A DNA stretch of 63,209 bases, the filler included, from Olpidium bornovanus S191 (Eukaryota; Fungi; Olpidiomycota): NCBI GenBank assembly GCA_017911155.1. It is 28 parts of 28 records of this genome, joined end to end, with 100 filler letters (N's around TTAATTAATTAA, not from the genome) between each part and the next. Parts side by side here need not be neighbours in the genome. Positions count along the whole stretch, not along the records: positions 20,206 to 22,340 come from JAEFCI010001744.1; 27 more parts are not named here. One strand, given 5' to 3'. This document shows, piece after piece, positions 1 through 63,209 of the stretch; position 1 is the first letter of the stretch, and the number at the start of each line of letters is the position of its first letter. The translations under genes were made by a program, and so were the position numbers. Below the pieces are notes generated by a model. The model was not told where the DNA came from. It saw nothing but the letters and a program-made list of their open reading frames with translations, and ran no database searches.

Positions 1-1208
1 AAGAATAGGTGAGGTCGAGTACCGTGGATCCCCGGGCCGGGGAGCATCTGCAAATCGGAATCTATCCTTCTCTCATTCGGTTCACCGTCTCGCGTTTTTA
101 TCAGATTTGGCCCGAGCCATGTTGGGTTAGAAATACTCTGCGGCTGCACCTCGCCGTGTAGCTGCCGCCCTCCCGCGCGAGATTTCGGCGCGCCGCAGCG
201 TAAATGCATTGTCTCCCGCTTTCGCACACGCACGCACGCACGTACACGCACACGCACACACGACACACGACACACAACACGCACGCGCGCTCAGCCTTTT
301 TTTTTTTTTTCCCTTGGCGGCCAAATTTTTTGTTTTTTTTTTTCCTGGCCTAAACAGTTTGCCGAAGCGTCCAGGCGGGGGGGGCAGCGACTTTCGCGGG
401 CCTCTTTTTTTTTTTTTTTTTTTTTTTGTTTTTGGTTCTAACCTCCCTGCTTGCTCGGATATCCGTGACCGCTGCGACGGCGCGCCTGGCGGTTTTGACG
501 CCCGAGCTTTGACGGCGGTGGGGGGGGAGTGTGTGTGTGTGCGGTTTGAAATGCCGGGCTTCGATGCGGGTTTTGACGCAGGATCTCTCCCGCCTTTTCC
601 TGCTCTTGCCCGTCCCCCCTCCCCGGTAGTCCTTAAGGCGCTGTCGCTCCGGGGAGCGCCGCGCGCGGATCGTTGGAACGGGGCGACGGGCTGTGAGGTG
701 CGCGGGGTGAAGGGGAGGGGAGAAAACGGTCGGGCAAGCGGGGGATTCCAAATCGGAAGTGCGGGGCGGGCCGGGGCGGGGGAACGCGTGCGCGTTCTTC
801 GCCTCGACGGAAGTTTGAGGGGAAGGGGAGGCGCGGCCCGGGACGCCTGGCGTTTCGGCGACGTCGCCCTCCGACGGGACCGGGAAAAAAAAAAAAAAAG
901 CCGCGTGTAATGCGCACCCCCCACGCCCCCCACCCCCTCCGCCGCGAATTTTTGTTTCTGTTATCTCTCTAAAAGACCCAGAACTGGTAAATGATACGTC
1001 AGGGTGTTGTCGGAGCGTCTTTTTTGCACCGCCCTGACGCCATGCACGCCTTCTTTTCCGTTTTTCAAAGGTGTGAAGCGACCGGACCATGCTCTTCCTC
1101 CCCTCTCACTGTTGATTCGGGGTCGAAGGCAGCTCCGAAGAGCTTCTCTATTCCGCTTTTCTGCCCGGTTTTGTACAGGTGGTTTCAGGGGGTGAAACCC
1201 GGTGGGCT

Positions 1209-1308
1209 NNNNNNNNNNNNNNNNNNNNNNNNNNNNNNNNNNNNNNNNNNNNTTAATTAATTAANNNNNNNNNNNNNNNNNNNNNNNNNNNNNNNNNNNN
1301 NNNNNNNN
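1209..1308. other. Artificial contig-joining spacer (first of 27 identical copies)
   Basis: 44 N + TTAATTAATTAA (stop codons in all six frames) + 44 N = 100 nt. Copies start at 1209, 3808, 5754, 7510, 10512, 14739, 16324, 17605, 20106, 22341, 25746, 29552, 31031, 32193, 33814, 35060, 37138, 39937, 41389, 45845, 47189, 49258, 50913, 52345, 55142, 59322 and 61287. Confidence 0.98.
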
Positions 1309-1395
1309 GGAGGAGGGTGGGGCCCCGCGCGAGTGGACCGGTGCCGTTTACACCAGAACGGGAACCCCGCCCTTCCTTTCAGGGCCCCCCAAAAG

Positions 1396-1441
<46 letters not shown>

Positions 1442-1549
1442 AACCCTTGTCTCGCGGAGGCACGGCGGGCCCGCGGCGGCCGTGCACATGTTGACAACGC
1501 CGTCCTTTCAAATTCTGCTTTTTCGTGCCCCCCGCCAACACGCAAACAG

Positions 1550-3420
1550 TCTACCTAGGTAAGTTCTGCGATTGCCGGCGCCAGCTGGCTTGTCCGATGG
1601 GGGCAGACGCGTGGGGCGCCTCTCCTCTTTCTTAACCGTTCTCGCCGGTCGCGTTCACGCTGCTTTTGCAACAAAACAAAAAAAAGGCACAAACATTGTG
1701 AACGGCGAGGAGGTCGCCATCAAGCTCGAGTCGGTTAGAGCGAAACACCCCCAACTGGTGTACGAGGCGCGCGTGTACAAGAACCTGGCCGGTGGCGTCG
1801 GCATACCGTTCGTCCGATGGTCCGGCACCGAGTGCGAATACAATGCGATGGTCATCGACCTCCTCGGCCCTTCGCTGGAAGACCTCTTCAATTTCTGCCG
1901 GAAAAAGTTTTCTCTGAAGACGGTTTTATTGTTGGCCGACCAACTGGTGGGACGGCGAGTTCCTTTTTTGGGCGGTCGAGTCAAGCTCAGGTTCCGGGCC
2001 CGGAGCAGCCGCTTCTTGGTTCTAACGCCTCACGGCTTTGATCTTGCGACCACACTTCTCCCGGGTGCGCCGGACGTTTGGTTATTTACCCCACCGGCAG
2101 ATATCCCGGATTGAGTACATCCATTCCAAAGAATTCCTTCACCGCGATATCAAACCCGACAACTTCCTTATGGGTTTGGGCAAGCGAAGCAACCAGGTCA
2201 ACGTCATTGATTTCGGTCTCGCCAAGAAATACCGCGATCCGAAAACACACCTGCACATACCGTACCGGGAAAACAAGAACCTGACCGGCACGGCCCGTTA
2301 CGCAAGCATAAACACTCACCTCGGGGTTGGTCAGTATCACCGGCTGATTTGCGAGATAAACGCGGTTTTGAAGAGGGGTCCATGTAATATTTTGTGGCAT
2401 TCTGTTTCGAGCGTCGTTCGTTACTTTTGCAAACCGCCTCGCAATGCGGGTATACTTACCCGCACATGTTTGCACGCATACTTTGGTGGCGGCTCCGGCG
2501 CGATGCAGAACAGAGCAGGAGGGATGACCTCGAATCGCTCGGTTACGTCCTGATGTATTTCAGCCGAGGGTCCCTCCCATGGCAGGGGCTGAAGGCTTGT
2601 ACTAAGAAGCAGAAATACGACCGTATCATGGAAAAAAAGATGACGACGCCGACGGACGCCCTCTGTCGGGGTTTTCCCAATGAGTTTAAGAGCTACCTGA
2701 CTTACTGCAAAGCATTGCGGTTTGACGACAAACCCGACTACCCATATCTTCGGAAGATCTTCCGAGACCTGTTTGTACGGGAGGGATTCCAATACGACTA
2801 CGTATTCGACTGGACCATTTTCAAATACGTGAGACATGGTTTTTTTTTTTCTGGTTCTGTCCGCGTAACTGGAAGGTGGAAAAAAATCGCGACTGAGTTA
2901 TCTGTCGTTTGCTTTTTTTTTATTCCGCTTGACTTGGAAACGGTCAGGAGCGTGATGCGAACATCATCGAGCCGCCACTGGCAGCGGACAACGATGCAGC
3001 AGCTACGGCAGGCGACAGGCCAGACAATAGACGTCAGCGGGAACAAGAGCCACCAGCGGTGTTTGCACCACTCGCGTCGGCAGGGAGCAGCAAAGAACAC
3101 CTAGCGGCTTCCCAGGTGCCGGCTGCGGCATTGGCCTCCTCCCGCATTACCAACCAGTCGCCGACGGCTCTGCAGCCGGTCGCGTCTGCCGCTGGAGCAG
3201 GCGGCAGTTTGTCGCGGTTAGCAACATCTGTGACCAGCTGGCAAATCACGGGAGACCTTGGCGCTTCTCGACGAAAGATTTTCGGTAGCGGGAACAGCCT
3301 GGAAGCCCAGCCGACGTAAGCTCTTGATCCGCCGTCTTTAACGCTGCGTCTGGCAACAGGAGCTTAAGTCAGCAATTTCTAATCTTTGCCAGGTCTTGGC
3401 CGGTTCACCCCAACGAGTAG
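1550..3420 (+). CDS. HRR25: Casein kinase 1 (delta/epsilon, Hrr25/Hhp1-like), 5'-partial, multi-exon
   Basis: Exons 1550-1558, 1687-1946, 2101-2329, 2509-2828, 2948-3315 and 3393-3420, all with GT-AG borders. Motifs [60 protein letters not shown] and LPWQGLK, then a low-complexity C-terminal tail. Confidence 0.95.
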
Positions 3421-4083
3421 GAGCGGTCGGGCAAACAAAATCAATTCCAACCCTCAGCAGGGTGCACCAGTGATTCCCGGATCCTTTTCCGCGCACTTGC
3501 CGTCGAAGTACCGGTTGAACGACGGTGTTGGAGGCTCCCAACGCGGTCAACGCCAAGGCTCCGGAGGCAGGGCAGGAAGCAGCCCACACCAACAAACAAA
3601 CAAACAAACCAAAAAACAAAAAGAAAAAAGAATGCTTTTAGCGCATGCAGCCTTTCAGTTTTTTTCCTTTCTAGTTTTTTCTCCGGCTATTTTGTTACTT
3701 GGCAACCGCGAGAGAGACCGTAGCCAGTAACGAACTTCTAAATCGCCCGCATGCACCGTGCCGGGATTCCCCTTATATTTCTCTCAACTTCCCCCCTCCT
3801 CGCCCCCNNNNNNNNNNNNNNNNNNNNNNNNNNNNNNNNNNNNNNNNNNNNTTAATTAATTAANNNNNNNNNNNNNNNNNNNNNNNNNNNNNNNNNNNNN
3901 NNNNNNNAAAAAAAAAATGAGATTTTGGCAAAAGAGTTCGGGCACTGAGGCCCTACATCTCTGACAGCGGGGGGGCGCCCGAAGCCAATGGCCCCAGCAT
4001 TGCGCTTATACCAGGCGGCTCAACATGCGACCAACCGGCACACGCTGCCCGCACGAGGAGTGGTTAGTTCCTCGCGTCTCGTT

Positions 4084-4163
4084 TGCCCTTCGTGGGATTC
4101 GAACCCACGTCTGCCAGGGCAGTTTTCCGGGGCAACGCGGTAACCAGCCGCGCACCCCAGGGC
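4084..4163 (-). ncRNA. tRNA-like element (pseudo-tRNA or tRNA-derived SINE head)
   Basis: Minus strand: GCCCTGG...CGCGG-CTGGTTA-CCGCG (D-arm-like), TTGCC-15 nt-GGCAG (anticodon-arm-like), GTGGG-TTCGAAT-CCCAC (perfect T-arm/B box), GAAGGGC-A. The acceptor stem pairs at only 5 of 7 positions and the anticodon loop is non-canonical. Confidence 0.55.
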
Positions 4164-5895
4164 AAAGCGGAAGACGCCAAGAAAATCGTTGGGGTTGCCC
4201 TTCAACTCCACCGCCCCGCACGCGCCTCTCCCCGCAGCCGAAGCCGCCGCGGACGGGAGCGGCTCCTCCACCACCCTCGACGGCACATGGTGACACCGCA
4301 CCGCGGCCGCCCCTCCGTCGCTCTCCTGGACCCCGCGCTCCACGCCCGCGACGGCGCCGCCCTCCAGGAAGCCGCCCTCCAGGGCCGCGACAGCGACGAT
4401 CTTCTGCATGTCCGCGACGCCACCTCCCGCGACGGCCGACGCTGCCGGGCATCACGACGCCACCCGTGACGGCCGCGCCGCCGGGCCCCATGATGGTCAT
4501 GGCGCCCTACGGGGTACCGCCCTCCATGGCCGCGACGCCACCTCCCGTTACAGCCGCGCTCGCCGGCCTCACGAGGGTCACGGCGTTCTCCGTTGTGCTG
4601 CCCCTCCTTGGTGCCACCCGAGACGAGCGCGCTCCGCTCTGTGACAACGGCGCAATGCGCCGCGCCTCGACACCGCCGCTCACCACACCTGGATGGCGAA
4701 CGACCGCTGACGTTTTCAGCATTGCAGCGTGCTGTTGATTGCATTTCGGCTCTGTATAGCCACACTGACACGTTCCCACCGACCGCTGTTGATGCTCTGT
4801 TAACAGAGCCCCACTATAACGCGTCGTCTTGTTCCATGCCTGTTTCCCTTCTCCCCAAATATGTGGCTCTTGCAGGCGCCGATCTCGCAAGCCCTCGCCA
4901 GGAAAGCTGGCGAAATATCTCCGTAGCCCTCACGCCAGCGGTTGCGACGGGGACGGCCAACACGACTGCCGAACCGGCACCGACCTTTCTGGTCTCTGGC
5001 CTTATCGGTCGCAGCCGCCGCTGCCGAGAAGCGCCGTGCTGCCACCGCAGAAGCTGCTGCAGCCGCTGCTGCACGCCGTATTGCAAACTTGCAGAGAAGT
5101 TGTGTCGTCTACTATTCAACCCCGGATTCAAAATCCTATGCTCCGGTTAACGCTTGATCCAGAGACAGAAGACCCTAATCACAGAAGTGATCAAGTCTGT
5201 CGATCTAATCCTTATGTGTCTGATTAAGCAGTAAGGGATTTTAGTAAATCTTACGCCTGATATTGGCCGAACGGTATTGCGAAAAGAATCCGGGAATCGA
5301 ATCTGGTCTAAACGATTGGGGTCTTTGCCGTGGGATCGTGGATTCTATCTCTTTATACCCATGTCCTTCCTTTTATTCTAGGTTACCCGGCGTTGTCACA
5401 CCGTTTCCCCCCTTACTTTGATCCAGGGCTCGGCATCCTGGATCCCGTTTTGGGTGCCAGTTGTCGTCTGCCCTCCAGGGGCTTCTTCGTGGTTTTACGG
5501 GGTTCTACGGTGCACGACACTTACTACCCCCCCCCCCCCAAAAAAAACGGTCAAATTTCAAAAAAAAAAAAAAAAAATTTCAAAAAAAACCTAGAAGACT
5601 TCCGTAGAACGCGTCCAGTAACCATGCCTCCTCCAAAGAGGCAAGCAAGGCACTTTGAACGCGCTTAACAAGCAAAAAAAAAAAAACGCGAAATGGCACG
5701 CTGATTTCCAGTAGTGAGTCTCATGCAACCTGGCTACCAGTGGACGAAGAGGANNNNNNNNNNNNNNNNNNNNNNNNNNNNNNNNNNNNNNNNNNNNTTA
5801 ATTAATTAANNNNNNNNNNNNNNNNNNNNNNNNNNNNNNNNNNNNNNNNNNNNAAAAAAAAACCCCCCCCCCCAAACTCTTTTCCGAGGTGCCCG

Positions 5896-5937
<42 letters not shown>

Positions 5938-6134
5938 CTTGGCAGGAACAAACTGGATCATTGGATAAATAGGGCCCGCACACAGTGATTGCGGGGAGGG
6001 GGGAGGGGGTGTGTGTGCAAATGGTATATGGTGGGAAAACGAGCCCGGGGTTGATGGGCGAGAGACGTGGTTCTGTTGGGTTTTCCCAACGCCTAAGAAG
6101 TACATGGCCAGTTTAGTCGCCGAGGGAGCTTGCG

Positions 6135-7509
6135 TCACCGACGGACGGCGAAGTACCATTGATCGATGGCCTTTATCCAGTCTTCCATCTCTTGGCGGCT
6201 CTGCGCCTGGCACATGAAGCTGTTCGTCCGCGTGTACAGCGCGAACGCGTTTGGACGCTGTCGTGCGCGGCAAACAACGTTAGAAGACAAAAAGGCGAAC
6301 GATGTTCGACGAGTTTGCAGCAGCAACGATAAAAAAAAAATAAAAAGCGTGCCTCCAGCATGTCCTCCAAATCCTTCTGGTGGTCCACCCGCACGCCCGT
6401 CAGGTTGATGACGGAGAGCTCGTCGTTCTCAGCGGGACTCGCGTACACGAACAGGTACGGGCGCCGCACAACTGCCCACCGGCGGACCCACTGCCCTTCC
6501 GCGTTCTGCTCGCCTTGCTCGGCGAAGACAAGGTAGCCTTTCCGCGACGCGGTGTCGCTTCGGACGAGAAGAAAATCGGAAAAATGCGCGTCAATGCTCG
6601 TTCGCGCCGTGAATCGCGCCGTGAATTTGACGCGCGCCCATGTGCGAGGTCGAACAAGTGGAATAAAATATTCACCAGTTGGTCACCGGGGTGACCTCTG
6701 CGGTGAAAAGCTTTCCTGTCCCACCAATCTCGGGCGGGGCTGCTTCTTCTGGCAATGATGACGGCTCTTGCGATAGGTTCTCCTTGAAACCCCGTTAGGC
6801 CAGGTCCAACGGCGACATTCAAGTCTCGGCTCAAGACGCTTATGGAAGGTGAAAACTCACCGGCTTCGTATTCACGTTTGGCCTGCGCCATAATCTCAGC
6901 ACCTTTTCAATTAGCGCCTTCTTTTCCTCTTCCGTTCTCTCCTCTATCGTTTTCTGTCCGTTCGCAGTCAAATCACCGTTCACAGGCGGCCGGCCGGGCC
7001 CCGACTGTGAGGGCGACGCAGCGCCAGCGGCGGCCAGCGCCTCCAGCCGCTGCCTGCACATGGCGACCTCCTGTGTCTTCCGTGCCCTCGACCGCGCGCA
7101 ATGATACTGCAACACGTACTCAATCCCTCGAGGCTTCCAACCGGCGAGCAGCTCCTCACCGCGGACGTATGTGCCGCTAGTGTTGAGTCTCCAAAGATCC
7201 CGCCGGCAGCGGGACATAGGCGGGCGGAGCGTGACAGAGAACAGGGCGGACATCTTGTTCCCCTGCGCTTCCCCGTCCATTCTAACCGAATCCGCCTTCA
7301 GCGCCGGTGAATGGCCGAATGGGTAAAACAGCCTGTTGAAGCCGGCGACTTTCCCGCCGGTGCGGTGATCCCGCCCGCGCACGACGAGGGCGAGGTCCGC
7401 GGAGAAAACGAGCGGCGCGCACAAACCATTCGTCTCTATCGTCCACGACAGGGTCCCCAGGACCCGAGTCGATTGCTTCGTGATGCGGTTGAGGTGGGTG
7501 CAGTCATGC
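6135..7509 (-). CDS. unc-104: Kinesin-3 (Unc-104/KIF1-like) C-terminal region: DUF3694-like segment and PH domain, 5'-partial
   Basis: LWRLNTSGTYVRGEELLAGWKPRG, RRWAVVRRPYLFVY...ELSVINLTGVRVDHQ and FALYTRTNSFMCQAQSRQEMEDWIKAID match the fungal Unc-104 tail. Confidence 0.85.
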
Positions 7510-7609
7510 NNNNNNNNNNNNNNNNNNNNNNNNNNNNNNNNNNNNNNNNNNNNTTAATTAATTAANNNNNNNNNNNNNNNNNNNNNNNNNNNNNNNNNNN
7601 NNNNNNNNN

Positions 7610-7656
<47 letters not shown>

Positions 7657-7686
7657 ATCGAGGGAAATTTGAGAGAGAGAGAGAGA

Positions 7687-7735
<49 letters not shown>

Positions 7736-7850
7736 ATCGAGGGAAATTTGAGAGAGAGAGAGAGAAGAGAGAAAGAGAGAGAGAGAGAGAAAGCATCGAG
7801 GGAAGAGAGAGAGAAAGCATCGAGGGAAATTTGAGAGAGAGAGACAGGGG
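7610..7850 (+). repeat. Compound (GA)n microsatellite with four interspersed AAAGCATCGAGGGAA(ATTT) units
   Basis: Direct inspection; units start near 7652, 7731, 7789 and 7814. Confidence 0.9.
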
Positions 7851-8059
7851 AAAGACACCGCTGCTTTCCGTGAACCAGGCAGGCAGAGACAGGCAGGCAG
7901 GCAGAGACAAGGCAGAGACAAGGCAGAGACAAGGCAGAGACACGCAGGCGGAGACGGACAGGAAGTGAAAGGCAGGCAGGGGACAGAAAACAAAAAAACG
8001 AGGGGAGTGGCTGGCGCGCGGGGCCGGCGTGGGGAAAGGACGCGCTGGGGCAACTCGCA

Positions 8060-8989
8060 ATGTACGAAGCGTTCACCGCCGTCACGGTGCTCGAGAAGTT
8101 GCCGCTTCGGGTCGAATCTCTTCTGGCGCACGGTGCGTTTACCGCTCGCGGGCCTTTGCCCCCGTTTCAGTTTGTCCCGGCTGGGTGGCGGTGTTGGCTG
8201 GGTGGCGGGGTTGGCCGTGTGTTCTGCCGCGCTGCCTGACTCACCGCGAACCCCGAACATTCCCGCCCGCGACACTCCCGTTCTTCCCGCCGAGAGCAGG
8301 CGACAGACTCCTGATCGGCACGGACACGGGAGTTCTTTTGGTCTATAAAATACGGGAACCACATGGTGAGTAACCAATCCTCCCCCAAATCCCCCCGCTT
8401 CCTCCCCTTTCCCGATGCGCCGACGGCCCGGGCGCGAACCGACGTGCCCTGCGCACTCGACGCGGCTTTTTTATATATATATTGTCAAACAACATGTGTG
8501 ATTTTCTGTGGATCTCTGAGGTTTTTTTTAATTGCAGGAAACGAGCCGCTTTCCGTCGGCCTCGTGGACACGAAGAAAGAATTCGCGAAGAAGGCCATCG
8601 AGCAGCTGGACGTGATCAGAGAAGCGGACATGCTGTTGTCCTTATCTGGTAAGGGTTTACTTTCTTCTATCCACACGTTCGTTCCGCGGAGAACGGCGAG
8701 CTGGAAAACGAACGTATTGCCCGTTGATTCGGGAACCTTCCTGCCGGTCCCCCGCCCCTCCCTCCCCCCCCTTTTTGCGCAGATTCCAAAATCCATATCC
8801 ACAGGCTATCGACGCTCACCTACCGCGACCACCTCGCCAAGACCGCAGGAGCGAGCGTGTTCGCCGTGGTCACGAACTTCGACGCGGGACCGGGAGGCGT
8901 GCCCATGATCGTGACGAAGCTCGCCGTCGCCGTCCGGCGGAAACTCGTCGTGTACACGTGGCAGGACGCGGAATTTCTGCAAGTGAAGG

Positions 8990-9038
<49 letters not shown>

Positions 9039-10276
9039 GGGGGGGGGGGGGGGGGGAGACGGGTGGGGGCGACACTTTGCGCCACATTTTCTCGCTGTTT
9101 CTTTTTTTTATCCGAAATCGCAACGGTTCGGTTTCTTCTTTTTTTGGTTTTCGCGGTAACCCTGACGCGCGCGCACGCGATCACTTTGTGTGCGTGGGTG
9201 CTTTTTTTCTCTTTCCGCCACCTAGGAGTATCCCATCCCTGAACGAGCCCGAACGCTGTCGTGGGCGAGCCCTGACCGCATCTGTGTGGGCTACTCGCGC
9301 AACTACACGATCATTTCCCTGCCGGTTGGAACGACCACGGACCTTTTTCAGCAGCAGGCCGGCGGCGGCGGCGGCGGCTCGCTCCAGTCTTCGCTCAACT
9401 CTTCCTTCAACTCGCTTAACAGCCTGGGCACGATGGGCATCGCGGCGATGGGAATCGGAGCGGGCTCCAAGCTGGCGAAGCCGCTGGCCGTGCCGCTGCC
9501 GCAGGGGGAACTGCTGGTGATGAAGGATTGTAGGTGTGGATGAAACTGCCCACATTCGGGAAGCCCACCGTCCCCACCGCACCCCCACCCGCGCGCATAG
9601 CGTTGTCCGCCTAACATGTGCCCCCTCCTGCTTCTCCTCCGCGTAAAGCCGTCGGCTTTTTTACTGATGTTAACGGGGTCCCGAAACCCAAACCCAGCGT
9701 CCAGTGGTCGGCGGTTCCCGAGGAGCTAAGTGCGTGCGGAACCGAAATTCGTTTGCGACGGTCATGCCGTAATGAAGACAATTTCGGATACGACCTGACC
9801 GCCGTCTTTTTCTTTTTTTTTTTTTGTTGGTGGTGGCCGTGGTGATGGTGTGGGTTGTGGGGCCCGGCTTACCGCCTCCCAGGCTTTTCCCCCCCGTACT
9901 TCCTTGGCGCAATTTCGAACACGGTGGAAGTGCGGAACATCAGGAACCAGGTACTCGTGCAAACCGTGTTGCTGGATCAGCCAGTGAGGATAATCACGCC
10001 GGGAAAAGCGGTTTACGTCGCGTCCAGCGACCACATCTGGAGGCTTCTGATGAAGCCTTTCGCAGATCAGGTTTGATCGGCCCCCCACCCCCCACGGCTT
10101 CACCATAAGGACGGTCGGGGCGCACGCGCAAAAGTTGCGTCTTGTCCCCCTGACATTGCTGATTTGAGGTTTATTCGGCGTTCCGGCAACAGATACGACA
10201 GCTGGCCACTAATCACGAGTACGAGGAAGCCATTGGCCTCTTCAATCAAACGGAGCCCAACCCGACTCCGGAGAAG
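8060..10276 (+). CDS. VPS39: Vam6/Vps39 HOPS subunit, N-terminal CNH domain, 3'-partial
   Basis: ATG at 8060: MYEAFTAVTVLEKLPLRVESLLAHG/DRLLIGTDTGVLLVYKI, FAKKAIEQLDVIREADMLLSLS, KLAVAVRRKLVVYTWQD, and later exons through NHEYEEAIGLF. GT-AG introns. Confidence 0.85.
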
Positions 10277-10426
10277 GTAAGCGCGTGCACCTTTTTTTTC
10301 GTTGTGAGGCGGGCTGCACGCGTCTCTTCAATCAAACGAAAACGGGTTCAAACTGGGAAAACCGTTTTTACTCCTCCCCTCCCCCCCCCCCCCCCACCCC
10401 CCCCCCCCCCCCCCCCCCGCCCGCCC

Positions 10427-10505
<79 letters not shown>

Positions 10506-12712
10506 TTTTAANNNNNNNNNNNNNNNNNNNNNNNNNNNNNNNNNNNNNNNNNNNNTTAATTAATTAANNNNNNNNNNNNNNNNNNNNNNNNNNNNNNNNN
10601 NNNNNNNNNNNACAGGCCTCAGGGCGGAGTCCTCTTTCTTTTGATTACTTTCTTTTTGGTTATCTCTCGTCGTTTCCCTTTTTTTGTTTACCTATTTTTG
10701 TTTACACAGCCGTTGAAGTGGAAGCCCCCATGTCACATAGCCCATCGATTATCCCCATAACCATCGACGTATTAGAAATAAAGGAGAAAATGAAGAGGGA
10801 ATAGGAAAAGGGGAGGCTGAGCCGTGCATGCACTGCGCGCACCAAACCCCGTTTCCCCTTTGTAGAGTCCTTTGATCTCCGCCAATAGGCCTCGCAGCGC
10901 TATAGAAGTAACACCAGGAATACAGTTCTCCTTCCCCCTCCTTACGGGTTCACTACGGCTCTGTCTGCTGGTTCTCCTGGTTCTCCCTCTGGCTCTACTA
11001 TTTCCAACACGACGCCCCCCCCCCCCCTCCCCCTCCCGCCCGATCGAGTGGGCCAAATACGCCCTCCGGCGCCCTCCTTTCATAATCACAACGATCCTCC
11101 GACTCACACCACAACACCGTTTTTCTTCTACATTGACGTGACATAGAAAATTCTGCTTGCTCGCACGAATGTCACTGCGCGATGCCAACGCGACTTGGCG
11201 GCCACTATGCCCCGGTTTACTTCTTGTACATCGACATTCCTAACCAAGATGTTATTTGATGTCGTGCCGCGTGGTCAATTAAGGAAATAACCCGGAGGCA
11301 TCGTTGGCTCACGGGCTGTAGTGCAGGCGAAACACACGAATAGGCAAAAGAAAAGGTCCTGCGTTGTGGAGGGCTGGGGCGCAGGTCGTCTCCGTATATA
11401 TTGAGGGCGGCAGTGGGGAGCGAACCATCGGTGTCAAGTTGCCAGCTCTCGTCAATGCACGACCTCAAGTTAAGCTCGTTTCGCCGACGCGTTTGTTGAC
11501 CAACATCTCGCCGTGCCGGTCGCCGTTCGCCCCGCCGCATGCTGCGCTCGCCCCTGCTCCTCGCCCGTGTCGTCGGAGCCGACCAAAGCCGCAACCATCG
11601 ACGATCCCTTGGCGGGAAACGGTTGAGCGTTACCCCTTCGATTCGCGTCGACACCAGGGTCGAAGTTTGCGTTTGTTCGTTTTATCTACATTCTTCTTGG
11701 TCGACCAGTCGGTCGGTGGCGGTCCTTATGTATTCGTGTGGGCCACAACTTTAAGTACCCATGGTCGATGAGAGAAGCGCCCCATCCTATCAATGGATTT
11801 GTCAACACAACTTCTTTTACAGCCTCGTCAATGTCACCATCAACCAGCTCGCCGACGCGCACACCACTCCGATGACGTTTTCTTCACCATCAACCCAACC
11901 CTGACGGCCAAGTACTGCCGCTTCCTCGATCACCCGGTCAATACGCCCCTCGTCATATCTGTCGGTGCTGTCTTCGCCTCCTTCTCCAGCTGCGCTAGTT
12001 TACTCGCCCGGCATTGGTGCAACAGCGTGCTTTCGGGCACGCTGCGCACCTACAAGCAGTCTTCTTTGGCATGGGCGCCAGCTCCGGATTTGCCGACGGT
12101 CCCTCCCACGCGGACTCGTCGTTCCCCTTTGGGCGAGCTCAACCGATCAGAAGGGGTGTGGTATGTTTTGCACCCTTCCCAGGTAGCCCGGTCGCTGATT
12201 CTGCTCGCATTCGTTTTTTATCCAGGAGAGTGACATGACGTGCATCAATGGCGTGACAGACCGGCCCATTGGTAGTCGCCTCCTGCAGCCCCGTTGACGG
12301 GCCGCTACGACCGCCCTCCGTGTGATACTCCATTCGACGAAACTGCCCATCAAACATTGCCCGGAAGTCTGGAAGTACGACCACTGGGCACATTCGATGA
12401 CCAATCGGCAATTTCCCATCTCCGTGATTGATCCAGCTGATTGCATTCTGAACCAACGCCGACGGCCATCCAGTCGATCTCTTAACTCCAAAAGAGGGTG
12501 AAAAGCTGTGAGGTTTCGGCCAAAAAAATACCGTGAAAAGCCGACCGCAGCAGCTCGCCTTCCCCCGCCTTCAACCTCCCTTTTTCACTTCACTTGGGGA
12601 CCTCCTCCTTTCCCCCGCGTCACCCCCCTTCCCACCCCCGCCGCCGCTGCGCGCCCGCGTTTTCTCAGGCCCGCCGCCACCCGGGAAGTGCGTGCCGCCG
12701 TCCCCGATCGCG

Positions 12713-14738
12713 ATGAGCACCGCCCCGCCATCACTCGCGGTGGGCGGCATGTCCGCTGCTTCCAACGGGCCCTCGGCGCCGCTGCCGCCGCCGCCGCCGC
12801 CGAGCGCAACGCTCACCTTCTACGTGAACGCTGCCCGCGTAGAGCTGGAAAATCCCTCTCCCGAATTGACCCTCCTCGCCTACCTGAGGTCCGTGGGGTT
12901 GACCGGGACGAAGCTTGGTTGCGCAGAAGGTAAGTTTTGTCGGAAGCCACAACCACCCGCGACGTGTCGCAACGCGTCGGCCCTTTTTGTCTCGCTTCCA
13001 TTTTCACCGCAACCGTGGAACGCTCGGGGAACGGTAGCCGCTGCTTTGCCGCTGTTCTCACGGACAGCCGGGCGCAGGTGGGTGCGGAGCTTGCACAGTG
13101 CTTGTCTCCTTCTACGATGAGGAGGCGCGCCGCGTCAAGCACACTTCTGTCAATGCATGCTTGGCGCCCTTATGCTCTCTGGACGGCAAACACGTCATCA
13201 CCGTCGAGGGAATCGGGACCTACGATAACCCGCATCCGGCCCAGGAGCGCATCGCCCTGATGTTCGGGTCGCAGTGTGGCTTCTGCACGCCGGGCATTGT
13301 GATGGCACTCTACGCTTTGCTGAGGAACAATCCGAGTCCGACGGAAGGCGAGATAGAGGATTGCTTTGACGGTATGCTGGGGGGAAAGCGACCAGGTTAT
13401 TTGCCGCTGCCCCCTAAATATTGATTCATGGCACGGCGGTGGCTCGCTCGGCGGCACAAATCTGTCCTTATGGCCTTTGTACTCCAGGGAATCTTTGCAG
13501 GTGTACGGGCTACCGTCCAATTCTCGACGCGGCGAAGACTGTGAGTGCAGCGACAGCGCCTCACCCGCACGGATTATTGGACACTGAGACCACCGCGCTC
13601 TCTGCAGTTCGCGTGCGACAAGAGGAATGCTGGCTGCTGCGGCGGAAATGCGTGCGGTCGTATGCTTCCCCGCGAAGGAAAGCCAAGTGGGCTTCCCACC
13701 GGCTGCGGTGAAATGGACTGCTGCCAAACTCAGACGGACTTTTGCTCACAAGAGGAAAATCACGCCTTCCCGAAGGTAGAATAAACGGCCGCATTCACAG
13801 CAAGACGCGTGTATTTTCGCCTACGGGGCCGAGTCGCGGGGTCTTTCCGGCTACGTGTGCGGAGTGGCCGATTTTCGTGACATTGGTTGACGTGGTTGCG
13901 CGCGTCGTGACGGTGGACAGTTGAACTTCAAAAAATACGAGCCGTCGCAAGATGTTATTTTCCCTCCGGCGCTCCTGAAATACGCGCAGAGCCCGAAAAA
14001 ATTCTTAGAGTTTACCTCTCGCCGGTGCAAATGGATACGCCCGAATACCATTGATGAGCTTTTGGAAGTGAAACGTCGCTACCCTCAGGCCAAACTCGTT
14101 GCCGGGAACACTGAAGTCGGCATAGAAGTCAAGTTCCGGCGGCTGAAGTATCCTGTCCTCATCTACGTGGCCGACATTGCGGAATTGTGTTGCAGAAAGG
14201 AAAACGGTATGTATGTGTCTAGTAATCGCGCTCCTTGCCGTCTATGGCGGAAAGCTCAAGCGCTCGACGTTGCTCAGACCAAGGAGTTTATTTCGGAGCT
14301 AATATGACGCTCGAGAATGTGCGTCTTGCATGCAAGCAATTGATAGAGTCAACGAATGTACGTGCCGTGAGGTGGAGTGTGAACGAAAGATGAAATTCTT
14401 TGAAATGATTTGCGTGATAACGACTGTTCCCGTGTTTATCGTCCCGCTAAACTGTATTTATCGACTTGATCCTTCCAGCCTCTGAACGCGCAGCCCTTTG
14501 CCGCCATGACTGCTGCGCTGCGGTACTTTGCCGGAAATCAGATTCGAAATGTCGCGACTTTAGCCGGTAACATCGCGACGGCGTCCCCGATATCAGATAT
14601 GAACCCCGTGCTGGTTGCATGCCGCTCCCGCTTGGAGGTGGTATCCGCTGTTTCTGGCGAAAAGCGGTTCATCCCTGCCGAAGAGTTCTTCCTCGGATAC
14701 CGGAAGACAGCTCTAAGAAACGATGAAATTTTAGTCAG
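12713..14738 (+). CDS. XDH: Xanthine dehydrogenase (2Fe-2S and FAD domains), 3'-partial
   Basis: [75 protein letters not shown] and [20 protein letters not shown]. Confidence 0.93.
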
Positions 14739-14862
14739 NNNNNNNNNNNNNNNNNNNNNNNNNNNNNNNNNNNNNNNNNNNNTTAATTAATTAANNNNNN
14801 NNNNNNNNNNNNNNNNNNNNNNNNNNNNNNNNNNNNNNCATGTCCGGCCTTTCAAACGAGCC

Positions 14863-14977
14863 TGGAACCAGTCTGGTTTGGTGCCTGCGGGACGAGCTGT
14901 GATGGTTCTGAGTCTGCCTTTGGAACCAGTCTGGTTTGGTGCCTGCGGGACGAGCTGTGATGGTTCTGAGTCTGCCT
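14863..14977 (+). repeat. Perfect 57-bp direct tandem duplication (period 58)
   Basis: TGGAACCAGTCTGGTTTGG...GAGTCTGCCT at 14863-14919 and 14921-14977. Confidence 0.95.
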
Positions 14978-16116
14978 CTATGTTCACAACAGTGATAAAA
15001 GGAGAAACCGTGGTGTATATCGGCTTACAGACAAGCTCGAGACTTTTTTTTTTCTGGAGAATGTCTCGGCAGCTTGCTCACCTGCCTGGCCTGCTCTCTA
15101 GTCTGTGCTTTCTGCTGGGGTTGGTTAGATCTATAATTCTAGTATAGAATCATAAAAGCCTTTCATGGTTGCTTAGCGTAAAAGGTGGGGGGGGCGGGTC
15201 CTATTCCCCTTTGCGGTGGGGGACGTTCGGTTGGTCAACTGGCCCACACGCCACCCGCGGCACCGTTGAAGACCCCGTGCAATGATTGAGGGGCTCCAAC
15301 TGAAGTGCAGAAGATTCCAAGACACACTTTAGAAGGAAAAGGTAGGATTACATTGTTCCGGAGGTTTCGGGCATTGGCGGCTTTGAGGCGATATTCCGAG
15401 TGGCACAACGCGATATCTTGACTTTGGTACCACCGCGCTGCTGCGCAATATAACACCGACTCTCGGTCTTGATATAGGTTACGTGCCTGTGCAGCTAGAC
15501 ACACTGCGAGACGGCTCGATGACATCGCGTGACCTGCGTAGCGGCGTATCTATGTGCGGCTGCTTGCCTGTCCAGCCACAGAGGCCCCAGGTTCCTTTTG
15601 CACGCAAACACGCACGCAAACACACCCCTCGCGGGGGGGGGGGGGGGCTTTGGCGCCACGCCCAAACCACCCGCCACCCCAACCCCGCACCACACCCGCA
15701 CCCACAACCCTCAGCTCTCCGAAAACTTTGCACTTTTCGTTGAACCTCGTGCACTGGCATTTTTGCCGCGCAAAATTGGGCACGTGATCCTGCAGTGAAC
15801 TACACCACTAATTGGATTCCCCAAAAAAGCCACTCAGAAAACAAAACCTGGTGGTTTCTCCGTGCGACACCCAACAATCCAAAATTCGCTTCTTGTTTCC
15901 CGGAAAATAACTAAGTTTGATCTTCCTTTCCCCGCCGCTGTTCCCGTTTTCGTTTCGATCTGCTCACGGAGCTTATGCCGAACGGCGGCCGAGTGTGAAA
16001 GTGTGTGTTGTGTGCGCGCGTGCGTGCACAGGAGGGAAGCCGGCGGGGCGTTACATCCCCTAGTTCGATGCCTTTCATCGCCGGCTCCCGCGGGTTTCCG
16101 CGATTCGGAAGAACAA

Positions 16117-16151
<35 letters not shown>

Positions 16152-16423
16152 AAAAAAAAAAATTCCGAGGAAAGTTGTGTCACCGGTCCATCGGGTAAAA
16201 ACCATGGCTGCTTTTTCGACCGCGGCCGGGCGGCCTCGGACCCCCCCGCCCTGCAGCGAGAGACTGCCAAAAACACCAGTGGTGTTGCATAAATTAAAGG
16301 GACAGCGTCACACACGGCGGGCGNNNNNNNNNNNNNNNNNNNNNNNNNNNNNNNNNNNNNNNNNNNNTTAATTAATTAANNNNNNNNNNNNNNNNNNNNN
16401 NNNNNNNNNNNNNNNNNNNNNNN

Positions 16424-16676
16424 CATGACGGGCTTCGTTTTCGCCGGCCAGCTTCGGGACTACACGCCGGCGAAAGCTCGCGACTTCGCCAACAAGCTTT
16501 ACCTCATCGGCCGCGACGTGCCGCTCACCATCGAGAAGTCGCGGTTCTCGACCTTCTCGCCCGCCGTGGCTGACAGGCTCGCCACCGACGCGCTCCAGCG
16601 GCCAGTTTCGGTTGCAGAGGCGAAGTTATCGAGCAGTTTTTTGACGGGATCTTCCGAAACGCCCGAATCTGTTTAG
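16424..16676 (+). CDS. Unidentified coding exon (probable 3' end of a gene)
   Basis: Strong GC3 codon bias over about the first 55 codons (MTGFVFAGQLRDYTPAKARDFANKLYLIGRDVPLTIEKSRFSTF). Family not recognised; starts at the contig edge. Confidence 0.45.
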
Positions 16677-17084
16677 ATATCATCCCTCCGCTCGGCCTTG
16701 CCCCCCCCCCCTTTTTTTTTTTTTTTTCTTTTTTTTTCGTTCCCGTTTTTCGGAGGTGCAGTTCCCGGCAGCCACATTTTATCCGGTCGCACCTATACCC
16801 CCGTCTGTTACATTTGAAGGCGGCATTTCGGCGTTCCTGGGGTGCGTCCTACGGATATTGTGTGCACCCTCAACTCACGTCGGGGAGTCGCACGGGCCGT
16901 CTGCGGCTTTCACCGCTTTGCCCTTCCACAAACGGATGAACCGCGCGGAAGGACAATTTTTTTTTCTTTCTTTTTCCTCCAGTCGATGCTGATTTTCGGC
17001 TCCCTGCTGAGCTTTTGTTCCCGTCCCGTTCGTACCTCGTGCGCTTTGGCTCCCCATTCCCCCCCTTATCCCCCCCACCCGTTC

Positions 17085-17118
17085 GTCCGTCCGTCCGTCC
17101 GTCCGTCCGTCCGTCCGC
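17085..17118 (+). repeat. (CCGT)n microsatellite
   Basis: Direct inspection. Confidence 0.9.
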
Positions 17119-17704
17119 CCGTCTTCTCGGCGTCCCGAATTTGAACCAGAGATCGCCTCGCCGGCCGTCCCGGGGGCGGTCCGCATCGGACGCGTTTTCG
17201 GCGTTCGGGTCCGGGCGTTTGCCTGCGCGTCCGCGGCGCGTGTTGGCGGGAAAGGGGGAGGGGGGGGGGGGGGGGGGGCCGAAATTCACCTGAACGCCCG
17301 GACCGGAGACGAGTCCGCAACTCGGGAAAGACCGGGGAAAAAAAAAAAGCAGCGGGCGGGGGGTCTCTCGAAATCGCGCAAGCCAGGGTAAAACTTTTTT
17401 CCCGGAATGAAATGCGACGTCAGTCGTGTTCCCCCGTTTTTTTTTTTATGCCGGGAGCAGAAGGGGGAAAAAAAAATGTGGAAATGCCCGGGGTCCGTGG
17501 GGGGGGGAAAGGGGGGGGGGGGGGGGGGGGGAACCGTCGTTTCCCAAAGCGAACCGTTATATAAAAACCCAGGGGCGAGGTTTTCTTTCTCTTACATTCG
17601 CGGANNNNNNNNNNNNNNNNNNNNNNNNNNNNNNNNNNNNNNNNNNNNTTAATTAATTAANNNNNNNNNNNNNNNNNNNNNNNNNNNNNNNNNNNNNNNN
17701 NNNN

Positions 17705-18827
17705 CATGAAAAACGAGAGAAGGGCCGTTCTGTTGTGTGAGAGCGACGGAACCAATGGTAGTCGACTCAAGGGTGACGACATTGGCGACCTTCGACGGCA
17801 TTCTTGATGGCCTGAGTATTTGTAAAAATGATTTGGTCATTAAACATGTGGCGGCTCGCGCCAGAATCAAGGATCACCTCCGGAAGGAGGGAATCAGAAT
17901 ACGGAGAATGCGCAGTTTGAGCACGAGCTATGAGCACACGAGCAGGAGCGGCATGGTCATCCGGGGCCAGTCTGGTCCGGTTTTGGCGAGCCTTTCGTTG
18001 TAGGTCTGCGGGGATGAGCGGGCAGTCGCTAGGAAAATGGTCTGGGGGGCGGCAGAATTTGCACGAGTGAGTTCTGCGGCTGTCGCCGACGACCCGGTGT
18101 TGGGAAGGCAACGGAGCGACCTGAGGTTGCTGATGCTGATGTTGCCTCCTGGTGGTGGTATACCCGCGGCCGCGATTGCGGTTGTTATTGGATTGGCGCG
18201 GCGGAATCCCCCTGATCGAGGTTGCGGTTGGGGCGGAAAGAGTTGCCCGGCTGTGCTCCTCTTTGCTCGGGACGCGCAGTGATAATTGTCTTCAAGGTGA
18301 GAGCCGAGGAAACGCGGATTAGAAGTCGCGCGGGTAAAGGCATCCAACTGACGAGCGGCCGTTTGACAGGCAGTGAGCGAAGCAACTTTGCCTGGAAAGA
18401 TAGCGATAGTCTGACGAATAGAATCAGAGAGATCTTCAGTGTACTGCAAAAGCAACGCCTGATCACCAACTGTCTCGCGGAGAGGCGCTGCTAGGGTGTT
18501 GAACTGAGCCGTGTAATGCTGCCCCGAGCCTTTTTGCTTCAGAGCACGTAATTTGCGATGAGCTCCCAAAAATTCAAAATCATTGGCGAAGTGAAGACGC
18601 AGCAGGCCGTTCATTGAGTCCCAAGTGGGGTTCTCTGCGCTTTCCAAGTGGGCAAACCACAATGTCTCTGGGGTGCCAATCAGCTTGTTTTCCGCTAGAA
18701 TGAGTTGAAGTTCCGGCGGAGTCTTTGCATAAGAAAAGTAGGCATCCATTTGGTGAATGAAAGCCTTCAGGTGGGTGGCTCCACCTTTGCCGTCATATTC
18801 GGCGATCTCAGTGAGGGTGGCCCTCAT
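17705..18827 (-). mobile_element. Degenerate LTR retrotransposon gag - zinc knuckle - protease (copia-type protease), frameshifted
   Basis: Capsid-like FIHQMDAYF...LWF...PTWDSM...KLRALKQKGSGQHYTAQF; CX2CX4HX4C knuckle CKFCRPPDHFPSDC (18022-18063); VILDSGASRHM protease; VANVVTLESTTIGSV. These lie in three different frames. Confidence 0.85.
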
Positions 18828-19237
18828 CGAATGTATTGAGTCCTGATCATCGCTGGAAGCCTGATGTGTTTGGGAACGATCTTGCTTGCGAAGGAGGGAA
18901 GCAAGTCGGGCCCTAAAAATTTCGTTCTCATCGAGAAGCGCGGAATGCGCTGCCGGATCAATGAGGGTGAAGACGTCTCAGCAGATACAAAGCGGCCAAT
19001 TGAAAAAATTGCTCCCTTTCCCGGTTTTGAGGCGCTCGGCTGACCCTTCCTGCTCATCATCATAAGGCATTGCTGGGGCCGCCGAACGGCGGCGGTCGTC
19101 GGCGGGGCAGCGGCGAGCGGCGAGGGCTCAGCGGCCCTCGGCGACGGCAGGGGCTCGGCGGCTCCCGCGCGACGGAGACGGTGCTGCGGCGGAGAGCGGC
19201 GCTGGTGGTGGGAACGGCGCCGCGGCAGAGGCGAACG

Positions 19238-19331
19238 CGAAGCGTCGACGGTGAAGGTGAAGCGTCGACGGCGAAGGCGAAGCGTCGACGGCGAAGGCGA
19301 AGCGTCGACGGCGATGACGAAGCGTTGACGG
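19238..19331 (+). repeat. 20-bp minisatellite (GAAGCGTCGACGGCGAAGGC), about 4.7 copies
   Basis: Exact 20-nt periodicity, located upstream of the gag ORF on the minus strand. Confidence 0.92.
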
Positions 19332-20240
19332 TTCTCCGGATCGCCGAAGAGAAAAAAGGTAAAGCGACGGGGCCGATCGATGAGCACTCCGCAGCCGTGT
19401 GCTCGCCAACGGGCGTGGTTGACTTGCCAACGGGAGTGGCACTTTGCGATATCGGTCGCACCCTTACGGGCGCAATCCGCAGGAGAGGCCGCCAGTAACT
19501 TCCCTTAGGAGGACTGCTGGAGGCGCTCGCAAGAGTTAAATCGTTGGAATTGCGGCGGTGTGCGCACCTCTGTCAGGAAAACGACAAACAAGACGCACAT
19601 TGCCGGCGAGATCACCGAGGCGTCTTACAGAGACAGGTTTTAGAAACCGATCCTATGCCTCGACGGGAGGAAGATGTAGGCCCGGCTAGTATTCCGCAGC
19701 CGAACTACTTCTTGACGAAGGCAATTCTGCCCCTCCATGGTGATTCCTATTTTTCGGCCCCATACCTCGCACGCCTTTCTTTTCATACGCGACCTCCACA
19801 GCGTCGAGAAATACTCAAGAAATTTCAGGGAGGTGGCGCGGGAAATGAAGCATACGGCGTTTGGGGTCGAGGGAAAGAACCACATGGCGGAATCTTTTCT
19901 GAAGAGGCAAAGTTGGAAGGCACGCGTCCTTATTTTCAAAGGATGAGAACGCTGTGGGGAGCTTATGACAATATTGCACCCGCGGTGACTTTCGAGGCTG
20001 GCCGCTCATCGGGTAGAGGCGAGGAGAACCGGCACAACGCCACCTTCCGCCACCACGCCCTTTTCTTTTTTCGGCGGCCGCAAAATAACAAAATTTGCCA
20101 CCATGNNNNNNNNNNNNNNNNNNNNNNNNNNNNNNNNNNNNNNNNNNNNTTAATTAATTAANNNNNNNNNNNNNNNNNNNNNNNNNNNNNNNNNNNNNNN
20201 NNNNNCCGATCCATAGAAGAGCAGCCAACTAACCGGCCAG

Positions 20241-20688
20241 ATTTTGTTTGAGATTTGGCAGACTGCAATGTGCTCATACAAACCCCCTGCCACGTTGATC
20301 CCTAGAATGGACACACAGCTGGTCGTTTTCGAGAGAGACAAGATCAACCTGGACCAGCTACGGGCCGCGGGAAGCATATGCGTCATCTTCCAAAAAAACC
20401 AATGCGAAACCCACACCGTCGCACCCGGCGGAAGGTTTCATTGGCATCCACACGGAAATGGGCACCTCAAGCGCAAAATGCAGAGGATTAAAAAGGCGTT
20501 CACATGCAAGCTGTTTCAACGTCGGCGACAAGCAATCTGGGATACACCGCTGCCGCACAGATTGCCAGGTGCTACGGCAAAGATACCACCACTGCTGCGG
20601 AAAGGAGTTCGACCGCCGTTTCGACGGACTTACCAACGGTTGCGTGCTCAATACAGCAACGCCACTGGTCACGAGGAGCACTAGCTGA
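20241..20688 (+). CDS. Unidentified exon(s), convergent with the RNase III gene
   Basis: Branch point and acceptor CTAAC...CCAG at about 20224-20240, followed by an open frame (ILFEIWQTAMCSYKPP...). A Cys/His-rich overlapping frame follows. No family recognised. Confidence 0.3.
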
Positions 20689-20853
20689 CATCAGACAGTG
20701 GCCTAAACGTCTTCATGTATGGTGGCGCCCGCTTTATGGGCTTCTCGCACCGTTCCTCTACGAAAAGCGACACGGCACACCTAGATTGCCTACCATTTAA
20801 GAAGAACCCGCAGAGCGCCGGCGTATATGTTGGAGATGAAACAACCATTACGG

Positions 20854-22105
20854 TCAGGCCCTGGAGGCATCCTGCAGCCTCTTGATCATGAGATAGCAAG
20901 CCTCCTGCTCTGCCTCCTTCTTCCGGGTCCACGGTTTCGAGGTCACGGAGTATCCGAGATACGTCAATAGGCACCGGTGGAGCGGGTTGTGGTCCTCGCC
21001 TGATTTGCTGAAATCCCAGACCGGATCCGAGCAACCCGATCTCTGTACTAGCTCGAGAAAATGGCCCTTGGGGTTCCTCAGCGGCAAACTCCGGACTGCC
21101 GCTGGTGCCGGATTTATCGCGAAGTCCTTAAGCACTACAGCCAGTGCGGTTGTTCTCGCCCGGGACGTGCCTTCGTCTAGTTTCAGAACGTTGCAGATTT
21201 TGTTGTCGAATGCTCCTCCGGGCGGCCTGCACGACTTTCCCGGTGAGAGGAAGGCAGGCAACTTGTCATCACCAGCGGTTGTGTTCTCGACAGCTGTTCT
21301 GGGACGCCTGCATGACTTAGTCACCAAGAGGGAGTCCAGCGACTTGCTGATCTGCTTCAAATTTGCAACTGCATTCCCGTGGGAGATGGCGGCCTTTTGC
21401 GAAAGAAATTCCTCGATGATCGGCAAGGCAGCCTGGCGCACCCAGTACTTGACGACTTCAAATCCGTGGTTCTTTTCAATCTAAAACCGGTTCCGTCAAA
21501 CACTAACAGGGGCAAGGCCCGGAGTGTCTTTACACCATTCAGCACAGGGGCGTTACCTTATATACCAACGCTTCGAACAGGTCGGCGCCGATCTTGCTCC
21601 GGGAATTACAGCCCCAGTCATTTTCTGCGACAAACTGGATCAGGCCAAGTCGCGGCGCCACGAAATGATGCAGCATTTTATTATTGACACGGCTCTGGTA
21701 TTCCTGTTCACGGTCTTCATCGTTACCAACTGGCATCGTCTCCAGTAAGTAGTCGCTGACGACGTGGCCAAGCACACGGTCGCCTCCCCAGGCCAGGCGC
21801 TCGAGGTAGCCCCCATCTTGTACCAGCAGGCCCAGGGAAAACGACTTAGGGACGAAAACTTCGACGAACCCCGCATACTGCTCCTCGCTCAGCGGGAGCA
21901 GGGCCGCGGTGACGGGGCTTCTGCGGTACAGCTCGTTGACGAAGTCCTTCAGGTGTTTGCTAGCAGTTAGTCCTGACGCGGCTTGCTTGGCGCGGCCCAT
22001 CTTTCGCAGCCGGGCAAGGACAGGCAACACGGGCACCGTTGCGCGGCCGGGCCGGTTCTGCCAGCGCGCGGCGAGACAGAGGACGCCGCGCCGCGCCGCG
22101 AGCAT
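20854..22105 (-). CDS. Atypical class-1-like RNase III: one RNase III domain plus C-terminal dsRBD (possibly two), 391 aa, two exons
   Basis: Exon 1 22105-21557, intron 21556-21481 (GTAACG...TTTTAG), exon 2 21480-20854. Motifs: ERLAWGGDRVL, VNNKML...LGL, KIGADLFEALVYK/IEKNHGFEVVKYWV, and dsRBD NPKGHFLELVQ...GEDHNPLHRC...KKEAEQEACYLMIKRL. Confidence 0.85.
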
Positions 22106-22440
22106 GTGGGCAAGGTCTCAGCAACGCCCCGCATCGACGCTAAATAACTCGGCCTAAACAAAACTGCAAAACTCACGTCAGTTAAAATAAGCGCTTCGGA
22201 GCCGTCCGATATCCGCTTTTCCAGCCACGTGATTAAACCTGCGCCGATCTCTTTTGGAGTAGCGCGGCGGGACGCAGCTCCGCCCCCCCCCCCCCCCCCC
22301 CCCACCCCCACCCCCCCACCCCCCCCCCCCACCACCACCCNNNNNNNNNNNNNNNNNNNNNNNNNNNNNNNNNNNNNNNNNNNNTTAATTAATTAANNNN
22401 NNNNNNNNNNNNNNNNNNNNNNNNNNNNNNNNNNNNNNNN

Positions 22441-24524
22441 CCCGGCGACAAAGGAAATGGCGCCGCGTTCCGCCTCCCCCATGAGGTAGACGAGGTGGAG
22501 CGCTAGCTCCACGTCGGCCCACTCCACTTTCTGTCCACCGTTGGTGCCCGGCGTTGCGCCCACGTTACTGCCGACGCTGGTGCTCACGATACTGAGCACG
22601 TTCGACAGGGCGTTGCACACGAAGGAGAGCCAGAGTTCGTGGTCGATAGCTGCGATGGAATCGTAGAACACCTTGAGCTGCTTCCGCATCTCCATGAACA
22701 AGCCGTAAGCCGAGTCGTCCGTCGCGGCCAGCCCAGTTGCGCCGACTGCTCCGGGGATCGGTGCGTGTGTTGGCGACGGGAAAATTTCCCTTCCGTTCGT
22801 TTGTTTCCCCACCGAATGGGGCGAAGACGCGGAGGCAGCGAACGGGTCCGTATCAGGAGAGTGCTTCATTTTTAGCACAACTGCCTGCAGGACGTGCAGA
22901 AGGAAATCGCGCTGCGGTGCCGTGAGGGCGGACGGTGATGACGCCCCAAAACCAGCAGAAATTCCGTCAGCAATGGCGACAGTCGGGGAAGACTTCGCCA
23001 TGCGACGGAAAACGCCAAGAACGTCCCCTAAAAAAGGGAAAACGCAGCTGCTGGTGTCGTCATATTCGTTGGCAAGGTAGTGCAGGAGAAACGGAAACAT
23101 AGATTCCAGCACCCCGTAAGCGGCGCTCCGGAGACCATCGGCGCCTGCCGAACCCGAAACGGATGACGACGCAGCTTCCTCGTGGATGCGGCACAGCTCG
23201 ACGCCAACGGCGTTCGCCAGCCGCGCCGCTTGCTCCGAAAGCTCGAGCTCTTCGTCCTCCTCGTCCTCATCCTCCCCCCCAACATCGCCACTATGTCTCT
23301 CACGGCGCTTAAGCAGCAAGTTCGACCCCGTCAGGTTAAAAGCGCCGATGCTCTGCGGACCGGGTGCTCCCAAGCGCTTCAGCACGGCCGTTGGCTGCAG
23401 CAGCTGCAGAAGGGTCAGTTTGTCGGACGATTTCATCCCCTTGTTGATGACTTCCGTGAAGCACTCGCAGGCGGCAATCTGGATTTCCCTTGAACCACTC
23501 TCCTGGGGATGGTGATCCAGACATTCATACAGACGGCTCATAAACACGTCGTTGACCACGAGCGAGATATCTATCCACGTGACGTAAGCCCCGACGACAC
23601 GCATCAACATCGCCGCAATCGCCGGATCTCTTGTTCTATACTCGCTCAACAAAGGTGGCCACGTGTTTGCGACTGTTATAATATCTCGTTCTCTCATTGC
23701 ATCTTTCTACATTTCACGGCGACGGTACGTTTTGAGTAAGCGCACAAGCCAATCGCCGCTAATGAGCCCCCCATGCCGCCGCTCCCCTGGCCACTCACGA
23801 TGTTCATGTTCCTGACGTTGGCGCCTTTTTCCCGCGGCACAAGCAAGTTTACTACTTCCTCGTCGATGGCCATCAGGATGCGGAGGTAAATGTCGACCAA
23901 CTTTTCGTCCGTTCTCCCGGTCAAACCAACGTCTAGAAGGGCCACCAGGTCGTCGAAAAACGATGGCCACGAGTGTGGATACAGGTGCATGAATAGCAAG
24001 GTGAGGGTGTGGGCCAGCTTGTTCCGCAAGTAAGGTGGGTCCTTTGGCGCGGACGGGTTTTGCGTGCCAAAGAACTCGCGAGTCACGAAGTTCACGAGCG
24101 TCTCCCGAATAAACTGGAGTTGTTGTGGGTTTAGCGCCGGGGGAAAGTTGCCGAGGGCATGCTCCACGACCTGTAGCGCAAACAACCTAGCTTCTGGCGT
24201 GCTGGAAAACGTCCCGGAAGACGTGGGCGGGGGCAGGGGAGGATACGGGAGGGGGGTGTCGGAAACCGCGGGAAAGAATGGGCGGGTCAACCGAGTTTTC
24301 GACGGTCCAACACGCGCTCTTCCGGAGGCGACAGACCTGAAAGCGCGGCGTGTGGCGCCGACCGTGGCTCACCTCTTCGGGTCCCTTGCAAACAGCCCAA
24401 GGCACAGCTGCCAGCCGTCTGGGCTTATCTTCAGCTGCTCGCAGTACTCCGTCGCCTCGCGCTTCAGCGCCGGGTCGGCGTGTGGGCTGAGAGCGCAGGC
24501 GACTGCCTGTTCGATTAAGTCCAT
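22441..24524 (-). CDS. LOS1: Exportin-T (tRNA exportin), 3'-partial
   Basis: MDLIEQAVACALSPHADPALKREATEYCEQLK...GWQLC, RLFALQV, YLRNKLAHTLTLLF...YPHSWPSFF, YLRILMAIDEEV and YVTWIDISLVVN match Xpo-t/Los1. Confidence 0.9.
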
Positions 24525-25845
24525 TTGTCCCCCCCCCCCCGCCGCGTTCCGGGCACGCCACGGCAGAGCGCCGCCTCTTTGTCAGCTTGCGACTTCGCCG
24601 AAGCGGGACGGTTATTTTCGTTTTTTTCTAACCCGTCGGCGCCGCGCTCGTGCCGGGTTGTTGTGCGTCGCCTGTTTGGCTGCGGGGACGGGGAAAGAGG
24701 GAAGGGGATGGGGGGGGGGGGGGGGGGGGTCCGGCTGTCGGAAAAAAAACACCCGGGAAAAGCGGACTTCCGCACGCACCAGAGCCAGCCACCGGTTTGC
24801 CCCCCTTGTGTGGAGAAATCCTTCGTTCGCCGTCATACCACCGAGGCCTCGAACCGACGATAGCGGCAGCTATTACGCCCCCGAACGTCCGCTTTCGTTC
24901 ACCCTTCTTCTCACCGCCCTCGGCTTGGGCGGGACTCCGGCCTCAGCAGCGGAGGGGGATTTGGGGTTGGAACAAAAAACGCTCGCGGTGGGGTGGGCGG
25001 GGAAAGGAGAAGGGCTCCTGCAGCGGGAAACCGAACGGCTGGTGGAATTCCCAAAGGGGGAGGGAATATATTATACGCAGAAGTGAGCAGAACGCAGCAC
25101 GAAGCGTGAGTGTCTGCTGGGTTGTCCAGCGGGATGGCAGGGGTAGCTCATGGCGGTTGGTACGCGCAGTGCGCTTTGGCCTCGCTCGAGCCTCGCCGTT
25201 TCCTGCAAATTAAAGGATTTTGAAGCGGGTGTCGGATGATCCATACAAAAGCACCCGATGAACGACACTCTGCACCTAGTTTCTTCTGTGGTCCCGAGTC
25301 TCACAGGGTGGCCGTTTGTTCCAAGCTGACATATCCATGCGGAATAAATTAGGCATTCAAATAAAAACAAACCAGTTGTTTATGTGTACACATGTCAGTT
25401 TCAAAGGTGTAACGTGTGCACCTCTGCCTGGCTATCGGCGTTTCCATCAAGCTGATGTAATTGATGTTGTATCCTGTCCGGCTGTGCTCTTCAAACTCGC
25501 TGTACCAATGACATGCGCTGTAAATGTTCGAATTCCCAGCCGCATGCCGTCCCTTTCTGGCAGCTCTGGTTGTTCTCTGCCGTGGCAGCAAAAACGTCGA
25601 GCCATCGCGTAGTCCCGCATGTTCCGACATGCGCTGGGGGCTTGTTTTCCAGGTTCGTCGGAATTCCCGTGATTGACCCTTTAAAATCGCGCCCTTGCCT
25701 GAATTTGTGACAGAAAAACCACGAGGGTCGTAGTGCCAGTTTTTCNNNNNNNNNNNNNNNNNNNNNNNNNNNNNNNNNNNNNNNNNNNNTTAATTAATTA
25801 ANNNNNNNNNNNNNNNNNNNNNNNNNNNNNNNNNNNNNNNNNNNN

Positions 25846-26331
25846 CAGATTATCTGCCATCCCCGACTCTTCAAGCGTTCGTTGACAGCGCTTATGCGAA
25901 TGACTCTGTTGACAGGAGATCCATCACGGGATACGTCGTTTACGACAATGGGTCACCTGTTGCATGGAAGTCAACAAAGCAACCGTGCATTACCTTGTCG
26001 TCGACTGAGGCCGAATTGGTCGCTGCATCTGCCGCCGCCCGAGAAATTGTCTGGCTGAGAGGTATGTTGACTGACGTCGCTGGGCCATTACCACCGACAA
26101 CGTTATACATTGATAATCAAGGCGCCATCGAACTCGCCTCTGGTGGCCGAATAATCAGCAACAAGTCTAAGCACATCGACATTAGGCACTTCTTCGTATG
26201 CGAAAACGTGCAAGAAAAGGTTACCGTTATCGTGCCCGTTGACACGTCCCAGAACACGGCTGAAGGCTGACGTCTTCACGAAAGGTCTTCCGCGCGTTCG
26301 TTTTCAACAATGTGTCGCCGAGTTAAAAACA
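25846..26331 (+). mobile_element. Ty1/copia pol 3' end (RNase H), frameshifted
   Basis: DSAYANDSVDRRSITGYV, WKSTKQPCITLSSTEAELVA, IDNQGAI and KSKHIDIRHFFV. A 7-nt insertion (GGCTGAA, near 26257-26270) shifts the ADVFTKGL motif out of frame. Confidence 0.92.
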
Positions 26332-26423
26332 TCTCTTCTATCCCTTCTCCCATTTTGTACAGGTTGCATCTTCCTTTTTGTTTTGCGACGCATAACGTTC
26401 TCCTTTATCACTTTGTATGCGTC

Positions 26424-26432
26424 GAGGAGGAG
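26424..26432 (+). promoter_or_regulatory. Polypurine tract of the copia element
   Basis: GAGGAGGAG immediately before TGTT, about 100 nt after the end of RNase H. Confidence 0.7.
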
Positions 26433-26590
26433 TGTTATATTGTCAAAGTCTACCGTCCCTTCTTACCTTCCTCGTTTACGCTCCGGCGGTTGGTTTGGAC
26501 CCCATAATGTTCTTCTTCTCCCTCCCTTATAACGCGTAAATCCTATGTACAATATAACGCCTTACGGCGCGAGTAAAACCAACTTCAACA
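26433..26590 (+). mobile_element. Putative 3' LTR (158 bp)
   Basis: Starts TGTT right after the PPT and ends AACA (4-bp terminal inverted repeat), followed by an abrupt shift to AT-rich sequence. No 5' LTR is present to confirm it. Confidence 0.6.
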
Positions 26591-27612
26591 TTATAAAGCT
26601 TGCGCATTAGTTAAACATTTGTAATAATCTTTATTATTTTTGGTGTTTTAGTTTTTTTTTTTATTTTTCTTGTTGTGTTTTACTGTTCTATTTTTTCATT
26701 GTTTCAGAATTTTTTATTATCCTTTGCTTCTTTACTTTCATGCTTTTATTTTTAGAATAGGCACCAGAGAAGTGTGGCTATTTAATAGGAGCAAAATGAA
26801 TCCAATATGATGTACTTACGTATATGTAGAAATATGTACCCTATCGCACATACTCCAATTTCAATTTACATACTGATACATATTACAGGGTAATTTCATA
26901 AACGAACATGATAAATGTTTGTACTATATTGTTGTATTTTCGTTGTATTTTTATTTGTGTTTACTTCTTTTTTTTGTAAATTTTTTATTTGTTCTTTTTT
27001 ATATATGGCCCTCGTGGAAATGTGACGTGCGGGTTGCTCATACATAGAGGCCGTTTATTGCTCGCATCGGCCATCAGTTCCAGCAGACTGCCTGCCAGAA
27101 TGCCGGCAAACGCTTAGCATGACGGTCCAGTACGCCCCCGACCACACGGGCTATGCGGCCGACCTGCTATCGCGGCGTCAAGGCTACGCGCCCAAATGCT
27201 CCCGCTGCTGCACCAAGATCGAGCCAGGCGCACCTCTGGCCCCATATCAGGCCGGGTGCTGCTCGCCCTCCGCGCCGTCAAAAATGTCAAGCGTTTGCGA
27301 CGGATACCTGTGATAATAAAAAGGTTGCGCATCACGAGGACGGATACGCTCAGTTTTTTTTTAAAGAACTCAAGATAGAGAGCATCCGACAAGCAAGCGA
27401 GCTAAACGCAAGGGCGAGGGACATGAAAGATCACGCCAATCATTTTTTACCGGCGTCGTTTGAGCATCCGCGCTTTCAGAAGCAGGCGTCTACAAGTCTT
27501 TTCGTCGCGCCGACCAGAGCGAGACTCTGGCCTTTTGCCTGTAATCAGATTCGTACTCGTCAAATGCAGCGCGCGTTCGCTTGGGTGCCCGGCTCGCGAT
27601 CTGAGCTCGCAG

Positions 27613-29430
27613 TCAAGCTGCACTCAGCATTCGGGGTTGCCAAATATGGTTTGGCAAGCCCCCGGGCCAGCAAGACCGGACGGGCGGCGCGTTGAGCGGA
27701 AGAAAACAAGCGCGGAACGTACTCGCAACTGCGTCGCGTCGCGCCCGACGTCGCCTGCGACGCCCCCGCCGCTTTTCTTTGCTGATTTCGGACCAGACAT
27801 CCGGATCGACGAAATCTTCGCCGCTTTTGGCAACAAGGCTGGCCTTCTTGGTCATCTTGCGCGGCTTCTGAGTATACCGAGTTGCGGATTTCCGCGTGGA
27901 ACAGGCACCACGCGTATTAAGAGGCAAAACGGAACTTTTTCCTTTGGAACCGTTTAGGACTGAAGCAAAGGGGGAGTCTGAAACGACATGAATTTCAGCA
28001 CATCGGCATACTAAGACCCTCGGACGCTGCTACAACGTGCAGTCACTCCTAGAAGCCCCGGGCATACGTTCAAATACAGCGTCTTTGTTGTGATCTGCAG
28101 CCGCTTGGCACACCGCAGAGTCGTTTTCCACGCGGCTCTGGCCGTCTTCATCCCCAGCGACATTCCCGTGGTCTGTCGGCGCGGTGGCGCGAGCTGAAAA
28201 GTAGTTGTCGACCGAGTTCTCGAAGGCATTCGACTTGGGGTCGCTTTGGAAGGCCATGACGGGGTCTGAAGCAACAATCTTAGAGCCCACGCCGGCGCAC
28301 ATGCGGACGGTGCCACACCGCAAAGTCGCTTCTCAGTCCCCGGGCATACTTATGGGCTCACTGCGTTCGTCCAGATTTCCATCCGTTTGGTCTTCCCCGG
28401 AGGCGTCGCTATCCAGGGGGCTCCGGTCGTCGCCGCCACCGCCAGCGACATTCCCGCGGGGCAAAACAGTCGGCGTTTCGCCCCGGGCAGTGTAATTCTC
28501 GTCGGCCCACTGCCTAAAGCGATCCAGTTGAGATCGTTGTCCAAGGCAGCCTTGACGAGGTCTGGAACGACAAAACTCAGAACCAAGGCGGGCGCACACG
28601 CGGACGACACCACACCGTCACCGTCACTCCTCAGCGGGCAATACCTTCGGGCTCACTGTCTTCGTCCAGACTTTCAGACGCTTCGTCTGACGAGGACGTT
28701 TTGCGTTCCACGCGGCGTCTGACGGCAGCGAAGTTCACGTGCTGCACGTCGAAAGGCGCAGCGTTCTAGGAGGCGGGCGTGGAGTTCGGCGCGTCGTCGA
28801 GGAAGAGCGGGGAGGGCGAAAGCGTATCGCGGGGTTCGAAGTTTCCCTCGTCGTCAGCGGACGCGCCAGTGGACGGTTCGGGGGCCGAGCTCCACGCGCG
28901 TCCGAGGAAAAGTCGCTTTCCAGTGGTGCGGGGCAGACACGGGCATCGAGCGCGTCCAAGACGCCGAGCGACGGTGGGGGTTCCGCGAAAGGGGGAGCAG
29001 TCGTGTGGACGCGGCCCTCCTCGACGGGAGAGCGCGACGCGAACGCCAAAAACTCGTCGGGCGGCGGCGAGGCAATGCAATATTGTAGTAATCATTAATT
29101 AAGAATCGTACGAATCATTTTCCACTGGAGTAGCAGTAGGTTCCTCAGCCAGCCGAAGAAACGGTACTGCGTGGGGACAAGGAATAGGCAGTCCGTAGGG
29201 CACCGGCGGGACCAGAGCCGCCAAGTAGTCGGCGAGCTCCTGCAGCGTCCCATTGGGGGGCGGGTAAGGGATGGCGGGGAACATAGCACGTCCACCGCTG
29301 CGCGCGGAGGAAACCGGGACGCGTCGTCGTCGTCGGAGTCCGCGCGCGAACCGGCAGCGCGTGTCGGCCTCGCGGAAGCCGGCGCAGGAAAGGCGCTCGC
29401 GAGAGGTTGGGGGGGAGGGGCCAAGGACGC
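27613..29430 (-). CDS. Hypothetical acidic/low-complexity protein gene or pseudogene with internal diverged repeats
   Basis: Several protein-like minus-strand segments (e.g. GTLQELADYLAALVPP; KMTKKASLVAKSGEDFVDPDVWSEISKEKRRG) interrupted by stops or frameshifts. Exon structure unresolved. Confidence 0.3.
28020..28730. repeat. About three diverged tandem copies of a 280-295 bp unit
   Basis: Shared anchors CCCGGGCATAC (about 28058 and 28339) and CGGGCAATAC (about 28634); GGCGCACA(T/C)GCGGACG at about 28293 and 28590. Confidence 0.6.
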
Positions 29431-29651
29431 GGGAAGGTCGCGTGCGGGTGCGGGGGTTTTGGAGCGGGGGGGTGTTTGTGAGCGAGTGGGGGGTCTGGGG
29501 AGCGCGTGCGTGCGGGGGGGGGGGGGGGGGGGGGGGGAAAAAAGAGAAAAANNNNNNNNNNNNNNNNNNNNNNNNNNNNNNNNNNNNNNNNNNNNTTAAT
29601 TAATTAANNNNNNNNNNNNNNNNNNNNNNNNNNNNNNNNNNNNNNNNNNNN

Positions 29652-30997
29652 CATGAACCGCAGGTAGCCCGGAGTATTCACGCACGGGATCGCAACCACC
29701 GTGCCTCGAAGGTCGTGCACGTCGATGTCCGTAATCACTCTGTGTGCCGCGCATAATCGGAAGGCTGAGCGCCGCGGCTGCCGGAGTCTGGAGAACGAAG
29801 GGTTAATGAAAGTTCACCGGCTTACCGATGGATGCAAGGTACCCCGTTCAGCTCGTTTCCGTGGACTGCAGCGGTTACACCGATCTGCGCCATAATCAAT
29901 AACAACCACGCTCCAGGCAAAATTAGACGGAACCACGCGAGTGCAAAAGAAAGAAATCTTTCGGTATGTCCGCAGTTTCCAATATGCCGGGGGAAGAGGG
30001 GAGTACGCACCACCGGGCTGATTGAATCGATGACGGAGATCTAGTCAGCGAACGCGTCGAATAGGAAAAAAAGGACAATGAGCCCACGCAAATGCAACCC
30101 GGCAAAGCAGAACCGCTCACCCTTTCTGCACTCCGCGGGCCACAATGACGGGAATGCGTATCCACTCGGACAGGCCCTGCTTCACCATGTTAATCCAGGC
30201 CGTGCTAATAGCGCCGGAGGGGAAGTCCTCAATGGAGAGCCTATCCTTGATAATCGGGGGCGGCACTTCGCCCTCGCTGGCATGGCGGGTCGAGAATGAC
30301 GGAGGCTGATAGTGCATGGCGGGGTCCCAGTGTCGGATATGCAGAACGGACTGCGAGCTGGCGGGCGACATCAGGGACGGGAAGTAGGCCTGGCCACCGC
30401 CGTTAGCCCCGGGCGTGAGCGGTTGGACTCCGGCTGAGGCCGCGACGTTTTCGGCGTCCACCGGCGCGCTCCACATCGGTTGGTCATCAAAAATAATGAT
30501 GGACCCGCGACGCCGCGGTGGCCGATTCGACTGCGAAGCCATTGCTTCCTGCGTCGGCTGGTCGTGGTCAAGGATCTCTATAATGGCAATGACCGCTGCC
30601 AGCGGGACAGAGCGGAAATGGTGGAGAACGTCTAATTCCCGTTGCTCCGCACGACACGGCATACCCAGCATCGTACTGTAAATCCGGCGCACCTTTTTCG
30701 CCCTCACTGACGGCGTCTATCTTGAGCTCTATTGGGGATACTTCAGAGGCCCTAAAGACTATGGCAGATTCACCTTTCGCAGCAACGCTCTGATCGTCGC
30801 CGTCTAGTGTTATGCGGACGCTCCCCTCGATGATGTATATGATTGTGGCCATCCCGGTCATCAGCTTGCCCGTCGAGATTTCTTCGTCCTCCCCCTCACC
30901 GAACGTGTTAATCGTACATTGCGCTTTTGCTGCACCGCGGTCCACGGAGAGCAGCAGCCCCACGGCGTATTCTCCATCGAGCGTCGCCGTTGTCGGC
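29652..30997 (-). CDS. Succinylglutamate desuccinylase/aspartoacylase (AstE/AspA, M14-like) protein with an N-terminal cupin-like segment; partial at both ends
   Basis: IRIPVIVARG, GVTAAVHGNELNGVP (Zn-binding HxxE) and LRGTVVAIPCVNTPG. The upstream exon TIIYIIEGSVRITLDG...AAKGES is joined in frame through intron 30692-30596. Confidence 0.8.
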
Positions 30998-31130
30998 CTG
31001 AGGAAACGGACACGTCAACCGCCGTTCATGNNNNNNNNNNNNNNNNNNNNNNNNNNNNNNNNNNNNNNNNNNNNTTAATTAATTAANNNNNNNNNNNNNN
31101 NNNNNNNNNNNNNNNNNNNNNNNNNNNNNN

Positions 31131-32074
31131 CATGTTCGTTTCGCCTTTCAGTTTGTGCGTGTCGGAGAACAGGAAGATGCCTTTTCCTTGGCACCCGCTC
31201 TGCGGCTTGGCGATGTAAGTCTTGCGGCGGCCGCCGGCTTTAGCGGCCGTGGCAAACTCGAGATATCTGAGCGCAGACCGCACACGCTGCTTTGAGATGT
31301 CCGAAGGCGGCATTGCCCATTACTTCGATTTCCCCCCTCCACCCCTCCTCCACCTCTTCCCTCACCTCCGCCCCTGTCGCCCGCCCAAAAAAAAAATAAA
31401 ATCGACTGCCTCTTCCGCTGATACCCTTCTCCCCTTTCAGCTCCTCCCCCCGGAGAAGGAAATTCGCCCTGGAGATCCCCCAGACCCACGTACTCGTACG
31501 GCATCAACCACGTTTTGGGCCAGAAGTTGTACTCGTGCGGGAAGATCTTCTGGAGGCGGCCCAGATTCCTGGCAAGGTCGTTCTTCTTGCAGATCTCGTG
31601 CATCCCGGGGAAGTGGTTGATGGTTTGGTAGGGCTTCATGCTCAGCACGCGCTCCATGGACCCCCCCGTGTCGATCCAGTAGAGCAGCCAGTCGCCGTCG
31701 GCCTCGGGGACCTCACGGAAGCCGAGGTCCGCGCAGCAGTCCCGCACGACGTCGTACCGGCAGGCCGCGGTCGTCACTGTGACCGGGCGCGCCCTCTTTC
31801 GCTTCTTCCGGCGGGGCCTGCCGCCGGCGCCGCCGCTGGCGCGCTCGTCCGCGGCCGCCGCAGGGGGCGGGGAGGGGTCGCAGGCGCGGCCTTCGCCGCC
31901 GGCCGCGGCGAGGAAGGCGGGATGAGAGGGGAGCACCGGATCGGGCGCCAGCCCAGCGTGATCTGCTGCGCACAGGGTGGTCGACGACGACGCGTCCGAC
32001 GCCGTCGCCGGCGAATCTCGGGGTTGGCGGGCGGCGCCCGTGCAGGCCGGCGATCCGAAGGCAGCGGCGGGCAT
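31131..32074 (-). CDS. TTLL6: Tubulin polyglutamylase TTLL6/13-like, 3'-partial
   Basis: CRYDVVR, DWLLYWID, MKPYQTINHFPGMHEICKKNDLARNL, EYNFWPKTWLMP and TYIAKPQSGCQGKGIFL. Confidence 0.9.
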
Positions 32075-32292
32075 GATCGCGAAGGGCTGCAAGAATCCGA
32101 AAAGGCGTGCTGGAACAAACAACAAAAAGTACGAGGGGCGGCGCTTCCCCCTCCCTTTTTCGCTTTTTCCCTTGGCAGGGGGGGTCAGCGGANNNNNNNN
32201 NNNNNNNNNNNNNNNNNNNNNNNNNNNNNNNNNNNNTTAATTAATTAANNNNNNNNNNNNNNNNNNNNNNNNNNNNNNNNNNNNNNNNNNNN

Positions 32293-32460
32293 CTGTTCCG
32301 AAAGTCGCACGATGAGCGAGTCAAGCAGACTCCGGTTCTTCTCATCGACCTTCCTCAGCCTGTCAGCCAGGGCGTTCACGTGCAGGCTGACGCTTCCCAC
32401 GTCTGCTTTCATGCGACAATGATCGCCGCGCCGGAGATTGTCGCACGCCCAAGAAGCGCG
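32293..32460 (-). CDS. Unidentified first or internal exon, divergent from RPL14
   Basis: Helical-looking frame MKADVGSVSLHVNALADRLRKVDEKNRSLLDSLIVRLSEQ running into the contig edge. Confidence 0.3.
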
Positions 32461-32661
32461 CATCGCCGGCGTCGGGGCGCAAGCAACGCGCAACAGCGCC
32501 GCAGTGCGAGGGGAGGCCGGCGAGGCCCGTACCTGGGGCGCGGGTGCCGCCGGGGTCAGGAGCAGAGCTTTCGATCGACCGACCGACCGACACCCACACC
32601 CCCCCGTTCTTCTCCTCTCCGTCCCCTGGGTCAACCCACCCAACAATCCAGGCGCAGCGGG

Positions 32662-32694
<33 letters not shown>

Positions 32695-33318
32695 AATAGA
32701 AATAAAAAAAAAAAACATGACCGCAGTGAGTGTTCTGCCGCCCTTCGTCCGGAGGTGCGCCGTCGCGCCGCGCGTCTTGCGCAGCGAGCCCGCAGCAACC
32801 CCCGGCTTTCCCCGGGGGGTCCGGGGTCCCGGACTTTTTGACGCCCGCCGCGGAGGAGGACCTCCGCCGGAGTCCCGGGGCAGGCGCGCGAACTGTCCCA
32901 CGGCTGCCCGTCCGTCGGTCGGCTCCGCGGGCGCAAAGAGGGAGCACCCCCCCCCCCGTTACCAGTCAATGCGCGGCACCTTTCTTGCAACCGCGCCTCC
33001 GGTTGCTTGCTCTGCCATGTGGTCATTGAAGAAAAGCGGAGGAAAAACTGCGGCCGACGGCGAAAATTTTGCCGTTTCGCCGCGCCGGCTGCTGCGCCGA
33101 CTTGCGCGAGGAGGGTGACGGCTTTCGGATGCAGCAGAAGTTTATGCTTTGGAAACGACGCTGCGTGGCTGCCGCGTTTTTTTGGGAACGCCCGGACACG
33201 GTGCGGACGACGACCGCCCCCTCTGTCCGCGACCGCCTGAACTGCGTCGCGGTCTTTCGAGCACGCCCTTGTTGGAAAACGTGTTTGACATTCTTCCGCC
33301 ATACTCCCCGCCGTTCAG

Positions 33319-33813
33319 GGACTCTTCAAACGTACTGTTGAGGTCGGCCGCGTTGTTCTGTTGAACCACGGGCCGTACGCCGGGAAGCTCGCTGTTATAG
33401 TCGAGATCATCGACCACAACCGAGTAGGTGTTTTCCAACCTTTGAAGGCCGAGGCGGACGGTGAAGTGACGTTGGAAACTTGTTGTTTGGCCATCAAACA
33501 GTTGTGTTGAAGCAAGAGCTAATCCCAGTACGACGGTTCCCCTCCTGCAAACGCGGGCTTCTCTGCCGTCCTCAGGCTCTCATCTCCGGCCCGACCACGG
33601 GCGTGCCGCGGCAGCAGTTTGCGTACAAGCGCCTGACTTTGACCGACTTCGTGGTCCCCCGCACCCCGCGCGGCGTCCGCGATGGCCACCTCGCCAAACT
33701 TATCACCAAGGAGGACGTCGTCGCCAGGTTTAACAAGACCGCGTGGGCTCAGAAGATTGAGACGAGGAAAGTTCGTGCCTCTCTCACCGACTTTGACCGC
33801 TTCAAGCTCATGA
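33319..33813 (+). CDS. RPL14: 60S ribosomal protein L14 (eL14); start exon not resolved, 3'-partial
   Basis: [34 protein letters not shown] / ALISGP...VPRQ...TAWAQK...[10 protein letters not shown]. Confidence 0.95.
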
Positions 33814-34560
33814 NNNNNNNNNNNNNNNNNNNNNNNNNNNNNNNNNNNNNNNNNNNNTTAATTAATTAANNNNNNNNNNNNNNNNNNNNNNNNNNNNNNN
33901 NNNNNNNNNNNNNCATGTTACTACGTACGCGTTTTTTATTTACAATTGAAACAGAGCGCAACGCAAATCCGTTTATCCCGCAAAGAAAAACGCTGATCAC
34001 CTGAATATTTAAAAAAAACTAAAAACACAAAAAAGCGAATCTCGAAAATCGTGGCGAATCCGGCAAATCCCGGGAGTCCCGAAAATGAGGGGGAAAAAAA
34101 ATTGCCGATCCCGCGAATCCCGAAAACGACGCAAATCCCGGGAGGGCAATGAAGAAAAAAAGGGGTAAAAGCAAAACCCGCAAATCCTAGCGCCTACCCG
34201 TCGCCCGGCCTAGCTTAGCAAGGCGGGAGACAACGGCAGACGGGCAGTCCACAGTCCCCTTCCCAACCCCCCACTCTCACGCATCCGCTTGGGGCCGAGG
34301 ATGGGGGAGGTTTTCTGTTGTGCGGGGACGCCCCCGCTGGCCAGAAAGAACCATGCGAAGCGCACTTTTTATGCGCTTTTATGCGTTTGAATGCGCATAA
34401 TTCTTTTATGCGCTGCCTGAAAGGAAAAAAAAAACAATACCGGTTCTGTCGTCCCCGCCCGGAGCGCCCCCGGAGGCTGACGTCTCCATTCGTGCCTGCC
34501 TCGCTCCCTTCCACGCCCTTGCAAGTGCCAGCAGGGGCGGGGTTTTCCCGCCGCGCTCGC

Positions 34561-34659
34561 AACCCAACCGAAACCAACCCAACGTAGCCCAGCCCAACCC
34601 AACGTCACCCAACCCAACGTCACCCAACCCAACGTCACCCAACCCAACCCAACCCAACT
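34561..34659 (+). repeat. (CCCAA)n array with a 15-bp higher-order unit AACGTCACCCAACCC
   Basis: Direct inspection. Confidence 0.85.
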
Positions 34660-35281
34660 CCGCCCTCTGTCCCCAACCCCGCCGGCCCCCGGCTTTGCCG
34701 TTCAGGGGCTCTGCGTTGACGTGTGGGCGGTTAGAAAAGAGTCACGGAGCAGGCTTCCGAAAACCCCGCGCGGTCGGCCCCCGCTAGCCGCACCTTGTCC
34801 CAGGATGGCTTCCGGAAACTTCGCGCGGTCGGCCCCCGCGCGCGCTCGCCTTGTTTCCCCGCCGGAGCGACGGGACCAGTGTTGTGTTTTTTTTTGTTCT
34901 TTCGGCACCGGCTCTCTCGCGTTCCCCACACAGCAGCCCCGGGGCACCGCCTGCGCGGCCGCCGTTCTCGGACCGCCCGACAGTCGGAAACTTCACGGCC
35001 GCTCCGGCAGGCCGGCGCGCCGCGCCTCCGGCGAGCTTCCCGGTGAGCTGTGGGGGAAGNNNNNNNNNNNNNNNNNNNNNNNNNNNNNNNNNNNNNNNNN
35101 NNNTTAATTAATTAANNNNNNNNNNNNNNNNNNNNNNNNNNNNNNNNNNNNNNNNNNNNAACTGCGGGGCGGGGGGTGGGGGGGGGGGGGGGGTCCCAAC
35201 TTGGGTTTTTGCGCCCCCCGCGCGGGGGTTTTGCCCATAGCCGGTGTTCTTCTCTTTTCCCGGCGGGGGGGGCCGTTTTGG

Positions 35282-35317
<36 letters not shown>

Positions 35318-35454
35318 CCAGCAAATCCGCCGTGGTTGAACACCAGACGCGTACCTGCAGCGGGTCTTTGCTCGCGGCCTCCGCGCTTAACTGCAGGCCA
35401 ACCAGCCCGACCGCCCGGACCGCCCGGGGATCGTGTGTCGCGGAGGCTGACAGA

Positions 35455-35545
35455 GAGAGAGAGAGAGTGAGTGAGAGAGTGAGAGAGTGAGAGAGTGAAG
35501 AGAGTGAGAGAGTGAGAGAGTGAGAGAGAAAGTGAGAGTGAGTGA
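35455..35545 (+). repeat. (GA)n/(GAGT)n microsatellite
   Basis: Direct inspection. Confidence 0.85.
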
Positions 35546-36496
35546 GACCGCGGCCGCCTTCCTGACCAGCGAAGGCGCTGGAAGGCGGACCTCCCGCCCT
35601 CGCGCAACTTTCTCGCAGCGCCCCCCTCGCACGGCCCGTCGTCCCGCCGCTCTCCCGCTGTCCGCGCCGGCCGCCCCCGCTTTCGCGGTCCGCCTTTGCG
35701 AGCAAAAAAGGAAAAAACTTCCGCGAACAAGGGGCGCGTGCGGGCGGGTCGTTGTCGTACGTCGCCGCGCCGAAATAGGCCGGCGCGTCGCAGCGAGCAG
35801 CCGCCGCCGCCGCGCCCGCCAGAAGTCTCGGAGAGCCCCGGAGCGGATCCTCGTTCGACCTCCGGGTTGGAGTCGGGGAGGAGACCGCGGACGACGGACG
35901 AGATTCTTCCGCCGCCCTGACTTGCCCGGCAGCACCGGTGCCGGTTTCCGGCGGGACCACGGCGGCCTCCGGCGCGGGCGCCTGCGGCGGTCGTGGCAGG
36001 CGGCGGAGGGCCAAGAACTTGCCGCCGCCGCAGTCGCCGCAGGCAGGCGCTCCCGACCAGGATGGAAAAGCGTCGCAGCCGGGAACGGTGGTCAGACGAA
36101 AAGAGGATGCAGGAGCCGCCGAGAGCTCCGGGGGTCCGGCGGGCTCAAGTTATCCAGCCGACTCCTTGTCTTTGCGGGAGGCGACGACGTGGTCTACAGA
36201 CGCCGCGCCCTCTGAGAAACCGCGGGACCTGCTGCAGGTTGACCAGCGGCTGCGGAGCAGCGAGCCGCCGGAAGTACGTTCGTCGCCTGAGGACAAGACC
36301 GGGCTGGACCGCCTATTGGACAAGTTGCGCAGGTGAGGATGCGGAGCTGTTGGGCGCGCACCAACCTGTCCCTGATGAGAAGCGGACGCCGACCGTCGGG
36401 TTCACGCTGTCGGTCCCGTCTATCCGCATTATTTTCCTCCTGGAAATCGTCCTGACTTAGCAGAGAGGTGTATCACACTGAGGTCAGGCTTCCCGC

Positions 36497-37048
36497 TTGC
36501 GCTTTTCACCGAACGTCAGGTACCCGCTGTGCTCTACGTTGGTAACCCACGCAGCCGTCCTACTGTCCAACTACCTCATCTCAGGCGACGGTGCGCTGGA
36601 ATGGATATTTTTCTCAGCCTTCACGCTGGGTGTCTTTCTACAGACCTACGCAGTGAGCCCCGATGCATTCTACACTGTGGCGTTGGTCGTTGTGTCTGCT
36701 GACGTCGCTGTATACACCGTCGTTCCGATCGAGTACACGTCGCTGGCGGCGTCTTGGGTGTTTTCCTACTCCGTCTGCGAACTTTCACACAGCCTCCGTG
36801 GCGGGGGGCTTTGGGTAGCCGTGGCCATGACGTTAGCGAGGTTGGTGGTACCCTGGTACGGAAAGCCGGACTCCGCGCCGCATATAATCGAATTTGTGGC
36901 AGCACACTGCACCTCCTTCGGCCTCTGTTGTGAGTCCTCGGTGGCCATTGGTCGGGGACTGAGCGATGGACGCTCAAGAAAGCCCACTGTCCGTATGTCG
37001 CGTATCTCCCGATTGATCATTATATTACTCCAGATCTCTGTTATATAA
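36497..37048 (+). CDS. Hypothetical hydrophobic (membrane?) ORF
   Basis: 183-codon open frame with several hydrophobic stretches; no ATG start and no recognised family. Confidence 0.2.
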   Translation: MRFSPNVRYPLCSTLVTHAAVLLSNYLISGDGALEWIFFSAFTLGVFLQTYAVSPDAFYTVALVVVSADVAVYTVVPIEYTSLAASWVFSYSVCELSHSLRGGGLWVAVAMTLARLVVPWYGKPDSAPHIIEFVAAHCTSFGLCCESSVAIGRGLSDGRSRKPTVRMSRISRLIIILLQISVI

Positions 37049-37980
37049 TAGCGACCTGTCCGCTGGGCGCCATTACAATGTTCGCGTACGGCTTCGGCGG
37101 CATTACGATACCCCCAAAACCAGTAATTTCGCTCATGNNNNNNNNNNNNNNNNNNNNNNNNNNNNNNNNNNNNNNNNNNNNTTAATTAATTAANNNNNNN
37201 NNNNNNNNNNNNNNNNNNNNNNNNNNNNNNNNNNNNNCATGCTCACTCAGAGGGTCGCCACATCAGCAACTTCTTATTCAGGAGTGTTGCAGACAGAAAC
37301 TGTCTGCACCAGGCGCGGTGCTCAGACTGCTTGTTTTCCTCACTCGTAGAACCTCAGCACTGCCCCATCGGCCCGCTGCAACTGTTTGTGGGTGCTGCCC
37401 TTCAGTAAGGTAAAGCACGACAGCGGCTGCTTTGTAAAAAAAGCGTACGGTGGTTTTCTGCACCATCGCCTTCAGCGAAAGAGGGCCCGGAAACTCGCGG
37501 TCGCCAGGGTCGGACCTCCGTGGCTGAGAGGACCAGGGTGGCAAAAATCAAGAATTCACCAGCTCTTCCGGTGCAGGGGCGACGGGACTCTCAGGCGATG
37601 GTATATGATATTACATAGAGCATATTGATAATTATAATTATTCTATAAATGAGAGACTGGTATTTTACAGCCTACAGAGTTAGCTCCGTAGCTCAGTTAC
37701 AAGAGCTAAGGGATCAGTAACACCGAGGAGAGGCGGGTCGATTTCACGCTGCACATGCGGAAGACGGAAAAAACAAAGGGCCGCGCGGCATGTCGGCGTT
37801 TACTGCAATAAGTCAAAAAGCTCGGATGTTCTTGTCGGTCGGGCGTAGGTTTTGTACTGAAAGACGTACAGATAAATTAGGCACTTTGGCCATGTCCTCT
37901 TATAAATCGACCGTTTTGACGCAAAAACTCCACGCATAAAAGAAAGACGTTGACAGCCGCGGTCAGCTTCCGCCTCTCAC

Positions 37981-38143
37981 CGGCCGGGCCCCAGCAGGCA
38001 GAAGACATCATTGTTGACCAGCAATGTCTCCTCAATAAATTCCTGCAAGCTGCCCCGGACATAGCATAAGTGACGCATGAGATCCACACGATCGAAAATA
38101 TGTCTCCTCCCCAAACCCAATTTAACATCCCAAGTCTCGTCGG
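37981..38143 (-). CDS. Unidentified internal exon
   Basis: CAG acceptor and GTGAGA donor flank an open, protein-like frame (DETWDVKLGLGRRHIFDRVDLMRHLCYVRGSLQEFIEETLLVNNDVFCLLGPG). Confidence 0.35.
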
Positions 38144-39377
38144 CTGCCGCGTTTCGTTGGGCGCAGGAGCGTCACCCATTCCGCATAGTCATAAACACGC
38201 GGCCCAGCCGGCCCCGAGGCACAGACACCGGACTCCCTGGCTCGCCGGCCGGGTTTCTAGGTAGAGAGCAAACACGGGGACAAACGGGGATTTCACTATT
38301 GTTTCCCCTCAGGGGGCCGCATTAGCGACCCCCCCCCCCCCGGCGCGCCGCTTCGGATGCGAAAAGCCAGCATTCCGCACGTGGAACGATCGCGTGCTGA
38401 ACCTGGCGTTTCTCTTGCAGCGCTGCTTGACGGCCTCGGGCTGTAGGTGTCCCGGCACGCTTCGTTAGGTGTGTGAACGACAGTGAGGTTCATAAGTGAC
38501 TTGTATGGGGAGCGCGGTTGTAGTTAAATCTCGTTTGTCAAAGCACCAAAGGAGGTGGGAACAATGATGAGGTCAATGGCGATTTGTATGGGGCTTTGCT
38601 ATTGTTCGCACCGTATGTGAAGCATTAAAAAAACCGCCCATCTTAAACATTGCTGATTTCTTTTTTCATTGCGTTGCCGACACCGTTTACACGTGGGAAA
38701 GGTAAAGAGATAGGCGACCGGTGCGGGTCAAAAAAAGGATGATAATCGAGAAAAGGAGGGGGGGGGATGTTGGACAGCATTAGTTAGAAAATGTACGGGG
38801 GGGGAGGAGATAGATAAGAGAAGAACTGGAAACGGAGCGCAAGGGCGATGACGAAAAGGGTTTACAGTTTGGTCACGCGGTAGCGGCCTTTTTTTCGTCT
38901 CTTTGGCGGCGTGTGATTGGGGGGGGGGGGGGGGAAAGGAGTAGAGAGAGATCCTACATCAAGTCAGATTTCGTTTTTCTTTTTTTCTTTTTTTTTTTCC
39001 TGCCCTTTTTACGTTTGAAGAATGCACAGAGTGTCGCGCGCGGTCGGAGGAGGGATTTCGACAGGATGCGGGCGAGGAAGTCTCAAAAGACGTGAAAGTG
39101 GAACAAAATAAAAAAATTAAATAATAGGTAGAGAAATGAAAATGGCTGGGGCTTAAGAAAAAGGTGAAGCACAGGTAGGTAACGGGTACCAGGATGGGAT
39201 CAGAAAAAGAAGATGTTGCACCCAAAGATATTAACAAAATTCGCGGGAGATTAAAAGGGTATTGAGGTGGAGAAGGGGACGAGAAAGTTGTACTTCAGGC
39301 TCCAGCCGGGTGCGATAAGGACTTACGAGGCCCGAGGAAAGAGAAGCGGCGGGGGATAGCCACCTGGCAACCGACAG

Positions 39378-39936
39378 TTACATGTACGGCAAAAAGCAGC
39401 CCTTGTAATCCACAGTCACGGGCATGAGTTGCCCGTTTCCGTTGCTGAGGTGCTGGTGGATCAGAAAACCATCATGGACGGCTTGCCCGTTCATTCCGTT
39501 TTTCCCGGTCTGGCCGATGACGGGTGGGATGAGATCCCGCTGAAGTTTTGAAAGGATCCGCTTCCCGTAGGGTGTGTGGCGAATGGCCGGGAGGAGCGGT
39601 CGCATGCATTCGACGAGCTGGTTACGCGCGGGACGGGATGAAAATGCAGCGTTACCTCGAGATCAGCACGTCCGTCGGATACCGGCAGAAGGAGGCCGGA
39701 TACACACGTGGAGCTTTTGATCCGGACCGGCATAATCAAGAGCCGTCTGGACCACATAGTTGGCGTACGCGTCGCGGAGTAGTTTATCCAATCGGTCGAG
39801 GTTCAGCATCTCGGATATCAATGCTCGGCGAGTGTCGGTCTCAGCGACACGGATGCACTTTCAAACGAGCGAAGGTCACATATTGAACTCACGGAGCTCA
39901 GTGCACTGAAATACGATCTGGCGTACCTTCTCCATG
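39378..39936 (-). CDS. Pumilio/PUF RNA-binding protein (Puf4/Puf5-like), 3' end
   Basis: MEK/CIRVAE...LLRDAYANYVVQTALD (last PUF repeat, NYxxQ) and RPLLPAIRHTPYGKRILSKL. Confidence 0.88.
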
Positions 39937-40036
39937 NNNNNNNNNNNNNNNNNNNNNNNNNNNNNNNNNNNNNNNNNNNNTTAATTAATTAANNNNNNNN
40001 NNNNNNNNNNNNNNNNNNNNNNNNNNNNNNNNNNNN

Positions 40037-41144
40037 CATGCCGCGGCGGCGCCGGAGAACGCGGGTTGGCGTCCAGCCAGCGGTAGCGCTCTCGGTCCTC
40101 GTCCACCTCCTCCGTCTCCTCTTCCCCCTCGCCCTCAACCCGGGCGTGCGTCGGCAGCCGGTCGTTTTGCTCTACCTCGAACTCATATCCGCGAGCGCTC
40201 GAAGGGTCGACATATATCTCCCGGCCCGCGTTGCCGGCGGGAGGCGGGGGGCCGGCCCCACCCCGGTTGTTCTCCTCGCAGGCGTCGATCCAGTCGCTGT
40301 ACACGTCAATCGCGTGGCTGAGAGCTGCGCGCGGCGGGAGGTCGAAAACACCCCCCGCGGGGCGAGAGATCAAGGAGGCCGGGATCAGCTTTTTTTTTTT
40401 CCCTTGCAAATTTTTGGCCGGGAGGCCCCCCTCCCCCCTTGGCGCGAGTCGCCGAAAACGTACGTGTGATGTTCGTTTGCCATGTTATCTGGCAAACCCG
40501 GCATTTGATCTCCCCGATGCCTGCGCTCTTGTTTCTTTCGGCCGCAACGTTTTTTTTTTGTTTTTTTTTTTTTTTAGTGGGAAGCGGGAAGCGGGAGGGA
40601 GGAAGGGGCGACGGCCGCGAAGGTCATGAGCCGCCGGTCCGAGCGAACTTTTGCGATCCTTCGGAACGCCACCCTCCGTTTTTTCTTTTTTTGCAAACTG
40701 GGCGGAACCGTTCGTCTCTTCCCCCCCTTCAACCCCCCCCCGACAGGCCGACCGTGTTTACCGTACCCTTTGGGCCTGGAAACCGAGCAGCCCCAAACCC
40801 TCCTCTGCGCGCCCCACCCCGTTTTACCTACAGCTTCGCGGTCACGGACTGGGACCGGTGCGGGACGGGGGGGGAGAGCACGGAACGGACGAGCAGACGC
40901 GAGAAGAATGCACGCAGTTCAGTTTCGGGGTGGTCTCTCTCTCTCTCTCTTCAAAGCAGCGGGGCGCGACTGGGACGGGGAGGTTTTTTTTTTTTTTTTT
41001 TCTTTTTTTTTTCTTTTCTCTTCTTCCCTCCCCCGGAGTCTTCTCCCGCACCTTCTCGTGGTTGCAGAACAGGCAGTTGAACTGCGTTTCCAGCTTCGCC
41101 TTTACCCTCGCCTGCGGCTTCCGCTTCGTCTTCCGCTTTCCCAT
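40037..41144 (-). CDS. ELF1: Transcription elongation factor Elf1 with acidic C-terminal tail (stop lies beyond the contig edge)
   Basis: MGKRKTKRKP...LETQFNCLFCNHEK / SVTAKL / NKSAGIGEIKCRVCQITWQTNIT / LSHAIDVYSDWIDACE; four exons with GT-AG borders. Confidence 0.93.
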
Positions 41145-41488
41145 GGCACACACACACACGCACGCACGCACGCACGCACGCACGCACACGCGGGCCCGTC
41201 CCCGCAATCGGGGGGGGGGGGTTTCGGCGGGTCTCGGGGAAGGGGAAAAAGGGGTCCTCCCCTTTTTTTCCGTTTCTCCTTCTCCGTCCTCCTTCGTCGT
41301 CGTCGCTTTCTCTTTCGTTTTTTTTTTTTTTTTTCCTCCTTTTTTTATCTGCGCTTTCCCCCTCAAAAGCCCGACCGCCCGCTGGCGGNNNNNNNNNNNN
41401 NNNNNNNNNNNNNNNNNNNNNNNNNNNNNNNNTTAATTAATTAANNNNNNNNNNNNNNNNNNNNNNNNNNNNNNNNNNNNNNNNNNNN

Positions 41489-42558
41489 GACGCTCGGCCC
41501 GACGAGCCCCAGCCAGACGAGCACGTAGGTCCGGTCGGTGACTTCGACTTTTCCGGCGTCCGCCGCCGCCGCCGCCGCCGCCGCCGGAGGGCGCCCCGCC
41601 TGGCGCATGAGGGCCGCGGTATCGCACGGGTGGAGGTGGAGGAACGGCACGCCCAGGTGCGGGTGGTCCGCGAGCGTCAGCGCGCCGCCGAACCCCTGCC
41701 GCCGCATCGCCTCGCGCGCCGGCTCGGGCGCGGGGGAGACCACGTCGTCCGCCGTCAGCGGAGAGCCGTCTGGGGGGCCCCGCCCGCCCGTCGCAAAACC
41801 AAAAAAAAAAGAAAGTCCCGGTTATTATTTTGTGACCCGCAAAATGACCCGCAAAAAACCCGAGCGATCGCGTCGTTCACCGGCGGTCGACTTTTGTCGC
41901 CAGGACGAAATCTCCGAGGGGAAAAATCAAAAAGTCCTTACCTGACCGCGCAGCCGACAGGAACAACGCCGGAACCTGGTACGACGCGATGTAGACCACG
42001 TGGTAGCTTACCGTGGCCCATTCGTCGTCCTGGCCCCCCCCCCCCGGCCCAACCGGAAAAAGAAAATTGACGCGCAAGAAATTGCCAACCGTCAGCGGCA
42101 ACCTGGGGCAAAGCGCTTTGCGCTTTTGATGTGTCGGGGAAAAGCTCAGAGTTTGTTTTTTTTATTTGCTTCCTTACCGATCCCTGGAGGAGGGACGAAG
42201 GGTCGTGCTCTTCATGCACGGAGGTGCCAGCGGCTGTCGCAAGCTGCGCGCCTTCGGAGGAGGAGCGCCCGCTCCGCGGTGCCCGCATCCTGGCGGGATT
42301 TCTGACGAGGTAACGAGGGGGCCCGCCTGCGGGCGCCGCGGCGAACGTCCACTGGCCTTCCTCGGACGTCCTCTCCAGGTTCCGCAGGAACGCCTCCGCG
42401 CACCGTGCGAACTCGTCCTCGGAGAGCAGCGGGTAATTTTGCAGCGGCGTGCCGGCCGGCGAGCCCGCGCCAGACCCGCCGCTCCCGGCCGCCCGCCCCT
42501 GCGGGCCCTGCTCCGCGTGCGCGCCGGAATCCCCCGGCGAGGTGCTTATCGGCGACAT
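41489..42558 (-). CDS. ATG10: Atg10 E2-like domain; in frame with the upstream RhoGAP
   Basis: YPLLSEDEFARCA, YHVVYIASYQVPALF, DGSPL, DHPHLGVPFLHLHPCDT (catalytic Cys near 41625) and YVLVWLGLVG. Nearest in-frame ATG is at 42558. Confidence 0.88.
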
Positions 42559-45500
42559 GAGTTGGCCGGCGTCGAACAGCACCGCGTCGGCCGGGGCGGT
42601 CGTTTTCTTGTCTTTTCCCATCTTGTCAATGTCCGCCAGTATCCTCCTCTCCGCCTCCCTGCCCGTCGAGTTCGGCGCCAGTTGGAGATCCAAATTGGAG
42701 CATCCAAAGCTCCTCTTCCGCTCCTGCCGCGCGGCCTCCTCCAGCTGTATCACCCTCCTGTCCAGGCTGGCGTCTCGGGCGGCCGACGGCCGCGCGCGCA
42801 GCGGACCGAAAATCAGGTCGTGGTGGGTCAGGATGTCCTTGACCGCCCGTTGCGGGTGGCGGTCCAACAGGGTCGTCGCGGTCTCCGTTCCCTGCCGCAA
42901 AAATATGTTGCCGAGCACGTCCGCCGCCGCCGAGCAGAATCCCGACTCCGACGTCTCGTCGTGGGACTTGAGGCTGTTGGGGGGGGGGGGGGGGGGGGGG
43001 GGGGGTGGGGGGGGGGGGGGGGGGAATGGGTCTTCAGTTGGAGGACGTTCATACTTTTCTTCCTTTGGTGTGATGAGCTAGTTTTGGCGTTGTTTGCCCC
43101 ACCTGACCAGGTGCGAGCATACCGCATCCAGCGTCCAAAAGTGCGGTTCCGGAAGAGTGGCAATTAGGTTACGAAGCGACGCCACTTTGGCATCCTGCTC
43201 AACGTCGTCCGTGTCTAAATAGGGAAATACGGGAGGAAATGGGCCCCCTTCCTTTTTTTACTGTCCCTGAATCCTTCGCGTGGCGTGAATACCGTCATTA
43301 GGCCCGAAAAAACGTACGGGACAGATACAAAACTTTGATGGTCTCGTAGATTTCGCTCGTCAGCAGGCAGTCACTGGATTCGAATTTGAAACCATTTTCC
43401 GCGTTAGTTGGTGGGTTTTGGCGGGATCACCAGAAAAAAAAAAATCGCCACCGGTCGCTCTGCAAAACAAAAGAAACACTCACGGCAGCTCTCGAAAGAA
43501 CACGACGCACACGGCCGCCACAGCGGATATGTCGTAGGTTCGGAGCATTTTGAGCGTGATCTTTTCTTCTGAAAATAATAAACAGAAATATAAGAAGTGT
43601 TAAAAAACGGGAAAAACGCGCCCCCCCCCCCCTGCATCTCACACCGGGATTGGGGCGGGGACAGATATTACACGAAAAGAAAACGGTGAGGCGCGACGAA
43701 CGCCGGGGGGCTCCTACCCGATGGCCGGTTAAGCTCGCTGCGAAGGCTGTAAGCTTCAAACACGCGCGAATCCGCTGACAACCACGCGTTCCGTTTTTCT
43801 TTTTATTTGTTTGTTTTTTATTTAAAACACCAGAGGAAACAAGCCGCCGTCGCGCTTACTCAGCCCCGGAAACAAGCGCGCGCGAGGAAAAAAAAGAAAT
43901 GCTACTTTAAATACCATCCATAGACTTGCTGTCCTTGTTGATCGCAGAGATGCACTTCTCGACCAGCGGCGGTACCCGCGCGCCGCACGCCTTCGACAGC
44001 TCTTCCAGCCTGACGCCGAATATCTGGTCGACGGCGCATCCGTGGTAGCGGCTCTGATAGAGCACAGGCGGCGGCCTGCGCCGCGGCGCCGAGGCGACCG
44101 TGAGCTCGACCTCCGACAAGGGACGACGAGATCGCGCGTGTGGACCCCCCTCCAAAACCCGCTCCCCACCCCTTCCCCCCTCAAACCTACCGCGTATATC
44201 CTGTGCGATACTGTTCGATTATGGCGTTCACGTCTTGCATGGGGTTGAACACCTGTACGCCCCGGAGGCCCAAAACGGAAAAGGGAGGTATCCGAGAGGG
44301 GAGGACGGGCACGTCGTTCAAGCGTTTTTTTTTTTTTTTTTTTTTTTTTTAGGGCGGCTGGCCTGGGGCTCGCAGCAAGAAAACAGTTCTAATTTTTCAC
44401 CTCCAAGTAAGTGACTGTCCGCCCGGAAGTCTCCGAGACGACCGGCAGGATGCTTGCTTGCAAAGCCGCTAGTTCGCAGAACCCCACTTTCGCGATCGCG
44501 AGCCGGTCCATCTCCAGATCCTGCATGGAGCCCAGGTGTTTATACACCTCGCCGATGAGGGCGGTGCGGGCGGTGTCCGTTTTTTTCACGGCCGTTCGGT
44601 ACTGCAGATCGGCCTAGCGTACCAACGGGGTTGCGTAAGCGAAAGAAAAGAAGAAAAAAGGAATTTGGCCGAAAGCGCCGGCAGCGAACGAACCCGTTCG
44701 GCCTAGACGGGTCCAATGGGGGTGGGAAGGGGGCGGGACCTGTTAGCTCCCTCCAGCATACTCGGGGGAACAAAAAACGCAAAGAAAAGTCGCAGTCGTC
44801 CTCGTACCTCCCGGCGAGCCGTTTTATGGGGAGGTTCGCCGGCGGCTGCCGGCGGTTTTTGGTACTGTGCGAACGAGCCAACGTATCTCGCTTAGCCGGA
44901 TCGGACCAGGACGGGAATTTTGCCGGCGGACGGATCGGGGCGGCAGTGGCTTGCCTGGTAATATGAGTTCGCGGCCGAGTCGAACCGATTTCCCGGACCG
45001 ATGCGCCGGAGGTACCCCTGGTCAAGAAGATCCTGGCCGACGCCTTGAACCTCGTTGTCGTCCCGTAGCCTGGCGAGGCCCCCTCCGCCCGACTCCAGCC
45101 AGAGCGCCAGGTCCCGGCCGCTGATGGCCCCGCGGAAGGTCCCAAGAAGCGCGTAGGGCGCAACGTCCTGTGACGGGATTTCGCGGGCCATCCTGCTCAG
45201 GAAGTCCGAGATCCCTTCTTGGGTATACGTCTCGCCGCCGAGCTTTATAGGAACGTCCGCCGCTGCCGGGGCCGACGAGGGCGGAGAGGTCGAGTGTCCG
45301 TGCGAGACCGCGGTGGCGGCGGCGCGGGCAACGGAGCTGAAGACGATTGAGAGCTGCCGAAGTCTTTCCCGAGGCGGCGGCTCCGTGGGCCGTGCGGCCG
45401 TCCCGTGGCCCTCGGCCGCTCTATCGTCTTGAACCGCACCGCCGGATTTCTGTGACATGGTCGGGCTGGACGACGCCGCCGCCGCGTCTACCTCGGCCGA

Positions 45501-45751
45501 TTTTTCAGCCTTGTCTGCCTCCTCGCACAGCGCCACGTACGCCTGCTTCGCCCTGTTCAGCTCGTCAAGCTGTCTGCTGTAATTTTTGAAGGCGTCCCGC
45601 ACGAGCTTCGCCTCGGCGTCGACTTTCGCGTATCGCTTCGCAAAGTCCTCGAGCGGTACCACGACATTCTCTCGAAGAGAAGTCGCGTGACTCTGGTACG
45701 AGGCGGCGAGCTGCACGCTTTCTTCGCGCAACGCCTCAAAAGCCTGATCAA
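42559..45751 (-). CDS. F-BAR/FCH-DEP-RhoGAP protein (Rgd2/Rga8-like), 5'-partial; no stop before Atg10
   Basis: F-BAR helices (HATSLRENVVVPLEDFAK), DEP (ISGRDLALWL...VGQDLLDQGYLRRIG), QIFGVRLEEL...VPPLVEKCI, YDISAVAAV...FRELP, LRNLIATLP and DRHPQRAVKDILTHHDLIF. Confidence 0.88.
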
Positions 45752-45753
45752 GT

Positions 45754-45835
<82 letters not shown>

Positions 45836-45944
45836 ACCCCGCCANNNNNNNNNNNNNNNNNNNNNNNNNNNNNNNNNNNNNNNNNNNNTTAATTAATTAA
45901 NNNNNNNNNNNNNNNNNNNNNNNNNNNNNNNNNNNNNNNNNNNN

Positions 45945-45987
<43 letters not shown>

Positions 45988-46108
45988 AGGACGGGGCCCG
46001 GAACTAACTAAGCTAGTGGATAGATAGCTAGTGGATAGATAAAAACAGAAGAATAAAGGGGAAAAAAGGGGGGGAGGGGTTGGTTCATGCCGGCGCCAGA
46101 CTCGGCGG

Positions 46109-47070
46109 TCACTGCTTGCTCAAGTTCATCCAGGTCGCCCATAAAATATTCTTGAGCTGCAGCAAGTCCGGCCTCCGGCGGTGCTTCGCGGGAAGTTGCC
46201 GAACCTCGCCGGTCACGTCCAGCGAACGGCCGACGTGCTCCGGCGACACGAAGTCCATCGCCACCTTGACGGCGCTCCGGAGGTTGGCGACCTGGTGCAA
46301 GCAGCCCGCCGGCACGTACACCGCGTCCCCGGGCTTCTGGTAGACGCGTCAGCCCCGGACGCCGTACTTCACGTGGAGGAGGCGGCGCTCCGCGTCGGTG
46401 AGGTACAGGACCTGGTCGTGTATGATGTCGGCCGCATCCTCCCCCGGGGCCCCCTTCGACGCCCCCGGGCCCGGCGGCCTCCGCGGCAGCACCTCCCTCC
46501 GCAGGAACTCGCGCACGACGTCCACCTTGTCCGCGGGGAATATGTCCCACACCGCACCGACCTGGTCGCCCTCTTCGTCGTTGTTTTCGGAGTCCTCGTC
46601 CCTACCGACGTGCACCATGAGGTTGACGGCGTCGGCCATGTCGAGTTGCAGACACGCGGTGCCGACAGGGCCGCGGCGCACTGCGGCATCCAGCTCCTGC
46701 GCCGCGTACGCGTTGCACATCTTCGGGCCGAGGTCCGGCGGCGAGAACTCCTTCGGCAGGTACGACACGAGGTTCAGATGGCAATTCGGCCGGGTGTATT
46801 CCGGATAGGGCAGAGCTTTCATGAAGTCTTCGAAATGACCAGGGAACTTCTCCTTAAAGTGCTGATCGGTGGGCCAGTCCTAGGGCGCAAAAGAAAAGTA
46901 GTTGGAGGACCAAAAAATTAGAACACGGCGGGCCTGCTGCTGCGACGGCAAACTGCGGAAAGCAAGGTGTTTTGTAATACCTTGAGCTTCAGAATCAGCG
47001 GGTCGCCGTTCTCGTCCATTTTCCTGCAGGCGGGATCGTTAAAGTCGAGGAAGAAATCACGGGCTTTCAT
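46109..47070 (-). pseudogene. KDM3/JHDM2-type JmjC domain gene with an in-frame stop and loss of an Fe-binding His
   Basis: LKLK/DWP...F...LP..EYT...LNL...PDLGPKM.NAY, LQLDMADAVN (HxD changed to QxD), GAVWDIF, IHDQ..YL, GVRG*RVYQKPGDAVYVPAG..HQV..L...KVAMDFVSPEH. TGA at 46351-46349. Confidence 0.8.
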
Positions 47071-47099
47071 GTTTCAGAGGATCGTTATATGGTTTTTTG

Positions 47100-47161
47100 G
47101 TACCCTCGGGCTAATCGGGCGTACCCTCGGGCTAATCGGGCGTACCCTCGGGCTAATCGGG
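47100..47161 (+). repeat. 21-bp tandem repeat (GTACCCTCGGGCTAATCGGGC) x3
   Basis: Direct inspection. Confidence 0.92.
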
Positions 47162-47317
47162 TGGTCTACAGTACAGAGCGCACGCCACNNNNNNNNNNNN
47201 NNNNNNNNNNNNNNNNNNNNNNNNNNNNNNNNTTAATTAATTAANNNNNNNNNNNNNNNNNNNNNNNNNNNNNNNNNNNNNNNNNNNNCTCTTTTTTTTT
47301 TTTTTTTTTTGTTTTGG

Positions 47318-47403
<86 letters not shown>

Positions 47404-47748
47404 TCGTCTCGTGGGGGGCGGGATTGGACGGACAGGGAGGGGGGCGGGTGCAGCGCGCGTGTGCGATGTGGGCCGGCGCGTTCGCCGCCCGCCCGCCGCC
47501 CGCCCGCCCGACGCCCGCCGCCCGCCCGCCGCCCGCCCGCCGCCCGCCCGCCGCCCGCCCGCGCGCGCACGCACACGCACACGCACGCACCCTCGCGTGC
47601 GGCGCTCTCGCACGCACACCAACCCGCGCTCGCGCACGCGCGCTCACCCGTCTTCTCCTGCAACTCGCCGCCGCAGCCCCCCCCCCCCTTCCCGCTCTCT
47701 CGTCCCCGACCCCGTCGTCTCGCTCTGCTGCACAAAACGGTTCTGCAT

Positions 47749-49257
47749 ATGGCCGACGCCGCGGCCCCGACCCAGGACGAGGAGCTCCACCCCGCCGCGT
47801 GCCGCCCGCTGCCGGCCGGATCGCTGCCGCCGTCGGCCACGCCCCCCGTCCCGCTCCGGAGGGTGCCGTCCGCAAGCATCGTCCGCCCGCAGTCTTCGTT
47901 CGTACGCCGCTCGGAGAGCACGCAGTCTTTCGACCACCTCGGGGACACGCCCCCCGCGACAAGGAGCGCGAGCGACGCCGAGGGCCCGTTCTATCCGTAT
48001 CATGTTCAGAGGGCTATACAACATGTGCGCGCTGCCGTCGTCGCCAGAAAGCGGTGGGCGCGCTCGCGCAGGAAAGGGGGAAGGGGGGGGGGGCGGGGGC
48101 GTGGGTGGGGAGAAAATGGTTATGGTCGAAACCTCTCTGGGAAACTCATGGAGGTTAAAAAAATAAGGAAAAGAAAATAAAAAAAATAAACGTGCCGTTC
48201 GTGCCCCCCACCGTTTCCCTTGTTGCGCCTCGTTTGTTCCCCGCAGGATGACGTAAAGTTCTGGAGCACCCACGTGCCCAGCCAGGACGGCGAGCACGGG
48301 CATAGCGGAGAGTCCGACGGCGTCCGCATGGCGGACATGCTCAGTGAGTTCCGCGGTCCTGGCACCTCCGTCGACCGCGTAGACCGGTTAGCTTTTGCGT
48401 CAGGCACCTTCTTACAACAAGCATCCGTTTCCGTCAATACTTTCCCTCCCCGTGGAACTGCAGCTGAAGACCTCACGGAGGAGCTGAAGAAGCTGTTTTC
48501 CGAGTTCCAACAGTGCCTCGAGCTGCGAGACAGGTACATGGCGCACAGCCTGCAGCGCTTTGAGGATAATCCCAAGGATAGAGACGACTGGAAAATTTAC
48601 CCGACACCGCCCGCGCCGACGTGGGTAACGCCCTTGGGGGCTGACGCGGCGAAGCCGACGCCGTCGGCGCCGCTGCTGAAGCCAGACCACGAGGAGTTTG
48701 ATTTGGGGTGTATCGAGATCCCCGGGCCCGTCCCCTATCATTTCGAAATGGATGCGGCCGGAGTGTACCAAGTTTACGAGAACGCGCAAAGTACACGCCT
48801 GCTTATGGGGCGGCTCTGTTTACGAGGGGTCGTCGTCGTGACGTGTCAGCGCGCGTTGTCAAAAGACGCCTGACACCGAAAACTTTGTCCCTGGACACGG
48901 CACGGCCGGAATAGGCTCGAAGCCGAGGTACCACGTCCCCACTATCAAGACGTACTACCAGGATTTGGACTACGTCCTGAGTTTGATTTCGGACGGCCCG
49001 GCGAAGGTCGTCGTTCACGTTTGTGGCAGGACGGGGAATGCGACGGAAGCTGACATCCGCGAAAACTCCACCTAACACTTGACCGCCAACATCAGTCGTT
49101 TGCGTTCCGGCGCTTGCGCTTTCTAGAGAGCAAGTGGAACATGTACATCCTTTTGAACGAGTACCAGGAGCTGGCTGACACGAAGCGCGTTCCGCACCGT
49201 GACTTCTACAACGTTCGCAAAGTCGACACCCACGTCCATCATTCTAGCTGTATGAAC
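47749..49257 (+). CDS. AMD1: AMP deaminase, 3'-partial
   Basis: [63 protein letters not shown] and [22 protein letters not shown]. Confidence 0.95.
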
Positions 49258-49357
49258 NNNNNNNNNNNNNNNNNNNNNNNNNNNNNNNNNNNNNNNNNNN
49301 NTTAATTAATTAANNNNNNNNNNNNNNNNNNNNNNNNNNNNNNNNNNNNNNNNNNNN

Positions 49358-50766
49358 CATGAACCACCCGTGGTTCGTTGACGCCATCGGCGTGGAGTCG
49401 GAGGAAACCATCTACAGTTTGCCGCTGGACCAGTGGATCGGCGAACGCAACCAGCTACTACTGAACGACGTGCTGAAAGTGTTCAAGTACCAGCAGCCGG
49501 TGTACTCCGCGGAGTACGAGCTGATCGGGCCAAACCAGTCGACGATCGTGAACTACAACATCGTCCCTCTCCTCGACAACTCGACCGGCGGAGTGGTCAT
49601 CGTCCTGGAGGACATCAGCGCGGAGAAGCGGGCGATGATGACGCTGGGGCGGTACATGAGCCCGGCGCTGGCCAAGCAGGTGATGGAAGAGGGCGGCGGC
49701 GAGCTGGGCGGCAAGCGGCAGAAGGTGACGGTCCTGTTCAGCGACATCCGAAGCTTTACGACGTTCACGGAAAGAATGGAGCCGCACGACGTCGTCGAGC
49801 TCCTCAATGAGCATCTCTCCGACGCCGTCGACGCCATCCTGGCCGAGTCGGGCATCCTCGACAAGTACATAGGCGACGCGGTCATGGCGGTGTTCGGGAT
49901 CCCGTTCGTGTCCGGCGCCGACGCAATCCACGCTTGCAACACCGCGCTGCGCATGCGCGACTCCCTCGCGGCGGCGAACGAACGCCGGAGGGAGCGCGGG
50001 GAGCAAGAGCTCAGGATCGGGATCGGGATAAACACCGGGGAGTGTCTCGTAGGCAACATCGGAAACAAACAGCGGATGGAAGTGAGTGGGAAGTTCCGCG
50101 TGATTAATTAAAAAAAAATGAAAAATAAAAAATAAAAAATAAAAAATAAAAAATAAAAATAGAAGAAAGCGCTTTCGCCCTGCGGGAAGGTTTTCTTGTC
50201 CGTACCGAAAAATGAAGTTTTATTTTTTCCCCGCCGACCGACTTTTGACTTATTTCTTCCAAAAAAAATACCGACTCGTTCGCGTTTTTCTCCTTTCCTC
50301 TAAAAACCCTTCTTTTTTTCATTTTTTTTCCGTTTCTTTTGTCCAGTACACCGTCATAGGCGACCACTGCAACCTCGCCTCGCGAACCGAAGGCTTGACG
50401 AAATACTACGCCGTGCAGACGCTCGTGACGGAGTACACGCTGCAGGAGACGGGCGACTGTTTCGTCGTGCGAGAGATCGACCGAGTGATCGTGGTGGGCC
50501 GGAGCCACCGCGTCCGGATATACGAGCTCCTCGGCCGGCGCGGCGACACCCTCGACTCGCGGGTCGCCGCCGCCTGCGCCGAGTACGCCCGCGGGCTCGA
50601 GCTGTACCGAGCCCGCGAGTTCGCCGAGGCCGCGGCGGTTTTCGAGGAGAACGTCCGGAAGAACGACGACGCGCCATCGCGGGTCCTCCTCGACCGGTGC
50701 CGCGCCTACGTCGCCCAGCCGCCGCCGCCCGACTGGGACGGCGTGCACAAAGCGGGCTCAAAGTGA
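49358..50766 (+). CDS. PAS-domain class III adenylyl cyclase (cyanobacterial CyaB-like), 5'-partial
   Basis: Exons 49358-50081 and 50347-50766. PAS end (GVVIVLEDIS), VLFSDIRSFT, DKYIGDAVMA, IGIGINTG, RME/YTVIGDHCNLASR and C-terminal PPPDWDGV. Confidence 0.9.
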
Positions 50767-51061
50767 AAAAAGGCGAAGAAAAAAAAATTCCTTTGTTTGC
50801 GAAGGACAAACCAAATATCTGACTTTGCCATACCCTTCCCTCTCGCTCTCCCCCGTTTCCCCCACTCCCGTCTTCACTGCTACTTCCTCAAATATAAATT
50901 AAAAGAGACATGNNNNNNNNNNNNNNNNNNNNNNNNNNNNNNNNNNNNNNNNNNNNTTAATTAATTAANNNNNNNNNNNNNNNNNNNNNNNNNNNNNNNN
51001 NNNNNNNNNNNNAAAAAAAGAAAAAAAAACACCCCGCCGGGCCCAAAATAGGCCCCCCCAC

Positions 51062-51103
<42 letters not shown>

Positions 51104-51927
51104 AAAAAATCAAAAAAAAAAAGACGCGAAGGCGGACGCGAAAGGCTGATGCGAAAATGCGGGTGGGGAATGCGGAAATATATATGATCGCAGGAACTGC
51201 AAATAGCAGATGCGCGCGGGAGACAAAATCGCGGGATTGAGGAAAGGCAGGATTGCCCCGGGAATTGCGGCAGAAGGTCGGCGGCCGAAGGCGGCAAGCA
51301 AAGGCGGCCGCGGCGAACGGCCGATGCGGCGCGCTAGCTTGCGGGTCGGTTAGATAATATAATGACCATTGGATTTGCTTCGAGTGATGCTGGGAAGATT
51401 CCCCCTAGCTCTCGATATGAATGCGTTAAAAATCAACGTTAACCCTTGACTTCACAACCGTGGAAACCGAAAGCCCCAAAAAATATAGTTTTCCCTGGAT
51501 TCCCCTCATCATTCCCGTAACACGTCCACCGGGACAGTCTTTTCAACATCGCCGGCTAACCATCCTTTTTCTAAAGATTCGTTATATTAACATCCTGTAA
51601 GAGTTCAATAGTAAACCACATAAACATTGGTTTGCTTTGCCCCGAGAAAGGCGGCGATACAAAACAGGGCGGCGAAAGTCAGATTTAGGGGGGGGGCAAA
51701 AAAAAGAGCTGCAAGGCAAAAAGTGAAACAGTATGGCGGTAATCGAGACAAAAAAAAAACGCAAAAGAAGGAAATGCACAATTCGGCGGCTGCTCGAAGA
51801 TCTCCTCGCAAACGTGGTAAGGGGGGGGTACCGAGTGCTGAGAGGGAATTAGGAGCGGCGCCGCACTATGGCCGCGTTTCCCGGCGCCCTCTATTTCTCT
51901 CTTGGTCTCTTATCTTTTTTTTTTCAC

Positions 51928-52344
51928 GACTTCTTCATCCTGTAAACGACTGCTCCTATGACCCCGACGACAACGACGGCACATCCTATGGCGATTCCTA
52001 CGATCGCTCCCGTGCCTAATCCGCCGTCATCGTCCGGCGAGTCCGTCTGCGTCGCCGTGCTGGTGCTGGTGCTGCTGGACGTGGTCACAGAAGGAGTGGC
52101 GGTGGCCGAATCGTCCCCGAGGAGAAGGACGAACTGGGTCAGGTGATTGGCCGAGCAGGTGGCGACGCGCGTCGTCTTGTCGAAGCTCGTGGTGATGCCT
52201 GCCGTGCTCGGCTTGTTGATACTCGTGTCGATGTACGCGCAGGTGACCTTCTTGTTCGTCAGATCCACGCCGGACGGCACGCCGATGAGGAGCGTGATGG
52301 GCTGCGCGAGACCCGTTACGGAGATCTCTTGACTGCTGTCCATG
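51928..52344 (-). CDS. GPS/GAIN-domain single-pass membrane protein, 5'-partial
   Basis: ITLLI...VTCAYID...STAGI...ATCSANHLTQFVLL (GPS with HL/T site), S/T-rich stalk, one TM helix GAIVGIAIGCAVVVVGVIGAVV, then YRMKK and a splice donor. Confidence 0.72.
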
Positions 52345-52616
52345 NNNNNNNNNNNNNNNNNNNNNNNNNNNNNNNNNNNNNNNNNNNNTTAATTAATTAA
52401 NNNNNNNNNNNNNNNNNNNNNNNNNNNNNNNNNNNNNNNNNNNNCATGAGAACACGAGAAAAAAAAAACGCCAAGAAAAAAACGTCGAAGACCAGACTTC
52501 TAACATCTCGCGAATCAAGGCAACTCCGTCCGTCCAACGTTCAACCTATCCGCCCCACTCCGCAGCGGGCCGAGTGCGCCTTTTCTCGTTTCACTTGCTC
52601 CGCACGGATCGCCCGA

Positions 52617-54191
52617 ATGCCCCCGTGGAGTAGTTTAGTGCTGGTCGCCGGCCTGATCGTCGCGGTGCTGCTTCTTATCTACGGCGCTCAAACGGCGATG
52701 CGGGAGGTCGGAGGGGCCGAGCAATTAGGGTCGGCGTTGCTTTTTGAGTCGGCGGTCGCAGCAGCGCGAAGCTGCCCCCCGGCGGGTCCCGTCTACTTCA
52801 GCCGGAAGGGCGAGGTCTCGTGTCCGCTGCACGAGCTCGATTTCCCCATCCAGTCGGCCAACATCGAGCTGGACCCAAAAATCTGGTCGTACCTCGAGGT
52901 CGGCTTTTTGGTCGCGCGAGGACGCGCGTACGGGATGGACGGACGGGGGGCCTGCTCGGCCCACCCGCCCTTCTTTCGTTTGCGGCCCGCCCTCCTCTCG
53001 CGTCGACCTCGTGCACTCTTGTCCACGACCGCGGCTGTATTTAACCCCTGATGAATGTCGCACCAAATGTTACGCATCGCGTCAGGCTCCGCTCAAGTGG
53101 AAAATGATGGTTTTCCCGTCTTCGAAAGACTGGATCAGCCAATCGGCCACTGTCAACAACGGGAACCAGATGTTTGAGAACTTTTTGAAGGTATTCTTCT
53201 ACCAGGCCTTGCACCCCACAAACGGCACACAAGTTCCCGAGTCGCCGCTTATCATTGACGTCGGAGCCAACATTGGGTAAACTCCTTTTTGGCTGCTCTG
53301 GCAAAAGTTGGCGGCGTTCGGGGCACTCCAGAAGAATGTTTTTCTCTTTTTCGCTCTTTTTGTTCGTGCGCTGAGAAATTCGGATCTTTTGCGCAGGATT
53401 CACACGCTGTTCTTCGGTGCCCTAGGTTATCGCACGCACGCCTTCGAACCCGTTAAGGCGACCTACGCACTGCTGGCCTGCTCGGTCGCCTCGAACGAGA
53501 ACATGCACTCCATCGTCCGGGTGAACAACTTTGGCCTGTCTGACAAGCTCGCCGTAGGACAATGCTTTGGCGTTCAAGAGGGCAACCAGGGCCACGCGTA
53601 TGTTGACAAGGGGAACAAGTGCGACCCCTCTTTGACCACCAGCATGACCACCATGGACTTCTACTGGAACGCCGTGCTCCGCAGAGAGCGGCCGTTCCTG
53701 ATCAAGGCCGACATAGAGGGCTACGAGCCGTTTTTCTTTCGCGGTGCTACCGAAATGCTCAAGACCGCGCCGCCGGTGCATGGCCGTGAACAATTTGCGT
53801 TGCGTTTGCTTTTATACGATTACCAGGCGTGTCGGCTCGGGCATGAGACGTAATGTCATAATTATTATTTACTCCTCGCCTTCCGCCTCTCTTTCTCAAA
53901 CTCTCGCCCCAGGTGTACGTCTTCATGGAACTTTCCCCGTTCTCTTCCGAGTCGTACGGCGTAAAGGTCGCCCAGTTCTTGAAAGACCTGATCGCGGACG
54001 GCTGGAAGATAGACATAATCCGGGGTGACGACTTTTTCACGTCCGGCAGGCGCACTCCGCGGGACGGCCGGGTCGTCGACGATCAGGCGATTGCCGACCT
54101 TGCCGGGTCCAGGGACGGCCAGATCTGGGACCTGCGATTGACCCATCTGCCCACGCACGAGCTGTGGAAGAACGGGACAATCAGGTTCTGA
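52617..54191 (+). CDS. FkbM-family (Methyltransf_21-like) SAM methyltransferase with N-terminal membrane anchor, four exons
   Basis: TM SLVLVAGLIVAVLLLIYG; IIDVGANIG/IHTL...THAFEP; NFGLSD; LIKADIEGYE; VFMELSP. Confidence 0.85.
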
Positions 54192-56333
54192 ACGAGGTCT
54201 GTAATTCACGCTTTCGGATGAAGCGAAATTGGTTTTATGTTTAGCAACTTGTAACGTAAGAGCTGCCCAGCGCGAATGGATATAGTGGTTGCTGTTCATT
54301 GCGTTAGTGAGAACGGCAGTCATCTCGAGCTACCGGGAAGTTAAAAAGGGTGCCGCGGGTGCGGGTAAATGCCAGTGGCCTGCTTCTCTCATGTGCTCCC
54401 ATGGAAAAATACAAATGCGACATTGCGGGCCGCGTCGACGGCCCTGTTCCACACAGTCTAGCACTTACCACAGTGCCGTACGAGCCAGATCTCGTTGTAA
54501 TCAGGCCCATTTACGCCAGGGGTGCACCACCTCTTCATTGCACGGTGACATATAGATTCGTTTTTATGACAGGTGAATGGTGCCTGAGCTCAGCTGAACT
54601 GAGGGGGGGAAGCAGAGTCGAGGGAAGTGAGTGGGTCCAGTAAAGCACCGTCTTGGGTGTTAATAAAAGTAGCTGGAAAGCCACGAAGCAAGTCAAACCC
54701 TTTTGCGTCCTTGTCTCACAGCCGCTGGGTGTGCTTGATGCCAGCCTTTCCCCTGCCACCCAGCAGCTGTGAAGGTTGACGTGCGCGCCTTTCCCTGGCT
54801 CCGGTCTCGTGTGTGGCACCTGCCCTGCCGGCAGTGGTTGCATACTGCGCTTTGCAACGGCCGTCCCGGCGTCCAAAAAACTTGTCCGCCTTCCTGCATG
54901 CAACTCGTAAAGGTTGACAGTCATGTTATAGTACTTACACGATCCAAACACGACGTTTGTGGTTTACAAGCTGTCACAATCGGATAACTGTTAGCGCAAG
55001 ACAGGGACTGCTTGCTGTCAAAGAATTGCTCAACCGTGTAGCAGAGCTGCATGCAGTTGGCCTCGCGAAGCCAACGTGGTGTTTCCTCCTGTGCCACGTT
55101 CACGCGGGAGAATTATTGCGGAAACAATTGCAAATTGCATGNNNNNNNNNNNNNNNNNNNNNNNNNNNNNNNNNNNNNNNNNNNNTTAATTAATTAANNN
55201 NNNNNNNNNNNNNNNNNNNNNNNNNNNNNNNNNNNNNNNNNCATGACCGCCGCTCGGCAGGCTGCCCCGGAGAGGGGCTTGACGTAGCCCGGAGGGTTTG
55301 ATGCCACCGTAGCGGGCGCGCCGTGACACCACCGCCCCGCTCGCGCGCACCTTTCCCCAAAGTTAGAGCACGGTCAGCACCCAGACGGCTGAGAACGAAT
55401 AGAAAATGTCTCAAAACGGAGCACTTTTGGCCTTCTTTTGACGACTGTGAAGCGGAGGCACGTTCAATCAGCGAACGGTCAACGCAGGAATATTCTTCTC
55501 ACCAGCGCGCATCCGCTGCAACAAACTGTTTGAGAATCGGCGCTCTCTCCGCAGAGAACGAGACCCTCGGGGCTTGGGAAATGTGCACCCCCTTCTCCGT
55601 TTCACCGGAAACGAATTCTGGGTGTTCCTGACCTTCTCCCGCCATTCCTGATTCGGTAGCGGAGGAGGTTGCATTTCTCGTCCTCCGTCAAACGCGCCCG
55701 AGGGTCCCCAAGGAGGTCCCGGAACATTGTGGTGCAGATGCCCGGCAGGCACGAGGTGATCGTGTTGATGACCACTGTCTTGCGTTCTCTGCGTGTTTAC
55801 GTAAGTTTTTACACCCATATCAGTGTCTAGTAGTCAGGCAATACGACAGGAGACCCTAAGGATTCTACGCAGGGGTAACGCCGGCTGGTGCGCTCGGTGC
55901 CCCTTTATCCAACAGTGGGGGTCGCATATCTGTGAATTGGCGGCCCACGGAGCAAGGCGGAGAGCTGGCGGCAGGAGCGGGTGGCGCTGCTCAGTTCGCT
56001 GTCGTTAACATTTCAATAATTCGCGGGCGCCCTCAAATGCCCTTCCCCTGCAAAGCACTGGCGCCCCAAAAGCCAAAACTTGGAAAGTTCTGAACCACGC
56101 TCCGCCCGGTCGACTCGCCCTTCACAGCTGAAAACACCACAAAAAAAAAAAAAAAAAGCGCGGCGGGCCCTTGCACCTCCCCTCCCCATCCTCCTCCACG
56201 CACCGGCCGCCGCCGTCGCGAACCGGAAAACCCCGCCCGAAGTCGCGGGCTGAGGCCGCTCTCTTCCCCCTCGCTGCCGTCCCGCCCGCAGCAACCTCGG
56301 CAGCAGTAGTGGCACGGCAAAACCCCCGCCAGC

Positions 56334-58249
56334 ATGAGTTCGACTTGGAGCAGGTTCAAGCAATCGACCAGGGAGGTCATCGGGAAGTCGGAAAAGAGCG
56401 AAACCCCCGCTGACGTCCAGGAGCTCGCCGCTCATGCCGAGAGATTACAGGAGGTGCTCGAGGACGTCATGACCAAGTCAGGTAAGCGTCCCCGAGCGGT
56501 AACACGCTTCCACTCCTCTGCCTCTCCATGCTGTCCCGCATTGTGTTTCTTTTCGTCCTCGTTTCCGTTTTCTTTGCGCAGCGTGCCCGCCACTTGCTCG
56601 CTGCGCTCGGCGCTTTTCCCGCCTTTCCCCTACTTTCCAGTCCTGACGAAGGTTCTGCTTGCACGGTGTCAAAGAGTTCTGGATTGTGCCCGAGAAGGCG
56701 AAGAGCGCGCCGGCAGGCAGGCCCCTGGTGACGCTTGGCTCAGCGTGGACCACCTTAGCGGACCAGTTCAAGGATCAGGAAACCCGCCGATTTATCCAGG
56801 ATGTGCGTGGAACGGGCAGGCGTGGTTGCTCTGGCCCAGGCGAGCAAAACACTCTCCCTGTTCTCGTGGTATCGTGGTACCGGTTCTGAATGCCATGATT
56901 CCTTTTTTGCCTTCAGGCAGCCGACACCGTAACGCAGATTGGTGAGAGGAAGTGAGTACGGGCGCACGTTTTCTTCCGGAAGGCCTGGTAAATCGTAAGA
57001 TCCGAAACCTACACTACGCTGCAAATTTCAGGGCGGAAATCGACACGAAGGTGTGGACCGGTTACATGGAACCGAAAACCCAGATTTTGCGGATGCACGG
57101 TACGGTGATGATTGATTAGTTTGCGATCTTCTCTCCTCGCTCTAATGGTCTGTTTCCAACAGTGAAAGAAGGGCACAGCGCGATTGAAAAGCTGAAGACG
57201 CGGCGTCTTGATCTGGATTCAAAAAAGCACAAGCTGAACCACGCCGACGCGGACAAGGTGGCCCATTATCAGCAAAGCGTGGCATTGGCGCAGGATCGAT
57301 ACGACCAAACGGTCAACAACATTCGGGAATATCTAGGACCGCTGGCAGACGATGCGGTCGTCGGAAGCGGGCAGGCTGATCAGGTGGCGGTTGCGCTTGC
57401 AGGGATGCTTGAGTGTTTCCGGAAGGGCGCTCAGATGTTGGAGGAGCTAAACGCGCGGGTCGGGTTCTTGGAGCGTGCCAAGATGGCGGCAAGCCGGCCA
57501 TCGATGCCGGCGTCATTATCTTTGGAGAAGAGGGCGTCCCAGAGTTCCCTATCTTCTGCAGCTGGCGCCAGCAGGGCCGCGTCGGGGCGGAACACGCCTT
57601 CACTCACTCCCTCGTCATCGCAGACCAGCCTCAACATCGTCAGCACCTCCGTCCAACCAGTAACGCAGTTCCATTCTGCCGGCTCGCCGACCTCCAGTCA
57701 CCCCTCACTTATGAACGGTGCCGTTGCATTGCCCCATCTCCAGACATCCAACACTACGGGCGGCACCGCTGCACCGCGCCGCGGGCCGCCGCCACCGGTA
57801 GCCCAGCGCAAACCCAGCGGAATGAGCGTGCCGCAGAACGTTCCCAAGGCAGTGGCGTTGTATGACTTTATTGCGCAGGAGCCAACGGACCTCAGCTTTC
57901 GGAAGGACAACGTGATTATTCTCAAGAGTACTGACGGCGACTGGTAGGATACGTCTTATTTGAAGAGTTTGCCTTGTTTGTGGGGTTGGGGTTTGGGGTT
58001 GGGGTTGGAGGAAGGCGGATGGGAAGGTTAAGGGTGGGATTTATGCGCTTATGGTTGTCCATTTCCATCGATCCGTGAAATTTAGGTGGGAGGGCACACT
58101 CAACGGAAAAACAGGGTAATGTTCCTGACCTCGCTTATTTGGGTGCTGCTAGTGAATATTTGAAACCCAATTTAGCTAATTCAAAATTTTGCGTCTCCTT
58201 ATTGCGCGGATACAGTTCTTTTCCACGGAATTATGTCGAGCGGATTTAG
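56334..58249 (+). CDS. BAR-SH3 protein (endophilin/amphiphysin-like), apparently complete
   Basis: N-terminal SRFKQSTREVIGKSEKSE; KLKTRRLDLDSKK; SH3 AVALYDF...DLSFRKDNVII...DW/WEGTLNGKTG/SFPRNYVE, stop TAG at 58247-58249. Confidence 0.88.
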
Positions 58250-59465
58250 TTTTTGCCATCTTAATTATCTCATCCATTTTCGGCCGCGTTATGTTCATAG
58301 TGGATTTTTTACCTTTTTGCTGACACATGTACCAGCAGCCGCGGCGTCCAAGACACTGAAAGGCATTGTCTGCACAACTTCGCCTGTTTGTAGAAATCCC
58401 GCGTTCCCCGTTCCGGTGACTATATCTTTGGCGTTTTCCCCTCGGTAACGTGGAAATGTTTGTTTTTTATTTTTACCTTTCCTGGTTCCAGATGGAATTT
58501 CTGCCACTTTGATTTTGCCCCCACCCCTTTCCAAATTTTCCGGTTTCCATTCTGCATGAATAGATCTCTCAAAACGATTTTCTCATTTATCTGCGTAGTC
58601 CAAACCAATTTTACTCGCCGGCGTATCTCTCTCTCACCGTGACTGCGTCATGAATATATTGAAAAGTCGTCGACGCGGCTGGCCGAGACGAGGAAGTAAG
58701 CGCGTCCCATCCCCCTTCCCGCATCTCTTCCCCCCTTCGCCCCCCCCCCCTCTCCGGTTGCTGTGGCGGCGGGAAATCTTGTTTTGTGTTCAAGCTCCAG
58801 ACCACACTATACGTACAAAAATCCACATCTCCCCTTCCGCCCCCTTCCCCGGACTCTCCTCAAACGGAAGCTAAAGAAAGAGGGGGAGAGATGGAAAGGG
58901 AGAGATGGGCCATCATCGCACCGAAAACGTGAGTGGAACAGAGAGGATCGAAGCTAAAATTAAAGGGAGGAAAACGGATGATAACGGTTGCTGCGCGAGG
59001 TCATGTTGATGTCGACATGTTGACGGTGAATAAATAGAAAGGTGGGGGGGAGATCGCTAGTTCGAAAATCAAACACGTTTCCGCCCAACCTCGAAAACAA
59101 TGAAGAAAAGGTAATGAGACCAAAGGCGCCTTGTCCGTGAGGGCGCTGCAAAGTGGAAGGCACGCCTTTCCCTGGGAAAAAGATCACGGTCAAGGCTCTT
59201 CATGATCTTAATAAGAGGGAGGAACTGTGGGTCGATTTTGGCAGGCGAGACTGGAATTGAGGTAGGAAGCTGGGTGGTTGCCATCGGGTATTACCATTCA
59301 TTGCCTCTGATGGATGCCATCNNNNNNNNNNNNNNNNNNNNNNNNNNNNNNNNNNNNNNNNNNNNTTAATTAATTAANNNNNNNNNNNNNNNNNNNNNNN
59401 NNNNNNNNNNNNNNNNNNNNNCATGCACTGCATTCCCGCTATTTGTCGGCGACGAAAGGTGTGTG

Positions 59466-59984
59466 TTAAACTCCTGGGAGGCTGGCGCGCTTTCGTTGCG
59501 AAAATACCCTGCGTTCTCTCTCTTTGCTGTTCGCATAAAAGAGCTGCGCTCTCCTGAATACAAGGTTCCCTTCCCTGCTCGGCCTCCGTTTCTTATATAT
59601 TTCTCCGACGTCTTTAAGCGCCGCCGGGCCTCCTTGCGCCTCGTCGCTTTCTTTAACAACCCTATCCTTGTGCACTGCGCCCCTTGTTTGTTCGCCTGCG
59701 TCTGCTCTGTGCGCTGCGCTCCTTGTTTGTTCGCCTGCTTCTGCCCTGTTCGCTGCGCGTCTCGTTTGCAGGCCTGCGTCTGCTCCGTGCGCAGCTGCCT
59801 TGCTGCTTTGCTGTTTTTCTTTCTTTTGGCCTCCCTCGCCTTTTCCTTTTCGCCGCCGCGCTGCCGTTCTCTTGGCTTTTGTTTGCTCGCCGTTACCCCG
59901 CGGGCCTCCTTTCGCTTTTCTTTGCTCGCCCGTTGGTTCTCCCATTCGGGCCGAGCCCCGGAGGGCACGAGACAGCTTTTTCAC
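59466..59984 (-). CDS. Hypothetical ORF with 13-aa repeats, possibly transposon-derived
   Basis: AAHGADAGLQTRR / AANRAEAGEQTRS / AAHRADAGEQTRG, encoded by the 39-bp repeat. An overlapping frame is also open, so the true frame is uncertain. Confidence 0.25.
   Translation of the reverse strand: MKKLSRALRGSARMGEPTGEQRKAKGGPRGNGEQTKAKRTAARRRKGKGEGGQKKEKQQSSKAAAHGADAGLQTRRAANRAEAGEQTRSAAHRADAGEQTRGAVHKDRVVKESDEAQGGPAALKDVGEIYKKRRPSREGNLVFRRAQLFYANSKERERRVFSQRKRASLPGV
59670..59786 (+). repeat. 39-bp minisatellite, 3 copies
   Basis: Copies at 59670-59708, 59709-59747 and 59748-59786. Confidence 0.9.
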
Positions 59985-60039
59985 ACAAAAGCCGATAACG
60001 GCCGAGCAGTACGTGAGTGATCGCGACAGGCGTCTGATC

Positions 60040-60900
60040 GCGATTTTTTTTTCTTGCGGTTGCCAATGTACGTTTTTTTTTACGAGGATGCGGAGACGGA
60101 GGCGCCGGCGTACTTTTTTTTCGGGGAAAGTGGTGGGCGGGCCGCCGGCGTACCTGGGTGCCGGTCCAGGTTTTTTCTTTTCCTTTTTTGTGGCGTACCT
60201 TGTTTTGTTGCCGTTACCGGCGTTTTTTTTGCGTTCTTTTTTTGCAACCGCCGACGTACGTTTTTTTTTGTGGCGACCGCCTGTGTACCTTCTTTTTTCT
60301 TATTTCCCTTTTTTTTTCTGCAGCCGTCGTACCTTTTTCTTTTTTTTTTGTTGCGGCTGCCGGCATACTTTTTTTTCCCTTTTCTTTCTTTTTCTATTTT
60401 TGTTGCAACCGCCAGCAAACTATCTTTTTTCTTTCTTTCTTTCTTTCACTTTTTTCTGTTACAGCCGCCGGCGCGCCGGCATATCTTTTTCTTTCCGGCC
60501 GCCGACGTACCTTTTGTTTTTTTTTTGTGGCAGCAGGCGTACTTTTCTATTTTATCCATTTTTGATTTTTCACTTCCTATTTTTTATTTTCTCCTTTTGT
60601 TTTTCCTTATTTTCGAATATCTGTTTTCCATTTCTATAATAATTTTTGTTAACTTTGCTGCAACCGGCGCTTTTTTGATTTTTGAAGCCGGCAGCTTACT
60701 TCTTCGACACAAAGTGTCTTGGATACCAACTGTGCATTCGCACTATAAAATTTTTACGTGGATTTGGAATACAAATGCGTAGGCAATTTTGAAAGTTTTT
60801 TAGCACTCGGAATGATATATCTTCTGTTATGTATTTTGTTTTTTGTGACAGCTGGTGGCATACATTTTTTTTTTCGTTCTTTTACTAGCCGGCGTTATAC
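60040..60900 (+). repeat. Degenerate satellite: GC-rich core GCAGCCGCCGGCGTAC alternating with T-tracts
   Basis: Roughly 15 variant cores spaced about 30-60 bp apart (denser in 60100-60545), most followed by oligo-T. Confidence 0.75.
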
Positions 60901-61621
60901 GTTATGTCTGAATGGACAGAACCAGACGTTCTTGGCGCCCAGTGCTATCATCAAGTGCATTGATGAATAAGGGAGCAGACGGGTGTTTCACATATTGTCT
61001 GTCTTCACCGAGTCGCTGGTTGGAGCCGCTGATAGCCCATCGCACACGGTATTATTGGGAATAACCACTACTCTACCAGCTGACGGGGTCCTTTTACACA
61101 CGGTATTATTCGACTGTCAAATCAACATTCAGAAGCATAGATTCAAAAATTTAAACGGAGCCGCGAATTTGGAAGCAGAATCAAACACGAATTCAGAAGC
61201 AGAATCTGACGCAGATTTAGATGCGGAATCAGATGCACATTCAGAAGCAGAATGAAGGCGCCAAACCTTGGTGGTGACAGGCATGCNNNNNNNNNNNNNN
61301 NNNNNNNNNNNNNNNNNNNNNNNNNNNNNNTTAATTAATTAANNNNNNNNNNNNNNNNNNNNNNNNNNNNNNNNNNNNNNNNNNNNCATGAGGATGCTGA
61401 GGCCGTGCACGGATTTGCGCCGGTGGTTCTGCGCGAGCTGCGGAACTCTTGGAGCGGCGCGTCGCGAAAATAAAATCTGTCAGAAGACGAAAATCCGACG
61501 CGCGCGCAAGCTCACACACCTTCGAACCCAAGCAACAAAAAAAAAAAACAAAAAAAAAGATGTCGGGGAAATTGATCTTTTCACGCAACTCCCCTCCCCA
61601 CATCCATCCCCCTGTCCTCAC

Positions 61622-62871
61622 CGGCTGAAAAAATACATGCCGGCGCTCCCCCACGCCGACAGGGTCCCGACGAGCTCCTGGGCCGGCGTCAGGTCCTTGG
61701 GCGCGTCGCAGACGGCGGGCCCGCCGCCATCGCCGCCGCCGTCGCTGCCGTCTTCCGGAGACCCCCGGCTCCAGTACCAGACCATGAGCGCGGCGACTCC
61801 CGAGACGAGGGCGAGGATGCCGGCGACGGCAGCCCACCGCTTCGCAGCCGGGGCGGGGGAAGGCAGGCGGGGCCGGCGGGGCGGCGGCGGCGGCGCAGAA
61901 AAAGGGGAAGCCGGCGGGCCGCAGCCGGCGACGACAGCGGCGGGCGGCGCGGCGGAGCCCTCGAGCGCCGCAGGATCTGGCGCGGCGGCAGCGGCCGAAG
62001 CGGAGGTGCCGTTCAACAGGGGGACCGGCGGAAGCAGGGGCTGCCGTTCGGCGCCGCCCAGGTCGACCTCCTCCTCGTCAACGATGCCGCCTTCCTCTTC
62101 GCCGCCGCAGTCGCCGCCGCAGGGAACCTTTGCGGCGGGGTCGCCGCCGGAGCAGCGGCGGCGGCGCAGCGGCGGCGGCGCGGGGAGCGGGCCGGCGTAG
62201 AATAGGCGGTAGTAGGCGTACTGCGACAGCAGTACGACGTCGCTGGCGCAGAAGTAGAGGGCGGTGTAAAGCTGGGTCTTGAGCTGGCCGGCCAGCACGC
62301 AGCCCAGCAGGTTGGTGATGTCCCCCAGGAGCCACTGCAGCAGCAGGCCCGGGCTCACCCCCTCGACGCGCTTCAGCCGGTAGCTCTCCACCAGCTGCGG
62401 GAACTGGGCGACCATCCAGACGCCTACCGTCAAGAGGCCCAGGGCGAAAGCCAACTTCTCCGCCGGGGTGTAGACGCTGTATTTTTTGTTGTTGTTTGTT
62501 TGTTTGGCGCGCGGGATCAATTAGGAAAATAAAAGAAAAAAAAAGAAAAACGGCACGATTTCTCTTCTCTATCTTTTCTCTCTCTCTCGCTCTCCCTCTC
62601 TCGCTCTCTGTTCCTCTCTCCACCGCCCAGCTCACCAGTCACGGAAGTACGAGGCGACCCAAATGCAATACGACCAACCGCCCTTCTCCTCCGGCACGCA
62701 AACACACGGCGGGGTTCCTGCCGGTGGAACGGCGGCGGCGGCGGCAGCGGCGGGGTGCGGCGCGCAGGCGACGAGGAGGAGGAGGAGGAGAGGCGCCGCC
62801 GCCGCCGCCGCCGCTGCGACTGCCGGCACGGCGGCAGCGAGGGCGGCAGCGCAGGCGGCTCTCGGCGGCAT
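61622..62871 (-). CDS. PQ-loop transporter (Ypq/PQLC2-like vacuolar cationic amino-acid transporter), 3'-partial
   Basis: YFRDC/VYTP, VWMVAQFPQLVESYRLKRVEGVS..LL.WLLGDITNLLG...QLKTQ, DVVLLSQY..Y and WGSAGMYFFSR. Confidence 0.9.
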
Positions 62872-63209
62872 GCGGCCAGCGGCGGCGGCGGCGGCGGCGG
62901 AGGGCGCGCGTGGTCTCCCTCTCACTCTCTCCTCTCTTTCTCTCTCTCTCTCTTTCTCTCACTTTTCTCGCTCCGCGCGGACGGCGGCGGCGGCGGACAC
63001 GGCAGTCGCCGAGCGAGCCGAGAGAGCGTGGGGCGGCTTGGTTTCGCTCGCGCGCGTTGCGTCCTCAGAAGTGCAGGCGGGCGGGGGGTGAAAGAGAGGC
63101 GAAAAAAAAAAAAAAAAAAAAAAAAAAAAACGGGGGGGCCCCCCCCCCCCCCCCCCCCGCGGGACCCCCCCCCCCCCCCCCAACCCCCCCCCCCCCCCCC
63201 CCCCCCCCC

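Follow-up and report, generated by a model that had tools for sequence, protein, structure and literature searches.

An intact stand-alone RNase III gene with a non-canonical signature in the fungus Olpidium bornovanus

RNase III folds with altered active sites have repeatedly gained new roles: cutting of single-stranded RNA in R3B2, the mitoribosome in the case of mL44, and splicing in that of RNC1. In E. coli RNase III, residues E41, D45 and E117 tolerate no substitution, and RNA-binding motif 3 is likewise intolerant (PMC10037077); an E41A mutant has weak activity left in vitro, and an F42W mutant functions (PMC8708148 Table 1). R3B2, a family reported in Mucorales only, cleaves RNA despite an Asn at the position equivalent to E41. 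Its motif 4 loop is about 3 residues long, the identities of its acids are inverted (E56, E113 and D116), and a pair of dsRBDs is not general in the family, since each of three further members tested has just one (PMC8136814). For a jakobid, a bacterial-type RNase III encoded in the nucleus has been predicted to act in mitochondria, as a protein between enzyme and ribosomal component (PMC7050145, PMC7947838), and an mL44 precursor has been described in mitochondria (PMC7050145, PMC6367999).

Here we describe an RNase III gene of Olpidium bornovanus S191 (assembly GCA_017911155.1). Positions are those of the window, the whole stretch of 63,209 nucleotides, filler included. We give an even chance to the reading that the gene encodes a lineage-restricted variant of bacterial-type RNase III whose nuclease centre is weakened or altered and which may be organellar. 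The spliced gene model encodes 391 amino acids and a stop codon on the minus strand in two exons:

21557 to 22105, minus strand: coding exon 1, codons 1-183, with start ATG at 22105, in an ORF spanning 21539-22105
21481 to 21556, minus strand: spliceosomal intron of 76 nt, GT-AG, phase 0, with donor GTAACG at 21556
20854 to 21480, minus strand: coding exon 2, codons 184-391, and stop codon TGA at 20856-20854

The intron runs from GTAACG to TTTTAG and contains TTGAC as a branch-like site. Splicing joins ...ADLFEALVYK to IEKNHGFE..., which keeps the frame open and leaves no gap relative to bacterial RNase III (...ADLFEALVGAIYIDGGIE...). An alternative acceptor, an upstream TTAG, was rejected because it reads into a TGA. 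The gene is eukaryotic and intact, with one intron, and its product, a highly divergent member of the RNase III family, carries a single RNase III domain and a single C-terminal dsRBD. Downstream plus-strand ORFs had no homologues in Pfam, the PDB or protein databases, and the piece examined contained no Rfam family and no tRNA.

The nuclease domain was delimited with Pfam and AlphaFold, and its catalytic motifs by alignment to bacterial RNase III:

21400 to 21844, minus strand: RNase III nuclease domain, residues 88-210; the span takes in the intron
21779 to 21802, minus strand: signature ERLAWGGD, residues 102-109
21569 to 21589, minus strand: second catalytic motif GADLFEA, residues 173-179, in which D175 and E178 are the equivalents of the invariant D114 and E117

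Pfam Ribonuclease_3 (PF00636) matched residues 102-181 with 33.6 bits (cut-off 27), and Ribonucleas_3_3 matched residues 88-202 with 32.4 bits, slightly below its cut-off of 35. In the AlphaFold model made with an alignment the domain has a pLDDT of 80-92, and it superimposes on the domains of the C. jejuni and M. tuberculosis enzymes with an RMSD of 2.5-3.0 Å at 30-32% identity. Both the profile threshold and the fold thus place the protein in the RNase III family. The PROSITE pattern PS00517 needs Glu at position 4 and Leu or Val at position 6 of the signature; the Olpidium protein has Ala and Gly there and fails it. Among 120 bacterial homologues the consensus ERLEFLGD is nearly invariant, with E, F and L each at least 90% conserved. 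In E. coli numbering, E38, G44 and D45 are kept, E41 is replaced by Ala105, F42 by Trp and L43 by Gly. When residues were mapped onto the 120 bacterial sequences, three of the four metal-binding acids (E41, D45, D114 and E117 in E. coli) were found to be present, as D109, D175 and E178, and five of the seven conserved acidic residues are retained, namely the equivalents of E38, D45, E100, D114 and E117. A sequence-only reading of this DNA had described an atypical stand-alone RNase III with a single nuclease domain, Ala in place of the first metal-binding Glu, the signature Asp and the acids of GADLFEA kept, and a clear dsRBD. The gene model, Pfam and the bacterial alignment bear this out, and the position that it gave for the signature (21802-21779) is exact; the dsRBD lies at 21075-20875.

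The changes extend to the RNA-binding motifs of the nuclease domain, placed by the same bacterial alignment:

21709 to 21723, minus strand: altered RNA-binding motif 3, DEDRE, residues 129-133 (bacterial consensus EGxLS)
21593 to 21628, minus strand: altered RNA-binding motif 4 loop, AENDWGCNSRSK, residues 160-171

Motif 3 has become acidic through replacement of E65 by Asp, G66 by Glu and S69 by Glu, and the nearly invariant E129, G130, L132, S133 and R136 of the bacterial alignment are all replaced. The motif 4 loop has 12 residues, a four-residue deletion relative to bacteria in which the equivalent of G97 is gone; G99 is replaced by Ala, and E100 is kept as E161. Since E41 and motif 3 are intolerant of change in E. 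coli, the protein may be catalytically dead. It would then be a non-ribosomal pseudo-enzyme that binds double-stranded RNA and binds or chaperones structured RNA, like maize RNC1. Catalytically inactive RNase III proteins such as RNC1 are known (PMC8708148), and the positions equivalent to E41, E65, S69, G97 and G99, all changed here, have little or no tolerance in E. coli (PMC10037077). The acids retained, however, include the equivalents of D45, D114 and E117, which are those lost in known inactive members, and R3B2 cleaves RNA although its residue equivalent to E41 is non-acidic (PMC8136814). We consider a pseudo-enzyme unlikely.

The C-terminal part of the protein contains the RNA-binding domain:

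20875 to 21075, minus strand: canonical dsRBD, residues 319-385, with GEDH as the GxxH loop and a helix that starts KKEAEQ

Pfam dsrm matched residues 320-385 with 22.7 bits (cut-off 23), and the domain scored 65 bits against a local dsRBD profile made from the search hits. AlphaFold with an alignment predicted the alpha-beta-beta-beta-alpha fold at a pLDDT of 94-98, with TM scores of 0.8-0.87 to the dsRBDs of HYL1, DRB4 and Xlrbpa. The RNA-contact motifs are all kept. The protein thus has the class 1 RNase III architecture, with a single C-terminal dsRBD.

Between the nuclease domain and the dsRBD lies a long linker, characterised by AlphaFold and dsRBD profile searches, which contains a direct repeat:

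21076 to 21399, minus strand: linker, residues 211-318
21283 to 21318, minus strand: direct repeat copy 1, SCRRPRTAVENT, residues 238-249, identical to copy 2 at 27 of 36 nt
21202 to 21237, minus strand: direct repeat copy 2, SCRPPGGAFDNK, residues 265-276, offset by 81 nt from copy 1

The sequence-only reading had taken the two ends of the linker for helices of a second, degenerate dsRBD, and so proposed an R3B2-like architecture. The helices themselves were recovered: the proposed segment 219-231 lies within predicted helices 218-238 and 190-237 of two AlphaFold runs, and segment 286-300 mostly overlaps helices 292-301 and 289-304. The stretch that separates them has no predicted fold. The helix that follows the nuclease domain continues to about residue 237 and gives way to a disordered stretch of about 50 residues; a weak helix follows at 289-304, and then coil. 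The linker has no beta-strands and a pLDDT of about 32 (31-39 for residues 238-290) in the AlphaFold model made with an alignment, which leaves the linker uncovered, so that no homologues inform the model there; a run on the single sequence (pLDDT 36) was uninformative. A dsRBD profile scored −3 bits against the linker of about 110 residues in hmmsearch and below 1% probability in hhalign. A match of the linker segment TAGDDKLPAF to the GPxH loop, at −3 bits, and a weak phmmer extension into the first dsRBD of protein P0020 were not significant. Within the linker, an internal duplication of 81 nt (27 codons) lies between the two helices; in 300 codon shuffles the match of 27 in 36 nt was never equalled (maximum 25). 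The duplication fits an expanded flexible linker rather than a decayed dsRBD. A second dsRBD in the linker was rejected by profile, profile-profile comparison, predicted structure and internal repeat alike, and the two-dsRBD architecture falls with it, no dsRBD fold being predicted for the linker. A hidden intron in the linker was also rejected: it contains no credible in-frame GT-AG pair, and its GC3 of 0.63 exceeds its GC2 of 0.50 and is the highest of the three codon positions.

The duplication, the substitutions of key residues and the lack of an orthologue in database searches (below) would suit a decaying or non-functional gene copy. Such decay is highly improbable, as an intron in correct phase leaves 391 codons open, GC3 lies above GC2 in each segment of the gene, and the dsRBD keeps its RNA-contact motifs and its confidently predicted fold.

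A functional analogue of R3B2 would cut single-stranded RNA within an RNA-degradation pathway that depends on RdRP and not on Dicer. Like Mucorales R3B2 (PDB 6ZDW), the Olpidium protein is a eukaryotic RNase III that stands alone and departs from the signature of the family, and the first metal-binding position is non-acidic in both (N52 in R3B2, A105 here; PMC8136814). The altered motifs 3 and 4 could also shift the position of RNA in the cleft. The likeness goes no further than the lost catalytic acid, and the R3B2 affinity that had been proposed found no specific counterpart in sequence or fold: entry 6ZDW gave no PDB sequence match at E≤10 and was absent from the best 50 Foldseek matches. 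The Olpidium motif 4 loop has 12 residues where that of R3B2 has about three, the acids are the canonical D109, D175 and E178 rather than inverted, and the single dsRBD compares with one more in M. lusitanicus R3B2. The R3B2 nuclease domain lies at the extreme N-terminus, whereas the Olpidium protein begins with a presequence-like extension; a putative organellar presequence is ill-suited to a cytoplasmic RNAi role. With the family's restriction to Mucorales in addition, we regard an R3B2 analogue as very unlikely.

No orthologue was found in an exhaustive phmmer search of 1.84 billion representative proteins, which returned 67 weak matches, none below 1e-10. A word-indexed search of 5.8 billion proteins gave five matches, all to chlamydial RNase III. 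Shared short words make this restriction to Chlamydiae an artefact. A chlamydial origin was rejected, since unrelated bacteria score equally in the exhaustive search and the tree shows no chlamydial affinity. A viral origin was rejected as well, because fold matches in BFVD were weaker than bacterial ones and came chiefly through the dsRBD. Scans of metagenomes and viral contigs, and exact look-ups of both exon ORFs, returned nothing. The best fold matches were the RNase III enzymes of Aquifex, E. coli and Thermotoga; the AlphaFold model leans towards bacterial RNase III, since its alignment holds bacterial sequences only. Comparison with a bacterial RNase III profile by hhalign gave 96.8%.

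Bacterial class 1 RNase III (Aquifex aeolicus 2EZ6/2NUG, E. coli 7R97, Thermotoga 1O0W) is thus the group that the protein matches best in sequence, profile and fold. It has the same layout of nuclease domain followed by dsRBD, and an aromatic residue occupies the F42 'ball' position in both. The Olpidium protein differs in the replacement of E41 by Ala and of L43 by Gly, in its acidic motif 3 and in a short motif 4 without G97 and G99. It also has a linker of 110 residues where the bacterial proteins have a hinge of about 7, a 54-residue N-terminal extension, and a eukaryotic gene with a spliceosomal intron. Against the bacterial profile it scored 45.7 bits, compared with 100-215 for ordinary bacterial enzymes.

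Rnt1p and Pac1 (PDB 4OOG, 5T16) are, like the Olpidium protein, eukaryotic; they too have a single nuclease domain, a comparable helix behind it, and one dsRBD. An ordinary nuclear orthologue of these enzymes would process pre-rRNA and snoRNAs. Yeast Rnt1 was among the PDB sequence matches (E 0.025), including the post-domain helix W-R-x-x-A-x-P-x-I-E-E, and P0029, a fungal Rnt1-like protein, scored 37.8 bits. These similarities are no higher than those to bacterial enzymes, and Rnt1 was absent from the best 50 fold matches. The canonical signature of Rnt1 is missing here, as is its extended motif 4: the Rnt1 loop has 21 residues, and the Olpidium loop is shorter even than the bacterial one. 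Rnt1 carries an N-terminal dimerisation domain; residues 1-54 of the Olpidium protein match nothing in searches. In a neighbour-joining tree calculated without R3B2, early-diverging fungal mL44 or jakobid sequences, a grouping with Rnt1-like proteins had a bootstrap of 13.5%, and a sister-group relationship to mL44 one of 3.5%. An Rnt1/Pac1 orthologue is therefore highly improbable. As the protein clusters with neither mL44 nor Rnt1/Pac1, the earlier suggestion of a novel, lineage-restricted RNase III describes it fairly.

The protein begins with a segment outside the bacterial RNase III core:

21944 to 22105, minus strand: N-terminal extension, residues 1-54, resembling a mitochondrial presequence

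Alignment with bacterial proteins begins only at about residue 55, and residues 1-54 had no match in Pfam or in the exhaustive protein search. Residues 1-53 include 12 basic residues (eight Arg and four Lys), ten Ala, eight Leu and no Asp or Glu. By this composition the N-terminus looks like a mitochondrial presequence, which suggests import into mitochondria.

With its presequence-like N-terminus, the protein could be the organism's own mL44 (the MrpL3 orthologue), its oddity owed to rapid evolution and to thin sampling in databases. Like the mL44 proteins (yeast MrpL3 3J6B/5MRC, Neurospora 6YWE, human MRPL44 3J7Y), it combines an RNase III-like domain with a dsRBD, a putative mitochondrial presequence, a degenerate signature and a similar size (391 residues, against 390 in yeast mL44). 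The Neurospora signature likewise reads ...NLAFVG..., and mammalian mL44 was among the fold matches (E about 2e-4). Because yeast mL44 gives a nearly identical Pfam pattern (PF00636, 34.6 bits), that pattern was dropped as a discriminator. In yeast, Neurospora and human mL44, however, all four catalytic acids are gone, whereas the Olpidium protein keeps three. It has ETMPVGND in place of the mL44 motif YPxLP (KYPRLP or EYPDMP), its dsRBD is canonical rather than of the mL44 type, and its linker has 110 residues rather than about 20. PF22935 and PF22892, both matched by yeast and human mL44, had no match in it. Searched against the PDB, it matched no mL44 chain at E≤10; in a control, yeast mL44 found the Neurospora (8e-43) and mammalian (about 1e-6) mL44 proteins there. 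BLASTP against yeast mL44 gave nothing, and hhalign against the mL44 profile gave 2.9% for the Olpidium protein, compared with 96.8% for E. coli RNase III. Identity in the nuclease domain was 12-13% to mL44 and 21-35% to catalytic enzymes. Together with the low bootstrap for a sister group, these results make an mL44 identity unlikely. By sequence, the protein is not recognisable as a member of mL44, Rnt1/Pac1 or R3B2.

If the protein is a lineage-restricted, bacterial-type RNase III variant, as we favour, it could work as follows. The nuclease domains would dimerise, with Trp at the F42 'ball' position, a replacement tolerated in E. coli, and the dsRBD on its long flexible tether would capture double-stranded RNA. 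A three-acid metal site of D109, D175 and E178, aided by E102, might then give at best a weakened or altered Mg-dependent cleavage, not the canonical two-strand cut of double-stranded RNA. A mitochondrial protein of this kind might be a relic or offshoot of the organellar RNase III of bacterial type that also supplied mL44. The predicted mitochondrial RNase III orthologue or mL44 homologue of the jakobid Andalucia godoyi resembles it in concept, as described in the literature (PMC7050145, PMC7947838). A more specific proposal is that of a nucleus-encoded, mitochondrion-targeted bacterial-type RNase III with an active site remodelled but working. Such a protein would be either a present-day form midway between the ancestral organellar RNase III and the inert ribosomal protein mL44, or a nuclease that arose independently and has an altered choice of substrate, like R3B2. 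We regard that proposal as unlikely.

The protein stands between enzyme and pseudo-enzyme, as it keeps five of seven acids yet is changed where E. coli RNase III cannot be. Activity, if it has any, would reveal what the enzyme can do without in the two-metal site and in RNA-binding motifs 3 and 4, and a mitochondrial location would bear on the origin of mL44 from an organellar nuclease. A dead, fast-evolving, lineage-specific paralogue would be of local interest only. At the 5′ end of the gene, the Kozak context is better at Met36 than at the putative start Met1, and an out-of-frame ATG is present upstream.

One gene, on the minus strand of the piece at 20206-22340, encodes the 391-residue RNase III-type protein, and the following layout was established.

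Features of the RNase III-type gene and its product
22105-21557, minus strand: exon 1
21556-21481, minus strand: intron of 76 nt (GTAACG...TTGAC...TTTTAG)
20854-21480, minus strand: exon 2
Residues 88-202: Ribonucleas_3_3 (Pfam)
Residues 102-181: Ribonuclease_3 (Pfam, 33.6 bits, above cut-off)
Residues 320-385: dsrm (Pfam)
21318-21283, minus strand: duplication copy in the linker, KSCRRPRTAVEN (sequence comparison)
21237-21202, minus strand: duplication copy in the linker, KSCRPPGGAFDN (sequence comparison)

The acceptor used is the only one that preserves the open frame. Across the junction, ...GADLFEALVYK followed by IEKNHGFEVVKYW... aligns to bacterial ...ADLFEALVGAIYIDGGIE... with no gap, and the splice is therefore well supported. 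The sequence-only reading had located the signature (21802-21779), the dsRBD (21075-20875) and GADLFEA correctly. Its interpretation, an R3B2-like enzyme with two dsRBDs, held only in part, as neither the second dsRBD nor R3B2 membership was upheld.

Residue equivalences were taken from 120 bacterial RNase III sequences and are given in E. coli numbering. The protein is indeed an atypical RNase III with a non-canonical signature, ERLAWGGD: E38, R39, L40, G44 and D45 are retained, and E41 is replaced by Ala105, F42 by Trp and L43 by Gly. The acids D114, E117 and E100 are retained as D175, E178 and E161. In the nuclease domain, both RNA-binding motifs are altered as well, which had been missed previously. 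Motif 3 reads DEDREQEY against the consensus EGxLSxxR (E65 to D, G66 to E, S69 to E), and the motif 4 loop is four residues shorter, lacks the G97 equivalent and has Ala in place of G99. When E. coli RNase III was subjected to deep mutational scanning, no substitutions were tolerated at E41, D45 or E117, motif 3 was intolerant, and G97 and G99 were the most sensitive positions of motif 4 (PMC10037077); the E41A mutant is still weakly active in vitro, and replacing F42 with Trp leaves a functional enzyme (PMC8708148 Table 1). Because retained acids are combined with an altered signature and motifs, read against these mutant data, the catalytic centre is, as judged from its residues, neither intact nor erased. 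RNase III paralogues of degenerate type are often met with, and no result linked this gene to a pathway. A non-ribosomal pseudo-enzyme, compatible with the loss of E41, is unlikely when set against the remaining acids. A decaying gene would also accommodate the altered motifs and is highly improbable; GC3 exceeded GC2 in all four protein segments.

A second dsRBD had been proposed in the linker (residues 211-318) between the nuclease domain and the C-terminal dsRBD. A profile made from 116 dsRBDs gave the true dsRBD 65 bits and the linker -3 bits; the hhalign probabilities were 99.6% and below 1% respectively. AlphaFold, run with a 121-sequence alignment, gave a mean pLDDT of 71 (80-92 in the nuclease domain, 94-98 in the dsRBD). 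The last nuclease helix extends to residue 237 and is followed by an unstructured stretch with no strands (residues 238-290, pLDDT 31-39). The only other helix of the linker is a weak one at residues 289-304, the linker being modelled from a single sequence without homologue coverage. The two helices proposed earlier are thus probably real, but the beta-sheet between them is absent. Independently of the model, the stretch between these helices contains an internal 27-codon duplication, its copies identical at 27 of 36 nt, a level reached by none of 300 codon shuffles. Duplication of this kind is typical of a flexible linker that is expanding and not of a dsRBD in decay. Profile search and structure prediction found one dsRBD, and no dsRBD fold is predicted for the linker.

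A word-indexed search with the protein returned five weak bacterial matches and nothing else. No orthologue was found in an exhaustive search of 1.84 billion representatives, which gave 67 matches, none below 1e-10; these were dsRBDs from assorted eukaryotic proteins and nuclease domains from assorted bacteria. Scans of metagenome and viral contigs were empty. The top fold matches of the model were Aquifex, E. coli and Thermotoga RNase III, a ranking biased by the bacterial alignment used for the model. Neighbour joining of 34 nuclease domains (Kimura distances, 200 bootstraps), a crude method likely to suffer long-branch effects here, gave the protein a long branch whose sister was mL44 alone in 3.5% of bootstraps, Rnt1-like alone in 13.5%, and P0012, a canonical metagenomic RNase III, in 40%. 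The phylogeny gave no robust placement, and clustering with mL44 or Rnt1/Pac1 is unsupported. P0012, the nearest neighbour in the tree, is a 212-aa protein from outside the window and belongs to a cluster of canonical RNase III proteins encoded on short metagenomic contigs; GDRVL and the dsRBD loop G-x-DHNP are common to both proteins.

The protein belongs to none of the subfamilies compared. The R3B2 crystal structure, 6ZDW, was unmatched among PDB sequences at E<=10 and was outside the top 50 fold matches. R3B2 is restricted to Mucorales, all but lacks motif 4 and has its Glu and Asp identities inverted (PMC8136814); none of these hallmarks is seen in this protein. R3B2 membership was therefore rejected, and an R3B2-like ssRNA nuclease is very unlikely; the only common trait is a non-acidic first metal-binding position (N52 in R3B2, A105 here). 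Rnt1/Pac1 identity is disfavoured, since the protein is no closer to Rnt1/Pac1 than to bacterial enzymes and its signature is non-canonical; motif 4 is shortened here, whereas it is extended in Rnt1/Pac1. An Rnt1 orthologue is highly improbable.

The Pfam pattern cannot tell mL44 from this protein, as yeast mL44 gives an almost identical one. Direct tests disfavoured mL44 identity. As a control, yeast mL44 detected Neurospora (8e-43) and mammalian (about 1e-6) mL44 in PDB, whereas our protein matched no mL44 chain there. BLASTP against yeast mL44 was empty, and hhalign gave 2.9% on the mL44 profile against 96.8% on the bacterial profile; the control, E. coli RNase III on the mL44 profile, gave 96.8%. 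All four catalytic acids are gone from yeast, Neurospora and human mL44, which have in common a YPxLP motif that is absent here. A true mL44 is thus distinctly unlikely.

Bacterial RNase III aligns only from about residue 55. Residues 1-53 are Ala- and Leu-rich with 12 basic and no acidic residues, the composition of a mitochondrial presequence, and may direct targeting. mL44 is believed to derive from a precursor that was already mitochondrial, has bacterial homologues and was recruited in opisthokonts (PMC6367999), and a predicted mitochondrial RNase III orthologue of a jakobid (PMC7050145) was later discussed as an mL44 homologue (PMC7947838). Met36 (22000-21998, AAGATGG) has a better Kozak context than the putative start Met1 (CACATGC). 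CGCCG is repeated 3.4 times at 22084-22100, inside the first codons of the Ala/Arg-rich N-terminus; this GC-rich, repetitive 5′ end weakens the codon-position evidence for translation of codons 1-35. Another ATG, 27 nt before Met1 and out of frame with it, opens a frame (22132-21967, minus strand) that overlaps Met1 and Met36 and would behave as an overlapping upstream ORF if transcribed.

We conclude that this eukaryotic RNase III is class-1-like and an orphan, its cleft being remodelled and its linker expanded. It is an even call whether it acts as a homodimer that would bind duplex RNA through its canonical dsRBD, tethered by a long and flexible linker, with a three-acid metal site permitting at best weakened or altered cleavage, probably in an organelle. 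With an active site that is half preserved and a possible mitochondrial destination, the protein is an inexpensive and informative subject for biochemical work.

The stop codon of the RNase III gene lies 170 nt from the end of a convergent 125-codon ORF (MDTQLVVFERDK...; 20307-20684, plus strand). The GC of this ORF by codon position (0.60, 0.44, 0.60) is coding-like, no homologue was found in Pfam, PDB or databases, and either this is an orphan gene or it is not a gene at all. A 76-codon ORF (20458-20688, plus strand) with a CX9C-like pattern, CQVLRQRYHHC, had no match in PDB and a very weak one to UPF0203 (TRIAP1/Mdm35 family; E 0.6), probably by chance. At the piece edge, about 180 nt upstream of the RNase III start codon, lies a homopolymer-like tract of about 58 nt (22283-22340), made up of C interrupted by a few A on the plus strand and so of poly-G with a few T on the gene strand, which could be a low-complexity or G-quadruplex-prone tract of the promoter region or an assembly-end artefact.

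Follow-up and report, generated by a model that had tools for sequence, protein, structure and literature searches.

In-frame continuity of an Rgd2/Rgd3-type RhoGAP gene with ATG10 in Olpidium bornovanus: a probable lineage-specific gene fusion

In the deposited genomic sequence of Olpidium bornovanus, one continuous frame leads from a complete RhoGAP module into a complete Atg10 module, an observation confirmed by the features described below. The arrangement probably represents a lineage-specific fusion of an Rgd2/Rgd3-type RhoGAP gene with a complete ATG10. Both modules are well known; their in-frame combination turned up neither in literature searches nor in the protein searches run. The piece under study is the whole 4,356-nt contig JAEFCI010003229.1, and positions are given along the window, the entire stretch of 63,209 nucleotides that was analysed. 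A tRNA scan found no tRNA. A minus-strand model of 12 exons encodes 923 aa without a stop codon and is truncated at both contig ends. Its features are as follows.

44955..45756, minus strand: exon 1, truncated by the contig edge and a homopolymer; F-BAR-like coiled-coil helices, a low-complexity stretch and the DEP-like domain
Exon 1 donor, minus strand: GC type, CAG/GCAAGC, from splice-site inspection
About 44955-45146, minus strand: DEP-like domain in exon 1, from a sub-cut-off Pfam score
44808..44864, minus strand: exon 2, 57 nt, YQKPPAAAGEPPHKTARRE; from splice sites and the P0002 alignment
44401..44613, minus strand: exon 3, continuation of the F-BAR-like coiled coil; from the model and the P0002 alignment
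44191..44252, minus strand: exon 4; from the model and the P0002 alignment
43915..44075, minus strand: exon 5, where the RhoGAP domain begins; from the model, Pfam and the ARHGAP alignment
43718..43774, minus strand: exon 6, a micro-exon with the putative arginine finger (CGC 43766-43764, motif DSRVFEA)
43484..43568, minus strand: exon 7, RhoGAP; from the model and the ARHGAP alignment
43318..43373, minus strand: exon 8, RhoGAP; from the model and the ARHGAP alignment
43103..43214, minus strand: exon 9, RhoGAP; from the model and the ARHGAP alignment
42802..42973, minus strand: junction exon, part 1, RhoGAP C-terminal helices up to ...THHDLIFG; from homology to P0002, P0003 and ARHGAP15
42439..42801, minus strand: junction exon, part 2, 121-codon stop-free linker with in-frame ATGs at 42621 and 42558; from codon usage
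42178..42438, minus strand: junction exon, part 3, N-terminal half of Atg10 (YPLLSEDEFARCAEAFL...), donor TCG/GTAAGG
41942..42029, minus strand: exon 11, Atg10, DDEWATVSYHVVYIASYQVPALFLSAARS; from the P0004 ORF alignment
41489..41769, minus strand: exon 12, truncated at the contig end; catalytic part of Atg10 with the HPC cysteine (TGC 41626-41624) and the final ...WLGLVGPSV

The junction exon (42973..42178, 796 nt) is preceded by a CAG acceptor and followed by GTAAGG; its first base finishes a codon from the preceding exon and its last base is a codon boundary. It translates as ...DRHPQRAVKDILTHHDLIFG...[linker]...NYPLLSEDEFARCAEAF..., and the minus-strand frame of the RhoGAP C-terminus stays free of stops from 43080 to 41940. 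The two following exons, 42029-41942 and 41769-41489, encode YHVVYIASYQVP and HLHPCDT. A first-pass annotation of this DNA had described a single exon of this length that joins the RhoGAP C-terminus to the N-terminal half of Atg10 without a stop, splice phases that fit on both sides, YHVVY..SYQVP and the catalytic HPC in the next two exons, a junction devoid of UTR-like stretches or frame changes, and a location of all parts on one contig. The same translation, phases and motifs were obtained here, the exon is coding-like in GC3 and codon usage throughout with a constant phase, and the sequence of the piece matches that of the one deposited contig without a difference. Homologs lend support to both splice sites that flank the junction exon. 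Farther upstream, the P0002 alignment passes both junctions of exon 2.

The linker is mostly low-complexity. From base composition alone, 121 stop-free codons would arise by chance with P about 0.09 (~9%), and the openness of the linker alone is weak evidence of coding. GC at codon position 3, however, is 0.77-0.93 across the junction exon, with no phase change, versus about 0.54 in the introns. The codon-usage log-likelihoods of the three linker segments are 0.49, 0.39, and 0.42 per codon, all in the same frame; bona fide exons range from -0.04 to 0.53 (near 0 for both micro-exons of 57 nt, 0.13-0.53 for the others), introns from -0.84 to 0.01, and off-frames also fall below the linker. None of the shuffles (0/2000) attains the linker value (z = 5.2). 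In its codon choice the linker thus behaves like translated DNA read in the RhoGAP-Atg10 frame. Since all three of its parts are coding-like, neither intergenic DNA nor a hidden intron or frameshift can be accommodated.

Two alternative explanations would leave the proteins separate. The RhoGAP mRNA could end through unrecognised splicing or polyadenylation, for instance by way of a non-canonical intron or by splicing to a terminal exon. Donor sites here follow the consensus only loosely, as in GTGGGG, GTATTT, and a single GC donor, and a weak site could thus escape notice, but the linker contains no donor-acceptor pair even at a loose GTRNGN consensus, no intron candidate was found upstream of 42403, and nothing in the linker resembles the 90-194-nt, AT-richer introns of the gene. 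A hidden intron was rejected for lack of a plausible donor-acceptor pair, and the codon usage argues for translation in the RhoGAP frame, so that this explanation is very improbable. Alternatively, the genes may be separate in the organism and joined by the assembler, either through a mis-join or through a stop lost by base error. The O. bornovanus data are Illumina HiSeq reads assembled with MEGAHIT; indel errors on this platform are rare except in homopolymers, and the assembly is fragmentary, metagenome-style, and binned from non-axenic material (PMC7865070). The short contig terminates in a homopolymer of 85 nt, and exact look-ups with three start variants of the unspliced ORF found no independent assembly of the locus on record. 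Such an artefact is nevertheless quite improbable: a mis-join would need an in-frame joint with coding-like linker on either side, and a single-base stop, if restored, would alter neither the coding-like character of the remaining linker nor the lack of intergenic DNA between the genes. With an indel, the phase of GC3 and codon usage would change, and a frameshift or indel error in the linker was rejected because no such change is seen. Base composition and intron style are also uniform along the contig.

The upstream part of the model resembles the RhoGAP proteins Rgd2 and Rgd3 of S. cerevisiae, in which an F-BAR with an embedded DEP domain is followed by RhoGAP (PMC7851877). Like the model, these proteins and orthologs such as P0002 consist of a coiled coil, a DEP-like domain, a second coiled coil, RhoGAP, and a disordered tail of ~110-120 aa. 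P0002 is a RhoGAP-family protein of 732 aa with FCH at its residues 36-103. Its residues 185-618 are colinear with model residues 167-591 (30% identity, E = 9e-46), the homology covers the DEP, coiled-coil, and GAP parts, and the arginine finger is kept. Pfam RhoGAP (PF00620) matches model residues 413-541 with 50.0 bits (cut-off 24.5), and full-length alignments of the RhoGAP part with the crystal constructs of ARHGAP15 (E = 8e-13) and ARHGAP12 (E = 3e-11) place the R of DSRVFEA, the putative arginine finger, opposite the R of DGIYRVSG. The RhoGAP module thus appears intact, with the catalytic arginine finger present, and GAP activity is predicted. Whereas RhoGAP and Autophagy_act_C exceed their Pfam cut-offs, DEP, the third domain proposed in the first-pass annotation, does not (17.5-19.3 bits, E = 0.001-0.004, cut-off 32.7), although it occupies the same position as in Rgd2/Rgd3. 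The 90 N-terminal residues present on the contig have no FCH match, the FCH part lying beyond the contig edge, in which respect the model also differs from the Rgd2/Rgd3 type; its F-BAR label is a prediction by homology only. A homolog search with the RhoGAP part returned the deposited mis-modelled protein of the same contig as its sole match. The main difference lies at the C-terminus, because known members of the Rgd2/Rgd3 type stop after the tail, whereas the tail in O. bornovanus is stop-free and runs into Atg10.

Atg10 is the E2-like enzyme for Atg12-Atg5 conjugation, and Atg3 is the E2 for Atg8 lipidation. Pfam Autophagy_act_C matches model residues 722-922 over domain positions 1-185 of 193, with 89.9-91.2 bits (cut-off 24.4). 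The closest relative of this module, and the only close one found, is P0004 from a Logan contig (SRR31067992, contig 268), a stand-alone protein of 236 aa that is covered by the domain as a whole. The module aligns end-to-end with the uninterrupted P0004 ORF at about 50% identity and with no indel at the two junctions of exon 11, HLHPCDT is identical, and exon 12 ends ~19 residues short of the C-terminus of P0004, the last residues of the module lying beyond the contig end. An AlphaFold2 model of P0004 computed without an alignment had a pLDDT of 36, too low for use. A sequence taken to be human ATG10 aligns with the module from residue 6 of that protein (E = 1e-20), and the module has the YHVVY..SYQVP and HPHLGVPFLHLHPC motifs. 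Atg3 has an E2 core and an HPC motif too, and sequence matches of the module in the PDB were Atg3 chains only, all weak (E = 0.007-0.9). However, the N- and C-terminal Pfam domains of Atg3 were not found in the module at E <= 0.1, nor was any other autophagy Pfam family. Atg3 is also larger (about 310 aa) than the Atg10-sized module (about 210-236 aa), which is much closer to the sequence taken to be human ATG10 than to Atg3. Judged by homology and motifs, the module most likely is Atg10 rather than Atg3, and Atg12-conjugating activity is predicted.

The stand-alone Atg10 proteins differ from the O. bornovanus module in that the latter has ~720 residues of another protein in frame upstream. 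P0004 has its own ATG exactly at the start of homology (MLSRREF), with in-frame stops upstream, whereas O. bornovanus has LLSEDEF and no Met there. Two in-frame ATGs are found in the linker, 61 and 40 codons upstream of the Atg10 homology, at 42621 (gacaagATGgga) and 42558 (caactcATGtcg). The former, with an A at position -3 and a G at +4, has the better context. The main source of Atg10 might thus be an internal start at one of these codons, or a nested transcript, within the last RhoGAP coding exon. Atg10 made in this way would begin with 43-64 additional residues of low complexity, and the full fusion would be a minor product or accidental read-through. This scenario, in line with the stand-alone nature of P0004 and with tail homology to other RhoGAP proteins, which ends at THHDLIFG for P0002, continues for about 30 residues more in P0003, and has faded by about 42706, deserves consideration but is on balance unlikely. 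The RhoGAP frame is stop-free and any RhoGAP mRNA would therefore be translated into Atg10 sequence. Moreover, the whole stretch is coding-like and lacks promoter- or UTR-like AT-rich DNA of the kind seen in the introns.

That a RhoGAP scaffold and ATG10 are normally separate genes, as noted in the first-pass annotation, agrees with the relatives, since P0002 ends after its own ~110-aa tail and P0004 stands alone. The same architecture, which that annotation proposed to look for elsewhere, did not appear: a low-sensitivity search with the junction exon among 1.84 billion representatives returned no match spanning both parts and only two weak matches to the RhoGAP tail, and metagenome scans with the junction exon and with the Atg10 alignment were both empty. 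No search returned a transcript-derived O. bornovanus protein. The 5' part of the P0004 contig (L002 1-225), where an ORF stops 42 nt ahead of the ATG10 of the relative, was considered as a RhoGAP tail; in none of the frames does it resemble the O. bornovanus linker significantly, it has no Pfam match, and the codon-usage test is powerless there. The fusion appears lineage-specific because no fusion relative was found and the only close Atg10 relative is stand-alone.

The deposited models at this locus are clearly wrong. The authors' MAKER annotation, made with Trinity transcripts on hand, does not model a fusion, and the deposited 158-aa model reads the junction exon in the wrong frame. Its stop at 42626 was rejected, since every reconstruction of this model takes the exon in a frame without RhoGAP homology. 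The annotation misses ATG10 entirely and mis-frames the RhoGAP gene, and presence/absence surveys of autophagy genes would be distorted as a consequence. O. bornovanus is phylogenetically pivotal, and the locus is a useful case even if the fused protein is not made.

If the two genes fused, both the stop codon of the Rgd2/Rgd3-type gene and any DNA between the genes would have disappeared, and a translated linker of ~120 residues would carry the RhoGAP frame into the complete ATG10. One primary transcript over at least 12 exons would then give rise to one polypeptide, in which a flexible tether would connect the RhoGAP and Atg10 E2 modules, each of them probably folding and working on its own. 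The fused Atg10 would presumably still take Atg12 from Atg7 and hand it to Atg5. This conjugation is normally cytosolic and constitutive, and O. bornovanus is an obligate intracellular, root-infecting plant parasite. An advantage from co-localisation with a membrane-binding scaffold is possible; a tethering of Atg12-Atg5 conjugation to curved membranes by this scaffold, as first proposed, is speculation. It seems improbable that the fusion is both expressed and adaptive, with the F-BAR/DEP/RhoGAP scaffold bringing Atg10 to sites of Rho/Cdc42 signalling or to curved membranes and thereby coupling conjugation spatially. Should the fused protein be made, it would serve as a natural experiment indicating that Atg10 tolerates a large N-terminal partner, and would hint that Atg12 conjugation is functionally connected with Rho-family signalling or curvature scaffolds. 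If it is also adaptive, Atg12-Atg5 conjugation in this parasite would be linked spatially to polarity or to the remodelling of membranes, and the gene would represent a 'Rosetta stone' of natural origin, connecting Rho-GAP signalling with the Atg12 system.

The minus-strand exon at window 42973-42178 (796 nt) reads LGNIFLRQGTETATTLLDRHPQRAVKDILTHHDLIFG, then 121 linker codons (42801-42439), then NYPLLSEDEFARCAEAFLRNLE. According to the first-pass annotation, an F-BAR-DEP-RhoGAP gene runs here, within one exon and without a stop, into the N-terminal half of Atg10, the E2 for Atg12-Atg5 conjugation. This was borne out by the minus-strand frame of the RhoGAP C-terminus, which has stops solely at 43080 and 41940. 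The splice phases fit on both sides, as proposed: the first base completes the codon left unfinished by the preceding exon, and the exon closes with a complete codon at TCG|GTAAGG. The region does lie on one contig, because window 41489-45844 (4,356 bases) is the entire contig JAEFCI010003229.1 of Olpidium bornovanus assembly GCA_017911155.1; reverse-complemented, it matches the deposited locus L001 exactly. The 12-exon model encodes a stop-free run of 923 residues, truncated by the contig at both ends. All of its acceptors are YAG, and its donors are GT but for one GC at 44954. The best-supported reading is a fusion specific to this lineage, in which a translated flexible linker joins an Rgd2/Rgd3-type RhoGAP gene to ATG10; we consider it moderately probable, and it is supported at the DNA level only.

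The open linker frame on its own is little evidence of coding: at 10% T, a run of 121 codons without a stop would arise in about 9% of cases, and the reverse strand has two open frames out of three. Codon usage is stronger evidence; its log-likelihood was trained on homology-supported exons, with intron trinucleotides as the reference.

Coding character of linker, exons and introns (GC at codon positions 1/2/3; codon-usage log-likelihood per codon)
Linker: 0.67 / 0.59 / 0.86; segments 0.49, 0.39, 0.42
Exons: 0.67 / 0.47 / 0.77; -0.04 to 0.53
Introns: about 0.54 overall, without periodicity; -0.84 to 0.01

In leave-one-out scoring, the two 57-nt micro-exons were near 0 and the other exons at 0.13-0.53. 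The off-frames of the linker scored -0.24 to 0.30, and none of 2000 linker shuffles matched the observed value (z = 5.2). Codon phase is constant throughout, so an assembly indel at the junction is not supported, and the same constancy speaks against the fusion being an assembly artefact, which is unlikely. No donor-acceptor pair was found within the linker. If a stop were restored by one base change, the rest of the linker would still resemble coding sequence, and neither a 3' UTR nor a promoter or 5' UTR would separate the genes. Thus, the DNA encodes one frame across RhoGAP and Atg10. The main rival explanation, which is compatible with a fusion, is that ATG 42621, which has a good start context, or ATG 42558, whose context is poor, could additionally give rise to a separate Atg10. 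Within the linker, 42682-42708 encodes FGCSNLDLQ and consists of two tandem copies of a 14-nt unit, TTGGAGCATCCAAA, which is nearly self-complementary. The copies (14 + 13 nt, 27 nt in total) keep the frame, which a lone 13- or 14-nt duplication would shift; the tandem may have arisen by chance or may reflect remodelling of the tail frame.

Both catalytic modules look intact. Of the domains proposed for the spliced protein, Pfam recovered RhoGAP (50 bits, cut-off 24.5) and Autophagy_act_C (89.9 bits, cut-off 24.4; profile positions 1-185 of 193), whereas DEP stayed below threshold (17.5 bits, cut-off 32.7). Model residues 167-591 are colinear with P0002, a 732-aa fungal RhoGAP-family homolog with an N-terminal FCH domain (30% identity, E = 9e-46), across nine exon junctions including a GC-AG intron. 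This intron (window 44865-44954, minus strand; CAG|GCAAGC...CACAG) has the junction SYYQ|YQKPP, which is backed by the same alignment. Alignment of the Olpidium RhoGAP domain to RhoGAP domains of solved structure (ARHGAP15, 8e-13; yeast Rgd1, 1e-8) covers its whole length, and the DSRVFEA arginine falls on their catalytic arginine. In contrast, the GAP domain of P0002 (residues about 415-620) may be degenerate, because this F-BAR/DEP/RhoGAP-type homolog has no Pfam RhoGAP match at E <= 0.01 and is divergent and rich in insertions at the expected place of the arginine finger. A disordered tail as long as the Olpidium linker is normal for this family, because P0002 continues for ~110 residues beyond THHEAIFA and then ends. 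P0003, a second match, shows weak tail similarity reaching about window 42706.

The sole Atg10-side homolog found, P0004, is an uninterrupted 236-aa ORF from Logan run SRR31067992. Its alignment to the spliced product from Olpidium spans both proteins end to end (50% identity) and has no indel at either Olpidium intron position, which confirms both Atg10-side splice sites. Atg10 is a better name than Atg3 for this module, because Pfam found no Atg3-specific domain in it and it aligns, starting with its fourth residue at residue 6, with a sequence taken, as a lead only, to be human ATG10 (E = 1e-20). PDB sequence matches to the module are to Atg3 only, and weak. On L002, the contig encoding P0004, the start Met aligns with the first L of LLSEDEF, where Atg10 homology begins in Olpidium, and is preceded, 26-27 codons upstream, by two in-frame stops, so that Atg10 is a separate protein in that organism. 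Upstream, within L002 1-266, a second frame stays open from the edge of the contig until a TGA that precedes the Atg10 ATG by 42 nt. The in-frame residues immediately ahead of the Met, LPNHP-M, are similar to LQNYP-L at the end of the Olpidium linker, and 17 nt before the ATG is ctcttcag, which looks like a good acceptor. These features are compatible with the tail of a neighbouring upstream gene (perhaps a RhoGAP), an alternative upstream exon, or a 5' UTR. The same architecture was not recovered elsewhere: with the poorly conserved junction exon as query, 1.84 billion representatives yielded no protein that combines the two modules, and the reach of this query is low, as it missed P0004 itself. 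Literature searches turned up no mention of a RhoGAP-Atg10 fusion.

The O. bornovanus genome was obtained from non-axenic zoospores by Illumina HiSeq2000 sequencing, MEGAHIT assembly and subsequent binning, was annotated by MAKER with Rhizopus-trained predictors and Trinity transcripts, and has a BUSCO completeness of 75% (PMC7865070). The contig contains three long homopolymers:

45756-45840, + strand, C x85, non-coding contig end
42979-43024, + strand, G x46, intron directly before the junction exon
44325-44350, + strand, T x26, another intron of the gene

The contig breaks within the longest. A poly-G dark-cycle artefact was ruled out as their source, because HiSeq2000 chemistry is four-colour. 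Such very long homopolymers may genuinely belong to Olpidium introns and be among the causes of the assembly's fragmentation. Two gene models are deposited on the contig:

43902-45667 (L001 178-1943), 410 aa, BJ554DRAFT_6037, F-BAR/DEP exons correct, then drifting out of frame
42626-43298 (annotated 43298-42626; L001 2547-3219), 158 aa, large exon out of frame

For the 158-aa model, all length-matching exon combinations place the large exon in the frame in which the poly-C tract is translated as poly-Pro, and the model terminates at an out-of-frame TGA. Because both models are mis-spliced or read in a wrong frame and ATG10 lacks any annotation, the deposited annotation is neither for nor against the fusion.

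A role of the fusion in tethering Atg12-Atg5 conjugation to curved membranes is speculative; this conjugation needs no membranes, and many gene fusions are neutral. RhoGAP-Atg10 is a new architecture made from two known modules, and it comes from a single fragmentary genome assembly of a fungus that cannot be cultured. Autophagy-gene surveys relying on the deposited proteome would score Atg10 as absent.

Follow-up and report, generated by a model that had tools for sequence, protein, structure and literature searches.

The window, a stretch of 63,209 nucleotides, contains part of a coding region in its piece at positions 51013-52344. The overall best explanation of this region (probability about 0.6) is that it represents the 3' end of a gene whose product is a giant, type-I-like glycoprotein of the surface or the secretory pathway, with the order REJ-GAIN(GPS)-mucin stalk-one transmembrane helix-five-residue tail and with a self-cleaving joint to its anchor. 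Its sequence features suggest a polycystin-1/REJ ectodomain module that lacks PLAT and lacks a multi-pass channel or receptor body. That the fragment in the window is a GAIN/GPS domain is very probable. It is homologous to accepted GPS proteins by phmmer and hhalign and a GAIN fold is predicted in two relatives, so the domain call made in the initial annotation holds.

The reading frame and its relatives

The piece holds one convincing coding feature, a minus-strand ORF (52343-51927) of 139 residues that is open at the piece edge and stops at a TGA codon (51926-51924). Its translation is MDSSQEISVTGLAQPITLLIGVPSGVDLTNKKVTCAYIDTSINKPSTAGITTSFDKTTRVATCSANHLTQFVLLLGDDSATATPSVTTSSSTSTSTATQTDSPDDDGGLGTGAIVGIAIGCAVVVVGVIGAVVYRMKKS*, and its layout is ...VTGLAQPITLLIGVPSGVDLTNKKVT-C35-AYIDTSINKPSTA-G49-I-TTSFDKTTRVAT-C63-SAN-H67-L68-T69-QFVLLLGDD, followed by a 36-residue acidic S/T-rich stretch, AIVGIAIGCAVVVVGVIGAVVY, and RMKKS-stop. 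The leading M is an internal residue and not a start codon; the relative L001 has T there. Sequence and coordinates agree with the initial annotation, which placed the HLT motif at 52145-52137, exactly where it lies. Its start coordinate, 51928, differs trivially, being one base inside the last sense codon, whose final base is 51927. The ectodomain is lost at the contig edge, as was also noted there, with the ORF still open at 52343. The features of the piece are as follows.

51927..52343, minus strand: final 139 codons of a large gene, with the reading frame open at the edge; the upstream portion (GAIN-A, REJ and whatever precedes them) is cut off
52113..52343, minus strand: last six beta-strands of GAIN subdomain B (residues 1-77), mapped on the AF2 model of L001 and by Foldseek to GAIN crystals
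52119..52241, minus strand: GPS motif proper, C35-L75 (C-A-Y-I-D...P-S-T-A-G-I...C-S-A-N-H-L-T-Q-F-V-L-L-L), below the Pfam GPS cutoff and aligned by hhalign to Pfam-valid GPS proteins
52137..52145, minus strand: H67-L68-T69, predicted cis-autoproteolysis site with the cut between L68 and T69, from the sequence and from its place in the turn between the last two model strands
52008..52115, minus strand: stalk, residues 77-112, acidic, S/T-rich and mucin-like in composition
51942..52007, minus strand: single transmembrane helix, residues 113-134 (AIVGIAIGCAVVVVGVIGAVVY), Kyte-Doolittle peak 2.83, kept in L001 and P0004
51924..51941, minus strand: basic five-residue cytoplasmic tail RMKKS and TGA stop, from the sequence
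51772..51923, minus strand: probable 3' UTR, alignable to the 3' ends of the L001 and L004 contigs

The relatives come from these sources.

L001: Logan contig from SRR10938833, 8,071 nt, carrying P0012, a cluster-mate of P0002
L004: Logan contig from SRR10938835, carrying P0002
L002: JGI metagenome 3300013895, carrying P0004

The stalk is the fastest-evolving part of the ORF in comparison with L001, and it is probably O-glycosylated and disordered. Sub-threshold Podoplanin and VSP matches of the fragment in Pfam reflect stalk composition only. The hydropathy profile has one strong hydrophobic segment (residues 106-137), and the tail and stop beyond it are kept as KMKKS* in L001 and L004 and as FMRK* in P0004. 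A di-lysine ER-retrieval signal in the C-terminal KKS was considered and rejected, because the lysines stand at -3/-2 and not at -4/-3 or -5/-3, and P0004 ends in MRK. In the other ~900 nt of the piece no tRNA gene turned up, and neither an Rfam match nor an ORF there is credible. This non-coding part is rich in homopolymers (51021-51122 and 51688-51924, plus strand), with A39 at 51063-51101 and further runs of A11, A10, A9, G9, G8, C7 and T10, and these runs give rise to minus-strand ORFs that are Phe-rich but spurious. A homopolymer run at the piece end probably broke the assembly.

The ORF and the 3' end of L001 are identical at 118 of 139 amino acids and 379 of 417 nucleotides (90.9% in coding sequence), with a dN/dS of ~0.3 in the GPS and transmembrane parts. 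In the probable 3' UTR, 158 aligned columns, including 14 gaps, show 76% identity. Ahead of its ATG, L001 carries an in-frame stop; an ORF of 2,247 aa follows, the frame then changes at an A7 run, and 362 more codons lead to ...KMKKS*. An intron between these two ORFs was rejected in favor of a homopolymer error, because the frames switch at the A7 run and L004, with A6 at the same run, reads through. As read from the two contigs, the gene would be one ORF of roughly 2,600 aa. Homopolymer differences (L001:6817-6824 and L004:~932; A7 vs A6 and A3 vs A4) interrupt the ORF at sites that are not the same in the two contigs. Automatic calls consequently split the L001 gene into 2,247 + 281 aa and leave L004 with a C-terminal call of 258 aa (P0002). 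Both contigs, from two runs, end ~150 nt past the stop, and this, together with the stop before the L001 ATG, indicates that they are mRNA-like assemblies. The ORF of P0004 has the same ending, and S/T-rich repeats extend upstream of it to the contig edge of L002.

In these relatives a REJ domain occupies the region that is cut off in the window. With a Pfam cutoff of 25, it scores 91.8 bits (E 4.7e-26) in L001:5100-6821, where it ends directly before GAIN-A, and 73.5 bits in P0004 residues 1-500, again directly upstream of GAIN. The N-terminal side of L001 (87-6830) carries an EGF-like motif, a weak GT1_4 match, Thr-rich mucin blocks, HPxFPSGGPT repeats and a weak TIG match, as well as a strong bacterial-type Glycos_transf_2 domain (93.5 bits, residues 588-711). 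A type-II signal anchor is probable from the sequence at about residues 80-100. The L001 ORF thus combines an enzyme with a polycystin-type REJ-GAIN-TM part and has a hydrophobic anchor at each end. Our literature search, which was not exhaustive, found no description of a glycosyltransferase and mucin fusion to REJ-GAIN. The source of L001 is probably not an animal.

The close family is rare, with three sequences among 1.84 billion representative proteins. Searches for homologous proteins with the fragment, with P0004 495-825 and with the 2,247-aa ORF of L001 returned only the query itself or P0001, a stalk and transmembrane look-alike. Scans of metagenomes in the JGI collection and of prokaryote genomes gave no relatives, an exact look-up of the 139-aa protein gave no record, and the literature yielded nothing usable on the SRA and JGI accessions or on REJ or GAIN in fungi.

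Homology, fold and disulfides of the GAIN domain

Compared directly with the curated Pfam GPS model (PF01825), the 139-aa fragment scores 13.1 bits (E 0.14, residues 44-72) and does not pass the cutoff of 22.5; P0004 is also below it at 12.8 bits. The score of the fragment is low because both conserved Trp are replaced. A loose GPS regular expression matches in 5 of 20,000 shuffles of the piece, and the motif alone is therefore weak evidence in a genome-wide scan. A phmmer comparison of the fragment with PDB sequences gave no match. Homology nevertheless decides in favor of the domain, since the matches found by phmmer and by hhalign are significant.

With residues 1-79 as the query against the 1.84 billion representatives, and with E values calculated for the whole library, phmmer returned ten matches, three of which (P0005-P0007) are repetitive proteins that match spuriously. 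The closest family members are P0002 (86% identity) and P0004 (59% identity). P0003, an animal-type adhesion GPCR (aGPCR) of 2,020 aa with six GPS repeats and 7tm_2, matches at E 7e-20. P0008 and P0010 match at E 1.8e-4 and 6.9e-4 and themselves pass the Pfam GPS cutoff at 35.9 and 37.8 bits. The list also includes P0011, a weaker match (E 9.5e-4), and P0009, in which a GPS-like motif is followed by a stalk and one transmembrane helix. When a close-family profile of three sequences is compared with Pfam-valid GPS segments by hhalign, the probability is 96.8% and the E value 3e-10, with 65 columns aligned in the register expected. Once canonical members are added, the broader profile reaches GAIN chains of aGPCRs in the PDB (E 3.5e-9). 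The profile of the three close sequences alone is not significant against PDB sequences (7qu8 at E 0.47, in the correct register), and we therefore rely on the hhalign result and on the fold.

The AF2 model of L001:6823-7740 (pLDDT 80.6, pTM 0.77), which like the other model was made from an alignment of only nine rows, has six helices followed by a beta-sandwich. Its top Foldseek match in the PDB is the BAI3 GAIN structure 4dlo (E 3e-10, TM-score 0.57-0.63). The next is BAI2 8oek (E 2e-9, TM-score 0.64, rmsd 4.3 over 314 columns), and the GAIN domains of CELSR1, CD97 and GPR110 follow. A model of P0004 residues 480-835 (pLDDT 69.2) has the same top matches, BAI3 and BAI2, at E 5e-6, and the TM-scores of the two models against GAIN crystals range from 0.5 to 0.64. 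The full GAIN plan of helical subdomain A plus beta-sandwich subdomain B (~320 residues) is therefore predicted in relatives 85% and 59% identical to the fragment, and the window itself holds the last six strands only. The GAIN-B sandwich, whose absence would have counted against the initial annotation, is thus predicted in both relatives and matches solved GAIN structures.

In the numbering of the 139-aa fragment, where residue n is residue n+223 of the L001 model (pLDDT 82-89 in that part), the six strands span residues 16-21, 31-39, 44-46, 50-55, 60-65 and 70-77. The HLT motif falls in the turn between the last two of these strands, which matches its position in the description of GAIN by Arac 2012 (PMC3321182). 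Alignment columns that are invariant within residues 1-77 are V9, L12, P15, I16, C35, Y37, G49, C63, H67, T69 and F71. Axonemal doublet-microtubule chains (9fqr_Hn, 8j07_k3 and 8glv_AE) also appear among the Foldseek matches of the L001 model at E 1e-7 to 1e-6 with TM-scores of 0.37-0.41, and these probably reflect similarity of the modeled helical bundle alone.

The canonical set of four Cys and two Trp is incomplete in the window. The fragment retains C1 (C35) and C3 (C63), but I50 and A65 stand at the C2 and C4 positions, and I38 and P45 at the two Trp positions; the loss of both Trp is absent from the initial annotation. In latrophilin-1 the GPS disulfides are C801-C832 and C820-C834, which corresponds to C1-C3 and C2-C4 pairing (Arac 2012, PMC3321182). 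With C2 and C4 absent, exactly one disulfide is therefore lost, which agrees with the earlier proposal of a paired loss that leaves one disulfide. Homologues show an all-or-none pattern for these two positions: both are absent in P0009, P0010, P0011 and all six P0003 repeats, and both are present in P0008. Polycystin-1 likewise has a single GPS disulfide (C3015-C3043) and is still autoproteolysed (PMC4810088). The one-disulfide GPS is consequently the known polycystin-1 state and not a new one, and in combination with the REJ domain upstream in the relatives it places the module in the polycystin-1/REJ type. The six GPS-bearing repeats of P0003 are in tandem, and each has the form C.YYD...WSDKGS...C-S-Y-N-H-M-T. 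A one-disulfide GPS therefore occurs in aGPCRs too, and GAIN-like units can be tandem.

Predicted cleavage and the proposed membrane joint

The H-L-T/S triad is intact as H67-L68-T69, and H67, T69 and F71 are invariant in the nine aligned homologues, distant ones included. On this sequence evidence, autoproteolysis at L68/T69 is somewhat favored. A rather unlikely alternative, although the strongest of those considered, is a genuine GAIN fold without cleavage, in which HLT is a relic, the domain then being a rigid membrane-proximal spacer or an interaction platform. It is consistent with the weakening of two of the three features that hold the scissile turn (Arac 2012, PMC3321182), since one of two disulfides is gone and both Trp are replaced. 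Uncleaved GAIN domains do exist, and BAI3 (Arac 2012, PMC3321182) and BAI2, the best structural matches, were both crystallized uncleaved, BAI3 in spite of an acceptable GPS motif. The invariance of the three residues argues for a site that is still in use, however, as does the efficient autoproteolysis of polycystin-1 with its one-disulfide GPS (PMC4810088). A REJ domain directly upstream is also the context in which polycystin-1 is cleaved.

If the site is active, the GAIN fold would strain the L68-T69 bond in the ER, and T69 would attack this bond in an N-O acyl shift followed by hydrolysis, which would cut the chain. The huge N-terminal fragment would then stay clamped non-covalently on TQFVLLLG, the last beta-strand, which would be carried by a C-terminal fragment of ~71 residues made up of this strand, the stalk, the transmembrane helix and RMKKS. 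Such a cut may serve as a force-sensitive breakable joint between the large glycosylated ectodomain and the membrane anchor, comparable to that of SEA-domain mucins and to release of the polycystin-1 N-terminal fragment. The C-terminal fragment has a tail of five residues and no signaling domain, so a breakable joint is likelier than cis-activation of a receptor. A breakaway-anchor role is tentative. With the probable N-terminal anchor of an L001-type protein, the N-terminal fragment would stay membrane-bound after the cut, and this makes simple shedding less likely. The mechanosensory, adhesive or zoospore-attachment role offered in the initial annotation is speculation.

SEA-domain mucins such as MUC1 have a juxtamembrane autoproteolytic domain and an O-glycosylated ectodomain that is held non-covalently on a single-pass stub with a small tail. 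The resemblance is one of analogy only: the joint is similarly breakable by force, but the fold and the cleavage motif (G/SVVV) are unrelated, and Pfam gives no SEA match in the 139-aa fragment.

A very improbable extension of the cleaved reading is that the protein represents a GAIN module that is 'unlinked' and belongs to a non-holozoan, which might be a zoosporic fungus. After cleavage and force-driven loss of the N-terminal fragment, the TQFVLLL strand would be a tethered agonist that acts in trans on a separately encoded adhesion-type 7TM receptor or on a PKD2-like channel. Separate genes encode GAIN and the adhesion-type 7TM domain in non-holozoans, and the 7TM receptor lacks a GAIN of its own (PMC12716839). 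If trans-agonism were true, it would represent an ancestral split state of aGPCR and polycystin activation, and the glycosyltransferase domains on the same polypeptide could couple surface or Golgi enzyme activity to the cleavable joint.

Architecture and comparison with known systems

The favored REJ-GAIN-stalk-one-helix order requires that the gene end where the ORF does. It might instead be an internal part of a conventional PLAT/11-TM polycystin-1-like gene or 7-TM aGPCR gene whose remaining transmembrane exons lie past an unrecognised intron. The piece is short, small T-rich and Phe-rich ORFs occur on the same strand in the 900 nt past the stop, and the literature credits GAIN only to adhesion GPCRs and PKD1-like proteins (PMC11697300). 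This possibility is very improbable. The in-frame stop 5-6 codons past the transmembrane helix is kept in the window, in L001 and L004, and in P0004, which is 59% identical. The mRNA-like contigs L001 and L004 end ~150 nt past that stop with no further coding sequence, and alignable downstream sequence falls to 76% identity with indels, as in a UTR. The small downstream ORFs are low-complexity products of homopolymers. Pfam finds neither the 7tm_2 domain of aGPCRs nor the PLAT/LH2 domain that accompanies a multi-pass body (usually 11-TM) in the window or in the relatives, and the chain has one transmembrane helix and then a stop in the window, L001, L004 and P0004.

These results uphold part of the architecture first proposed for the fragment. 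The S/T-rich stalk followed by only one C-terminal transmembrane helix agrees with hydropathy and with the stop after the helix, which is conserved in three homologues. The single-pass description is correct for the C-terminal end but may fail for the whole protein, given that the full-length relative, 85% identical, probably has an N-terminal signal anchor too. The weakest alternative, a chance C...G...C...HLT.F pattern in an S/T-rich membrane protein without GAIN ancestry, would fit the Pfam E value of 0.14 and the regular expression, which would give some chance matches genome-wide, but it is effectively refuted by library-wide significant phmmer matches to Pfam-valid GPS proteins, by the hhalign result, by the GAIN fold predicted in both relatives and by their upstream REJ.

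The GAIN-stalk-1TM layout that the initial annotation called unusual has a precedent in the sea-urchin proteins SpREJ1, 8 and 9 of the PKD1 family, which have REJ, GPS and one transmembrane segment. As in these proteins, the relatives of the window protein have REJ and then GPS just upstream of a single transmembrane helix, with a large modular glycosylated ectodomain. The SpREJ proteins differ in having C-type lectin, EGF or PKD repeats and a signal peptide, whereas L001 has a signal anchor, GT4-like and GT2 domains, Thr-rich mucin blocks and a weak TIG match. No sequence similarity was detected between the SpREJ proteins and the relatives outside REJ and GPS.

Polycystin-1 shares with this family the REJ domain immediately before GAIN (seen in the relatives), the C1-C3 disulfide as the only one, the H-L-T triad and a Cys four residues before the His. 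Unlike polycystin-1, the window protein has no PLAT, no 11-TM body and no C-terminal coiled coil; its cytoplasmic part is five residues long, an S/T-rich stalk of ~35 residues separates GAIN from the membrane, and both GPS Trp are replaced. The GAIN domains of aGPCRs (BAI3/ADGRB3 4DLO, BAI2/ADGRB2 8OEK, CELSR1, CD97 and GPR110) are the best structural matches. They share helical subdomain A and beta-sandwich subdomain B, of which the last five strands constitute the GPS, and the post-cleavage strand TQFVLLL of the window resembles the tethered-agonist core TxFAVLM. In contrast to aGPCRs, the window protein has neither 7tm_2 nor HormR and is short of one disulfide and both Trp, and identity in the structural alignments is only 10-13%.

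The module is thus largely familiar, and its layout is less unusual than was first claimed. GAIN is also found in Dictyostelium and Tetrahymena (Arac 2012, PMC3321182), and pre-metazoan forms of the domain are barely characterized. The present family shows a polycystin-type REJ-GAIN that ends in a bare single-pass anchor, to which the full-length relative adds glycosyltransferase and mucin regions. Given a fungal or other non-holozoan source, the family would provide a concrete case of GAIN that stands free of a 7TM or 11TM body. With its C-terminal fragment of ~71 residues, it would then also be a small, tractable system for studying what GAIN autoproteolysis does when no receptor can be activated by it. 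Should the source prove to be an animal or a close relative of animals, the protein would simply be another member of the REJ family.

A more distant protein, P0009 (L003:10001-11371), has the order GPS-like motif-stalk-one transmembrane helix with a cytoplasmic tail of ~70 residues. No REJ match occurs around it on L003, a gene-dense 90-kb eukaryotic metagenome contig with 61% GC whose called genes are long uninterrupted ORFs. A 986-aa ORF that contains a YHYH domain overlaps, at its end, the start of P0009. More than one protist lineage may therefore have GAIN-1TM proteins.
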